A DNA stretch of 64,000 bases from Styela clava. Its lineage: Eukaryota. Location of the stretch: NCBI RefSeq assembly GCF_964204865.1, contig NC_135264.1, forward strand, positions 11,098,001-11,162,000, read 5' to 3'. Position numbers and translations under genes: made by a program. The notes beneath the pieces were generated by a model. The model saw nothing but the letters and a program-made list of their open reading frames with translations. It was not told the origin of the DNA and made no database searches. Of the stretch, positions 1 to 64,000 are shown in pieces; positions within the stretch are counted from its first letter, which is position 1, and the number at the start of each line of letters is the position of its first letter.

Positions 1-1078
1 CGTAGAATGTTAAAGAATCCTTTGAAGCAGCAAGTTTTGCGAATTCGTCTCAGATTAACTGGGTACTATATACAGAATAGAACCGAACAGTTCACAACTA
101 TACTCTCGTCTGTAAATAAGCGTGACAACAAGGCTTGTTTTGCTTCTAGAAGATTTATGGTTGAATAGGCCTGTTGTGAATTCATGTTTTTGATCGCGGT
201 CGTTCAAGCGATGCGGTAACCCAGACTTGAGAGCCGTTAGATTAGAACAAAATAGACGTCCAAGTTATGAGGACACTTGAGCGCTGATGAATTTCTGCTG
301 TGTATACTTGTTCAGGCTCATAGATTATACCGTTGATAGGGTTTCCGTGCGACCATTTTCATGTTTTTCATAATATACTAAGATGGCATGACCTGACAAG
401 GAATGCTCAATCCGCTTTGATATAGACAGAAGAATGTTTTGAATGAATGAAATCCTATCATCTTACCGTAATATTACTGGTGATCAATGCCATTTTCTTG
501 ATATAATATTCATAATAATGCGTGGGTGAACGATTTCATATATTATATAATATAAATTTTAGGAGGAGCCAGTTTGGGAGAAACGTTTCGTTAGATCACG
601 ATTGGACTTTCATTTGAAGGTTTACATTTGAATTTTACATGCAAGAATATGGGGTTTCATGTATGGTTTTCTAGGCCCCTGTCAGGATAGTTGGCTACGT
701 GTTAAGCTCCGTTCTCGCAAAAAGTTATTCTACTTTGAAATACTCTTGTTATGTTCTGCATATAACTAAGGATATGCAGGGAAACATTTATTTGCAAAAA
801 CAATACTTCGTGAAACAAACCATTTGGTATATTATACTTCAGAAACGCATTAGAAAAAATTTAATATTGAAAATACAAAAACAATTATATATTCAGTACA
901 CAATCCGTAAAAAATGATTCACAGATTATGATACCTCGTAGGCTCATTGCTAACTTCAGTGTTTCTGCAATGTGCCATAAGGTCGACTGACAACTACAGC
1001 ATCATCTAATTTGATAGAAATGACGCTCTTCATACTCAATCCAATCGCATTCATTTTGAGACACTTTATAATCGATAG

Positions 1079-1394
1079 CAGGGCTACTCAACTATTTTTA
1101 TCGAAGGTCCGCAAGCTAAACTTCAAAATTATTTGGGTCCGGTCTTTCCAGAACTGATATTTCGGCATCCTCAAACGAGCACTTCCTCGACCGACTAATG
1201 ATTTGTAGCAAATTAAAATTGTTTATTATGGTGTTATAGTTCTTTTCGTATATATTCAAAACTATGAAAGTCATTTTATAATAGAAAATTCAAAAAGTGG
1301 GGCTAATGATCCAAAATAAATAAATAGGTGCGGTCCAAATCTAATACTCGAAAGGTCCGGATTCGAACCGCGGTCCGCCAGTTGAGTAGCCCTG
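1079..1394. mobile_element. hAT-type MITE
   Basis: 15-bp perfect TIR CAGGGCTACTCAACT...AGTTGAGTAGCCCTG; degenerate 8-bp TSD ATCGATAG / ATCTTTAG; no coding capacity. Confidence 0.8.
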
Positions 1395-1890
1395 ATCTTT
1401 AGTTTCCATTACATTTGAACCCATGACAATTGCACCTGTATGCTATTGCATCTATGGAATTTTTTTTTGTTTCACGGATAGTTAAACCCATACTAACCCT
1501 AACCCATGGGTTTTAGCACCCGCATATAGATTGAACCCGTGGATATACGCATGGGTTCAAATGTACGTGGGTTCAAATGTACGGTCACCTAATCTATATT
1601 GTAGTATGTGAATTATCCAAAATTGTACTTTACAACAATGAAAGTTTTGATAAAAAATGTTGTATCTTTTTATATTTTAATGATACAAATGGCCAGATTT
1701 ACTTATGCTTGTCTCACATTTCCTTCCGCCACCATTATTCGAAGTAGCCAACGTGATAAGCGTATTTAAAAGTGATGACCAGCTTGGCCTAACGTTAGCT
1801 TGCATTTTAATGTTGTTTTGCCAATGTTGTTTGCTTTTCCAAACCTTCAGACACTTACAAACTCTGAATTAAAGTTGTGAGTGTTCGATG

Positions 1891-3320
1891 CTAGAGTTTT
1901 CGGCCCGGATGTTCCTGCCATCCAACGATATGATTCGCTTCCATATTAGAGCTAGAATGTGCCGGCGACGAAGGGACTCTCAGTTGGCCTGATTTTCTCC
2001 GAGAGAGAGTTAATAGTGTTGGATATTCGTATGGTGGAGGAGAATCTGCAGTTCGGGCCAGGTCTTCATAAGATGGTGGGGCATCGAGGCATTGCGCCTG
2101 TGCCAGAGGTGTTTCGTAACATGGACCTTGGTTTACAGATGGAACCGGTAAGATTTGAGCTGTATAAAATGCAATTTATTACTAGTCTTCCTAAATACTA
2201 AAATCAAATACAGAAAAATGAATAAGGACACTGCAGAAGTCGTCGGGAATACAGTCCTTATTTTTTATTATCATTAATCTTTACGCTTCTCAACAGAGTA
2301 GAAGTGGCGAAATGTCAGTATAAAGTTAGTATTGGTAATAAAAATATCAAGAAAAAGCGAGGTTGTCACCCTGACTGGATCCTGGAGGTCGTCTTGTAGC
2401 TATTTTTCTTCTGCAACATAAAAGACATATAGCAATGCATCCCAGACAACCAAATAACGCTCCAATGACGACCGCAGCAACTGTTCCAAATCTAGGCAAG
2501 AATGGTTAGTTTTCATTTTGTATTGGCTTCTTTATTCTACTTCAAATTTCGTGATTACATTAGTTAAAGATGTCTGCCTCAACCACACCGTTATTCTAAA
2601 GATTTCTATAAATCAAGTAGCCCATCTATAGTGACGCTCGATAAGTCGCTTTCGAAAACATTTAAAAACAAAAATAGGACTAACTTTGGATGGAAGGCTT
2701 CACATTTTGATATTTTAGGATGAGAGAGACAAGAAATATTCCATTTTTTACTTCCAAACATCCTTATAGTAATAAAGTTTTTAGTTTCGTTGCCACCCCG
2801 AAATACGCGCACTGTTTAGTTATACTTGCACTAGTCAAATTTTTCAATAAAATAATGACATCATTTGCGGAGTGATACGTTAATGAATTCCATTGTCCCA
2901 CCATCAAATAACACTTCAAATTTGTCTTTGGTATGAGTTATGTATGTTGACACCGAATCTTTGCCAAATTAGTGTCTACATTTGCTTGTTTCACACATTT
3001 AAAATGGCGAATACAACTGCCTGCAAGGTTGTCTCGCTTTGTTCCAACTTAACTCAATATTAAACTCTATCTGGTCTTCTTCAAACACATAGAGTACGTT
3101 TTTGATTGTCTTAGAGATGTTTCTCACCGATAATTATGAAACCAAATTATCGATATACTAGTACTAGCTATGACGTAAAATTAGGTCTGCTTATAATTTA
3201 GAGTTCAAACACGTTCCAATGTAGAGCTTCGTCTACTTACGTTATATTCTGGAGCATATCGGTCATTTTTCAAGTATTGATTAACCTAACTCACGTATAG
3301 TCGTGTCATTGTCACTACAG
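1891..3320 (-). CDS. Single-pass membrane protein with two PPxY motifs (3' part; 5' exons not located)
   Basis: Exon 2491-2370 reads FGTVAAVVIGALFGCLGCIAICLLCCRRKIATRRPPGSSQ (TM helix, Cys cluster, basic stop-transfer). It splices in phase 1 to exon 2159-1891: ...DAPPSYEDLARTADSPPPYEYPT...GRKL*. Candidate upstream small exons 3320-3295, 3248-3241 and 3157-3128 keep the frame (less certain). Confidence 0.7.
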
Positions 3321-5003
3321 CTGTAAAATTCATATATATATATATTGATTATAAAAACCGCTAACAATTGTTTTTGTATTTTCCATAGACATCATTAAAA
3401 CTAATAAACATTAGTATTAGAAACTCGCAAAAATCCTTTCGAAATGTCCAAAGTTATTGCTTTTAATTAACTTCCAATTAACACTCAAAACGAATTTAAT
3501 AAAAAAAAATTGCTTAAAATGCTCACAATGTAAATTGTGTACATAAAAAGTGAGCCGTTGAGGCGTGTGTAGAAGTCGTTGCAGTGTGGCATGTCATGCT
3601 ATGTTGTACTTTCCACGCCTTTGTACTCAAAGTACGTTTTAATCAATATCAACAATTTCTGCATGCCCGTTCGAATCCAACAAAATGTTCTAAAAAGGGT
3701 TTCTTGATAGAATCACATCTATTTCACAAATTTTTTACAAGAAAATAAAGCCGAAATCACCAATTTTCATATTCAATTTCTGACTTCCAATTGCATTCAG
3801 TAAATACAACTCTCATTCAAAAATCTCTACTACATATAAAAATAAATTCACTAATAATATTATTGCCACAGTTTTCTATTAGTTACATTTGAACCGGATT
3901 GCATATGCATATTGTAGATATTCACAATACAAAATCATTACAGCACTACCAATGCACATGCTCAATAGCAAATGCTTGGTGTCAGAACAAGCCATTAGTC
4001 ATAGAACATGGCTACAGAATATTGGCCAATGAACCCTCACTTAGATAGAATATGACACGATTGATAAATTGAGTTATTGCGATACTTGTTTTTAATATGT
4101 GAAACAAACTTGTTTTGCTTTTTCGCTAATTTCAGTCTTTTTTTTACAATTTGACTACATTAATTATTAGACTACTTTGTTTTGTCAAATTGCATTGCCC
4201 ACAGAAAAAGAAGCAAAATCAATTTCAATGTTTTTGGTTGGTCCGTCGACCAATTTCTCCATCATAATATAGAATTTCTTGTCATGTATATTAGTTTCTC
4301 GCTGATTCACTCTATTTTCTAATGAGACTCAGATGGAGTGGAAACAAATTTAACAAACATCGTCTTCATTTCAACCAAAGTAATATAGATAAAAACCTGT
4401 CTAATATTTTGTTCTTGCAACTGTCGAGACTGCATTGATTCATATTGCTGCATGAACATAATCGTTTTTGTCTGGCATGAATCATGCGTGTTAAATAATC
4501 TCTCAGTTCACCAGTTTGTGAAATATTCGTAGAGATACAATTACAATGCTTAATATAATATATCTATTTCACCTACAATAAGGATTTATCATCTGCATGA
4601 TTTTTTAAACTTTTCGGTATTGAACTCTATTGGTTTTAGTTTCCGGAGAACAGCTTGCTTTGAGAAGTTTGTGTTTAGTTGGATGTAGTTCTAAAAGTTT
4701 CCGCAATTTTTGCACAAAGTCTTTATCAGAAAACCCTCAGGCTACTTTAGATTGAAATTTCTTAATGCGACCAGCAGATTACCAAGATTGACCGTAGACT
4801 ATGATTACACGTTGACTAGTAAACTTTGTAATGGAAACTTCAATGCGAACAACTTCAATGGATTATTCGAGACCAGAGCTCAACTACTGAAAATTAGATC
4901 AAATTGAATACTTATTATACACATTTAAAATGGCGAATACAACTGCCTGCAAGGTTATTTTGCTATGTTCCAACTTAACCCAATATTAAACTCTATCTGG
5001 TCT
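2993..5003 (+). repeat. ~84-bp dispersed direct duplication (about 2993-3076 and 4920-5003)
   Basis: CACATTTAAAATGGCGAATACAACTGCCTGCAAGGTT...CAATATTAAACTCTATCTGGTCT occurs twice with a few substitutions. Confidence 0.85.
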
Positions 5004-6055
5004 GCCGTAACAATATTTTTGATAAATAGACTTCTTCAACAACAAGCTGCGCAGTATACGTTCGCGTGTTCTAATATTTAACATGACCATTAGGTAGAAG
5101 ATCAATAAGATCACGAACGCAGCATCTAAAGTAAATCGAACACTTCGCGTTCTATTTGTGGTTGGTCTCGTTACGGCCCTGTGTGGCCAATTTACCGCGT
5201 CACAAGAATACCACGTCTGTTATCAAATTTTGAAACTCGTGCTTAGTGAGATATCACATCAATCCCAACATTAGTTAGTCTCAGTTTATTTAATATGAGT
5301 GAAAAAGCAAAAATGACATATGATATACATCAGATGTGTTATGATATAAAATCTTATGGCGTATTGGCGTTTTAATATTAACTTTTTAATATAGATTCCC
5401 CTGAATCAAATTACCAAAAGCTCAATTGTCCCTTTCACAAAAATAAAATTTCCAGCGCACAATTTATCAAATTTAATAGCAACAATAACATAGGAATCCA
5501 TAAACACAAGAGCAATGTCTTGCTTTAATCTCAGTTGAAGGGGAAACACTGTTTCTGCGATATCAAACCTAGGTAAACCGGACGACATACAGCATCTTAT
5601 ATCATTCTCAATCGAGCTCGTTTCGATATTTTGGAAGTGTGGAAATCATCGCCATCTGCCAAGAAGTTGATTTTTTTAATGTCCAATTCAATTTCGTGCA
5701 AAGCGATTCTACTGATTCGATGATAAATCCTAACAAATCACCACTTTGCTGATTGTAGACCTGATCATATAGAGCAGTGGTTTTCAACCCGGTTTCCATC
5801 GGTACAGTCCAGGGATTCCGCAAGTATTCATTCAAGTTTTCAACTGTTATGCCAACATACACAAAAAAAGAAGAGTCCCAAATTCAGGCAATTCAAAACT
5901 CGAAGTCATTTGCGTAGGCTGCAGGGCATCACTGTTTCAGCTCTGCATTATTGATCTTTTATAAAATATTATTTTATTTATGATAGTGAATATATACTGT
6001 GCAACTTTCACGACAGCTACTGCCGAAAAAAGCCGGGGTGATGAAAAGTTTAGGG

Positions 6056-6302
6056 CTGACACGGGCAAACTACGGCTAGCGGGCCGAATCCGATTGTTAT
6101 AGAGAGTATAGACATCTGAATTTGTTTAATTTGTAATTACATTTAGTTTGGTACGAGGAACATTGTTTTCCACTTTTGCTTTTGTAACACTATGAACAAC
6201 ATCTTGTTCATAAAATGTAACATTTTACGTCCCACTTATATGGCCCGCCAGTCTAGGTGGGCAAAATTTTTGACCGTTGGCCAAAAACATAGCTCACCCC
6301 TG
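6056..6302. mobile_element. hAT-type MITE with perfect 8-bp TSD
   Basis: GTTTAGGG at 6048-6055 and 6303-6310; GGGCAAACTACGGC..GCGGGCCGAATCCG near the left end and ...CACCCCTG at the right end. Confidence 0.75.
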
Positions 6303-7628
6303 GTTTAGGGTATACTGCATGTCACACAAAATTTTCCCACTTGTATAGATCTCTATTCATGTCAATACTTTAACCCTCTGTCAGAGTAATATATCTATCC
6401 TAACCCAGAACATACCATGATTCATACTCAATATTCTTCCTGCAAACATTTGCACCGAAATATATGAATACAAAAACAGTGGACCGACTGTAGGATAAGT
6501 TGACCAAGTGTGGTGATGTGGGACCAGGTTTGAACACGAAAATTTCTTGATGTAGCTTTCAGTAGTACAGCTGGTGGTAATGACGATTAATCTAACGGAA
6601 CAGTGTTTCCTGAAGATTGCATTTGCAAAGGATCGGATTTCCAAACTTTATCGATTTTGAAAACCGTTTTCATGCTGATTATGCAACGAAAATCTTGAGT
6701 TTCTTTCTGAGCCGTTTTGTGGAAGTATATGGTATTGACTGTGACGCTAGTAGTGGTGTGCATGGGTAGTTTCATTGAGTTGGTTTATTACTTATAGAAA
6801 TCGTAGTCTATGCTCAGCCCTAAATTAAAATAGTCCCACCGATGCCATCTTACGAAGTGACATTGCCGAGAAATTAGGCTATTTTTGCGTTTAGTGGTTA
6901 TGTTTTTTATATTTTACTCACAACCAGGTGCGATGTCAGTTTAATATCTTTTGATTTGTGATGTATGCAATCTGCGGCCCGCGGGTCGAATGCGAATGAC
7001 GAATGAGTTGGTATGGGGTTTATGGGGGCATGTTGTGAACACACCGACGCTCACGACAACATTGATGACATTATAATTGTACTACAATTTCAATTTTCTA
7101 TAGATATACTCCCATATTGGTTTATTTCGAAACGAGGCACGTACTTTCCAATCTCCAAAGCCATGTCAGTAATTTCATCAATCAGCAATCCTAACATTCA
7201 ATGAAATGTAGGCTTTAGTGAATGCACATACCTTGCAGGTGGCCCTTTATGATCGAAGCAAACTTAGATAGTCAAATACCGGTCACTAGTACTGATTCCA
7301 GAAGTTGTTCCAAAAAGTTTGAGAACTGAATTGAAAATGTGATTTTTGTCAAAATTGAATCACAAAACCAATACATGGATTCCAAAAGTTCTTCATGAGT
7401 CGTGAGTTAATTTTTTAAACTGAAATGAAAAGTAGTTTGCATTTTGGCAATGTTAAAGTTTACATATCACAAATCGAAATTAAATTTATTTGTCAATCCT
7501 ATATCGGATTTTATACAGAATTACTGCACTTGGTCATTACCATCGTCATTTCATTCTAAACGCATTCTTCTCGACGAAACCTCAACGAAGCAAACTATTA
7601 AATTTATTCTCTATCATAATTTACTGAA

Positions 7629-8247
7629 ATGTCGCATTGCAATTTGAACATCGGCGATGTATTGAAACAATATTACGACTTGGAAATTATTTCACATAAA
7701 CAACTGAGTGGATATGAAGATATAAATTATGTTGTGAGATGCAAAAGAAACGAAGAGATAGACACATTTGTTTTAAAATATATTAACGCAGATGATTCCA
7801 TAAGAAATGGTGAGTTTAGTGATTTTCATTTAGTTCATAGTCTGACTGCCAAGCCTACTGCTGTTAATGAAAGAGTTGATAGGAGTTTTTGAGATTGGAA
7901 AACCAAATATCGTGGAGAATAAAGTCTGACGAAAACATCGGTATTTGCGATACAAATGAATATAAAGTTTGCTTACTTTCATAACAAAACATCATGCTAA
8001 TATAAAAAACTAGAATTCGGTTGGAAACCGAAGACTTATCGATCGGAGGTTAGGGGATCCCCCAAAACAGTGGTCTTACTCCGTAGTGACACCGTGTGTC
8101 CTATAACTAATTAATTAATAACTCGCTAATTATACGACATAATCAACCCAAAATCGATAGGCTTCTGGTCCGAGATATGATGTATGCACATGCAAAATTT
8201 GGAGCAGATTCAACCTCGCATTCGCGAGATATCGCGTTCATCTAACA

Positions 8248-8285
<38 letters not shown>

Positions 8286-10437
8286 TACAAATACCTATCA
8301 ATATACTTACCGATCTTAAGATCGATAAGTAATGACTGATCAATATTACAAACGAGTTAGCAACGAGAGTATGTAAGTACAAAACAAATCTGCATTCTTC
8401 AATTTCACGGTTATAAGATCTTAATGATACGTAATTTCTTTTAGGTTTAATAGAAGCAGTAGTCTTTGTGCTTCAAGAAGTGCTGTTTAGCGGAGTTCCA
8501 TGCTCCGCACCGATATTGTCAAATGAAAATAAACACGTGATATGCATTGGTTCAGGTAAGCAACCAAAAAAAAAGTTACTGTAGAAATAGAGAAATTGGG
8601 GATATTCCTCGCAAAGTGATAGTAATTTATGAATAGAAGATTTGATGCGATTTCAATCAACGCCAGCTTGTTGGCTTTCTGCAGGCGAATATATAAAGTA
8701 AAAATAGAGTAAACTTTCAGAAATCTACCGAGGTCGGAAAGTCGAGGCATGATTAAGAAAGTTAATGTCAAATAACTGCTCAATTAAAAATTTTGACATA
8801 TTCCAGGAGATCAGCTCAGAAAAATAATGCTTCTTTCTTACATCCCCGGCCTTGAAACACAGGATTTAGATTTTCAATATGAAAGCTACTTAAAATTCTG
8901 TCATAAAGTCGGAATATTTTGTGGAAAACTGGACTCGCAGTTGGAGGCAAGTTTCGTTTTTTATTGTATGTATAAATATGCAACTTATCTTAGACTTTTA
9001 TAAATTGCACGCAATGATATAAATGAATATATATACATGAAATTAAACATACTACTTTAATCGACATTGTGAAAATAAAAGATCGAAAGAAAAAGGAAGT
9101 CACAGGTCTTGCGCAAACATTCCTTACGTTTATTAGTTGGTAATGCCTCTCATAGTTAAATTTTCGTGTGAATTAAATACGTAAGATTGTTCATTTTTTA
9201 CCATGTCGTTGGCGAAACCTTACCAAAAGAAAGCCCCAATGAAACTATTAGCAAAGGCTGAAGTACACCGTCATATCTCAATTCTGCTATGGTCATAGCA
9301 GTCGTCAGTTAGTGCAGTTTTATATATCTGACAACCTTTAAACCAGAACATGATCATGAAAAGGTAACGTTAGGTTTCAAAATTTCAGAATATATCTTCG
9401 AGATTAAGCAAACAAATTATAATTTCATAGAATGGTTTATGATACAATTTGTTTAAACTTGTTCCATAATTAAAACAGAAAATTAAATCTCCGCCAAAAA
9501 TACTGCATAGAGGTTACATGGAATGGAAGATGGAGAATATTCAATCATGGAAGAAGAAAATACACGTATTGAAAGATGTGGAGAGTAAAAATATATGTGA
9601 ACAGACTATGAAAAAGATTGAGGATTTCTGTTCTGGAAATTTGTATATAAAAGCTAGCAAAGGTTGGTGAAAGTTGGGCTTCTGAAAATAGGCAAATAAA
9701 TTATGATAAATCAACATCTTATGGTATGAACCGTCAAGCCAGTAGCTCGAGTGGAATTGCTTGTTGCCATTGTATTGTCCAGCAATTGATTTTTAATTCA
9801 AACACCACCAAATGACTACTTTTTTTAAATCACATTCGTTGTGACTGAGGCTTGAGTCTACAATATGATGGCAATAAACCGACGAGCAACTTGACCGAGT
9901 ATTTCCCAAATGAATCATTTTTCTTGACGGATGCTATGTTACTAGATTAATGTAGAACATGTTAAAAAAGATCAACTCCCATCTCATTCATACACAACAG
10001 GAATAATTCATGGAGATCTTACCTTACGTAACCTGATTTACAAAAAGGAAGGACACGACTACGACGTCACCGGCATAATAGATTTCTATGACACAAGCAT
10101 CAGCTGTTATATATTTGAAACGGCGGGTATAATTTGCAGTGTTTTGTATGAAGCCGATTTCTTGAACCTACCTGACTTGAACATCTGTGCTGTAACTAAA
10201 GAAATACTGGGCGGATACAGAAAAGAGTTTGATTTGAACACTGTCGACCTAAATATGTTATTTTATGCTGTTTTGGCTAGACTGTGTGCGTTAAGAGTGC
10301 TCGGCGGCTACTATATAATGCATAGAAATGACGTGGCAACCCATACAGGAATAAACTTAGAAAAGTTAGAGATTATTATAAAGAATATATGGAAAATAGG
10401 AAAAACTAAATGGGATGAAATATGTCTTCAAAGCTAA
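7629..10437 (+). CDS. HYKK: Hydroxylysine kinase-like (APH/choline kinase-fold phosphotransferase), 5 exons, ~350 aa
   Basis: Exons 7629-7809, 8445-8555, 8807-8946, 9479-9662, 10001-10437 join in frame (1053 nt). Motifs: LSGYEDINY, FVLKYIN, LLSYIPG, GIIHGDLTLRNL, GIIDFYD. Family is confident; orthology to HYKK is inferred. Confidence 0.8.
8008..8333 (+). mobile_element. Helentron-associated (HINE/DINE-like) non-autonomous element in intron 1 of the kinase gene
   Basis: Subterminal IR ACTTATCGATC / GATCGATAAGT, internal (CA)n, 3' hairpin ACTTACCGATC-TTAA-GATCGATAAGT; second copy inverted at ~12300-12530. Confidence 0.6.
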
Positions 10438-12299
10438 TGTCGAAAATTTGACAAAATTTAAAGAGTTTCATGTGACGTGTTAAAATAGTTTCTTCGTCGA
10501 ACCGTGAGAATAATTTGATTGAATAATTGAGTTTAACGTTTTTAGGGGTTTCGTGGAAAGGCTTACCAGAGCTGTAGTCTGCCCATACAGTTGAAATTGT
10601 CGAATTCTGTTCAATGCGTTATTTTAACACTTCACGGAAATTCGCATCCTTTGGGCCTAAAAGTATAGCTAACTCTATGAGATAATATCTGACATGGAAA
10701 AAGAGGAAGCCGACAATGGCAAAATCTTTCTTGTGATCTGATTAAAAAACAATTTGAAAGCTGTTGCTTGGCTGTACTCGCGTTCCGAAGGCACTAGCAT
10801 TGTTTAACGAGGAAACTGCGTCATTCACCCTAATGGCAGACAAGTTGAAAAGTCTTTTTTGATTGACGACATAAATAAGAATGGTGATTCCGATGACGTT
10901 CTCGATCTTCCAGTCGCCCTTGTCGGTCATCTTTATTTATTTGTCCGTGTTCTGTGTTGTAGTGAAATTGTATTGAATGAAGAAATTCGACTAGAAGTCG
11001 ACATTTAGTCAAAGAACTAATATGCTGTATATATCTTTCACTTAATTACATCAGGATGGAATGAAGATGCATTCTCGGTCTGATTTAGTCTCTGGTCCTT
11101 AATCAATAATGAATCACAGTTTCGCCCACAGAGTTGGGATTTTAAGTCGTGTCTAGCTTTTCAAGTCGGGTTCGCGCTGCTTGCAGAGTCTTAATATGAC
11201 AAACAAATATTTTTCAGAAATGCTTCCTGATCCGATTGGCTTATCCCTATCTTCCTTGAAAACCTTGGAGCATCTGGTAAAATAAAATAATAACAATACA
11301 CAAGACAAACATACAGGAGGGGTAATTCATAAAGGTGGCAAGACTCGAAATGAGGTTTTAAACATAAACGTGCTGCTTTAAGAAGACGTCGTCTCTTAAT
11401 TGCTCAAACGTATATTTATGTAATGCACCTCAATTATATACTTGGGTCTAGTCATCAACTTACCGGACGTATATCCATGAGATTATGTTGTTTGCAATAT
11501 ACCAGCTATAAACTAAACTAACTCACCCACCCACTTCACCTCCGTTTCACCTGGCCGAATATTTTGCTCTTTTTTTCTTCGGATGCTCCATTGTGACAAC
11601 ACTTGTGTTGATTGGTTCAGTGTACTTTAAAAAAACACAATTTCACACTACTATAACGTGAGATTTGAATTTCGCTTGAACGGCATAAAAGATGTCGAAT
11701 CATAATATATATATCTATAAAAATATCACTCAAAAATTTCGTCTAAAGCGAAGTTACAATAATTCTTTATTGAATTATTATTCAAGAGTTCATCGAAAAC
11801 TGAGGCCTATGCAAGCTTTCCTAATGGTTTTTGCGTTTTCGACTTTTTCATAACCATTTGAAAGTCGGAAATATCGACTCCCTACTTCGGACTTTAGATG
11901 AATTCGAAAATATCACTGCTGCTTCGACACCACTAAAACATTCCAAATTCCAACTTCTCAGCCCTGATTAGAAACTAATTCACGTCCCCACGATATGCCA
12001 GTGGCACAGACAGTCACTGTTGTTTGGTTAGTGCTGAATTTATCTTGCTCACCTATTACCATGGTCTGAACATTTCCATTGCAGATTCTGAACTCGTAAT
12101 CTCCTTTAATGTTTTTTTTTTCTGTTGGACCCTAAATATTCTGAGTACATGATTCATCCATCGTTAGTCTGTTGAAGGAATGCTCCATTTTTGTAAATTT
12201 GCAGACGCAACTTGTTTTTCGACTTCTAAGCGTCAAATGAATGCGACAAAGAAATTAGCGAAGCCATTGCTATTTAACAGGTGTCCGGACCTTCAGGTA

Positions 12300-12530
12300 T
12301 TCCGCGTCAATGTGGCGTGGTTGAATCTGCTCCAAATTTTGCATGTGCATTCATCATATTTCGGACCAGAAGCCTATTGATTTTTATTTGATTTTTTTAT
12401 GTCGTATAATTAGTGAGTTATTAATTAATTAGTTAAAGGACACAATGTGTCACTATGGAGTAAGAGCGTTGTTTTGGGGATCCCCTAACTTTCGATCGAT
12501 GAGTCTTCGGTCTCTGAGCGATATTCTCGT
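12300..12530 (-). mobile_element. Second, partial copy of the 8008-8333 element
   Basis: Reverse complement matches about 8010-8220 (GGGGATCCCC, TAATTAATTAATAACTC, GCTTCTGGTCCGA, GCACATGCAAAATTTGGAGCAGATTCAAC). Confidence 0.75.
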
Positions 12531-13284
12531 ATATTCGACTCAATGAATATTCTTGAACAGAAAAGTTACTCTAGGCCATATTTCTTAACCTAAGTTTGAC
12601 CGAACCTCTGGGGTTTGGTGGGGATGTTCCGTTGGTTCGCCGAAAGTCTTCTCAAATAGTGAATTATTATGGATTATGAAGTGAAATACTATGAAGTATT
12701 TCCGTTACCCAGCTCATAAATCATGAAAAAAACAATCATAGTTCACCGTCTCATTTTTCAAAAGTTTTCGAATCGCTGCCATCTTGTTTTCTTTGTCCGC
12801 TAAAGGTCGAGGTGAAATCCTCAAATTTTTTATTGAGGCTATATTTGTACAATGCAATTCTGACATATTAGTCTTTCCTCTTAGTGAGTTATTCACGAAA
12901 CAGGTTTCTTCATGGATGTGAACTCTCAGCAAACTGTCTGACTTTTTTAATTTATGTGTCCGGAGAATCAATTACAATAAAAAAAAGTCACAAGTATTCG
13001 AGATTCGGTTCTGGAATCATCAGGTTTTTGAAAATGCCTAGCTCTACCCACGATCAGTACGGTAACTTAAAACTAAATATGTCAGTGGTATCTTATGTAG
13101 GTCACAGTACAAAATTATGGGCGTAGTTGTACGTCTGTATAAAAATATAAAAACACAATTCAATTCGCATTTCGTGCAATTTTAAATTTTGTGACAGAGA
13201 AAAGTATTATAACATGGAAGGACTGTCGTCCGCCATTTGCAGTGAGATAAAGATTGATTTCCAAAAAAACGTCGCCGATTCCAA

Positions 13285-13490
13285 AAACGTTGGGACCAAT
13301 CATGGCTTGGATCATCACATGATTGGGTCTCGTCGACCAATCAGCACCACCAATCTTGTGTCACTAATTTTATCTTATGGTTCTTCATTATGATTGCTCT
13401 TTTTTTATTCTAACACGTTGGTCGGGAAAACGGGGATGACGCGCATTTGAATCAGGGGCATTGAGGAGATCGCAGCGTTTAGCGGTCGAT
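13285..13490 (+). promoter_or_regulatory. CCAAT-box-rich promoter-like block, left copy
   Basis: Three CCAATC, an ATTGG and a TGACGC motif; conserved in inverted orientation at 20480-20695. Confidence 0.55.
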
Positions 13491-16400
13491 GCATGTTAGG
13501 ATCGCTAAGTTAGAAGTCAGAGTTTTTGTAACTATTTGTAAATAATGTGTCTATTTATGCATGAGCAGAATGCAGTGCGAAGTTTCATTTTTCTTTAGTT
13601 AAATTCGTTCTTTGTTGAAAATTTGTTTGTTGTATTGTATTTATTCAAATGTTTATTAAAGTTATACGTATGATCTACTGTAGTACTATTCGCGACGACA
13701 GGAATGGAAGCGTAATTTTAACTTGCCAAAATAATCGTATTCTAATTGGGCATAGCATCTGCTGTAATTCTACGCTTCATTTTAACAGGGGCGAATCGCT
13801 CTTCAGTAGACGATATTGAGGTATAATTTTGTAGAGTGTATTCTATTTTGTGTATGCATTTGATATTTCAGTATCGTTTGTTTTTGAAATTCAGAAGGAG
13901 TGCAAAATCATTGTGGGATTCATGTGCATGCTCGTTTAAAGTGATCAATCAGTAAGTAATAAACGGACGAATGAGTGCTTCTAATGACTGCGTGTTTTTT
14001 GTTTGTAAGCATAGAATATATTAATGAGTATGTTCTACAGGTAATTGAATTGACGAGTGTGATTCATGATTTGAGTCGATATGTGTTATTTCGACGATTT
14101 TTGTTTGGTGGACATGGTCTCCTCTGTCCTGATTTCATCGACGGATTTCCTCAGCTAAGTTATATCGCATTGTATTTAATTTAAAGACATATCCTTACAT
14201 GAAAGAACGTTAAACTATTTCTGTGTCTTACCGATATTACTTTTCATTCACAGGCTTCTGAATTGGCGAAGACAGATCGTAGCTGGAGTCGGGAGTTAAT
14301 TATATGTAAAAGATGATCAGGTTCATCGCCTCACGCCTCAGGTTGGTGTGCTGAGAAACGCGTATAGCGTTTGGCGTACATATTGTACATCTTAGGTGTA
14401 CCGCTGTCGATAAATTAAACCTGTTACTGTTAGTGACCCAATATGGAGGCCATGCAAATAGGGATTGGGTGCGGTTTGAAAACGTAATTACGTCATAATT
14501 GTTCGTATCGTTATTATCGTCAATAATATATCATTGAATTTAGTTTGCAGGAATCAGATACAGGTGACCGTCAAAATTCGTCAAGAACAGAATAATAATG
14601 CAATATGGTAGGTACGTTCCCTACGTTCGTGATAGCTCCTGGACCGCTTGAGGTAACTATTTGAAATATTATGAAAGTCTTAAAAATTTTCTTGTCCGAC
14701 AGTCTTCCGCTTGTCTCACAAAGTAGTGATACATGACATTTTGGGGGTACGTTACTATTAATAAATATACATCCAGATAATTACACAAGGCGTCTGCTAT
14801 TGCAAAAAATTGTTAATTGTATCTGGTGGTCGTTATTAATATAGAAGACTTTTGTTTTTTGTATATTTGTGCGACACTTTCGCGAAATAAAAGTATATTT
14901 TTAACAAGAGTCGATATATTTATGGCAGGTGAATCGAACAAGAAATGACAGACTGATGGAGTCGTCCATATGTAACACTTATTGTCGATCCAAGTTGTTG
15001 CAGCACCGAATACAAACGCCGGGGTATAGTCTACAAGGTGACTACTTATAACAGAAGTTCACAAGCCATTTTCAGGACGACCCCAAAGACATTTTCCAAG
15101 TGTCCAGTGCGACCTCAGGTCCATATATATATTTTTCATGAAACTTTTTCACTGGACTTTTAAGCGAGTTTGGTCATGTGGTGGTATTAAGTAAAAAAGG
15201 CTAAAATCAAACAATGTTGTTTAGGCAAGTATTGGCTACCATGTGTGAGGGATTCTATTTGAACTAAATTATATTATGAAAGATGTTCGAATGTAAATTT
15301 CGTGTTGACGCTGAGCAGAGAATACCACAAATACAGCATGAAACTACGTCGTGCGCAAAAAGTTGGATAGTCCCGAAGTACGTGAATCAAGATGTCGGAC
15401 ACTGGAACGTAGTATGTGTACCAGGTTAGGGTTGGGCCATACTTTCAGGTACAAATACTACGCGAGTCACTTGGGTAGTCCCCGAACTCGTAATAGAACT
15501 ATAATAAGAAAAATTGGAATGAAATTTCACATACTTCGGGAGTACCAAAGGTTAGACGTTTTAAATATTACTCGCACTAATTGTAAATGTGAAATTTCAC
15601 ACTTTGGGTCGTCGGGTTTATTATATGCGCGAGAACTGTAAAATAAATTACCTTTAATCGGGATTTTGTACCTGGATTAAACCTGGTGCAGGTCGAGTAG
15701 ATCCTTCCATTAAGTTCTGTAGAAATATCATACCCTTTGAAAATCTAAATTTTCGTCTTGGACTAAGACTTGACTCAAGACTCCAACGTACCAAGTTTCC
15801 TTGCCATCCCTGCTACCCAACCAAGAATCTGGATTTTAAAGTTAATAAAAAAATAAAGTGATTTATTTTTCAGATTTTCAGTCGGGGAAACTCGTACGAT
15901 TTTGCAGCATTGAAGAAAACTATTTCACAGTAAGTATTTGCAGAAAACGTATTCAGTCAGTTTGATTGTTTTAATAGGGAAATTTGCCAATAATTTGTGT
16001 GACCAACAAACTGGAAAATAATTATCTGCATCCGCGTGAAGAGAGATGTAAATGGCTCGATTTGGTTTAGACCAGTTTCACCATTTGATCAACGACCCAA
16101 AGTTTCTCCAGTAATCTTAAATAAAATGGACTCGGTTCTGGCTTGACTCAAGATGCGAATAATCTCGCATCTTCTCAGCATGCCATTTATATAAACATTC
16201 CATGAAGTCTATTTCGTTATTCGGTCTTGATGCATTATGCATCATTTGAAACATTTAAAAAATTAGCTGGTGGATCTTGTCAGATTTGGAAAATGTAAGG
16301 TCAAGACAGACAAATTTAGCCCAAATCTTTTTGGTGTATTATCACGCCAGATCCTGTTAAATGAATTGTGAAATGGCGAGAAGTACGGTGATTCCAAGTT

Positions 16401-17160
16401 AAAGTATGTGTAGCCGGAGTCTGGGTTATAGTGTTTTGTTGAGATTCAAGTCATGGGGGAGAGTCGATGTCAAAATTTTGTCGCACAGGCAACTTCAGGT
16501 CTGTAGTAAGAAATAGTTTTGGTTCGACTGTATTTGAGTCGTAATAAGAGTCAAAAATAAGAATGGCCTTGCTCTTGCTCTAGAATACGACCCTCCAATG
16601 TCGGCAGCAGCCGTGAATCTCATGTCCAGTAACAAGCATTTTTTTTAAGTTCTTCAATGTTTGCAGGTTCACCAACCGTGCCCAAGAAAGCACGTGAAGA
16701 GGATTTTGCACTGACGACTGTTCCTGCATTCTAATTTTTGTACCCTTTTTGTAAATAATTCACGTGTCTCATGTTTTCTTTCTTCAGTTAGTTTTGTCAT
16801 GTCTTATAAACATCGTAATGAATAATATAAATTGTTTCGAACGTAATGAAAGAAACTTTGTTTGTTATTACGCATTATTACACATTTTCGTCAAATCGAT
16901 CACCTTGTGTCTATAAAATCTGGTCATGGAGTTTGCAAAGACTATTTATTGTTCCCTGCATTCATATCCAAATGCCTGGATTTTTTGCCTTATTTGTGTA
17001 ATGATATAAACATGAATACTATACTATAATCTTGTTATGCTGGGCAAACTTCTTAACGAATAATATAATTTATTTCGAACTTGATTAAAAAAGCTTGCCT
17101 ATTTCGCCACTTTTTTAAAACATTTTTGTATTTTCATGTTTATTTTTATTTCAATAAAAT
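13490..17160 (+). ncRNA. Putative spliced lncRNA (or small-ORF gene), left paralog
   Basis: AG/GT-bounded exons 14254-14341, 14551-14652, 14929-15037, 15874-15929; last exon from 16667; AATAAA at 17153; exon starts are homologous to the right paralog. Confidence 0.45.
15365..15546. mobile_element. Short MITE family with a TATGTGTACCAGGTTAGGGTT core
   Basis: Imperfect TIR CCCGAAGTACGTGAA / TTCACATACTTCGGG; related copies near 35660-35750 and 51786-51970. Confidence 0.6.
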
Positions 17161-18356
17161 CTGGCAACAATACTTATCTCTTTGAAGTTAGTAGTGTGGT
17201 TAAGCTCGTACAGTATGGTCTGCGTATTGGGGATCGCTATTCCAAATCGTGAAGTGGATTCCAGTATGACGTCACCGCTGGGGAGGGGGATTTTTTTCCA
17301 GACCGTACTGGCCGGGGAGGGGGATTTTTTTCCCAAGCCGTACGGGCCGCGCAGTACAAAAATTTGATGCGCGAAATTTTGTGTATGGCCAATCGCCGGC
17401 AATAGATAATCCGGGGTTAAATGCTGAAATTTATCATCGACCAAGCATGATCATGCATGATCACCGTTTACATTTCAAAATGTCATCATTTTCTGAGTCT
17501 TATCCTTCTATTTTTCACATTTTTGGGGAATTTGACCATTTTACTTACCGTGACGTCTGCCAGCACACCGATTTTTATGTGAGAGCCGTGCTCAGCAGGC
17601 CTCGAACTATTGTCATCATGAAAAAATAAGTAATCATTCCTCTAATCCAACGCCTTTAACCGTTAGGCCAAGAAAGCCAGTTGCCATGAGGACCCAAGTT
17701 CTAATATTTATTTGTGGACATTGAAAACTCTTAGTGGCCTGAGTAGTCAATGTCTCAAAGAGTTTTTAATACCCACACATAAATATTAGAACTTGAAGCA
17801 TCATGGCAACTGGCTTTCATGGCCTAATGGATAAAGGCGTTGAATTAGAGGAATGATTACCTATTTGTTCATGATGACAATAGTTCGTGGCCCACTGAGC
17901 ACGGCTCTCACATAAAAAAAAAAAAATCGGTGTGCTGGCGGACGTCACGGTAAGTAAAAGGGTCGAAATTCCCCAAAAATGTGAAAAATCGAAGGATAAG
18001 ACTCAGAAAATCATTTCATTTTTAAATTTACATATCGATCATGCATGATCATGCTTGGCCAATGATAAATTTCAGCATTCATCCCTGGATTATCTATGGC
18101 CTGCGATTGGCCATATATAAAATTTCGCGTATCAAATTTTTGTACAGCGCGGCCCGTACGGCCTGGAAAAAAATTTCCCTCCCGGCCCGTACGGTCTGGA
18201 AAAAAATTTCCCTCCCAGCCGTGACGCCTTACTGGGATCCACTTCACGATATGGAATAGCGATCCCCTAATACGCAGAACTTACTGTACAAGCTTAACCA
18301 CATTACTAACATATTCAAACTTAAGAGATCAAGTACAGTTGCCAGAATTTTATTGA
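17151..18356. repeat. ~580-bp-arm inverted repeat (palindrome) with ~25-nt spacer
   Basis: 17151-17732 is the reverse complement of 17758-18356, roughly 85-90% identical by eye; the ORF track shows mirrored ORFs 17182+/17381+ vs 18011-. Confidence 0.95.
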
Positions 18357-20480
18357 AAAAAATTTATTGAATCACAGCGACATAGGCTTGAAAAAATCTG
18401 ATCCGCAGGATATGGAAATATATTAAATATCATTTATAATGTTGATCACGTGCATAAGACGTCAGAAAATGTCAAACACAAAAACTACTCAGAGACTAAA
18501 AGAAAAATCAAATATCAAAAGAGTTGAAATAGAAAGATCGCAAAAACACGATTTACACGTTGATCACGTATAGGAAATATGCCAAAAAATTGAAAATTAC
18601 ACAAAAAAGGTTTGGACAATTGAATAACTAATACAAAATATTGCAATAAAAACTTTCTCTCGATCTTCAGCTGTTTGACACTGTTGATGACCCTGTGGAC
18701 AAGAAAGAAAAAGAAATTTATACTTTACATATTGGACATTGCGCCTCTGTACCCCTAGCTTGTGTATATCGTTTTATTAGGATTGTTGGGGGGAGTGGAA
18801 ATCCCATAGTCAGAATTGCGATATTATTGTAATTTATTCAAAGTGGCGCGAAATTTTAAGCCACAAACCTTAAAAAAATTTTAAACTTTAATGGACGGCA
18901 TGTTCAATAAAACTATGCAAATTAATCCATCACTGACCCTCACTTGAAATTCTCATCCACCGGGGAGATCGACCATCTAACGAGGCAGGATAAACGAATG
19001 ATTGAATAACCCGAGTTCAGGCTGTGCGCCATTTTGGTGCGCACACTTCAGGAGGTCCAAATTAAATTATTAAATTAAATAAATTATCTCGCGAGTTTGG
19101 CAGTTCAAAGTTTACTCAATCATTGGAATTCTCTAACCAGATTCCTTTTATTTCGATCACTGTAACAAGTTTGAAATCCTCCGGATCTAACACTAACATT
19201 TTACTAAGTTCGCCAAGAGAAAATCCCACTTTTGCCTGATTCTACGAAAAATGGACTGGACTACAAAAAAACTAATTCGGGCAGTATGATGGTTTTCGAC
19301 ATATCACAGTTAATTACTTAGATTTTCACATGCCGATAATTTATTTCAAAAATTCATACTCACATATCGAACCTTATTCTGACGTTTTTATCCAGCGTTG
19401 CGACAACTTCACTGGACAACAGAAATTTTGCGAACACTACATACGGATGACGTCATCATAGTCTGCAAATTCATGTTTGATTCGCCTGGCAATTAATGTA
19501 TACAAGTTACTTTTTCGATCAAACACGATGCTGTCAATTTGGATTTTCGAATTGTGCCAGGTCGGTTTGAAAAAACAAAAATCAGCAATGTACATGAATC
19601 GCTTATCTCTTACCGAAATTGGGTTTTAAAATCAGATAAAAATAGGTATGGATATCGCCTCCTCCACGAAGTATTCATGGGTTGCTATATATATATATAT
19701 ATATATATCCAACATGATTAACTTGATTTTTGTTCTTCAAATACAATGCGATATACTTACATTAGTTGAGGCCATATGGCGATGAAATCAGCTTGCTCAT
19801 AATTTGCTCTTGAGCGGTAATTTTGAAAAAAAAGAAACAGGGTAGAGAATGTCAATAGCCGAACTCTTCGATCTGCTAAGCTCTTTTAACTTGACATCGC
19901 CTCCAATCACAAATTGCATTCGCCAAAGTCAAAAAACCTGCGGAAATAACGCATCGATGCACATAAATTTTTTTGAAATGATAAATAGTGAGGACGCTAA
20001 ATCGCCTATCCGCCCATTTAATACTTACAAAATACGTCGGACATGAATTCCGAGATCTCTTGGTTTGACCTGAAAAATCAAATCTTGAGCGTTTGTTTGA
20101 ACAATAACGGAACGTAGCAGAAAACAACAAATGCAGCAATAGACACAATATATATAATAACATACCACTTCAAAATCACTCCACAAAACATTAAATGTCG
20201 TCTACTGTAGTACGATTCGTTCCAGACCGAGTTAACTAATGGGGCACAAAATTGTTGTAGGTGCGATACTTTTTTAGAGGATAAGATTATTTCGGTCAAA
20301 TACGAATAGTACTATTGTAACCTTAAGTCAATAAACCATAAAATAGCACAATAAAACAAATAAAATTAAAGCATGAAACGTACGAAATTGCAGTAAAGTA
20401 CTATACTCTGCCTTGTGTATAAAAAAACACTACTCGAATGACTACAAAAAGGCTGACCAACTGACTGAAGTCTAGCCAAA
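18350..20480 (-). ncRNA. Putative spliced lncRNA, right paralog (convergent with the left copy)
   Basis: Acceptor-bounded exon starts at 19937, 19485 (to 19364) and 18692 align with left-copy exon starts 14254, 14929 and 16667; AATAAA on the minus strand at ~18350 and ~18365; stop codons in all three frames of exon 19485-19364. Confidence 0.45.
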
Positions 20481-20695
20481 ACCGACCGCAAAACGCTGCC
20501 ATATCCTCAATGTCCCCGATTCAAATACGCGTCATCCCCGTTTTCCTCCGAGCCAACGTGTCAATATTAGAAAAAGGCAATCATAATAAAGAAACACAAG
20601 ATAAAATAAGTGGCACAAGATTGATAACACCGATTGGTTGATAGGTCACAATCACGTGACGGGCCTCGCCATGATTGGTTCCTACATTTTTGGGG
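20480..20695 (-). promoter_or_regulatory. CCAAT-box-rich promoter-like block, right (inverted) copy
   Basis: Reverse complement aligns with 13285-13490 (GGAAAACGGGGATGACGCG.ATTTGAATC.GGG.CATTGAGGA); CCAATC boxes retained; CACGTG E-box. Confidence 0.55.
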
Positions 20696-22026
20696 ATAAG
20701 CACGTCACGTACTTTGGCGTGATAAGATACCCAATTGATCATGTAACGAGAAGGAGTAGTGATAGAACCGAATGAAATCCAATTCACAAGCCAAGGTGGG
20801 CCCTTCGTCCTTCCAAAAACGTTCAACATTTATGTCTCCATGTGCTTATATATATATATCTATATACTCAGTTATTTTATGCGCCCTGTTTAATATTTAA
20901 AAACCCAAACAAACGGAGGCAGAGGAATTAACGAATCACCGTCAACTTATTTTAAATTAAGGTAGTCATCCTGATTGATCGGGCCCTGAAAATCCGCTCC
21001 GTGACTACCTAGCTAGGAGATGTGTGGGCCTGGTTTGAGAATCCCTGACCTAAACCCTGCCTGGTCAATGCGATCATCGCGGAAATCCTATTGACACGCA
21101 TAAAGGTTGGTGTATATTGTTAGATGGAATCAGGATTCTCTGCGATCGTAGCATCGTCTTCGCTGCCGCACCCAACACCATTTATTGAAATTCTTGAATC
21201 GCCGACTGGCCAAAAACCTGCGACCAGAGCAGTATTCTGGTAGATTCACCGTAACTGACTGGAGATTATTTATCAGATATGTGATTTTTGGTTTCATTCT
21301 CCCCGAAATACTTGATTTATCGCATGTAATTATAGTCATTGGCTAATTCCAATACCAGAAGTGCTACAAAGAACTAAAATTCTTCCCACACTTACTAGAA
21401 GATTGCAAACAGTAGCAGGCTTGCGTGCCCCGTCAACGGTTTTCTTCCGCAAATTGATGATCAGAGCTATATTGGCAGGCGGGATTTTGACGAAAAGCCC
21501 ACAATGTATAGCAAACTAAGCCTTACTTTTCCGATTGCTGATGATTAAGACAAACAAATGTATAAATATGTTTTATTGAAAACCGATCAGTAAAGACAAT
21601 AATAAAGACAGTGAGCAATACACAGCAACAATGCACACATTTGAAAACCAAGATTTCACAAGAATTAGAATATACTAAATATTAATAATCTTTGGTTCAA
21701 AGTTCACACAACAAGGCAAGTTGGAAATAAAAATTTCGAGTAGATGTCTGGCCTTACAAATGAAACAGGAGTTTCAGATTAGTACAACTTCTATGTGGTG
21801 TTAAAATGATTAATACATCTAATATATATAAATTCAGAGACATCAAAGTTGGGTATGATTGTTTTTCTTTGCTCTGAAAACGCATTCCTTTTCCATGCCT
21901 TGTGTATAGTGCATGGCTGTTGCCTGCGGCAAGAGTGAAGTCATCTTTTATAAATGAGTCTTATTGCACACTGAGGTAAGACTTCTGGTTAGAATATAGC
22001 GTTTTTAGGAAAATATCAGCATTCAT

Positions 22027-25000
22027 TTAGTCGCTAAATTCCTCTATATTAAAGTCTTCATCAGGATCTTTATTAACATCTTCAATATTTTCTCCATCAG
22101 CAGCATCTGGACATGAAACTTCTAATTGTTGTAAATTTTCTGACATATTTTCACCCAGTTCATTTTCAACTATTTTTTCATTTACACTGAAAGGATGATG
22201 AAAATGAGTCATTTCACAAAAAATTAGATAGGTCGCAAAACCTTTTATAGTTTATACCCTACAATGGATCATAATGCAATATTGAGAATGAACGGTTGAC
22301 ACCGATAAGTGAATCTTGACACAGTAGGAGGTTATAATATCATGATCTATCAGTTTTGAAAGGTTATTGAAACTAGTATAGAAATATATTGCAGACATAA
22401 CAACTAGAAAATTACAGCTATATAACTTGATGTTTCAGCTATGTAACTTGAAAGATCTGACAATAAAAGTCAAAATATATATATGGAAATCACCTAAATT
22501 GGTTAACATAAATGAGTAAAACTCGAAAACACATTTTTTTAAATCTTCCCAGTCAACGCTGAATAGAGATTGATATATAGGCGGTGTGGCACATAGTGCT
22601 AAGTTAGGAATACGTACGCGATCACACATCTGATTACCCGGCATGAGTTCACAGGTTAGAATCCTTGTTTAATAATTATGTGCGAGAGGATTGCTGAACT
22701 CTTTTCTGCCGTAGGACCTACGGGTTCACGTCATCACCGGTCGGTTACGACTTCCTACACCATCCATTTCATGCAAATGACACAAATGCCTTTTTATCGA
22801 ATCCCAAAATCTGACATGTACTGGTAACTAAGCTTTCTTCTCCCGCGAGATAAATATGTAGAATCCCCACAACAGTTATTTGAATAGCCTCGTCTGTAGA
22901 GGGCACAGGAGATATCACAAGCTCCCATATAGACAGTGAAATTGCTATTTAGGGCAGCTATATAAAATGTGTACTGCTAATCAAGTGTAATATTTTACTT
23001 ACGAACTGTTCCGCAAATGTTTTAAATAATGTAATAATAATTACCTTGAAAAAGATTTCCACTTCGGCAAACTTATAACTTTGGATAAATATTCAATTTG
23101 ACTGCGATCGAGTGAAATACTTTCAAAATTTTTAGTTGTTGAATAATTTTTATTTCTTTGTATCGTAGTGATTTTTTGCATATATGGAAGCATGTTTAAT
23201 AATAGTTCTCGATTTGGTAGATTGAAATTCCAAAATAAACGATGACTGGAGGATTCGTTTTCATGACATTTCTTGTTGACCTAAAAATAATAGAAAGAGC
23301 ATTGTTCAGCATAGATACAAATGACTAATATGACCACTATAATGTCAACAAAATTTTGTGCTTATGTTAGGGGAACTGTATCGAGTGTCACAAAAAATTG
23401 CGCTGAATGTCATATGAAAGTGTGCCCATATGAGAAAAAACAGCAAATTTCAGCTTAAATATCAGACCGTATAAGACTCAAAATTTTTTTAAATAAAATA
23501 AAAGTAATAGCCTCTCAGTAATCTTTTCTTACACACCTAAGTACTGAAGGAAACTGTACCGAATGTCACAAAAAATTGCACCTGATGTCATATGAAAGTG
23601 TGCCCATAAAAGAAAAACAGCAAAAATTCAAGCCATTTTTCACAACAAAAACAACATCAAGGACAAAACAATCCATAGGTCCACCTTTGTCCGGTAAATT
23701 AAAACAAAGTAGCTTAGAAAAACTAAAGCAGTTACAAGGTACACCACCTCATATTAAAAGTGCTTCCACACTTTGATGTTATTCATGACAAAAACTGAAC
23801 TTACAATAATGCATTTTAGTGAATTTGAATAATAAAACAAAACCTAACTTGCCTGATACCAGCTTGGTTTATGGAGTGGTCTCCATTGACCAGTTGAAGA
23901 TTCACATTGTTTTAATGTTGCTCTGTCTGAATTCCAAAATGCAACTGAACGAGAAGACAGACTACCTGAAAATTGATGGTGAATTTGACAAAATATACCA
24001 TATTAATAGTTAAAAATAGGAAATAGTCAAAATAATGTAATTCATACCTTCGTAATTATCTAATGCCGTGTTAGAATCAGTAGAAAAATCTGTTCCTGTT
24101 TTTCTCGTACTTGTTATATCAGCGATACAAAAAGAATCGAGTGCAGCAGATAAATCATCAAGTTTACTGAAGAAAGGTACAAAATTATGATGTAGAAATA
24201 AACTGTATGAAGATCCTGAGAGACAACAATGATCAAGAATATCCTGTCGTAAAAAAAGGGAAACTGTTATTAACTCTATTTTTTAGGAGGAATACAAGTC
24301 CTCTGGTTCTTTTTATTATTCACCACTCAACAAAAATGAAATAAATATATAATCCAGTATACGAAATCCAAATGAAAAAATTTGTTCATTACTAGGAACT
24401 TCAGTTGCTTAGAGTGAAATCCCAGATTGTTACTAAAATAAGAATTAAAAAATCGAATATATCATAATTAATTCCGAATCAATTTAAATATTTGAATCGT
24501 TTGCACATCTATTTTTTAATTTACTGTGACATCATGTTAAATTACAGCATCCCATACACTGTGATTTTATAGTATAAGTAACAAATATCATTCTTCTTTG
24601 GTCCACACTAAAACACACTAACCTCAGGTTCAAATAGTAAAGGATCCCTGTACAAATGCTGAAGATGATTTGGTAGTTTAGAAGCTTCTTTCTCTGGCTC
24701 TTTCCCTGTTCAATATAGACATAAACAGCACAATTAAACTAAATCAAAAGGTATGGTTATAATAGTATAATATAAACATACTTTTGCAATATAGGATTTT
24801 CCCCAAGGCTCTGAATAATACTAATGAAACATCTTTTCCACCAATAGAAGGCATTGCATTGTTAGTTACAAGATCAACAGACTTCCTTCGTTTGAGAGAA
24901 CCTTTCATTTTTTTGCTTTCTGGTTGAAGAAATGAAACTGGTGTACCTTGAGAAACAAAACTAGGTAAAATATTCTTCAGTTCAAGACATTGCTTATAAA

Positions 25001-27701
25001 AAAATAAGGCAGATACCATTTTTTCCATACATTTTAATAAATTACTCACAAAAAATTAAAATAAATACAATTAATAACAATAATTCGTTGCAGGTGTCAT
25101 ACATAATAAAGAATCTTTAAAATAATTCAGTCAGATTCATCATACGTGCCTCATTGGAGAGAATATAATTATCTTCTATTTTAAAATTATATCTAAATGA
25201 AATGTAAAACTTACCTTTTTGTAATATGAATTGAAGTGAATTAATTGCTGCTCTTATGTCCCCAGAACTTGATGAAACTATTAAATTTAAAACTTCTTTT
25301 GAAAGCTTTTGGTTTTCTTTTGTTGATATTTTAGTCAATGCTTTATTCATTGAAGTCATTGAAACAGGATTAAAACTGAAAAAGTTCACAAACATACAAG
25401 ACAAGTTTTTATTGCTCTGAATAAGCCTCTATAAAAGTGGTGACTCATGGTATTTGAATATCTCTGGTTAATAAAATCATTTTTTAATCTACGGTAATTT
25501 AAAGGTGGGTTGAACAAGCTGAAACATATTGATAGAAAGACTCAAATAAGTAAATTTCAAAATTCAAATTGTTCACTACCAACCTAATACTTTGAATTTT
25601 CAATTGATTAAGAACATCAGTAGGAAGTAGATTTCTTTTCACAGAATCGGGTATACTTCCATCACTTAATATAATAATCAGCGGATGTTTCTGATGTCGC
25701 CTGTATTGCCTGCAATGATAATAAAATTTTGATAAAAATATTTTCTCATTCCATTTGCTCTACAGACTTTTTAGTTTAGCCACATATAATTAAGTAGATT
25801 TAGCACGGTGATTCGGTCATTAGAACGAATTGAAAATGAAATTCATAATCTGAATGTTAATTTACAAAATACAAAATAAACGTACCTAAGAAGGTCCCGG
25901 AAAGTTGTTGGTTCACGTATTATATGATGAGGTAAATCTTCAAGTAATAACATTTTTCTACCTTCATAATTTTGTTGTGAAGGCGTATTATTATTAGTAT
26001 AATCATTAGATAGAACAAGTGATGGGTATCGACCACTTCGAAATAAAAAATCTTCAAACTGTGAGGTCATGTTCATATGATAAAGACCTGAAAATAAATA
26101 TTCATAAATGAGTGGATGTAAGTGAGTGAATTTAACACCTTGAACAAGGTGTGTGCTTAGCAGAAATAATGCAGACGAAACAAAGTACGCATTGAAAATT
26201 TAAGCCCAATTCCCACAAGCTAGGCTACGAAGAAGAAGAAAATAACAATCAAAGCAAAGGGTTACTATTATGAAAAAAAAAATTAAAAATACTCATGCCT
26301 ACCTGCTTCTCTAGATGCTGTGAATGAAATAGACAGAGGATTCGTCCACTCTTGTATTTGTACTGAATGTGCTGCAGCAGCTACTAAAACTGTTGCTGTT
26401 TTACCACATCCAGATGGCCCAGTTAACAGAAGGATGGGGGCACCTTTCTAGAAAAAAAACACGCTATGTAAAATACTGCAAAGAATCAAATATCTTTAAC
26501 ACCTATTCCATTTATCATATGAAGTAATTGAAAAGTAATAGTCACCTTTTCCATTATTTTACTATGAGAAATCCATGCCTCAACTTCTGCTATTTTCTTT
26601 TTGTGAACGGCTAAATCATCCTAAAGTTTTAAAAAGTTAAATTAGTCTAGTCTATTCATGTACAAGATAATAACAAATTTGAAAAGGCTGGAAGGGGAAT
26701 AGCTCTTCATTAAATTATCTTACAAAGGTAGAAGGAGTATATTTATCAATCCATGTTGCGCTGTCTTCATTTGATGACTTGATAGCAACATTATTTACTG
26801 GTCTTTTCCTTTTCTTGGATGCTGAGTGGGAGGAAGATCCTAAACAAAGAAATTAAAGGGTGACTATGCTTAAATGATAAAATAGTGACTTGAATCCATG
26901 AAATGTAAGAAAATACAAATAGATTCGAATTCAAAATAAAATTATTCGACTACAAATATACCAAACAGTTGTTTCAAGCAAATATATAACAGTACTGCAG
27001 TATGAAGCAGTATAAAGAGAATGATTGTCTCAGATCAAATCTTGTATCACATGTTTCAGTGTTTATTACAGGTATTATTTTGGCCGCTTTGTTTTTCAAA
27101 CTTTTTATACTGTTTTTCCATATATAACTACAAATCAGAAATACCTATATTGAGCTTAAGGAGACCTGATAGCAATATTCTCATTTTTTAGAAATCTCCA
27201 TAAAGCTATGGAACGATACCTAGTTCAGTAGTCAGGTAGTCGTATTGCTAAATATTGAAATTCAGAAATTGTAATGGAATAAAATTGATCACATCTTGAT
27301 TGCACTTGTTAAATATACCCTAACATTTTTATGAAACTCTCTATCTATCTATTTTATGAAAACTATCCATAAAGCTATGGAACGATACCTAGTTCAGTAG
27401 TCAGGTAGTCGTATTGCTAAATATTGAAATTCAGAAATTGTAATGGAATAAAATTGATCACATCTTGATTGCACTTGTTAAATATACCCTAACATTTTTA
27501 TGAAACTCTCGCACTAAACAAATACCACCACAATATTATGAAGCAAAGTTTTGATAATGATGTGAGCTTTCAACTTTTCCAGTAAGTTTACGAAAGCAAC
27601 TGAAACACACGAATTACAGAGCTAACCTTAATATTTTCAAGCTTAAACGAATATACAACCTTACCAAAATCGTCAAACGTACTAGGCCACGATGATGACA
27701 T
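22027..27701 (-). CDS. RAD17: Cell cycle checkpoint clamp loader RAD17
   Basis: Spliced exons give MSSSWPSTFDDF, WIDKYTP..DLAVHKKKIAEV, Walker A ILLLTGPSGCGKT, LLLEDLP, SGDIRAAINSLQF, GGKDVSLVLFRALGKILYCK and the acidic C-terminus DEDFNIEEFSD*. Confidence 0.96.
22580..22860 (+). mobile_element. tRNA-derived SINE-like element in the last RAD17 intron
   Basis: A-box-like GGTGTGGCACATAGTG and B-box-like GGTTAGAATCC followed by a more GC-rich body; degenerate. Confidence 0.45.
23371..23632 (+). repeat. ~80-bp duplicated repeat in a RAD17 intron
   Basis: AACTGTA.CGA.TGTCACAAAAAATTGC...GTCATATGAAAGTGTGCCCATA at ~23371 and ~23549. Confidence 0.75.
27197..27510 (+). repeat. Recent 145-bp tandem duplication in RAD17 intron 1
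   Basis: 27197-27341 and 27366-27510 appear identical (TCCATAAAGCTATGGAACG...TTTATGAAACTCTC); period 169. Confidence 0.9.
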
Positions 27702-29758
27702 TTCATATCCAGTAATCAAACAACCCAGTTCGCCGCAGAACACCAGGAGATGTTGAGTTGAAAACTTGAGCTAAAATTAAAAAATGAAGACGAATCTTTA
27801 CGAGACATGAATCTCATGCCACTGGCTTCTGTGGCGCGGCCACTAACGACGTTGTGAACGATAATAATTTTATTTTGATTTCAGTGGAGGGAGAGAGTTG
27901 ATATATTTTGTCAATAATAAATGGTGAAAAATTAATACACGTGATATAGAAATGGTGTTGCTCGGAATATACTTTGAAACGGCGAGTCAGAACTCAAAAC
28001 TCGGCTGTGAGACGACTGACACTATTCCCCACATCAGCAGTTCCCAAACGTAACTGTTAGGTAGATAGACAGTACTCGCTGTACGCGCAAATTCGTGAGC
28101 CGAGTTTGTTGTTCAGGCCTACATGTCTACAAGTTTAAAAAGCAAAAGTACCCATTAACGATCACAAAATTGAGTTTTATATATAATGGCATCAATTTTG
28201 TTTTCGTGTAAGTGCGCCCTGAGTTTTTCCCCTGATAATTTGACGTCGCACTGAGCAAAAAGTTTGGAACCGCTGCCTTATATTCAAGTGAGCGCTTTAT
28301 TGTAGCACCACGTTTCAAAAAATTAAAATACACATTCGACACTAGCGTACCAATGGGATACGAATAGGCCATCTTTTAATTTAAAAAAATCGAGAGACCT
28401 GGCTTTTATATGAGAAACATTAGCATCATTTCACACACTTAGTTTTCCAGAATAAAACTCGTTATCTAAGTCCTAAGACTCTCAAGTACAAAAGGGGCTT
28501 TATCGCGAAATATACTTCTACGGTATCAAATAAATATATAAAAATATCTAAACTGAATCTAATTTATAACCACAGCTAAGTCGAAAGTTCCGTCGCGCGT
28601 CTGTCTTTTTTGTTAATTTTATCCCAAATCATTTTTATTATTGTATATACTGATAAAAAATGCTACATTCTCTTCCTACGTTGAGTCCATACGAATCTGG
28701 GACATTTGCCCCTATATGTGGGCAATATGGATTATAAAAATTGATAAGGGAAATAAAAATTGAAAAATCTTTCACAACTATTCAGATTCTGGAATATGAT
28801 ATTTTGTATAGTGGAGATCATTTAGACTTTGTATTATTCCAAGTGGTGTCACCTAACATTGTACTTCTGTCATTCGAATTGAAATACATTATTACAAATT
28901 GTATGTCTATTATATCATATTTTCATATTTGATCGAACGGGTCCTAGGTATATTAACATATATTCTATGTATAGTATATTGCAGCTCTTCTTTTGAGCAT
29001 ACATGTCCTATCCTCCTATTTATGTACAACTCGCCAATGGTGCTTTTTATATTCATATTTTGTGATAATGAAATTACGATACTTCTTTATATTTTACTGT
29101 TACATCAACTCATACTACTATAATTATTTACTTTTTTATTTATCATTCACTTGTCTTCTTATATATTACTTTGACATCTCTTTACAAGCAAAAAATATTA
29201 TTTATAATATAAAATAGTGAATATGGGGGAGCTGACTCTGATGACCGTAGTGTCGTATCGCTCCTCCCGGTCTATACCAAATAACTTTATTATTATATAT
29301 TTTTATTACTATTGCAATGCTTGTTTTTCTTGTTGACAAATACTAAATCTCTCTCTCTCTCTCTTTTAGTTCTCCAATTAAACTTCCAATTTTTCTATCG
29401 CGCAATGAGCATCTGCTCTTGAGATATTGGTTCTACATCATTACAATTTTAATTTTTACCTGAATACTCAGTGATAAATGATACAAATGTGTGAACAATA
29501 GTCGATAAACAAGAGTCACATTTATTTCTATTAAAAATATAGGTCAGTTATAAAGTGCCAAATTAGATAAAATAATATTTTGTAACCTACGATAGGTTAG
29601 TGGTAATAACATGATGATACAATAATATGGAATAATTACATAATGTTGTCTTGCAAATATAGACTCAAAATAGAGGTTATAATATTGATCTTCCGTGCTC
29701 ACATCTCCCCAATAAATGGCGAAAAGTTTTAAAGTGGTGCTCTTTAATGAAATATTTA

Positions 29759-32700
29759 CTATTTCTTGCCGACCCAATCTTTTGTTGCAATGATTTTTCC
29801 GATTGCATCATGCATGTAATCGAATCCTTTGAAATGGTAATTGCTCGCCTCCATCGACTGATATGAAAGTAAATAAAATATGATTTAAAATTACTAGTCA
29901 TCGTAAACTACTAACACAACAAATATATATTCCTAAATAAAGCAAACATGAATATATATACCTCAACTATGATACCGAAGACAACGAAAAATGCTAATGC
30001 GAGAGAATGAGAGATTGAAGTGATGACTCCAGTTCCAATGAGAGTAAACATGATTGACGCGCTCACGGCAAGCCTGCCTGTCCTATGATTAAAATAAAGA
30101 ATGAAATACGTTTTATTGTTCTAAACGTCATTCTGATATCCGTAACACCAAATAAATACTCACGTTATGTTTGTTATTCTGTCTGCAAAGTCGCCAAAAA
30201 CATCCGCAACGATCGTTGTTCCATTGGACACCAAAGTGCCAGCAAGCACGGCGATGTAGGACCCGGGATAAGCTGCTAGGCAAGCTTCAACAGCTGAAAG
30301 AGATTGCCAATATAAATAAGCTTGTAATGAGGTTAAATACATATTCAACACTAACTCTATTTGACAATGAAATGTGCGAAGTGAATAAACCGACAAATAA
30401 TTTTGAAGAATGGATACTGTTATTCGAAATTCCTCACCTACACTTGTTTTCACCATGCGACGAGCAGTTGCAAAAGTCACCATAATCAAAAACATTGGTT
30501 GAATTTCTCCAACTTTGAAATACAAGAATTTATTGAAAACATCGTACGGAAGAAAAAGAACGAGCCACCTATTGGTAAAGAAAATATATGACAACATTAT
30601 TTACTGAGGTCGTATTTTATGATTTTTTTGTCAGACTACGTTTTGTTTGTTAAAATGGTAATATCATTTTTAATTTTATCTCAATAATGTTAAATAAAAG
30701 ATAGGAAGAAGAGCATCCATATATCATAGGTCACAACTTAGTGGGTATAGTCTCTCAAAATAAATAATACAAAGCAGTTACAAAATAAGAACTCAAAATA
30801 CGGAAAAACCGTTTGACACCGTTCATTATTCAAACTGTTGAAACCAAAAAGTTCCATTTTCTAGAAAATTGAGAAAAAAAAGCTGTTTATGCCACCAAGG
30901 TCGAGGAAGAATGTTCCAATTGACGTCATAGTAGAAAATGTCATGGTTTGTCATTTCCGACACATATAAATAACAATTACAGTAAATTAAGTGGATTTTT
31001 CTGGTTAGTAAGTCTATTGTTAATGAGCGATATATGAAAATAAACTTATTATATATTGTGAAAATATCGCTTCTATTATACCACTATTTCCAATTAATCT
31101 TGATTTAATTAAAATATAAAATAATGAAAAAATATATAAAAAATGAAATTTCCGATAAATTCAAATTAGCGAACCTCGTGTCTTATCTCACGCACACATT
31201 TGCCAAATTTAGCACAGCAAGAAACGAAAACATCTTCTTACCATGCTAAGGCAATTAGTGCCAACGATCTATTGACTGACATTGCCTCCACCGAAGATTT
31301 CCCCATCAAAATTGATAGAATAATATCACAACCGAATCCATATAGAACAGCTTTACAGTATGAAAGGAACCAGTTCTTCTTGTGCCATGCGTAGTCTGTC
31401 AAATTATCATGTAAGAAAAGTTCAATTCACTAATATCATATTCATCATTTAATTCTTATATCCACGATGATTTCGAATGTGAAGCCGTATTAAAGTCGTC
31501 GAATCGCCTTGAATTAATTCTGAATATGACGCAGTTTCGGTGTTAAGAAGCGTGATATGAAACACAAAAGTTTTGTCGAAATCATAAAAGGATTACCACG
31601 TAAAAAAATGAAAAATAATTCAGTTTATCTTTCTACAAATTACATAGACATTGTGGCTTTGAAGAATACTATATTTGGTTTTTCTACCCACAAACACACA
31701 CCACCTATTTTCCATGTACTTGACTTATTTCGTACTAAACTAGATTTTATATTGCATATCATTTGCCTTTGAGAAGAAGACTTGAGAAACACCGACTTCA
31801 AAACGCTGAGTACCCCGCTATTATCAAAGGATTATTTTTTTAATTTCAGTACTTTTTTAATTCAATTCCATTTTGGAAGTCCGAATATTGCGCAATATTT
31901 CAAGGCGAATCAGCCATTTTAAGAAATGAAGTATTTACCCAAACGTGTTGAAAACTCATATTAATATCTGCTTTATAACCACATAGGTGTATTTACCGAA
32001 GGTGAGGTGACGTTAGACTGACTTAAGGAAGAAAACATATTTCGGGAACAGGCATAACTGGAGTTCACAATGCGGATCGAAATTGGATTTCATGCCACAC
32101 CTTTGTCAAAATGATTCGCCAAAAATACACCGTTTCTCGATTCAGTACGTCTTCCGGCCGCTATGAGAAAGACGGTTGGGCAAAAACGATTTAAATAGAA
32201 ATCGAGATGTCGGTGTACGTTTATTAAAATATCATATCTCGCCCACGTAACAGTGCAATAAATAATATGTCTACAACTGTAGCCAAATTTTATGTAATAT
32301 AGATACATTTGCAGTACAATAAGTGATATGCAATGCCGTCTTACCATGTGTCTTGCAAGCTTGTATCGTCATAAAAATTAAATAACAACAATTCATCTGC
32401 TTTGCCACATGAGGAAGAGTTTTCCCAGTAATTGTATCTGCAATCTTGGAAGAAAAAAATATTTATTAGCAGTTACAAAATGAATTAATGCTGGAGAAAA
32501 ATTTCAATGAAAAAATTGTAGAACAAGAATGGCAACAATACACACAGCGAGCGTATATGTCAGTAGCAAATCGGAAGTTTCCCGCCAAAATCATCAACGC
32601 GAATCGACTACCTAATAACATTGAATCGTATGAATACTGCTTGAATATTGGAAAATTAAATCATTTACAATCACAAATAGTTTACAATGACATATCGTAA

Positions 32701-32834
32701 AGGACGATTAGTTATAATAAACACTATAGCAGTCATCACAATGTATGAAATTAAACTAACTCATTACTGTTCAGGTGGGACTGTGTCCAGTATACGGAGG
32801 TCAACACTGCACTTACCTCGTTAATGGCGTCCAT
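29759..32834 (-). CDS. TMEM38: Trimeric intracellular cation channel (TRIC/TMEM38)-like, 7 exons, ~250 aa
   Basis: Exons 32834-32817, 32444-32345, 31395-31242, 30568-30438, 30293-30164, 30082-29962, 29857-29759 join in frame (753 nt). Segments KKNWFLSYCKAVLYGFGCDIILSILMG, ALAWWLVLFLPYDVF, YPGSYIAVLAG and ASIMFTL parallel TMEM38 helices. Confidence 0.75.
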
Positions 32835-35800
32835 CGTATCCGCGCATTCAGTTCCAAAATAACAAATAGCCTACGGTTGGTAATCTAGCCTATACCGATT
32901 TAAACTATGGCTGCAAATGCGGAAATAGTATGCGAATCATTTAAAGGAGAAATTGATAGATTAAGTAGAATAAGAAAGATTACATACAAAGTGTGCGGAA
33001 CAGCCTACAAATTGCTGATTACGTTTATCTGCATGAATGATATACTTAGAGTAACAAAACGTCTAAATTTATATTTAAAATACCTGTGTTATCAAAAAAC
33101 ACTATTCAGGCAGCAGTATACGCCACACACATGTCCCGCAGGTCTAAGTAATGTGTACACAACATCGTACCGGTAAATGCGTAATGCCTGACTGACTCAC
33201 TGTCATTATTTGACACCGCGGCGACCCGATCATTTTTATTAGCTCATAGCGTGGAATATAAAAATTGTACGTTTGGCGTAACAGAATGGTACGTGCGCTA
33301 TGGACAGGCGTTTATTGTGAAAATGAAGAAAAGTGTGAATTATCCTGGTTTTGTGGGTTTTCGTGGCACTTATTACTTTGGTATAGGGTGCGTCACGTTG
33401 GGATTAGAATTCACCTTGGCATGAATTCATATGATGCGGTGTTTATAATTAGGTTTAAGCAACACAACACTGACACAAGACGTCACCTCTAAAAAATCTA
33501 AACTTTGAATTCTCTATTTAGCATATTACGCTTCGATTATCATAGATTAATACTTCTTATGTCGGAAATCGTTTTGCTAACCATGATCGTGGTTTAATCA
33601 AGCCATAACGGGCTTTTTAGCATATTTGATCTTTTTATCGTGTTTATGCTAGGCTGTAAATACATGTATGGCTATTTCATAGAGGGATGCAAAGTCATGG
33701 AAATCCTGTTCGAATATTATGAAATTCTATTATCAACCGCGCAATCTACAACATACGGTGAAGCATTTGAAAAAAAAAACGAACAAAAATAGGACAAGTA
33801 ATCTCGATCTGGATTACTATAACCGCAATTCAAATATTTGATGGCGTCGTCAGTTCTAGCTTCCAAAGCAAATTTTTCGATACGCAACGCATATACTGTA
33901 TAGGATTTAAGGGCCCTCTATATAATTTTATATCCTGAATGACATTTGATGAGAGCTCTTATTCAGCAGAACTACCGAAAACTGATGTAACATTTCCTTG
34001 TGTACCGAAACGTAGCGAATTCTGAAATATTATATAATACCATAAACTACTGATGAAACGAACATTCATTTTGACAACAGCTTAGTGCTTGACCTTCGAG
34101 TGACTAATCCATTGCTAATTAATTCCGAAACGTTTTTGATCCGAGAAAGATAATCTAGTCACACGATATAACAACAATGTTGACAAGACATAAATATTTC
34201 TTTTTTCATGGTTTGCCTCAAGGCCTGTTAATATCTGTCAATCTCAAATGACACTTCTCGGATTTGATTTATTATGAATCTTAACATTTCTAAATATAGC
34301 TCTACTGAGACATGAATTTTGAGATCGGTTATGCGGTGGTTGCTCAAAATATGTCGTATTTCACTTGTATTCTGAAGAAAATTGAAGTATTACAAAATGC
34401 TTTTTAATCGAAATTCTGTCTCATACTTTCATCAAGAATCTAATAGAGTAATGGTAGCTTTAACTTTCACAAGATATGATCCCAAATTTATATGCTGAAG
34501 TTCCTGTATAGCAAGATCTAATAACTACGCATTTTCTATATTATTTCGGCTGTTTACCGACTAAGCTTGACCATTAAATCACCAATAATAGACTTTAATA
34601 GACAATAAATTAATTACAATACTAAACTAAAAATAAAATGCAAACAATTGCGAATACCAATTCCAAAAAATAGTCACTCCCCATTTATGCAAGTCGATTT
34701 TCAAAAATTGCCGATTTTTAAATTAGCACTTGCAAAATTTCAAATTCTCCTATTTTATAATTAGAAAACGAAGCGTGTAATATTGCACCACCTTTTATCG
34801 CACTTTTTAATCTGGTGGCAAAACCCATGTTTTCGTTGGACAAGTGTGTTCACAAAGCTACAATTAAACATTTAAAATTACATATTGAAAGCAAAATCCG
34901 TTAAGATTTGAATTATAATTTTTACCGATAAACCGGAAAATAATAGTAGGATTGGAATATAAACCGAGCCTAAAAAGGGTCTGATATAAAGCCCCTGGTT
35001 GGTCCATGTGTATATATTGTTGACAATGTTTACATGTACACACACCCTGCAGGGTTTATAAAGTCGAAATGTCATTTCCCAAGCTCATCATTTTAATGCC
35101 TGTCATTATGCAATATTTCTAAGAGTTTTTTCACGCGGAGAAATTTTGACACAATTCCACAGAAGCCACATAGTTGATCTTCATTTCTCGCTTGTTTCAA
35201 TGAACATAAGTGGAGAGATTTATGTATAACAGTGGTGCATATATCATATACGATTTCAACTTCAAGAAGTAAAAAGCATACTGATAAAAGCCATAGTCAA
35301 GTTTATTTTTTCCATCCAGTAAAAAATGACATACGCAATTGAGAAAAAAAATAGATAAAATTCAACACACATTTTTACTGGGAAAGAGAAGCCGCGGGGA
35401 ACCAAAACTGGTTATCGAGCAACGACACGTAAGTTGCAAATATATAGGTTTGTCTTCATGGTGGAGATTTGAATAGATAACGGTTGTCACGAAGCCAAAA
35501 AAAATAGGAACCTCTGCTTATACAGGGTACCTCTACATTATGACACGGACTGATGTACTGGGACAAGCAAACGTAATAGTTTCTAATCATATTTATAACT
35601 TCCTCATGAATTCGTCAACCAGGTTCATCTACTGGTCTATTTATATTGATGAACGCCATCAAGATTGCGCACAGCCTGAACATAGTATGTGTACCAGGTT
35701 AGGGTTATCAGGTTGTGCGCCATCTTGGTGCACATACTTCGGGAGCGCCTGATAAACATCAAAAATTTATATTTTCAATCAGTGGCAAATATTGATTAAT

Positions 35801-36662
35801 TTCTTTACTTGTTACAGGCCTGGATATTACTTTCAATGAATAAGCATTCCACACAGCCGTGTAATATACTGTTACTGATAGGCCGGCGTAGGTCGAATGA
35901 CAACATTTTATACAAACGTCTCAAATTATAGGAAGTTTCCATTTTTAAAACCTATCTTTTTATGTGTACGAAATTTAACAACTTTTTTTAGGTAATTATA
36001 TTCATTTAGGAAAATCTTGAAAGCAAATATGAAAATAAAATGTTAACACAAGGTAATATCTATCGCCAGTTGTTGGAACGTTGGACCAAACTGCGTTAAC
36101 ATGATAGGGTTCAATGCCCTTATCCAACATCACATATGGGGCAATGAGTTGGATGAAACCTATTCAAAATGTGAAGATTTTGCCACATTTATATTATAAT
36201 CTTGACAGATAATAAGCACGAGCAAATGATGCTTATTCAGTACCGGCCTAATTTATACAGTGTATGTCATAGAACAGATCGATCGCAAGGCAGCCTTGGC
36301 TGCAACAGAGAAAATGTGTTTCTATCAATACATTATGAAGCTTCATCGTGATAAAATGAAGACAAAATACATTCTAGGTGCCGCAGATCGATTGCTTCTA
36401 CTTTAAGTCATAACAAATGCGCTTTAAGATGATGCATCAACACTTCAAACAGATTTAGAAAAGACATCAGGTCGACAATATAGTCTCTTTTTTTTCTTTC
36501 AGATTTTCGCATTTTCTCAACGGAATTGTTCTAGGACTAATGATTATTTAGCATAAGCTAGACGTAATAGTGTGGTATACAAGGACGGAAAGATTTGTAT
36601 AATACTCTAAATTAAAACGGATAACTGAAAATTTACCAATGGTTTGAGATAATTCAAAAGCT

Positions 36663-39371
36663 ATGGATCTAAGGATTGTGTTGATTTTTCTTGCAATTTT
36701 TGATCAAGGTAAATATAATTTTCTGTTATATTATCGAGAAACTTTTTCTATTCCCAGTGGTAGAAATGTTGGCTTAACAGTTGTTGCCAAGTTTGAGGTC
36801 TCAGCTCCAAGGCCAGGTAAGATTGCTGATTGTCAAACCGAAGTGAGCCAATCAGTATCGTCATGAATGGAAAAATTCAGGCTCCAATGTGAGCAAATGT
36901 TTGTGCGCATGATTGCACTTTTGTAATAGCCTCACGGGAAAGGTTATTTTAGTGTTTTTGCCATACAAATACAGTTTCCATAGCACTTCTGCATAACGTT
37001 CATAAGATGCATCATATTGAGATATTTGCATGGTGTTTAGAGTTCTTTTTTATTATCCATTTATATCATATCATTACCTTTCAAAGCAAAATCATGACCC
37101 CACATTCAGACGCCTAAAGACACCCCGTCACAATTAAGATTACAAGCAAAAATCGAATATTATTTTGTCCTAACCTAACTGTCATTGATGTTACATCCAA
37201 AAAACGTGGAATCTCCAAAATCAATTTCCTGATGTCAATTTACAATTTAATTTAATTTTTCAGTCCGGTCTTCTCATGGCTTCTGTTCATATAGCACTTT
37301 CATTGAAAACAATGGATTCTCTGAAACCGGTTCCTTTGGAGTATGGGACCCAGAAGGTTATAGAAGAAATGAAACCTGCACACTGGAAATTAGAAGACCT
37401 AATATGATGTATATGTCTTTAATGATAGACTACGAGAAATTTGATTTACAGGAATATTCTACGTGCGCAGATTCTATACAATTGCCAACAGGTAAATAAC
37501 ATTTGAACGATAATTCTATAAATTATATTAGGTAACCAATTACTGGTGGAAATGGATGCGTCATCAGGGCAGACTACGTCAATGTCTTATGCATATGCAT
37601 TAGCACAACGTCTAATTAGTTAATCGACTTCATGCAAAAGTCTATTATGCTAATTTTTCAGATTAATTTTGCCGAGCATAAATCAAGTTAGAATATTCAG
37701 ACCCTCAATTTGAATAAATTATGCACATTGAAATAGAATGACATTTTGCTATCATTTCAATCTTTGAGATCACTTTATATTTGTTTCGTTTATTCATATT
37801 GATATACATATATTCATATTCATTTATTTTCTGTAATTTTGATAAATATTTAACTAAGAAATTTATACCACAGGTACGAGAATGTGCAAGGAGCCACAGA
37901 ACTGTCAAATATTCACATCTTCTAATCACGAAGTATCATGTTTTGGAAAATTAAACGAACACTGTGATGTATTTTCGGTCAGTGCTGATACGTGGCCGAT
38001 GAAATTTGTTTTTCATTCCGCCGCCAATTCAACTATTCATCGAATGCACAGGGGATTTGAAATAAGTTATCAACTTTTACAAAGTTGTAATGGTAAGCAC
38101 TTTTACATATTAGACATTTACATAACATTTCATATATACGTCAGTGTGGCCGAAATCCAGGCCATTCATTCAGTCATTGCAGCTACTGTATGCCCAAAAA
38201 TCGTTGCCTCATTGTCGGCCCCGCATTTTGATTGGAAAAACGTTGCCCTTACTTATACCATGTACGAATTTGGATTTCGTAGTTTGTTCGATCTCAATCA
38301 ATCTATTCGACTGATTTAAAATGTTTACGTTCAATTCAATGTACAGTAGTGAAAATTAGCACATAGCAGGTATCTAATGATAAGAAAAATGTCCCATCCA
38401 ATAATGAATAAAGTACATTTGTGTCCAATTTATCATATATTGAATGTACTGTTCACATACCAATATTAACGTTTTCACATACAGGTACAGGAATTGATGA
38501 AGAGAAATGGATTCACTACGGACATAAAACAAATAAAGTACCAATAAGTGTACCAGTTGCTGTACTCATTGCGTTAGCAATACTAATTTCAGCGCTGATG
38601 TCTTTTCGATGGTGGTATTCATATCATTTTTATTTGTTTCATTGTTATTATGTTGAAGCGCAAGCTTGCCTCATTGACCAAGCAGATTTTGCTGGAGGAA
38701 AAGATCAAAACAGGAGCACAAAGCCAACTTGATTATAAAAAAAAACTTTTCCACCTTTGTAATGTATTAATTTGAGTAGGCTATTTCCACTCTCTATACA
38801 TAAACTTGAATGACAATTATTATCCACACTAGTAAGGGTAAAATATTGCAGTATATTATTACTGAATTAGCTTGATTTAAGCTCAGCCTCCATATAAATT
38901 TGAAATATTATTTAATTAGCATACAAACTGTTGCACGTGAATAGTTGACGCATGACTTATGATAATTAAAACAAGCCAAATATAATACTTCACAAAATTT
39001 CATGTGAAATATATTCAAGTGATCTAAAAAACAATCTCGGTTAAAGTATATAGTTCTATTTAATCGTGCATTTCAGGGAAAGGCGATATCGAACATCAGA
39101 CGTTAGGGAAGAAACGCGACCTCTAACGGCGACTTCTAATAATGTACACTCGTCCTATGGTGGCGGTATAATGTCCGATGATTCTGAAAACGAAGCTGAA
39201 ACCGTTTATACAGTTGCTGATGAATCCTCCAGAAATTACAACGAATCACCAAAATTGCCAAAGCGAGAATTAAGAAGGCAAGATAATGTGAATGACGAAG
39301 AAAATCTTACTATCGATCGATCAGGAATGGCTTCAAAAAGAAATACTATATATGCACATCTGATTCATTGA
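36663..39371 (+). CDS. CUB-like domain single-pass receptor 1 (~304 aa)
   Basis: Exons 36663-36708 (signal peptide), 37264-37491 (YRRNETCTLEI...FDLQEYSTCADSI), 37874-38092 (FVFHS...RGFEISY), 38485-38611 (TM), 39077-39371 (tail with VYTVADE, NTIYAHL). An extra small juxtamembrane exon near 38683-38763 is possible. Confidence 0.8.
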
Positions 39372-41156
39372 GACTTTTAGAAGTGCTAGACGTGACAGAA
39401 TCGGAATAAAAGATATTGGTAAATCCCTGGTACAATGCAAATTGAAAGCTACATGGTGAATATTCCATATATTGGAACGAATCTTATATTTTGACCAACT
39501 AATTCAAACATTTAGTATTTTATAAGTATAAGTGTTGTTGTATGAGTGTCGTTTTGCTTTCACATGTGGTTTTCATATATTAATTCAATGATTTCAATGG
39601 CACGTGGTCCAACCACCTTGCTGCTTACTAACTGTGATGCTTAAGGACCAAGCAACAAACGGGAAAGTTTATAGGGCTAAATAGGTATGGATAAAATACC
39701 ATTTTAGACCCCAAAAATAAAACGAGGTAAATAACGTATTATCTAAAATATTTTATTTTATGAATCCAGATAAACAAATTGCATGATATTTTGACACTAA
39801 CATTGAATCAGTGTCACTCAGCTTTACAAACGCTGAAAATCAAGATTAAAAACCTTTTATAGTATATCAATGTAATATTCCCTGAATTGCCCTTGGTCAA
39901 AGCTCAAACACGTACTTTTATAACCCTTATTTTCCCTCCAATTGACTCCCTTCACCTAGTTGAATAATAAACAAGATCTATTTTTAGTTATCAACTCCAG
40001 ATATATTAATAATTAAAGTGAAGCGATATTCCAATTTGGATGGAAAATTTTATAGATTTTTATGGCACCATTGCAGTCATTTTCTGGATAAGATTTTTTC
40101 AAATATTTCAAAATTATCAAGTCGAATTGAACAGGTACATTGTGACTTGGATGTAAATAGCAGTAAGTGTGATTAGTTTTTGGCAACTTCTCTACCTGTT
40201 TTGTGTGTATTACGTTTTCCTATTTGTATCGTGATCATATTGTGAATATTGTAAATAAAAGAAGTTAAATTCACTGACGTGTATTCTTGACTCATTGAGA
40301 TTATTTTATAGTGAGAGGTGTTGTCATAGTTGACACATGTGAAGTGAAATAGAGTTTGGTAAAAGATTAAGTCAATTGCAAATGATGGAACAAATTGAAA
40401 CATGAAAAGTTGGAACATCAAAAGATGCAATATTGAGTATTTTTTAACAGGATTTCTTTGCAGTCGTAGTCAAAAGATTAAACAAGTGGAAAGATAAAGA
40501 GAGGGAAGGTGCGATTAAGGACAAAATATAAAAACTTCCCCTTTCATGTTGTAGGATTTGGAAATTCTGACATAATAGCTACCAGAGCATTTTGACATTG
40601 TATTTAGAAGTGTACTTGCCTAAAAATCTCTCTCTCTCTCTCTCCCACTGATTAATTCCTCGGCAGACTATGGCGAAACCAAGATAAGGATAGGATTAGC
40701 ATATTTGTCTCATGATTCCGATAACACGAAATAATCATATACATAGCAGACCGAACAACGTTCGATCCAGATCGAGAATAGCTTGTTATTTCATTGATTC
40801 AGTTGCATGAGCGTGGAAACGGAGGTAACCGACGAGTAATTAGGTGAAACTCCCTATAAAGGTAACGTCTGATAACAGTCTTGCACACAATCCTTCAAAC
40901 ATTAAACTTATGATTATTGTAATCTTAAAATTTTGCAATGTTTACTCGCCATTGTTTGAGGTGGAGAGGTAGGTGAAGCATTCCGTCATTCGCTTGTTGA
41001 AAGACACGAACCACACGTTTCATTCAAGGAAAAGTAGCAGATATGGCCTTCATCAATACAAAGTATAAGTCTTACAAAAATCTCAATACTGTTTTTTTTT
41101 GACACTCAGAAATATTCTAATAAAATACACAATATAAGAGTAGCACAAAGTTCGAT

Positions 41157-44092
41157 ATGTCAACATGGGATACAGGAGGATTCAAAATACAAGTATTGGC
41201 AATATTCTTCATCTATGGTAAGGCAGTGTAAGTTTTTATTTTTACTGGTTTTGCTGGTATTGTCACTCAATAACATTTAGTTTTGTATCGTAAAAGCAAG
41301 TTTAATAATGCCCTAGTACAAATCACAAAATTCTAAACCTAAAAGCTAATTTTCAATTTATTAAACATTTTATCGAAATAATCATACCAATACATATAAT
41401 TTACAGCTATCGACATAGTACATGCAACCTCGTGCGAAGGAATGACATCACCAAAATACTTGACTACGTCACGAGGCAACATTACATCACCGAGATACCC
41501 TTTCGAGATTCCAAGTAGTCAAAGATGCGAATGGGTTTTTCAAAACTTCGGCACAGATGATATTCTCTTAATAAAGATACATGAAATGTCTTTAGGCGAT
41601 CTATTATCAGTACTGTTTCTAAATTTTGTTACAATGCCAAATGGTGAGTGAAACAATAATCCATTTTTTCTGAGGGACACTTAATACAAAGTTGACCAAT
41701 TTTTAATGCATGATTTCAGGTTGACTTCTATAATAAGGGGGGAAATTTGTCCTAAAATATAAATACCAAGATGAAATTAATCAAATATACAAGCAAGGCT
41801 AGTATCGTCATCCCAAACATTCAGCTCTTGTTAAACACTTGGTCGACTATATTGTTAGTCGCTGGGCCCAAGTGGTGGAGCAATTCTTTAATATCACATC
41901 AGCAAAATTGCAAATATTTGAAATAAATATAAATGAAAACATATTTTTCATTCTGGATTCATATATTCAACCGACTTTATATCAATATGACTAGTTCTAT
42001 TTCGTGGTTATGTTCACACTGTCACCTTACTTTGTAACGCGATGTGTCTTTTGAAGGTTACACTTTTCTTCGGTTTGCTCGCAGGATTCGAGATAAAGGG
42101 AGAGAGGAAAAATGAATGTATAGCCTACGGAGAAAACCAAACGATATCAAGATGCTCAGAAAACGTCAAAAACGCTTTGAAATTTTGTTCATATCATAAA
42201 ATAGACAAAACTAAACTTCCTCCAAAACTACGATTCAGATCATCAAGTGTTCAACTGTCAAAGAATCGTTTTTCACTCTCGTACGAAATATTGCAATGCA
42301 GAGGTAAGAACTATTGAGACTCTAGCTTTAGCCTATTCGCCTTTAATAAGAATTGGGCACAAAGCCTAAACACAACACTTGGAGATGGTAGATGCGATAA
42401 AATAGGAAACAATTTGCTTTGAAAAAACTAAGCATCTACTTTCCTACGAGGTGGTAAACAGTGCTGACGTTGAACCCTAGCCTACGACGATAACACGGGG
42501 TTCCAACTTGGGGTCAGTATGATTGCCATAAAATGAAAAACCGTAAATTCCCCATAAAATTTTCAGACCATTTAATTGATGCTGTGACGACTGGTTCTCC
42601 ACCATTCGACTCCAAACCATACATCATAATTCCATCTGCATTAGCAATATTGATATTTATAATTGCTGGAACTATGATCGGAATGTTTATTGTAATAAAC
42701 AGGTTAGTACACTTGATTTATATACACATATTCAAATACACATACCAACATTCATATTACGCAAGATAAAGCTGAACAGTATAGTAAAGTTGATAGTTGT
42801 TAGTAGAAGTATGAAACAAAGTAAACATCTTATCACTGAACATTCAATTTTAGTTTTCTCCTACTGGTACACATGCTTGAATTTTTGCTGCGTTGTTTAT
42901 TTCACATACCTTTCAAAACAATTTCGAGTATATTTGAAATCGTGGAGATTCACATAAAACTTGTCACAAGTTGTTGGTTGGTTACTATTTCTATATGCGA
43001 CCAGGTTACATAACGTTGAATATTTCACATGTCTTGTGAAACATTTTCGAATGGATTTGAAATCGTAGAGATTCACACAAAATTGCCACATATGGTTGGT
43101 TGGTTAATAGTGCCTACATGTGACCAGATTACACAAAGTTCAATATTTTACATGTCTGGTAAAACATTTTCGAATGAATTTGAAAACTTGGAGATTCACA
43201 TAAAATTTTTCACATATGGTTGATTAGTTATTGGTGCCTATATATGACCAGGTTACATAAAGTTGAATATTTCACATGTCTGGTAAAACATTTTTGAATG
43301 AATTCGAAAACTTGGAGATTCACATAAAATTTGTCACATATGGTTGGTTGGTTACTGGTGCCTGTATATGACCATGTTACATAAAGTTGAATATTTCACA
43401 TGTCTGGTGAAACATTTTTTGAATGGATTTGAAAACTTGGAGATTCACATAAAATGTGTCACATATGATTGGTTGGATACTGGTGCCTGTATATGACCAG
43501 GTTACATAAAGTTGAATATTTTACATGTCTTGTAAAATATTTTATGAGTAAAGTTTGAAATCGTGGGAATTCTCATAAAATTTGTCACATATGATTGGTT
43601 GTTTATTGGTGCCCGTATGTGTCCAGGCCACATAGAGGTGAATATTTGGTCACAATAAATTTAAACCAAGCTAGAATTTGTAAGCTAAACGTAACCGTTT
43701 TGAACACACACACACATACAGGCTGGCATTCCAACGAAAATATAATGCCTTCAATTTCCAGGTCTAATCATCCGAGCCGTGATCGTATTCAGAGTGTCGA
43801 CAATGTATATGAGTCTCCATTATCTGAACCTATGGAACGCGCCAACACATACGATAGTATACGAGTTCCTACTGATTTAAACAGAGAAGACATGGCAAGT
43901 TATCTATCTCATCGACAATTAGTTCAATATCCACAACAACCGGAAGAAAAAAAGGAAAGAAAGAAAAAAACGGATACGCGACCTATGGCCCCAATACCGG
44001 AAGTAGATGGGTACATAGATATTCAACCACTAACCGGTAACTCTCCACAGTCAAATAATGATTATGCCACTATGAGACGAAGCGATCAATAA
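41157..44092 (+). CDS. CUB-like domain single-pass receptor 2 (~327 aa)
   Basis: Exons 41157-41217, 41407-41643 (C..RGNITSPRYP...CEWVF), 42085-42303 (LRFRSS..FSLSY), 42567-42702 (TM), 43762-44092 (tail with VYESPL, TYDSI, GYIDI, DYATM). Confidence 0.82.
42880..43660 (+). repeat. Minisatellite, ~123-bp unit x ~6, in intron 4 of CUB receptor 2
   Basis: GGAGATTCACATAAA...GGTTGGTTG...GACCAGGTTACATAAAGTTGAATATTTCACATGTCT recurs at about 42944, 43067, 43191, 43314, 43439, 43565. Confidence 0.92.
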
Positions 44093-46052
44093 AAATAAAA
44101 TTCCTACTTTGAATAAAATATTACTCAAGAGGTCAAAGGGTAATTAATATCATTTACATTCGGAACCACTTATTTTTACATTGCGCATCATTAGCTTGCT
44201 TTTTGCGAATAGATATATTTTCAGAGATTAATTTGGTTGGCAGATTGGAACGAAAACAAAATATAAGAAAGCTTCGTGTTATTTATGCTGTACTTTAAAT
44301 CAGAAAATGACAAGGACATTTATTCATAATAATAGTTTTAAATAAACTATGTTTATTTATCGAATATTATACGATACTTCTATTCATTCAAATTTTCTTG
44401 AAAACGTTTATGTTTATGACTGTTTCGAATACAGTTTTTCGTTTGAGCAAACAAATTTATTTTGAGTCATTATTTCTGCAAATTAACTCCAGCTTATGTT
44501 AAATATTCACTTATTTCTTATATATATCTGGAAAAAAATATGTATATTTCAAGTCTGTATGAAATTTTTTTCGCGTTCTCAAAGACCCACAAGTAAAAGT
44601 TGGTCTTAGACGGAAAACAGAGGTTAGTGTCTTTTACTTCAAACAATGTTTATAAGGATTTTACACGTTCACTCAGACGAGGCCTTGATAGCCAGATATT
44701 TGATCTTTGCGCTGTTCAGTGTGTTTAGCATTGCCTCCCAGTGTAACATAGCTTATACTAGCGAAGATATACGCAAATATCACGGAGTTGAGGATATTAT
44801 ACAGTTCGAAACCTAAATGTACTTATAATCATCATTTGGTAGTTGGATACAATAATGATGAAAGGAATAACAAAATGCAAACGGCAATATCTAAAAATGA
44901 TAACGTTATACACGAAAATAGCCTAAATGGATATGGAGACGGAGCTAGTTAGGCAAGTGAGTTAAATTACACAAAGAAAGGGGTATTAAACCATATTCTA
45001 ACGCATTCATTTTTCTTGAATACATATCAATTTTCCTTCTGGATGCCCGTCAGGTCAATTGTCAGAATGACTACATCATTATTCACGAAAAGCGCAAACA
45101 TATTTCCATGTAAAATTTAACTTCAAGAAGTATATGCGTCATTTCCGTTTTTTGCGCGTCATCCCAAGGGGAAACGAACGACAGTGTTTGGTATAATGGA
45201 TAGAGTACTCCAAATATATCCAATTTGACATCAGTATGTGACTGAACGCGCAATAAAACGAATATTGCTTAAAAAGATACTGCGAAAATGACGTATTGAT
45301 ATCTATAAATATAATCTATTTTTAATCGATCGGTAAATATTGATAAAAATATATATCAAAGTTGATCAAATACCTATCGAAAGTGTACTTTCGAAGAAAG
45401 GTAACGAATCATTTTGTGAACTTAGCAAATGTCGTCAGTGTTTTGCATGCAAAATTACGTCATAAAATGGCATTAAATGAATTCACAGCTCAGGAACACC
45501 TGAATAGAAACATGCGTTTCCTACCGGCATGATTTATCAGTTATAACTTATATGTTAAATGGTCAGAGTAACATGATGTGTTTAACATAGAAAGCAACGG
45601 CAAGGAACGTAATCAAAGAAGACATATTTGTTACAGACACTTTTGTAAATGTACGAAAATGTTGTTCGGCACTACTGATATGAGTTTTAGGTGGACATTG
45701 TATTGAATGCAGAAATGACTGTGAACCGGAATGCAGGACATCGGAAGTTCCTGTGGTGTTACTTTCGATCCAAAGCTATATTCACCGAAGCATCGTTTTT
45801 GGTAGTTCGTCGGGTGTTTTAAATTTGTTAGAATGCACTCTTTTCTTCAAATCTTAAATGCAGTGCACGTCTTGTGCAGTTCTCGAGATAAAGGTCCGAA
45901 AACGGTCATCCGTGTAGAGATTGTGTGTGTGTGTGTGGCGGGGTGTCTGGGGGCAGGGGTTTTATACACTTTCTATTCGTTTAGCAAAGGGTTTTATTCC
46001 ATATATACTATATCTCAATCGTTTTTTACAGTTCAGAACTATAAAAATCATA

Positions 46053-48247
46053 ATGTCAGCACAGTTGTTGCAGCGCTGTACAGCCCTGGATGTTTTGCTT
46101 GTAGCATTCTTGATGACAAATTTTGCCACGTACGGATGTAAGTACCGTTTCAAATGAAATTGCAAAACGTAACAAAAAAATTTAAATATCCTAACTGTAT
46201 ATGAGCCATACAAACGCTAACGAATTTTGATGATTTTAAAACACTGACTGCAGAATGAACTTCACAATCCCAAGTATACGCTAAACCTTAACTGCTATTG
46301 GTTTTGCACGGCTCTAAATCTTTTGGATTCTTTGTGGTCTGTTTTAGTTTTTGGACATTTATCATCCACATATTATTTTAAAACAGATTGCACTTCTCTC
46401 ACAGCGAGTCCAAATTCTAATTGTGAACCTGCTAAGGAACGAAATCTGAGGGGATTCACATCTTGGGAAGTTAAATATGACAGACAAAAAGATCCGTATC
46501 CATTACAATGCAAATGGGATATGCATCCACCTTCTAAAGAACATCTGATATTTATACACATTTTCAATCTTAAATTAACAACCGACGAAAACCAGTGCTC
46601 AGCGAATCTGCTCATAAATGGTGAGAATAGTCTTTTCTAGTATCAATAGCTGAAAATGCAAACGGTCAGCCAATAATGTGCCGTTTTTCTTGACATAGTC
46701 CACGCCATACCCAATTTTGTACGTCTTTGGTGGGGTGTGGTACCTGACTTGTGATACTAAAATGACTTAGTACGTTTTATATGAAATTGAATAAATTTGT
46801 CTATGAGCCTATGCTGTGTTTGATGCAATTAAAAAGTCACATTTATTGAATATATGCATATCTCGTTAGACAATTAAAAATATACATATATTTATTTTGT
46901 GAATATAACAATGGAAATTTGATATTTACAGGAATGAATATGTGTCAACCGCGAAAGAAAAATTGTTTAATCTTTCGCCTCAGTGACAACCAGAAATGCC
47001 AATCATTATCAGATTCAAAGGAATACAAACACTGTTCCGTTAAGGCTTGGAAGGAACCTACCTATTCTATACTATTTACGGCTAACTTATGGGCTGTAGC
47101 TGAAATAAAACAGCAGAACGTACATTTTATATACAGTTATTTGGATTGTTCAGAAAACTACGGTGGAATTTCTGGAAAAAGTATAGGTAAAGCGAAAGTT
47201 ACTTCGAAAACTAGAATTAGATTTATTATTGCGTTATATAATGCTTAAATTATATACTTTATTACGTTTTTGCAAAAAACTCAAAATATATATATATGTA
47301 TAAATTCTTCAAGGCCTTTTTTTGGGGATTGGATATTTGAGCATTTGATAAAATTGTTTTTCATTTTCAAAAACTTCACGTTTTGTTTTTGAATCTAGAA
47401 ACCGGTTTTCCAATACCGGGCAAAAACAAGACTCTTCCCACCACTTCAACAACGACAGAAATCTCATCACGAACGAATACCTCAAGGAATCGAATACTTT
47501 ATTCAACAACCATTCCATTATCTGCAGCATTATTAATTTTAGTAATTGTTCTGCTGGGGATAATGATAAAAAGGTAATTGACTTTGAATAACAAAAATAT
47601 TGTTATGATTCGTTTATGAAACATTCATACTAAGGGATAGATAATTATCGTTCGCCTTCTGAGTTAGGATATTAGTAATATATATACTTACGCCAAACAC
47701 ATGGTCTTTCTTGTTCACATATTCATTGAAATGCCAGATATCAGAATACTTTTTTATTCTAATTTGAATGCTCTTCTTATTACTGGCCGGCTGTACTGTT
47801 CACCAGTCCTACGTAGTAACTTTTGTCATTTTAGTATAAGTCAAAATTTACAAAGACTATACGTCGTGATATATCAAAATAATGCCACCTCATTTACAAA
47901 TAATTCAATTTTCATATTATCAACACAAAAAAGAAACTTAAAATTTAGACTTATCGTATTACAGAAAAATCCATAGGTCAAAGGTCGACCCGGATGCGGA
48001 AGAAAATAGCGATCAAGACAACCAGGGCGAAGATACATATACAATAGCAGATGAAGCGCCTGCGATTTATGAAACTATAGGAACCAGCAATTATGAAGTT
48101 ATTAAAAGTTTTAAATTTCGGAATAAATTTGAGGATAAAATCGAAAATTCTGAACGAGAAATAGTTGATAATATTATTTATGATGCAAGCCAATCGCCAA
48201 CCAGATTATCGGCTGTAAACGTAGCATATGATATTTCCGTTGATTGA
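46053..48247 (+). CDS. CUB-like domain single-pass receptor 3 (~339 aa)
   Basis: Exons 46053-46137 (signal peptide), 46387-46620 (YPLQCKWDM..IFIHIFNLKL..QCS), 46932-47186, 47399-47573 (S/T-rich stalk + TM), 47977-48247 (tail with TYTIADE, IYETI, SNYEVI, NIIYDA, VAYDI). Confidence 0.78.
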
Positions 48248-49742
48248 GATTGTTATATTGAATGCTTTATAATTTCATTCTATTTTACTTACAATAAAAA
48301 TATTAATACTATAATTGTAAAATATCATAATAGTTCATATAGTTATTCTTATAGGACTTCTAAATCCTATTGCACTTAGGGTTAGAAAATTAAAATACCG
48401 TTTGGTGGGAGAGCGCATGTTGTAGGAAACAGCTCTTCAAAATATACTCAAGTTCATGAGTTGAAATAGCCCAGGAATGTGTTTTCGGGGTCGAAAATTT
48501 GAAATCTTTTATAAAACCGGAGTCAGATCCGGGTTTTTGGATTGATTGGAGTCAAATGGAGATTTTCTCCGACTATGGGCGCAACAGTATATAGTTGCAA
48601 TAGATTTCACAAAAAGTTGTAATATACCGGAAGTGTGTCACCGTTGCCCATATGATAGTATTGGAGAGTTAGGTATCTTGGCTTTCATATTCATGAAATA
48701 TATTTGTTTCATATATATTCTTCCTATTAGTAACGTGGGCAAACTATTTATGATAAGGAATATTGAAAATCTGACATGCTTTGAGCTACATATCGGTGTT
48801 TATGTAAAGTAGCAGGGGATATATGCTTTCGCCGATATGACTTCCATGGGACAATAATTACTACATGCTTTGTATTGTGTGTTACAATGCACGCGTAGTC
48901 TTCTTCTAATCTATTATCTCTTTATTATCGTTGTTTCCCTAGGTCGTAGAACGCATATAGGTGCTCTATATTGCAATTTAGGAAAAAGCTACAAGAGTAT
49001 TTATTTCGTCGTAAATTAGATGTCAAGTACAGCAATGTATATTACCGGTACACATATGCTATTGCTCAATTACTTTTATTAGATGACATGGTAACAGGCT
49101 TAGAAAGTCGCCTAAAAGAGGATTAGCAGATTAGGGAATTAGTGTAAGCGCACACATCTAAGACTCGCTACTACTTATCTAATTATGTTTTTGTTAATTT
49201 TTACGTTTTTGAAATACTATTTATTTTTTGATACAATTTTGAGAAGAAAATAACTGAACTGATTATGCATTTCACCCTTCTTATTAGGCTAATTATTATT
49301 TGATTACACGTATCTTCCAATGGGGTATGCGCTGAAGTTAAACCCTCACTTTAAATAGCATTCACTAATCTGTTAGAAATTACAAATATCAATGCACCAT
49401 ATGATAAAGTATTTTCAAATCATCGCTCCATAGCTCCGGAATGAGTTTTTCATGGTTCCATTACCAAGTTTTCATAGCTTGGTTAGTGTTCGGTTCGTGC
49501 ATGAACAGCATATTTATAACATCATTTATTAAAATCATTCCGTCTTCATTAAATACCACTTAAATCTAATCAATTTTTATATTTATTTCATTAGTCATGA
49601 CATCATGGAAAGAAAAAATTCTCGGACCATATAATAATCTTTATTTATTGTTTATACATTTCTAATGTGATTAAATCTAGATTAGCAATAACCTTGTACC
49701 GTGGCCGTTCAATATGACTCTAAAATTATCGTCACATAAGTC

Positions 49743-50288
49743 TAAGGATGCCAAGTATGAGTACTTACAAGTATTCGATTCTTATCCGATTCCTAAATTT
49801 TCGATTCCGATTCTCGATTCCGAATCTCGATTCCTCGACATATTACCGAAAAAATATACCCAGCACCCAAGCAATACCATATGAAATCAAGCAAGACAGC
49901 GATGTTCGAATTCTGGACGGACAAGAAGGCCGAAACTATGTAGTATGGGTATCCAATCTGCCACAGGAGACAAAACCGCACAAAAAAAAACGAATCCCTC
50001 AGAACCCACAGAGATTTTTAAAATAAATAAACGTTAAAGCCTACTAGCGATATTTATAATATATATATTATATATAGTGAAGTTTGCGGTGTCGTAGCAA
50101 CTCAACATAGCAGTGAAGCAGTTTATACATATATATATATGTGAAGAAATTGCCACAAAACGTTACACATTGTTTGCAACCCAAGTTTCAATCTCGAGAA
50201 TCGATTCCAGTGCATCGGAATCGATTCTACTCGATTCCGCGAAGAATCGATTCTGTAATCGAATCCGGACTCGATTCCGCCATCTCTA
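49743..50288 (+). mobile_element. hAT-type MITE, copy 1, upstream of the fucosyltransferase gene
   Basis: Ends TAAGGATGCC...GCCATCTCTA; TCGATTCC subterminal repeats; near-identical inverted copy at 57207-57708 (near-identical ORF-track peptides MPSMSTYKYS...). Confidence 0.85.
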
Positions 50289-50505
50289 CACATAACCCAT
50301 CACATTTTGTGGCTTTAATTTAAGTTGATTACGAGACGGCGCGCGCCGACAAGTTCGCCCGAGGGAAAAAGTGATTTTAAAAGGCCAGTTTGGGAAACAG
50401 AACCGGATCATTACAGTAAATGGAAGGGAAAGGTAGCTAAGCCTTTAGAGTTCAGGTTGTACAGAGGTTACTGTTTACAGTCTGTTGTTCGAAGTTGGGG
50501 TCAGG

Positions 50506-53500
50506 ATGTCACGATTTTTCGTTGGCAGGAAAACGATATTTGCCTTTGTTGTTGTATTAGTGATGAGATATGTTATGCATGTAAACATAACTGTACGTGG
50601 TCGAAAAGACCTTTCCTCACAATACTTTGACATTGGGATTCCACCACAAATGAATTTCAAGGATGAAAGCGAAACAGAGACTACAAATCGTCAACAAGAC
50701 TTCAAACATTTAAACGTAAAGGTCGCAGAAAATGATTTAGAGATAGAAGCACCTGGAACAAAATGCGCGGATAAAAAAATAAAATGGAATGATGGGACCA
50801 TTCCGAAATATGTTATGAATCCGAATCTGTTTCTTATTCCTACACTACAGAATGGACCTAATAATCAAATCATTGGACTGCAACAAAGTATTTTGGTTGC
50901 ATTGCTACTAAACAGGTAAGGTAATGTTATTTGTTTGTCTGTTTTCAGAATAGATCTGATACAAAAATAGAAAAGGTACGGACAGTTATAAATTGTCAAA
51001 GAATAAATTACGAAAACAAACGAAATAGGGTCGCTCTGAAGATTGATTTATTCAAATAATATCTGTAGCAAGTAGAGGCATTGTTTCTAAACGTTATTCG
51101 TATACTTTATTCTTGTTAACAAAGTTGCTGATATTTAGGTGCAAATAAACAAAACCTTAGTCGGTCAGCTTGCTTGTTTATGAGCTTCTAAATTTAACAT
51201 AAGATTGTCTTCATTTCCGACTAATTTAAAACGTGTATGATAAACGTCCGCTCTGAAATTGTACTGTTTGGCCATGTCACTTTCGCCGAGGTACTTCTCT
51301 TGGTTTAGAGATGTTATTTATCGGCACAATTTACCGACTAATGCAACCGCCAATGTGCCATAGTGCAATTCCTAATCCTAAAACCCCCCTGTACTCGCCA
51401 TTACCAATAAATATTCCCACAATTTTTCACTTTTTATATCAAGTTACACGTGCAAAAATGTCTTGTTAAATAAAATAACTCTGAAAAGAATTTTGATTGA
51501 GGATGATATATTTTCTGAGTACATGAACATGGACAAAAACGTAAATGACGACTGTGTCCAAATTATAAAATTCTTTTGATTACGTATTTCGTCGGAAGGC
51601 AGAAATTATACTTAATTACCGACCGTGAGTTGCGCGCTTCTTAAGGTATATATTTTAGCAGCATGCTTGCTTGGTGAAATATCGCCAGTCCTAAACTAAA
51701 ACTAACGAGTGATCACAATCTAACTTAATTGACTGTTACTAAATATCGGCTGACACGAGCGTTAAAACGAAACCAAGGAAAATTGGGTACTCCCGTAGTA
51801 TGTGTACCAGGTAAGGGTTAGGCCATGCTTTTATTCCGATTTTCCTTATTTTAGTTCCATTACGAGTTCGAGGACTGTCTGTTGTAGCCAAGTGAATAAA
51901 CCCCCTGCCCATAGATTTCAGTCCCGTTACACAACTTGATGTAAATTAAGTGAACAAAATTAGTTACCTCCATAAGTTACCTCGCGAAGTGGTCACAGTC
52001 ATTGCAAAAATGCTAACACAAATAATGTGATGAAATACGCAATCATAGCTAACGTCATAAATATCCAAATCTATTCCATATATGGCGATGAATCACAGTT
52101 CAGAAAGTGAAATAAGAATGTTATACTGCTTATAAAGCCCAATCCAGTTGTTACAGATCGCTCAAATTTAATTTAAAACAACCACAAAATCTAATATACA
52201 TGTTAAACCTGTTGATTTACTTCTTCTGATATTAAATTTGTAACCATAAGCCATACCCCGGGGTATTTGCTGTCAGTATTAACTTTGCTAACGATACAAA
52301 TTGTATGTTTGTATGGTTATTACAAAACCGCAATGCTTTCAAGGATTTTGTTTAGGATTTAAAGTAGAGTAAACTAACAGAGAAAACTTTTTTACCAGTT
52401 TATTTCTTTAGCTCAAATCCCGCACTTTATTTGAGAGGAAAAAGTTAATTTGTTTTTCTAGCAACTTAAAAATATTGATATTTTTTGTTTTTTTTTGCTA
52501 CCAATAAAATTGTTACTGTTACAGGACTCTTGTTCTACCACACTTTTACGAGCACGCAATGTTGGGTGTAACGTTCCGAAATATCGTTCAACCAAAGTAC
52601 AGAATAAATGTTCAAAAACTACGGCAATTTATATCTGTTATACCACTCAAAAAAGCTGTCAAATTGTGCAATTCAAAATTCGATGCTGTTTTTACCACAA
52701 AAGGAACAAAAGTCATGGTTAGATTTTACCTTTTAATATGAATTTATATTACATTATTTTGATCAAAAATTGAAAGGATGCCAGATCTTTCACATAAAAT
52801 GCTATTTCGTCATCCTCATTTTTATTATCATGTTAATGCATCAGCTAAATCACCCAAATTACTGTTATTATTAATTTTTGAAACTGTTCAAAGCAAGAAT
52901 TAGGAATTTACACCTAAAACACTTACCATAACCTCACTTTACAGCTGGCAGCCGCTCAAAAGTTAGTTCTCATTGAAATGGAAACAGGATTATCAGCAGC
53001 AAACTATGTGAAAGGTGTAAATAAGCACGCCCTAGATGAGCTTGAGCGTTATGTCAGAAGGAACAAACAAACAACAGACGGTAGGAAATATGAAAAAGTG
53101 AAAATGAAAGCACATATTTCATTTCAAAATGTCACAAATAAAATTGTTGAAATGATTTATGCCTTTCCTTCATACAAGGTTTTAGAGGTGCCGTCTCTAA
53201 TGCTTATATGTAACTCATAATTTTAAGCAGAAATTTTAAGTCAGGCTTACACGCTAAGACAAAGTGTTCACAAAGAAACGAACAAACTGCAAATATTAGG
53301 ATAATTTTAGTGGTGAATGATGTTATTTTCCAGAAGAAGGTCTTTGAAAAAGTAACATTCCATTGTGAAAGAAATCACTTACTGAAAATACCACAGTCGA
53401 ATTGTAGGAATTGTGACGGTTAATTACTTCCAATACTAAATGAGTAATAACTGTCCGTCGTATCAATAGTTTAATTATATAGTACGGAACTAAACCGTGG

Positions 53501-56500
53501 TCTGAACAACACCAAAAGTAAACGTAAACTAGAATATGCGCCTATAAAGAGGTCCTCAACTATAGCATCTAACGGATACGGATAAATGATTGGTTTTGAT
53601 CTACATTTCGCAATGAATACCACCATTGATTCTTTAATACACGGGTATTCATTAAAGTCTTTATATTTTTTAAATTGCAAAGAGGATTATCGATACCACA
53701 TATAGTTTTGTGGTCCTTACCGGCAAAAAAGGTAAAAAATAACTTGAACAAACTTGAAAAAAATGACGCAAACCAGGTTAAGATATATTGAGAACTGACT
53801 TCATTGAAAACTTGAAATTGTAGCGGAACTTGAACGACTCTCAGTATTTGCACTTTATTTTATGATAGCTTCCCAAACAGCAAATTATTTTCGATTGTTT
53901 TTGAGTTACGTGTCTGTGAAAGTGGACGATATTTTGAAATCATATGATGTTTAGTTACCAGTATAAATTACTTTTTATGGCAGCTTATATTTTATAATTA
54001 ACCTGTAGAGTAGATGAACCTAGTCACTCGCAGTGACTTTCCATTGTATCTTCAAACCTAATTATGACGTCAAATTACAAAATTCAATAACCTTCCTCTT
54101 ATTGAGATACGAAACACGTCAATAATCGAAAAATATAATATTTCTTGAAAGGGCAGAGAAATATTTGGCATTGGCATAATTTCTATGTTTTACTTACACA
54201 GTGGATCTACTTTCGCAACGTTGGTGGCCACATAGCCCGTCTGATTCTCAATGGATGTACAGGATACTAAATCCAGGTAAATGAGTGATCATTTTACGAT
54301 GATGATATTTGAGTACATATGGGAAGTAAGTCTTTGACTCAGAAGACCAATTTATATGTTTTGAAATCCTGCGTAATCACAATCTGATTAGCCGACAGGG
54401 GCAAATGATAAGGCAGTCAAAGTCGTTTGAAGCTCATAGTCAAATTAGTAGAGGCTTTGATACCGGTAAGCCGACACTTGGGTCAAATTACAACCTCATG
54501 GTAGCTTAATGGGGCTATTATGATAACGCTTTAGATATTAGCGTTGCAACAAGCCGTAAATCAGCAGTGTTGTGAGCGGATTCACTTATGAGAGATCAAA
54601 ACCCGGACGAATAAATTCGGTTAATATGTAAAAAGTAATAATATCAACTCCAAGACACGAATAAGCCCACTCAGCTGAAATGACCGCGTGTAAAATGTGT
54701 TATACAAAATTGTTCACATGTAGGCTTGCACGTAATTTACAAATTTACGGAATTACGGAATTATTTCGAATTACGCAAGCGAAGTCACGAATTACGTAAA
54801 GTCGTAATTATTGGTCGAGCGCTTTCGCGATTGAAACGAGCTCTCTTCAGAGCAGTCAATTCCGTCGATTGTAAAAAATTAAAGTTTAAGTAAAAGAAGT
54901 TAGAGTTCCGGTATTCGCAGCCGTTTTTCTCTCTCTTGTTAGGCAGATGGGGAGGGCATAACGCGTCATTTACTAACCTATTATCAACTTAACTAAGATG
55001 GCCAATGTACATATTAACCGTAAATAAGGAATAGAATTGTGTCGAGACCGATGGACGCCAACACACCTGGTTTCAACTTCTTCGGGTGAAATGAGTGAAG
55101 AATGTAAGAGATCAACTTATAAAACATGGTCTATTTGTAAATGTCGTGATAATTAATGTCGCGCTTATCAAACAGCAAGAGACGGAAGAGAAATTGCGTA
55201 ATGAACCAACGCAACTTAGTCCTTTCGGCATCGGTAAAGCGATTGAGACGGCAGAGAAACAACATTACGACGGGATTTCCCGTGTTTATTCTGCGCGAAA
55301 TCCATTTTCTATTACAAAATCTTGATGTTCTGTTACCGGTTTTATCGTTATATATCTGTCCGGACTTGGCATTGCTCAATATGTTTTTCACAATGCCTCG
55401 CAAATCGCAATATGTCGGCCAAATATGATTACCTGTCTTTACCAAATGCGGCAACTTATTTTGATTTATCGTCGACCTGAATACCACCGGCACTCGACCA
55501 AACTTGTGTCAATCTTGGCAAATAGGATTGTCGACTTGAGTTAGAAAAATAAATTAATATTTTCATGAGTGCAAAATAAATGTCACAAAATGCATTGTTT
55601 TGCGATATAACTTTGTATTTTCGGAGAAGGCATGTCATATAAGTACGGTATTTTAAATAATGCGCAAATAATTAATATTTGATCTAAATTTATCGTAAAT
55701 AATGTTATAACATTTAGGCCGCGAAATGATTTAATGTAAAATGAAGCATGGAATTCGGAATATCGTCAATAAGTCGGCATCAATAATTATTATAAAATGC
55801 TAACTAAGTAGTAAAGTCGGATATTGTAAAAAACGGTGAAATAACAAGTCTTCGTCGCGAGGCAAGCGAAAGTATAATCAAACGAGAGAATACGCTTGTA
55901 GTTGATTAATAAATTAGCAACCCGGAATTTTTATTCAATATGAAAGTCGTATTAATACGTCAATACGATTTTAAAAAAGTGAACTATCGTTTCTTAAATA
56001 TATTACCAGTGTTGGTAATGATAAAATTGATCGCATAAAATTTGGTGATAAAGTTGATAAAGGAAAATCAAAGCTAATACAAAAGATAAAAATCAGAATA
56101 AAATTATTTTGAATTCACTCCTTGATATTTGTCTTTAACATCTGTCTCCGGCGTGTGGTACTGCCGGGAATATGAAAACCAAACTTCGATGTCCCATTCG
56201 GAATAGAAGTGGATTAAATTGGTTGGTATGCTAGGTTTAAATGTGTGAAAAAAATATCGCAATTACGGGGTCATTACGTAATCGATTTGGCCGTAATTAC
56301 GGAATTGATTTTTGTCAATTACGTGCAAGCCTATCACATGTAATTTAATTTTGGAAAATATGTTTTCTTATAAACTCAGAGATACGCCCATCCTAGAAAG
56401 GTGTTACCAATGTGCCCGACGGGCGACTCTGTGAAACGCCAGCGCTTGCTTAACACGGATAACCTATTCCGTGAAGATGACTAATTATCATGAGACTTAA

Positions 56501-59254
56501 TTAATTACTGAATTATTCACGTAATCTCTGCAATTGACAATTTGAAGGAATATGAAACATTACAAAAATAAGGGACAATTATGGGGCTTGTTTTATTAGA
56601 AAAATTTGTCATAAAAGTTCTCATCTAATGTGGGAATTCAAGAACTGCTGTAAATTGATAATGATATATCGACGTACACTTGATATGTTATTTTAGTAAA
56701 CAAGATAAAAACTGATGAATATATCGTGTATTAAGTATACGCGATTATTATCAAAGGCATACCAGAATTGGAATAACGTTTCCATTTTTTTTTTCAATCA
56801 GATCACCCGGTATCAGTTCCTCTGTATCCAAACTTCAGTCCAGCAGATAAACAAGTTGAACTGGAGGACGTACCGACAGCTTACAAAACTAATGATAAAT
56901 GTGCTTTATATTGGTTCCCGTTCAGAGAATTTCACATCGATTTTCCATATCAAGGTAAGTTTTTCTTATCAAAAATATCAACAGTGTGGTGTTCTTGCGA
57001 GTCTAATCGAAGTAACTTCATTACGATGAATTGTAAAAATAATGATTTTTCAGTCATAATAACACGCTTGTCGTTTTTTTGTTTGTTATAATATTATATT
57101 TCCGAATCAAGCATTGCTCCAAACAAGCCCCAGGCAAAGGGTTCAATATTGGTATGTAGTTACTACGTTTAGAAGAAATATCGCCGCGATATGACCTACC
57201 TCGGAGTAGGGATGGCGGAATCGAGTCCGGATTCGATTACAGAATCTATTCTTCGCGGAATCGACTAGAATCTCGAGTTTGAAACTTGGATTGCAAACAA
57301 TGTGTAACGTTTTGGGGCAATTCCTTCACATATATGTATAAACTGCTCCACTGCTATGATGAGTTGCTACGACGCCGCAAACTTCACTATATATATATAT
57401 ATTTCGCTAGAAGGCTTTAACGTTTATTCATTTTAAAAATGTCTGTGGGTTCTGAGGCATTCGCTTTTTTTTGTGCGATTTTGTCTCCTGTGACAGATTG
57501 TATATCCATACTATTTAGTTTCGGCCTTCTTGTCCGTCCAGAATTTGAACATCGCTGTCTTGCTTGATTTCATATGGTATTGCTTGGGTGGGTATGTTTT
57601 TTCGGTAATATGTCGAGGAATCGAGATTCGCAATCGAGAATCGGAATCGAAAATTTAGGAATCGGATAAGAATCGAATACTTGTAAGTACTCATACTTGG
57701 CATCCTTACCTCGGAGGCGAGTGAGGTAATCCCCAGTTTATGAAGTCACAGTTCACTTGGACTAATATTCGGAGTTTAAAATTCAATACCCTTTTGTTTT
57801 CTCATTTCACAGATGCATTAACAACAACGAAAGTAAAAGATTTACAAAATATTAACCAACAGAAAGCATCAATAATACACGGAGACATTCTCAAATATTT
57901 ACAACCACCCGAGCCAGTACAAGTATGGGCAGATGAATTTCGTAAACAAGCACTTCCACGGGATTATATTGCTCTTCATTGGAGATTTGACGAAGAGGTA
58001 AGTCTCTAATGTCTATTAATCTAACAAATTTACTGAAGGCAGTTCACAGCAGATTTTATAAAACCTTATTTACAATTTTGATGAGGATGTGGTTGGTGTA
58101 TGGATTCTTTTCCCCCTCAAAGACAGTTGAGTTAAATTCAAGAGCTAGCACTAATAGTTTGGTCAGTGCTGTAACAAAATAATGATAATCTGTATGGCCA
58201 TCGATCGTAATTTTTGCTCAATTTCTACTAGTTCGTGTTTAAAAAAAAAATCCAAATTTGTATACAGCGCAAAGTAGAATACGAGCATTTTTCTGTTTCT
58301 TATGTCAATACCAATAAATATATATATTGAAATGTAAGTATTTTTTCCTGTTTCAGGATTTCTTCGACTATTTGTGTAAAGAAGGATTAGGACGAAACGA
58401 ATTTTGCGAAGGTGTGAGGCGAGCTCACAATGCATCAGCCATTGCGACATCAATACTGAGACGGACTTATGATATAAAGAAAGAAGTTGGGAAAACCACA
58501 ACTTCGTTATATTTTGCAACACCTCCAACAATAAAAACATTGGTGGATGACATAAAAACAATATTAAATAACAATAATCTTGTTCGTAACATTTTACAAA
58601 ATTTGAAAATTTTTGAAGAAGTTCAACCACCCATTGTGATATCAGTTAAAGATTTGAAAAGCTTTCTTCAGCAAAGGCACAGGTATGAAATCAGTAATGT
58701 CATCAGTAGAAATTGCAAAAGGTAAAAATAAAATTTTAGGAAATTTGAAAAGATTTTATTATTATCTTGAAGCTGATTAAAATGCAATATTCGTATATAC
58801 TCGTATGCAATATTCCTATTCGTCGCGACATAGCATCTGACAATTCTAATCATTTTTTGCATTGTACATTGCGCTTGATCGACAATATATCTCTTGTGTT
58901 ATTTCCCTGAAAATCAAACTCACTGTTTTTATGGTAGGGGCATTCAAAAGACGACTGGAGACATATCCCATCCCCATTTCTAACGAATCTTTTCATGTCT
59001 CCTTGTTCAGTGGATGTGACATGACGGATCCGCGACAACTTCCTGATACAATCTCCCAAATTGAGATGAAGCTGTGCGAAGAGAGTTCTTCATTTTTATG
59101 GTCTCGTCAAAGTACTTGGTCTAAGAATGTCCTCGTGCAGAGATATCTTTCGAAAGGAAGAACAATCAAAGAGCAAGATTTTTCTGTTTCTGATTATACC
59201 TTAAAAATTATGGATGGAAAATTAAAAAAGAGAAAAAAGTTTAAATTTATTTGA
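50506..59254 (+). CDS. GDP-fucose O-fucosyltransferase family (POFUT-like, GT-B fold), type II membrane protein
   Basis: Exons 50506-50915, 52525-52717, 52945-53080, 54202-54276, 56802-56954, 57813-57997, 58357-58721, 59011-59254. N-terminal TM; motifs NGPNNQ...ALLLNRTLVLP, DYIALHWR, IEMKLCEESSSFLWSRQSTWS. Confidence 0.82.
54721..56333. mobile_element. 1.6-kb non-autonomous DNA transposon in a fucosyltransferase intron
   Basis: 17-bp perfect TIR TAGGCTTGCACGTAATT / AATTACGTGCAAGCCTA; TCACATG duplicated on both flanks; clustered AATTACG subterminal repeats at both ends. Confidence 0.85.
57207..57708 (-). mobile_element. hAT-type MITE, copy 2, intronic
   Basis: Ends TAGGGATGGC...GGCATCCTTA; perfect 8-bp TSD CCTCGGAG at 57199-57206 and 57709-57716. 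Confidence 0.92.
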
Positions 59255-61986
59255 AGAAGTGATTTGATTTCATTTTACTCTATGAAATTTCTTAAAACGC
59301 ATTGTGAATATCAATGAGACACTGTAACATAAAAAAGCAAAACATTAACTAATATAATACAATAGTTGTAACTTTTTTCTTCATATACTTTTGCTATCAA
59401 TTATGCCATAGTCAAGTATGGAGTTGATATTAAAAATGGTTGACGCGAAGGAGTGGTTCTGCCATAAACCCTGGTATAATTTTTTCACGAAAATTCGTAA
59501 CGACTTTTTTTAATCATGTTTAATAAGAGGCCTATACTATAATAGTTTATCGTTGTATGCAAATGATCAGTCTGAAATCTTTCTTATCAGATAAAAATAG
59601 CTGGAGAAAACTGACTGTAACTGTTTCACGATGCCTTTTAACTCTTCTGTAATTTGTTATGTTAGTCATTTTAACTTTTATTACTTTCCGTGCAATACTT
59701 TTCTTATTCAGCGTCTTATTTCTGTGCTTATGTGTCATTTATATTGTTTGTTTTATATATTAAGTTACACGCAATAAAATAAAATAAAATTTCAGCATAT
59801 TATTTATTTACACAGTTATAATTTCACACAACAGTCTTATCTTGTAATTCGAGGCATTTTTTATGTTATCTGGTAACGTCCTTATTCGAAGCTCTCCATG
59901 AGTAAAATATTTGTTTGTGCCTATAAAAGAGTAAACACACCAGCATCCCCTTGTAAACATTATTTGATTCCCAGATATCCCTTCAATAAGCGGGTTGTTT
60001 CCAATGAATTCAACCTTGTGGCCTTCCTAATTATAGAAACCAAATAGGCCTAGGGATCTTTATGATGTTGTAAAAAATCGGTTTCTCTCTAAGTGCGAGA
60101 CCAATTGAATTTAAATTTTTAGTAATTGAACCTGGAGACAGTCACTAGAAGGGTATGGTTATTATTATTATTTTTCGAATACGCCAGAAGCCGACATTAA
60201 GTCAAAATGTTGTATTTTATTTAATTCATGAGAACACTGTTATATGAAAACATATCTTCATATGATATCTGGTGGAATTATTTTCATATTTGTCTTGAAT
60301 TTCGCTTACATTTAGATTATCGGTATTTGCTCCATCGTCTTGACTATTTATATAATTTATTTTTTCATGTAGACCTTTAGTCTGGAGTAATGAACGAATT
60401 AATTACACTAACGAGTTTAATTTTGCGCATTATACATACTCAATGACTCAATTTCACATATGTTATATTATCAAAACCTTTAGGTTGATAACATGTAATA
60501 TTAGTTTTTCTACATAAGTCAAATCCTCAACTAAGTAATCGTGATGCTACATACCCTCATCAAATATTTTACGAATGTCTAGGGATGTAGTTAAATAGAT
60601 GAATCTGAGCCTTTTTTATTGTCATAAATTTTAAAATAAACCTGTGATTGACTGATGGATGTGATATTTTTTATTTTTTTTTATTAATGACTTCTTAGCC
60701 ATACTTGAAAGGAATAATGCAAATGCTTACATTACAGGTATCTGTATTGCTTTTAATGAGATGTTTATCTGTATTCGCCAAAATTTTGTCTATGTGAACT
60801 AAAGATTGGAAAGAGGATAAAATGTCAGCGTAACAGAATTTAAATTTAGTGTATTCAGTGCCGGAGGCGTAACGACAAGAATGTAATATTTAGTGTTCGC
60901 TTTTATAGATTTCCAACAAGACAGCATTCGTAAATGCAATATACAGCACAGCATATCAAAACACAAAACACAATATTGTTTTACAACGTAAATCCAATAA
61001 TAATGCCCTTAAGACAATTTACCATTCCAATTTACCACTCGTATAACAAGTTTGTTACAAGTTTTTCTAAAGTGTATTATCTTCCCTCTATCTAATTATT
61101 ATTTACATAATTTTTCCAAATTGCTTTTGCTGTAAATTTCTCTCGATTTGTCTCTTACTAATTCTATTATATATGTTAGCAAAGTTGCGCTCGCTCTCAA
61201 GTTCCCAAAAATATTTGGGTTATAGTCAAAATCTGTTCACTATCATGACTAATGCATAGCCTATGTGTGTAGCGAATGCAGTTACTTTTTACACTAAACC
61301 AGTAACTACACTATAGGTGTCGCTGATTGAAGACCCGACCAAGTCCCTCGCGATTCCTGTTGCACAATTATCGTTACTAGTCTATTTATTTTCTGTACCA
61401 ATCTTTGTTCATTTGTTTTTTATGACGACAAATAAATGATTGGCTGACTGACTAACAAGGATACCAAAATTCTTCGAACGGCCTGATAATATTAAATTGT
61501 GTTTTAGATAGCCGTGCATACATAAACCATACTTGCCGAAACAGTGATCTACCGTATTGTCTTATAACAAAATTAAATGGCTACAACCAGACATACGTCG
61601 TTTTGAAAGTCTTACACTAGTAACAATGGTATCGGTATTGCCTAAACAAATCCCAGAAGAACATAAAAGACTCCTAAAACATTCAAAACATTTGTCGCTT
61701 AAACAAATGGAAAGATTTTTTATATTAAGATATTACTATTTACAAAACATAACTTATTGTCTTGAAAATAATGAATGTATAACCTATACAACTTTCACAA
61801 GATTTTTGAAACAGAACTAGGCGTTATAAAGTGCTAGATTTTGAAAAAAATTCGTATAGAATTGAGGAATAAGAAGTTACTGCTTTTAAAAAAACACGGT
61901 TGGTTTAGTTTTTAATGCGAGGATCAGGCTCAGAATACAAAAACAAGTTCACTGGTATTTGACATGGACAATAGTATTAATACAAA

Positions 61987-64000
61987 ATGAGTTACTCAAA
62001 CATGGGATCGGATGATACACGAAGAAGTTGGTCTGAGCCCCCACATATAGGCAGTAAATATATTTCCGACAAGTCAAAAACAAATCCAGCATCTTCATGG
62101 AGAGATATGGGAGTGCGTAGGACATTTCCTGTAGCATTACATCAAGCAAAACTTGAGCCATGGCACTCGGCAAAAGTCATTAATTATTCACATCGGACAG
62201 CATCACTAAGGTTGTCAAAGCTGAGTATATCAAATAAAAGAAAGGGAGTACGGATAAAAGCTAAGAAGACGATTCTGTCATTGAGAGGTACAGAATTGCA
62301 AAATCCACCTAAAGATCTCTTCGAAATGACAGATTTGGAATCTCTATCTATGAGTCCAGAGAGAGAGTCGTGCTTGGAGGTAAATATAATCTACAGTGAT
62401 GATTTTTGTTACTTTGAGTAAAATATATATTCAATTGACAACTCGAATGAATAAAAATATCAATAAGTTATAATAGCTTATGTTAAAAGCATCTCTAATA
62501 TTCCCTTCGATTTAGCAGTCATTTCTTTCACACTAATTCGAAGCATACTGTGTAACAACTAAGATTTGTTGATATGCTGGATTAGGGTAGATATAAAAGT
62601 TTGGCTAACGATTGGTCAAAGCGTATGCTATGTCATTCTTGTACAAAGTTGTTCGCAATCATTGTTTCACATATTCAGTTCAAGCTGACCGAAGTTCCGA
62701 AAGAGATCAAAAACTTAAACAACCTTCGTCAATTAGTGCTTGACACAAATGAATTGAGAGAAATTCCAAACGAAATATCAGATTTGAATCAACTTGAAAC
62801 ACTCACGTTAAGCAACAATCGACTTGCTGAGTTGCCAGGAGGATTTGCGAAATTGTCAAGTTTACGAAGCCTACATCTTGCTAATAACAGGTAAAACAAC
62901 ATATAGATTGTCTCTCCATTTCATAATGGTAATATCAACCGATATAAATATTGGATGAGTAGAAAAAGTAAACATTGCAAAAACAAAAGTTTGGAATTAT
63001 GTTGTTGAAGTTGGGGAAATAAATTGATGCTATGTTGAGAAAATATTAATAAAGATAATATATATATTTGTTCACAATTTTGTTGTAATATGACCTATCG
63101 CACTTGATTAATTTTCGGTTGGTAATATCCAAATCAATTGATTTGCATTACATTCTTCGAAGATATTCGTTGTTCGACAGGCAATAAGAGCATTTGTTAA
63201 CAAGTGGTCCGTCGATTCATTGTATATAAATTCAATCCGAGCGAATGAATATAGTATTTTGGGCAAAAAAAGCATTTAAAGTTTCAATCAATAGATTATA
63301 ATTAGCCTCTTGTCACGTTAAGTCAAATTTATAATTAGAAAATCTTCAAATCTGGTAGCCTACAATTATAATAGATCGCTATTTTTGTGCATGGAGTGAT
63401 AAGCACATGCAAGCCTTTATTGAAAGGCTGTTAAAAACGCGAAGTCAACTTTTTTTTTGAGTTTGTGTTGAAAATTTAACTTCGATTATCACCTTTAAAG
63501 TCTAAAATCAAGACTCCATGGAATTCGAAATTACGTCTCATTGACGCCAATGAACTCTTGCCCAACTCCGACTCCATATGCGAATAAACGGATAATACAA
63601 ATTTTAGCACTTGTTGGCGACAGGCTAATCATTCTCTTTAACAACATCTAACGACACGAACCAGAAGACTATAGTGTGCTCAAGGTCGGAGAAAATCCTC
63701 ATACGCCATACATGTTCCGAATTCGACTCTGTTTCTGAAATGAGACAAAAATCCTGATTCATTTACCAGTAGTTTCACGATCGGTTTTTAACTTTCGTTT
63801 GATTTTCAATTTTCTACCTTTAAAATCGCCAAGTTTAATTTAGCTGACTGATTGTTACTAATCATGCGTACCGTACCGATGCTTCTTTTTGAAGATTCGC
63901 TGAGTTTCCCAACGAAATTTGCGGGCTGGTCAGTCTCTCGTTTCTGGATCTCAGTGACAACTCAATACGAGAGATTCCTGACGAATTTGATTGGTTATCT
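61987..64000 (+). CDS. Leucine-rich repeat protein (5' part, runs off the window)
   Basis: Exons 61987-62379, 62679-62890 and 63895-end join in frame; LxxLxLxxNxLxxLP repeats (LRQLVLDTNELREIP, LETLTLSNNRLAELP, LSFLDLSDNSIREIP). Confidence 0.88.

What the first reader, a model, noticed from the sequence alone, without database searches (positions are those of the whole stretch)
36663..48247. Tandem cluster of three rapidly diverged CUB-TM receptors with ITIM/ITSM-like tyrosine tails
Seen: three same-strand genes share a 5-exon plan with intron phases 1,1,1,2 (signal peptide / CUB N-half / CUB C-half / TM / tail). Exon 3 is 219 nt in both genes 1 and 2, yet the ectodomains share little beyond Cys and hydrophobic spacing. 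The tails are low-complexity with several Tyr motifs: SNYEVI (matches ITIM S/I/V/LxYxxI/V/L), TIYAHL (ITSM-like), IYETI, TYDSI, GYIDI, DYATM. Established: ITIM/ITSM motifs recruit SH2 phosphatases, and diversified tandem receptor clusters are typical of immune and allorecognition loci. Inference: a lineage-specific family of signalling receptors that uses a CUB-like rather than Ig or lectin ectodomain.
Basis: partly seen in the sequence, partly recalled or inferred. Interest (0 to 1): 0.8.

Follow-up and report, generated by a model that had tools for sequence, protein, structure and literature searches.

The report
Three sea-squirt CUB-fold tyrosine-tail receptor genes
Three neighbouring genes of the sea squirt Styela clava encode small single-pass surface proteins with a very divergent CUB-type outer domain and a tyrosine-bearing inner tail; they are a real but unstudied outlying cluster of a larger species-restricted family, and the proposed immune (ITIM/ITSM) signalling is not supported beyond chance.

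Summary
Three same-strand five-exon genes (36663-39371, 41157-44092, 46053-48247) have GT-AG introns in phases 1,1,1,2. Each encodes a signal peptide, a two-exon CUB-like domain, a membrane helix and a tyrosine tail.

- **Gene 1:** it is Styela clava LOC120333829 ("uncharacterized protein"). All four of its splice joints appear in RNA contigs.
- **Genes 2 and 3:** these remain sequence-only models. Only one RNA contig lies on exon 3 of gene 2.
- **CUB fold:** supported only weakly by sequence. The ESM Atlas model's ten structural neighbours are all CUB proteins.
- **Kinship of the three genes:** detectable only through exon 3 (z about 5) and a short tail box shared by genes 1 and 3.
- **Tail motifs:** there is one strict ITIM (0.6 expected by chance), no strict ITSM and no ITAM. 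Only Yxx-hydrophobic motifs are mildly enriched (6 against 2.9).
- **Other species:** no relative of gene 1 turned up among 1.84 billion proteins.
- **Other DNA in this genome:** this scan has already noted similar CUB-like tyrosine-tail clusters on other DNA. I tested one, 4 Mb away on the same contig, and it shares the exon plan and the cysteine pattern.

A receptor role is plausible. An immune or self-recognition role remains a guess.

The parts
36663..36708 (+). gene 1 exon 1: start codon and signal peptide (MDLRIVLIFLAIFDQ...)
   Evidence: Joint 36708|37264 is seen in RNA contigs X1, X2 and X5.
37264..37491 (+). gene 1 exon 2 (228 nt): CUB N-half with Cys1, Cys2 and Cys3
   Evidence: Pfam CUB E 0.045, HMM positions 18-59. 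Joint 37491|37874 is seen in X1, X2, X5 and X7.
37874..38092 (+). gene 1 exon 3 (219 nt): CUB C-half with a four-cysteine insert; hot spot of allelic amino-acid change
   Evidence: Seven of the 11 haplotype differences lie here. Joint 38092|38485 is seen in X1 and X2.
38485..38614 (+). gene 1 exon 4: short stalk and membrane helix; alternative donor 3 nt upstream gives isoform X2 (one Trp less)
   Evidence: AF2 gives a confident helix at residues 187-214. Joint 38614|39077 is seen in X1, X2 and X7. Isoforms.
39077..39371 (+). gene 1 exon 5, coding part: 98-aa acidic tail with 5 Tyr (VYTVADE box, TIYAHL) and the stop codon
39372..40218 (+). gene 1 3' UTR, with a 32-nt indel polymorphism at 39513
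   Evidence: RNA contig X1 runs to 40218 (tables 5c and 8).
41157..41217 (+). gene 2 exon 1: start codon and signal peptide
   Evidence: sequence only
41407..41643 (+). gene 2 exon 2 (237 nt): CUB N-half, the most canonical of the three (GNITSPRYP...CEW)
   Evidence: Pfam CUB E 2e-4, 21.9 bits against a cut-off of 21.4..
42085..42303 (+). gene 2 exon 3 (219 nt): CUB C-half with a cysteine-rich insert
   Evidence: One 181-nt RNA contig of X5 lies at 42108-42288.
42567..42702 (+). gene 2 exon 4: stalk and membrane helix
   Evidence: sequence only
42932..43647 (.). 124-bp tandem repeat (5.8 copies) filling most of gene 2 intron 4
43762..44092 (+). gene 2 exon 5: 110-aa tail with 6 Tyr (NVYESP, TYDSI, GYIDI, DYATM) and the stop codon
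46053..46137 (+). gene 3 exon 1: start codon and signal peptide
   Evidence: sequence only
46387..46620 (+). gene 3 exon 2 (234 nt): CUB-like N-half; no Pfam match
46932..47186 (+). gene 3 exon 3 (255 nt): CUB-like C-half with a cysteine-rich insert
   Evidence: z 4.7 against gene 1 exon 3.
47399..47573 (+). gene 3 exon 4: Ser/Thr-rich stalk and membrane helix
   Evidence: sequence only
47977..48247 (+). gene 3 exon 5: 90-aa acidic tail with 5 Tyr (TYTIADE box, IYETIGTSNYEVI) and the stop codon
   Evidence: The tail box is shared with gene 1.

Best explanation
The stretch holds three anciently diverged tandem paralogues in the sea squirt Styela clava. Each encodes a small type I membrane protein made of a signal peptide, one CUB-fold domain, a short or mucin-like stalk, one membrane helix and a 90-110-residue acidic tail with 5-6 tyrosines. 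The C-terminal half of the CUB domain carries an extra cysteine-rich loop.

The three genes are an outlying cluster of a larger family of such genes, which has so far been seen only in Styela clava and is scattered in several clusters.

The most likely mode of action is that of a ligand-binding surface receptor. The CUB face, including the variable cysteine loop, binds an extracellular partner. The tail tyrosines, mostly in acidic Yxx-hydrophobic contexts, are phosphorylated and dock SH2 proteins, as in vertebrate CUB proteins such as CDCP1 and DCBLD2.

Shown: the gene structure, transcription and splicing of gene 1, membrane topology features, and family membership. Moderately supported: the CUB fold. 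Inferred: ligand binding and phosphotyrosine signalling.
For: **Gene models**
- Canonical splice sites and phases 1,1,1,2 in all three genes.
- All four gene 1 joints appear in RNA contigs from two runs, and some of them in two further runs of two other studies.
- The gene 1 model is identical to RefSeq XP_039257146.2.

**CUB fold**
- Pfam CUB on exon 2 of gene 2 scores 21.9 bits, above the cut-off; gene 1 gives E 0.045.
- The exon 2 alignment against a profile of this genome's own CUB domains gives hhalign E 2.2e-5. Exon 3 aligns to the last CUB strands, HMM 83-109, with P 0.02.
- The alignment over CUB positions 1-109 is co-linear.
- All ten structural neighbours of the ESM Atlas model are CUB proteins, TM 0.58-0.64 over residues about 23-170.
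- The intron splitting the domain lies at HMM position about 62, as in many other CUB genes of this genome.

**Paralogy of the three genes**
- Exon 3 z-scores are 5.2 and 4.7. The tail z-score is 4.1 for g1-g3.

**Wider family**
- A gene at C19:7.132-7.134 Mb has the same phases, a 228-nt exon 3 and the same cysteine pattern.
- The four-sequence profile then finds six such exons in that cluster and further ones on C19, C6, C3 and C1.

**Constraint and variation**
- Gene 1 has 9 synonymous and 8 nonsynonymous SNPs, pN/pS about 0.24.
- Seven of the 11 amino-acid differences between two haplotypes lie in exon 3 (Fisher P 0.005).

**Tail**
- Yxx[LIMFV] occurs 6 times against 2.9 expected (P 0.05), and there is a tandem YETI-x4-YEVI (P 0.016).
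Against: - Sequence evidence for CUB is weak for gene 1 and absent for gene 3. The full-length gene 1 protein has no Pfam CUB hit above E 0.06, and there is no PDB sequence match.
- My own AlphaFold run without an alignment failed, with pLDDT 40.6. The fold therefore rests on a medium-confidence Atlas model (pLDDT 0.56).
- Genes 2 and 3 lack splice evidence.
- No phosphorylation, ligand or tissue data exist.
- Tails are not conserved among the three genes, apart from a 20-residue box in genes 1 and 3.
- The YxxPhi enrichment is marginal. It fits endocytic sorting as well as SH2 docking.
- The link to the wider family rests on low-scoring profile matches (16.9 bits before iteration) plus shared gene structure.
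Confidence: 0.6

Rival explanations
1. The three genes are inhibitory or dual immune or allorecognition receptors, whose ITIM/ITSM motifs recruit SHP-type phosphatases, and they sit in a diversifying immune-type cluster.
For: - One strict ITIM (SNYEVI, gene 3) and one loose ITSM (TIYAHL, gene 1) exist.
- Allelic amino-acid change is concentrated in the exon 3 loop.
- A related styelid, Botryllus, uses clustered type I receptors with ITIM, hemITAM and YxxI/L/V 'core' motifs for allorecognition, and ascidians have SHP, Src and Syk homologues (PMC12582321).
- The family is clustered and species-restricted.
Against: - The strict ITIM count equals chance (1 against 0.6, P 0.46). There is no strict ITSM and no ITAM.
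- No such motif is shared among the three genes.
- The cluster has only three ancient copies, and no close paralogues of any exon exist in the genome.
- Overall pN/pS is 0.24.
- No expression data tie the genes to blood cells or gametes.
- Styela clava is solitary.
Confidence: 0.12
2. The proteins are cargo, adhesion or endocytic receptors. The Yxx-hydrophobic motifs and acidic clusters would be AP-2 or sorting signals rather than phosphotyrosine docking sites.
For: - The only motif class above chance is Yxx[LIMFV], which is also the AP-2 sorting consensus (the consensus is established knowledge).
- The tails are acidic, with 18-21 Asp+Glu residues.
- CUB domains commonly bind extracellular protein ligands (established knowledge).
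Against: - Several tyrosines sit in contexts typical of kinase substrates, with acidic residues upstream (EDTYTIADE, ETVYTVADE).
- The tandem YETI/YEVI pair resembles SH2 targets.
- The two readings are not exclusive.
Confidence: 0.2
3. Genes 2 and 3 are silent or decaying copies, and only gene 1 is a working gene.
For: - In four RNA runs, gene 2 is covered by a single 181-nt contig at depth 2.4 and shows no joints.
- Neither gene 2 nor gene 3 has a protein confirmed in the databases I could reach.
Against: - Both keep complete open frames over five exons, with canonical splice sites, signal peptide, cysteine pattern and membrane helix. This is unlikely in decaying DNA of this age.
- Contigs cannot show absence of expression (notes in the output).
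Confidence: 0.1
4. The genes are fast-evolving orthologues of a conserved CUB membrane protein such as CDCP1, DCBLD1/2, NETO or LRP3/12.
For: - The general layout of CUB plus membrane helix plus tyrosine tail recalls CDCP1 and DCBLD (from my own knowledge).
- LRP3 appears among the structural neighbours, but only through its CUB domain.
Against: - There is a single CUB domain only. No LCCL, FA58C, LDLa or CDCP1-type CUB Pfam match appears on any exon.
- No protein outside Styela clava matches gene 1 exon 3 or the whole gene 1 protein.
Confidence: 0.03

Closest known systems
Vertebrate CUB-domain phosphotyrosine scaffolds (CDCP1, DCBLD1/2)
   Same: Both are type I membrane proteins with CUB ectodomains and unstructured tails. 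In the vertebrate proteins the tail tyrosines are phosphorylated and dock SH2 proteins (from my own knowledge; not tested here).
   Different: Here there is one CUB-like domain only, with an extra four-cysteine loop. There are no LCCL or discoidin domains. No sequence similarity or orthology was detected. The genes are tandemly clustered and species-restricted.
Botryllus schlosseri fester co-receptors (FcoR), PMC12582321
   Same: Both occur in styelid ascidians. Both are clustered type I receptors with fast divergence. FcoR tails carry ITIM, hemITAM and 'core' YxxI/L/V tyrosine motifs, and core-type YxxI/L motifs are what the present tails mostly contain.
   Different: FcoR ectodomains are immunoglobulin-superfamily domains and are paired with fester-family genes. 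Their polymorphism and expression in the vasculature are documented. Here the ectodomain is CUB-like, canonical ITIM is at chance level, and no partner genes, tissue or function are known.
Canonical CUB domains (PF00431) of Styela clava, e.g. CUB-Sushi genes on C2:24.1 Mb
   Same: The predicted jelly-roll fold is shared. Cys1-Cys2 are conserved, as is the closing 'F-x-S...GF-x-x-x-Y' strand pair. The phase-1 intron lies at the same HMM position, about 62.
   Different: There are about 25 extra residues with four cysteines in the C-half. Scores are below or at the Pfam threshold. Gene 2 lacks Cys3. The domain is followed directly by a membrane helix and a tyrosine tail rather than by further extracellular modules.
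Other CUB-like tyrosine-tail receptor clusters of Styela clava noted earlier in this scan (e.g. C19:7.10-7.13 Mb)
   Same: The five-exon plan with phases 1,1,1,2 is the same. Exon 3 is of similar length (228 against 219 nt) and has the same cysteine spacing. The phase-2 intron falls just after the stop-transfer residues, and the tail is tyrosine-bearing with an IYET string as in gene 3.
   Different: Exon 2 and the tails are not alignable. Each cluster has its own tail. The present trio has no recent duplicates or relics. Its relation to the large arrays reported on other contigs was not tested.

Membership tests
CUB domain (Pfam PF00431) | Score at or above the Pfam gathering cut-off (21.4 bits) | tested here: inconclusive
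   Gene 2 exon 2 scores 21.9 bits (N-half only). Gene 1 exon 2 scores 14.5 bits. Gene 3 and all three exon 3 peptides have no hit. The whole gene 1 protein has no CUB hit; the best is CUB_2 at E 0.06. hhalign of the exon 2 alignment against this genome's own CUB profile gives E 2.2e-5; exon 3 gives P 0.02 at HMM 83-109.
CUB domain (Pfam PF00431) | Ten-stranded jelly-roll fold | tested here: inconclusive
   The ESM Atlas model of the gene 1 protein (pLDDT 0.56) has ten of ten structural neighbours that are CUB proteins, TM 0.58-0.64. My AlphaFold run without an alignment failed, with pLDDT 40.6. No confident model or PDB fold search was therefore possible.
CUB domain (Pfam PF00431) | Two conserved disulfides (Cys1-Cys2, Cys3-Cys4) | tested here: inconclusive
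   Cys1 and Cys2 positions are present in all three genes. Cys3 is present in genes 1 and 3 and absent in gene 2. There are four to five further cysteines in exon 3, so the pairing cannot be read from sequence.
ITIM-bearing inhibitory receptors | Cytoplasmic [S/I/V/L]xYxx[I/V/L], present beyond chance or conserved among relatives | tested here: not met
   There is one match (SNYEVI, gene 3) in three tails against 0.60 in shuffles, P 0.46. It is not shared by genes 1 or 2.
ITSM-bearing receptors | Cytoplasmic TxYxx[V/I] | tested here: not met
   There is no strict match. TIYAHL fits only the loosened pattern with Leu (1 against 0.15 expected, P 0.14).
ITAM-bearing receptors | Yxx[L/I]-x6-12-Yxx[L/I] | tested here: not met
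   There is none. Gene 3 has YETI-x4-YEVI, and that spacing is too short.
CDCP1 / DCBLD / NETO / LRP3-12 orthologues | Their multi-domain ectodomains (3 CUB; CUB+LCCL+FA58C; 2 CUB+LDLa; CUB+LDLa repeats) and detectable sequence orthology | tested here: not met
   There is a single CUB-like domain and no other Pfam domain on any exon. No protein from another species was found with gene 1 exon 3 or the whole gene 1 protein. Genes 2 and 3 were searched only exon by exon.
Styela clava CUB-like tyrosine-tail receptor family (this scan's earlier notes) | Five-exon plan with phases 1,1,1,2, and a split CUB-like domain with a cysteine-rich exon 3 | tested here: met
   The gene on L056 (C19:7.132-7.134 Mb, minus strand) has exons of 240, 228, 226 and 187 nt, all AG/GT, with the same phases. 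The trio's exon 3 profile hits its exon 3 end to end (E 2e-4 among 540 frames). The iterated profile finds 6 copies there and others elsewhere.
Styela clava CUB-like tyrosine-tail receptor family (this scan's earlier notes) | Shared tail sequence or motifs | tested here: not met
   Tails of genes 1, 2 and 3 and of the C19:7.13 Mb gene find only themselves or their own cluster in the genome. Only a short IYET string is common to gene 3 and that gene.
Immune-type diversified tandem receptor array | Many recent, similar copies with birth-and-death turnover, and excess nonsynonymous variation in the binding domain | tested here: inconclusive
   The trio has only three ancient copies and no relics. 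Gene 1 has overall pN/pS 0.24. In exon 3, however, the RNA SNPs split 5 nonsynonymous to 2 synonymous, and 7 of 11 haplotype differences lie there (P 0.005). The sample is too small for a selection test.

The most novel reading that the evidence does not exclude
The trio, and the wider Styela clava family it belongs to, is a polymorphic non-self or gamete recognition system built on a variant CUB fold. The variable cysteine loop of exon 3 would be the recognition surface, and the tail tyrosines would feed Src/Syk/SHP-type signalling. This would be a CUB-based counterpart of the immunoglobulin-based fester/FcoR system of the related colonial ascidian Botryllus.
Probability: 0.1. Interest if true: 0.75.

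Novelty: new variant of a known kind. Interest (0 to 1): 0.42.

Why it matters
Clustered single-pass receptors with tyrosine-motif tails have arisen many times on immunoglobulin and lectin folds. Tunicates are the closest invertebrate relatives of vertebrates. A species-restricted, fast-diverging family on a modified CUB fold would be one more independent solution. It would also give a handle on how such receptor families are born, and it sits next to the Botryllus allorecognition system.

For this particular trio the value is more modest:
- It extends that family to a deeply diverged outlier cluster.
- It gives one fully transcript-confirmed member, LOC120333829, which is currently annotated as 'uncharacterized' with no domain.
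- It points to the exon 3 cysteine loop as the place where alleles differ.
- It shows that the ITIM/ITSM label should not be attached to these genes on present evidence.

Tried and rejected
- **Joined models left out.** Genes 2 and 3 were therefore never searched, folded or looked up as whole proteins. For gene 1 the natural database proteins P0001, P0014 and P0015 were used instead.
- **Reads limit.** Read laying was limited to 6 kb and one call.
- **Genome-letter allowance.** The other family loci (C19:7.10-7.13 Mb apart from L056, C19:8.50, C6:18.5) could not be cut out.

**Searches that found nothing or failed**
- **Whole-genome exon 3 profile.** The three-sequence profile found only the trio. 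I first read this as 'a family of three'. The tool's first-look filter limits sensitivity.
- **Word-based protein search and PDB sequence search.** With the gene 1 protein these returned nothing beyond the query.
- **Other hits of the 1.84-billion-protein search (three read).** These are long multi-stretch proteins; the three I read are internal-repeat proteins. I regard them as spurious.
- **AlphaFold without an alignment.** The model was unusable, so no PDB fold search was run.
- **MAFFT alignments for a second fold job.** Alignments of the full protein with exon fragments misplaced the exon 2 fragments. No second fold job was run.

**Leads followed and dropped**
- **Own-genome hits of gene 2 exon 2 on C2:24.1 Mb.** These are ordinary CUB-Sushi genes, not family members.
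- **CUB array at C3:15.7-15.8 Mb.** It showed no membrane or tail exon within the flank held.
- **Literature.** The searches found no paper on such a family. The 'CUB' hits in the Botryllus papers are Current Biology DOI strings.
- **Minus-strand similarity of gene 2 exon 2 at 58874-59029.** E was 0.003 within the window, but the stretch does not look like a CUB exon.

Full report
**Setting.** The window is AT-rich (GC 0.29-0.38). It is position 11,098,001-11,162,000 of an 18.7-Mb contig of a 377-Mb assembly. Gene 1 of the finding is Styela clava LOC120333829. The RefSeq protein XP_039257146.2 (P0015, 305 aa, from a contig of exactly 18,707,400 bases) contains my five exon peptides letter for letter. 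The organism is therefore the solitary styelid ascidian Styela clava.

**Observation.** I read the sequence and fixed the boundaries by script.
- Gene 1: 36663-36708, 37264-37491, 37874-38092, 38485-38614, 39077-39371 (305 aa).
- Gene 2: 41157-41217, 41407-41643, 42085-42303, 42567-42702, 43762-44092 (327 aa).
- Gene 3: 46053-46137, 46387-46620, 46932-47186, 47399-47573, 47977-48247 (339 aa).

All introns are GT-AG and the phases are 1,1,1,2. Exon 3 is 219 nt in genes 1 and 2, and 255 nt in gene 3. Each protein has these parts:
- a hydrophobic N-terminus;
- a cysteine-bearing ectodomain split over exons 2 and 3;
- a stalk, Ser/Thr-rich in gene 3;
- a 20-25-residue hydrophobic helix followed by basic residues;
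- an acidic tail with 5-6 tyrosines.

**Transcription.** Nine small runs of the same organism held 6-14% of the words of a 10-kb query, the size of the exons. I laid four of them, from three studies, on 36640-42639.
- Two runs gave single contigs of 1887 and 1662 nt that carry all four gene 1 joints at exactly the predicted sites. The contigs run on to about 40218 as 3' UTR.
- Two other runs show some of the same joints.
- These contigs use the 38614 donor (isoform X1). RefSeq isoform X2 lacks one Trp, from a donor 3 nt upstream.
- Gene 2 was touched by only one 181-nt contig on exon 3.
- The 6-kb limit left gene 3 and the end of gene 2 unlaid.

Genes 2 and 3 thus rest on sequence alone. Complete frames, canonical sites and all architectural features after so much divergence argue that they are maintained.

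**Is the ectodomain a CUB domain?** By sequence, only weakly.
- Pfam CUB gives 21.9 bits (cut-off 21.4) on gene 2 exon 2 and 14.5 bits on gene 1 exon 2. It gives nothing on gene 3 or on any exon 3.
- The whole gene 1 protein has no hit better than CUB_2 at E 0.06, and it has no PDB sequence relative.
- I built a profile of twelve bona fide CUB domains of this genome. The exon 2 alignment matches its N-half (hhalign E 2.2e-5).
- The exon 3 alignment matches its last two strands in the right register (HMM 83-109, P 0.02).
- A forced alignment is co-linear over CUB positions 1-109, with about 25 extra residues in the C-half.
- The ESM Atlas holds the gene 1 protein. All ten structural neighbours of its own model (pLDDT 0.56) are CUB proteins such as MASP, C1r/C1s, LRP3 and ST14. 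TM is 0.58-0.64 over residues 23-170. Twenty-two of the 30 feature-based neighbours are in the CUB set.
- My AlphaFold run without an alignment failed, with pLDDT 40.6 and only the membrane helix confident. I have no confident model of my own.
- The domain-splitting phase-1 intron sits at HMM position about 62, where many other CUB genes of this genome are split. That part of the 'shared exon plan' is therefore generic to CUB genes.

Overall, a CUB-fold ectodomain with an extra four-cysteine loop is the best reading, at moderate confidence.

**Are the three genes kin?**
- Exon 2 peptides are not alignable above shuffles.
- Exon 3 links g1-g2 (z 5.2) and g1-g3 (z 4.7).
- The tails of genes 1 and 3 share a 20-residue box, E-[TD]-[VT]-Y-T-[VI]-A-D-E with a second Tyr ten residues further on (z 4.1).

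Together with the tandem position, the strand and the phase-2 intron right after the stop-transfer residues, this makes them true but very old paralogues.

**Are they a family of three?** The first whole-genome searches suggested so. The exon 3 profile and single-exon searches (exon 2 of genes 1 and 2, all three tails) found only themselves or generic CUB exons. Earlier notes of this scan report several clusters of 'CUB-like tyrosine-tail receptors' elsewhere in this genome, one of them 3.97 Mb upstream on the same contig. I tested that one.
- In 38 kb fetched there, the trio's exon 3 profile hits one frame end to end (E 2e-4 among 540 frames).
- The gene around it has exons of 240, 228, 226 and 187 nt, all AG/GT, with phases 1,1,1,2.
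- It has the same cysteine spacing in exon 3, a stalk plus membrane helix, and a tail with the tyrosine strings PVYSTIYETSYQYE and HLYSS.
- Adding it to the profile brings up six such exons at C19:7.10-7.13 Mb. It also brings up others at C19:8.50, C6:18.5, C3:22.2 and further weak ones.
- Two loci already held (C1:6.95 Mb, C3:22.25 Mb) show a CUB N-half exon followed by an exon 3 with the same cysteine pattern.
- A six-sequence profile lists 14 exons.

The tool's first-look filter caps sensitivity, so these are lower bounds. Tails are specific to each cluster. The trio is therefore a deeply diverged outlier of a wider Styela clava family.

**Outside the species.**
- phmmer with gene 1 exon 3 against 1.84 billion representatives found only the gene's own protein, plus a dozen long multi-stretch proteins. 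The three I read are internal-repeat proteins, and I regard the set as spurious.
- The word-based search with the whole protein found only itself.
- No Pfam domain typical of CDCP1, DCBLD, NETO or LRP3/12 is present.

The literature searches found no description of such a family.

**The tails.** I tested the motif claims against 20,000 shuffles of the three tails.

| Motif | Observed | Expected | P |
|---|---|---|---|
| Strict ITIM | 1 | 0.60 | 0.46 |
| Strict ITSM | 0 | 0.11 | 1.0 |
| ITSM loosened to Leu | 1 | 0.15 | 0.14 |
| ITAM | 0 | 0.04 | 1.0 |
| Yxx[LIMFV] | 6 | 2.9 | 0.05 |
| Tandem YETI-x4-YEVI | 1 | 0.02 | 0.016 |

The ITIM/ITSM label is thus not supported, and none of these motifs is shared by all three genes. 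What is real is an acidic, tyrosine-rich tail (16 Tyr in 295 residues). Most of its tyrosines lie in contexts that suit either SH2 docking or AP-2 sorting. In Botryllus, FcoR tails carry comparable 'core' YxxI/L/V motifs alongside canonical ITIMs and hemITAMs, and ascidians possess the downstream kinases and phosphatases (PMC12582321). Phosphotyrosine signalling is therefore plausible, but it is inferred.

**Variation.**
- Among four RNA runs, gene 1 shows 9 synonymous and 8 nonsynonymous coding SNPs, pN/pS about 0.24. Exon 3 has 5 nonsynonymous and 2 synonymous.
- The older RefSeq haplotype (P0001) differs from the window's at 11 residues. Seven are in exon 3 (Fisher P 0.005), five of them between codons 108 and 118 inside the cysteine loop. 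Only one is in the tail, and all tail tyrosines are kept.
- Genome-wide heterozygosity is about 1.72% (PMC7540406).

The gene is under constraint overall. Its extra loop is either relaxed or diversifying, and the sample is too small to decide.

**Verdict.** These are real, unstudied, species-restricted single-pass receptors on a variant CUB fold. They are part of a wider family that this scan has already met on other DNA. The immune/ITIM mechanism is a guess at about one in eight.

**Limits.**
- Only 6 kb could be laid with reads.

Noticed in passing
window 42932-43647: A 124-bp tandem repeat (5.8 copies, 86% matches) fills most of intron 4 of gene 2. This makes that intron about 1.06 kb, against 0.4-0.46 kb in genes 1 and 3.
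   Followed up: no
window 38611-38614: Two GT donors lie 3 nt apart at the end of gene 1 exon 4. They give RefSeq isoforms X1 (305 aa, WW) and X2 (304 aa, W). The RNA contigs laid here use the downstream donor.
   Followed up: partly
window 39513-39514: A 32-nt insertion relative to the assembly lies in the 3' UTR of gene 1. It appears in RNA contigs of two runs from two studies, so it is an indel polymorphism. The UTR also carries about 24 SNPs in about 850 nt.
   Followed up: no
window 37909-37946 (gene 1 codons 104-118): Six of the amino-acid polymorphisms seen (I104V, S108Y, H110Q, F115L, G116E, L118I) lie in and just after the loop bounded by two of the extra cysteines of exon 3, a candidate variable loop.
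   Followed up: partly
window 49748-50026 (+) and 57515-57703 (-): Two near-identical open frames (MPSMSTYKYSILIRFLNFRFRFSI...) lie in inverted orientation about 7.5 kb apart. They are probably copies of a repeat element.
   Followed up: no
window 62601-62894 (+): An open frame encodes leucine-rich repeats (LRQLVLDTNELREIPNEISDLNQLETLTLSNNRLAELP...). It is an exon of a neighbouring LRR gene.
   Followed up: no
window 58874-59029 (-): There is a weak similarity (33% over 54 aa; E 0.003 within the window) to gene 2 exon 2 on the opposite strand. It does not look like a CUB exon, so it is chance or a very old relic.
   Followed up: partly
G000:C3:15714168-15809810: A tandem array of at least eight near-identical single-exon canonical CUB domains (148-aa open frames) lies at 7-15-kb spacing. 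C19:9.35-9.39 Mb holds long open frames with many CUB repeats.
   Followed up: partly
L056 1049-1183 (-) (G000:C19:7131049-7131183): A short frame (NICNFTIGVCFILLQR) looks like a relic of the start of the exon 3 of the neighbouring family gene. This is consistent with copy turnover in that cluster.
   Followed up: no
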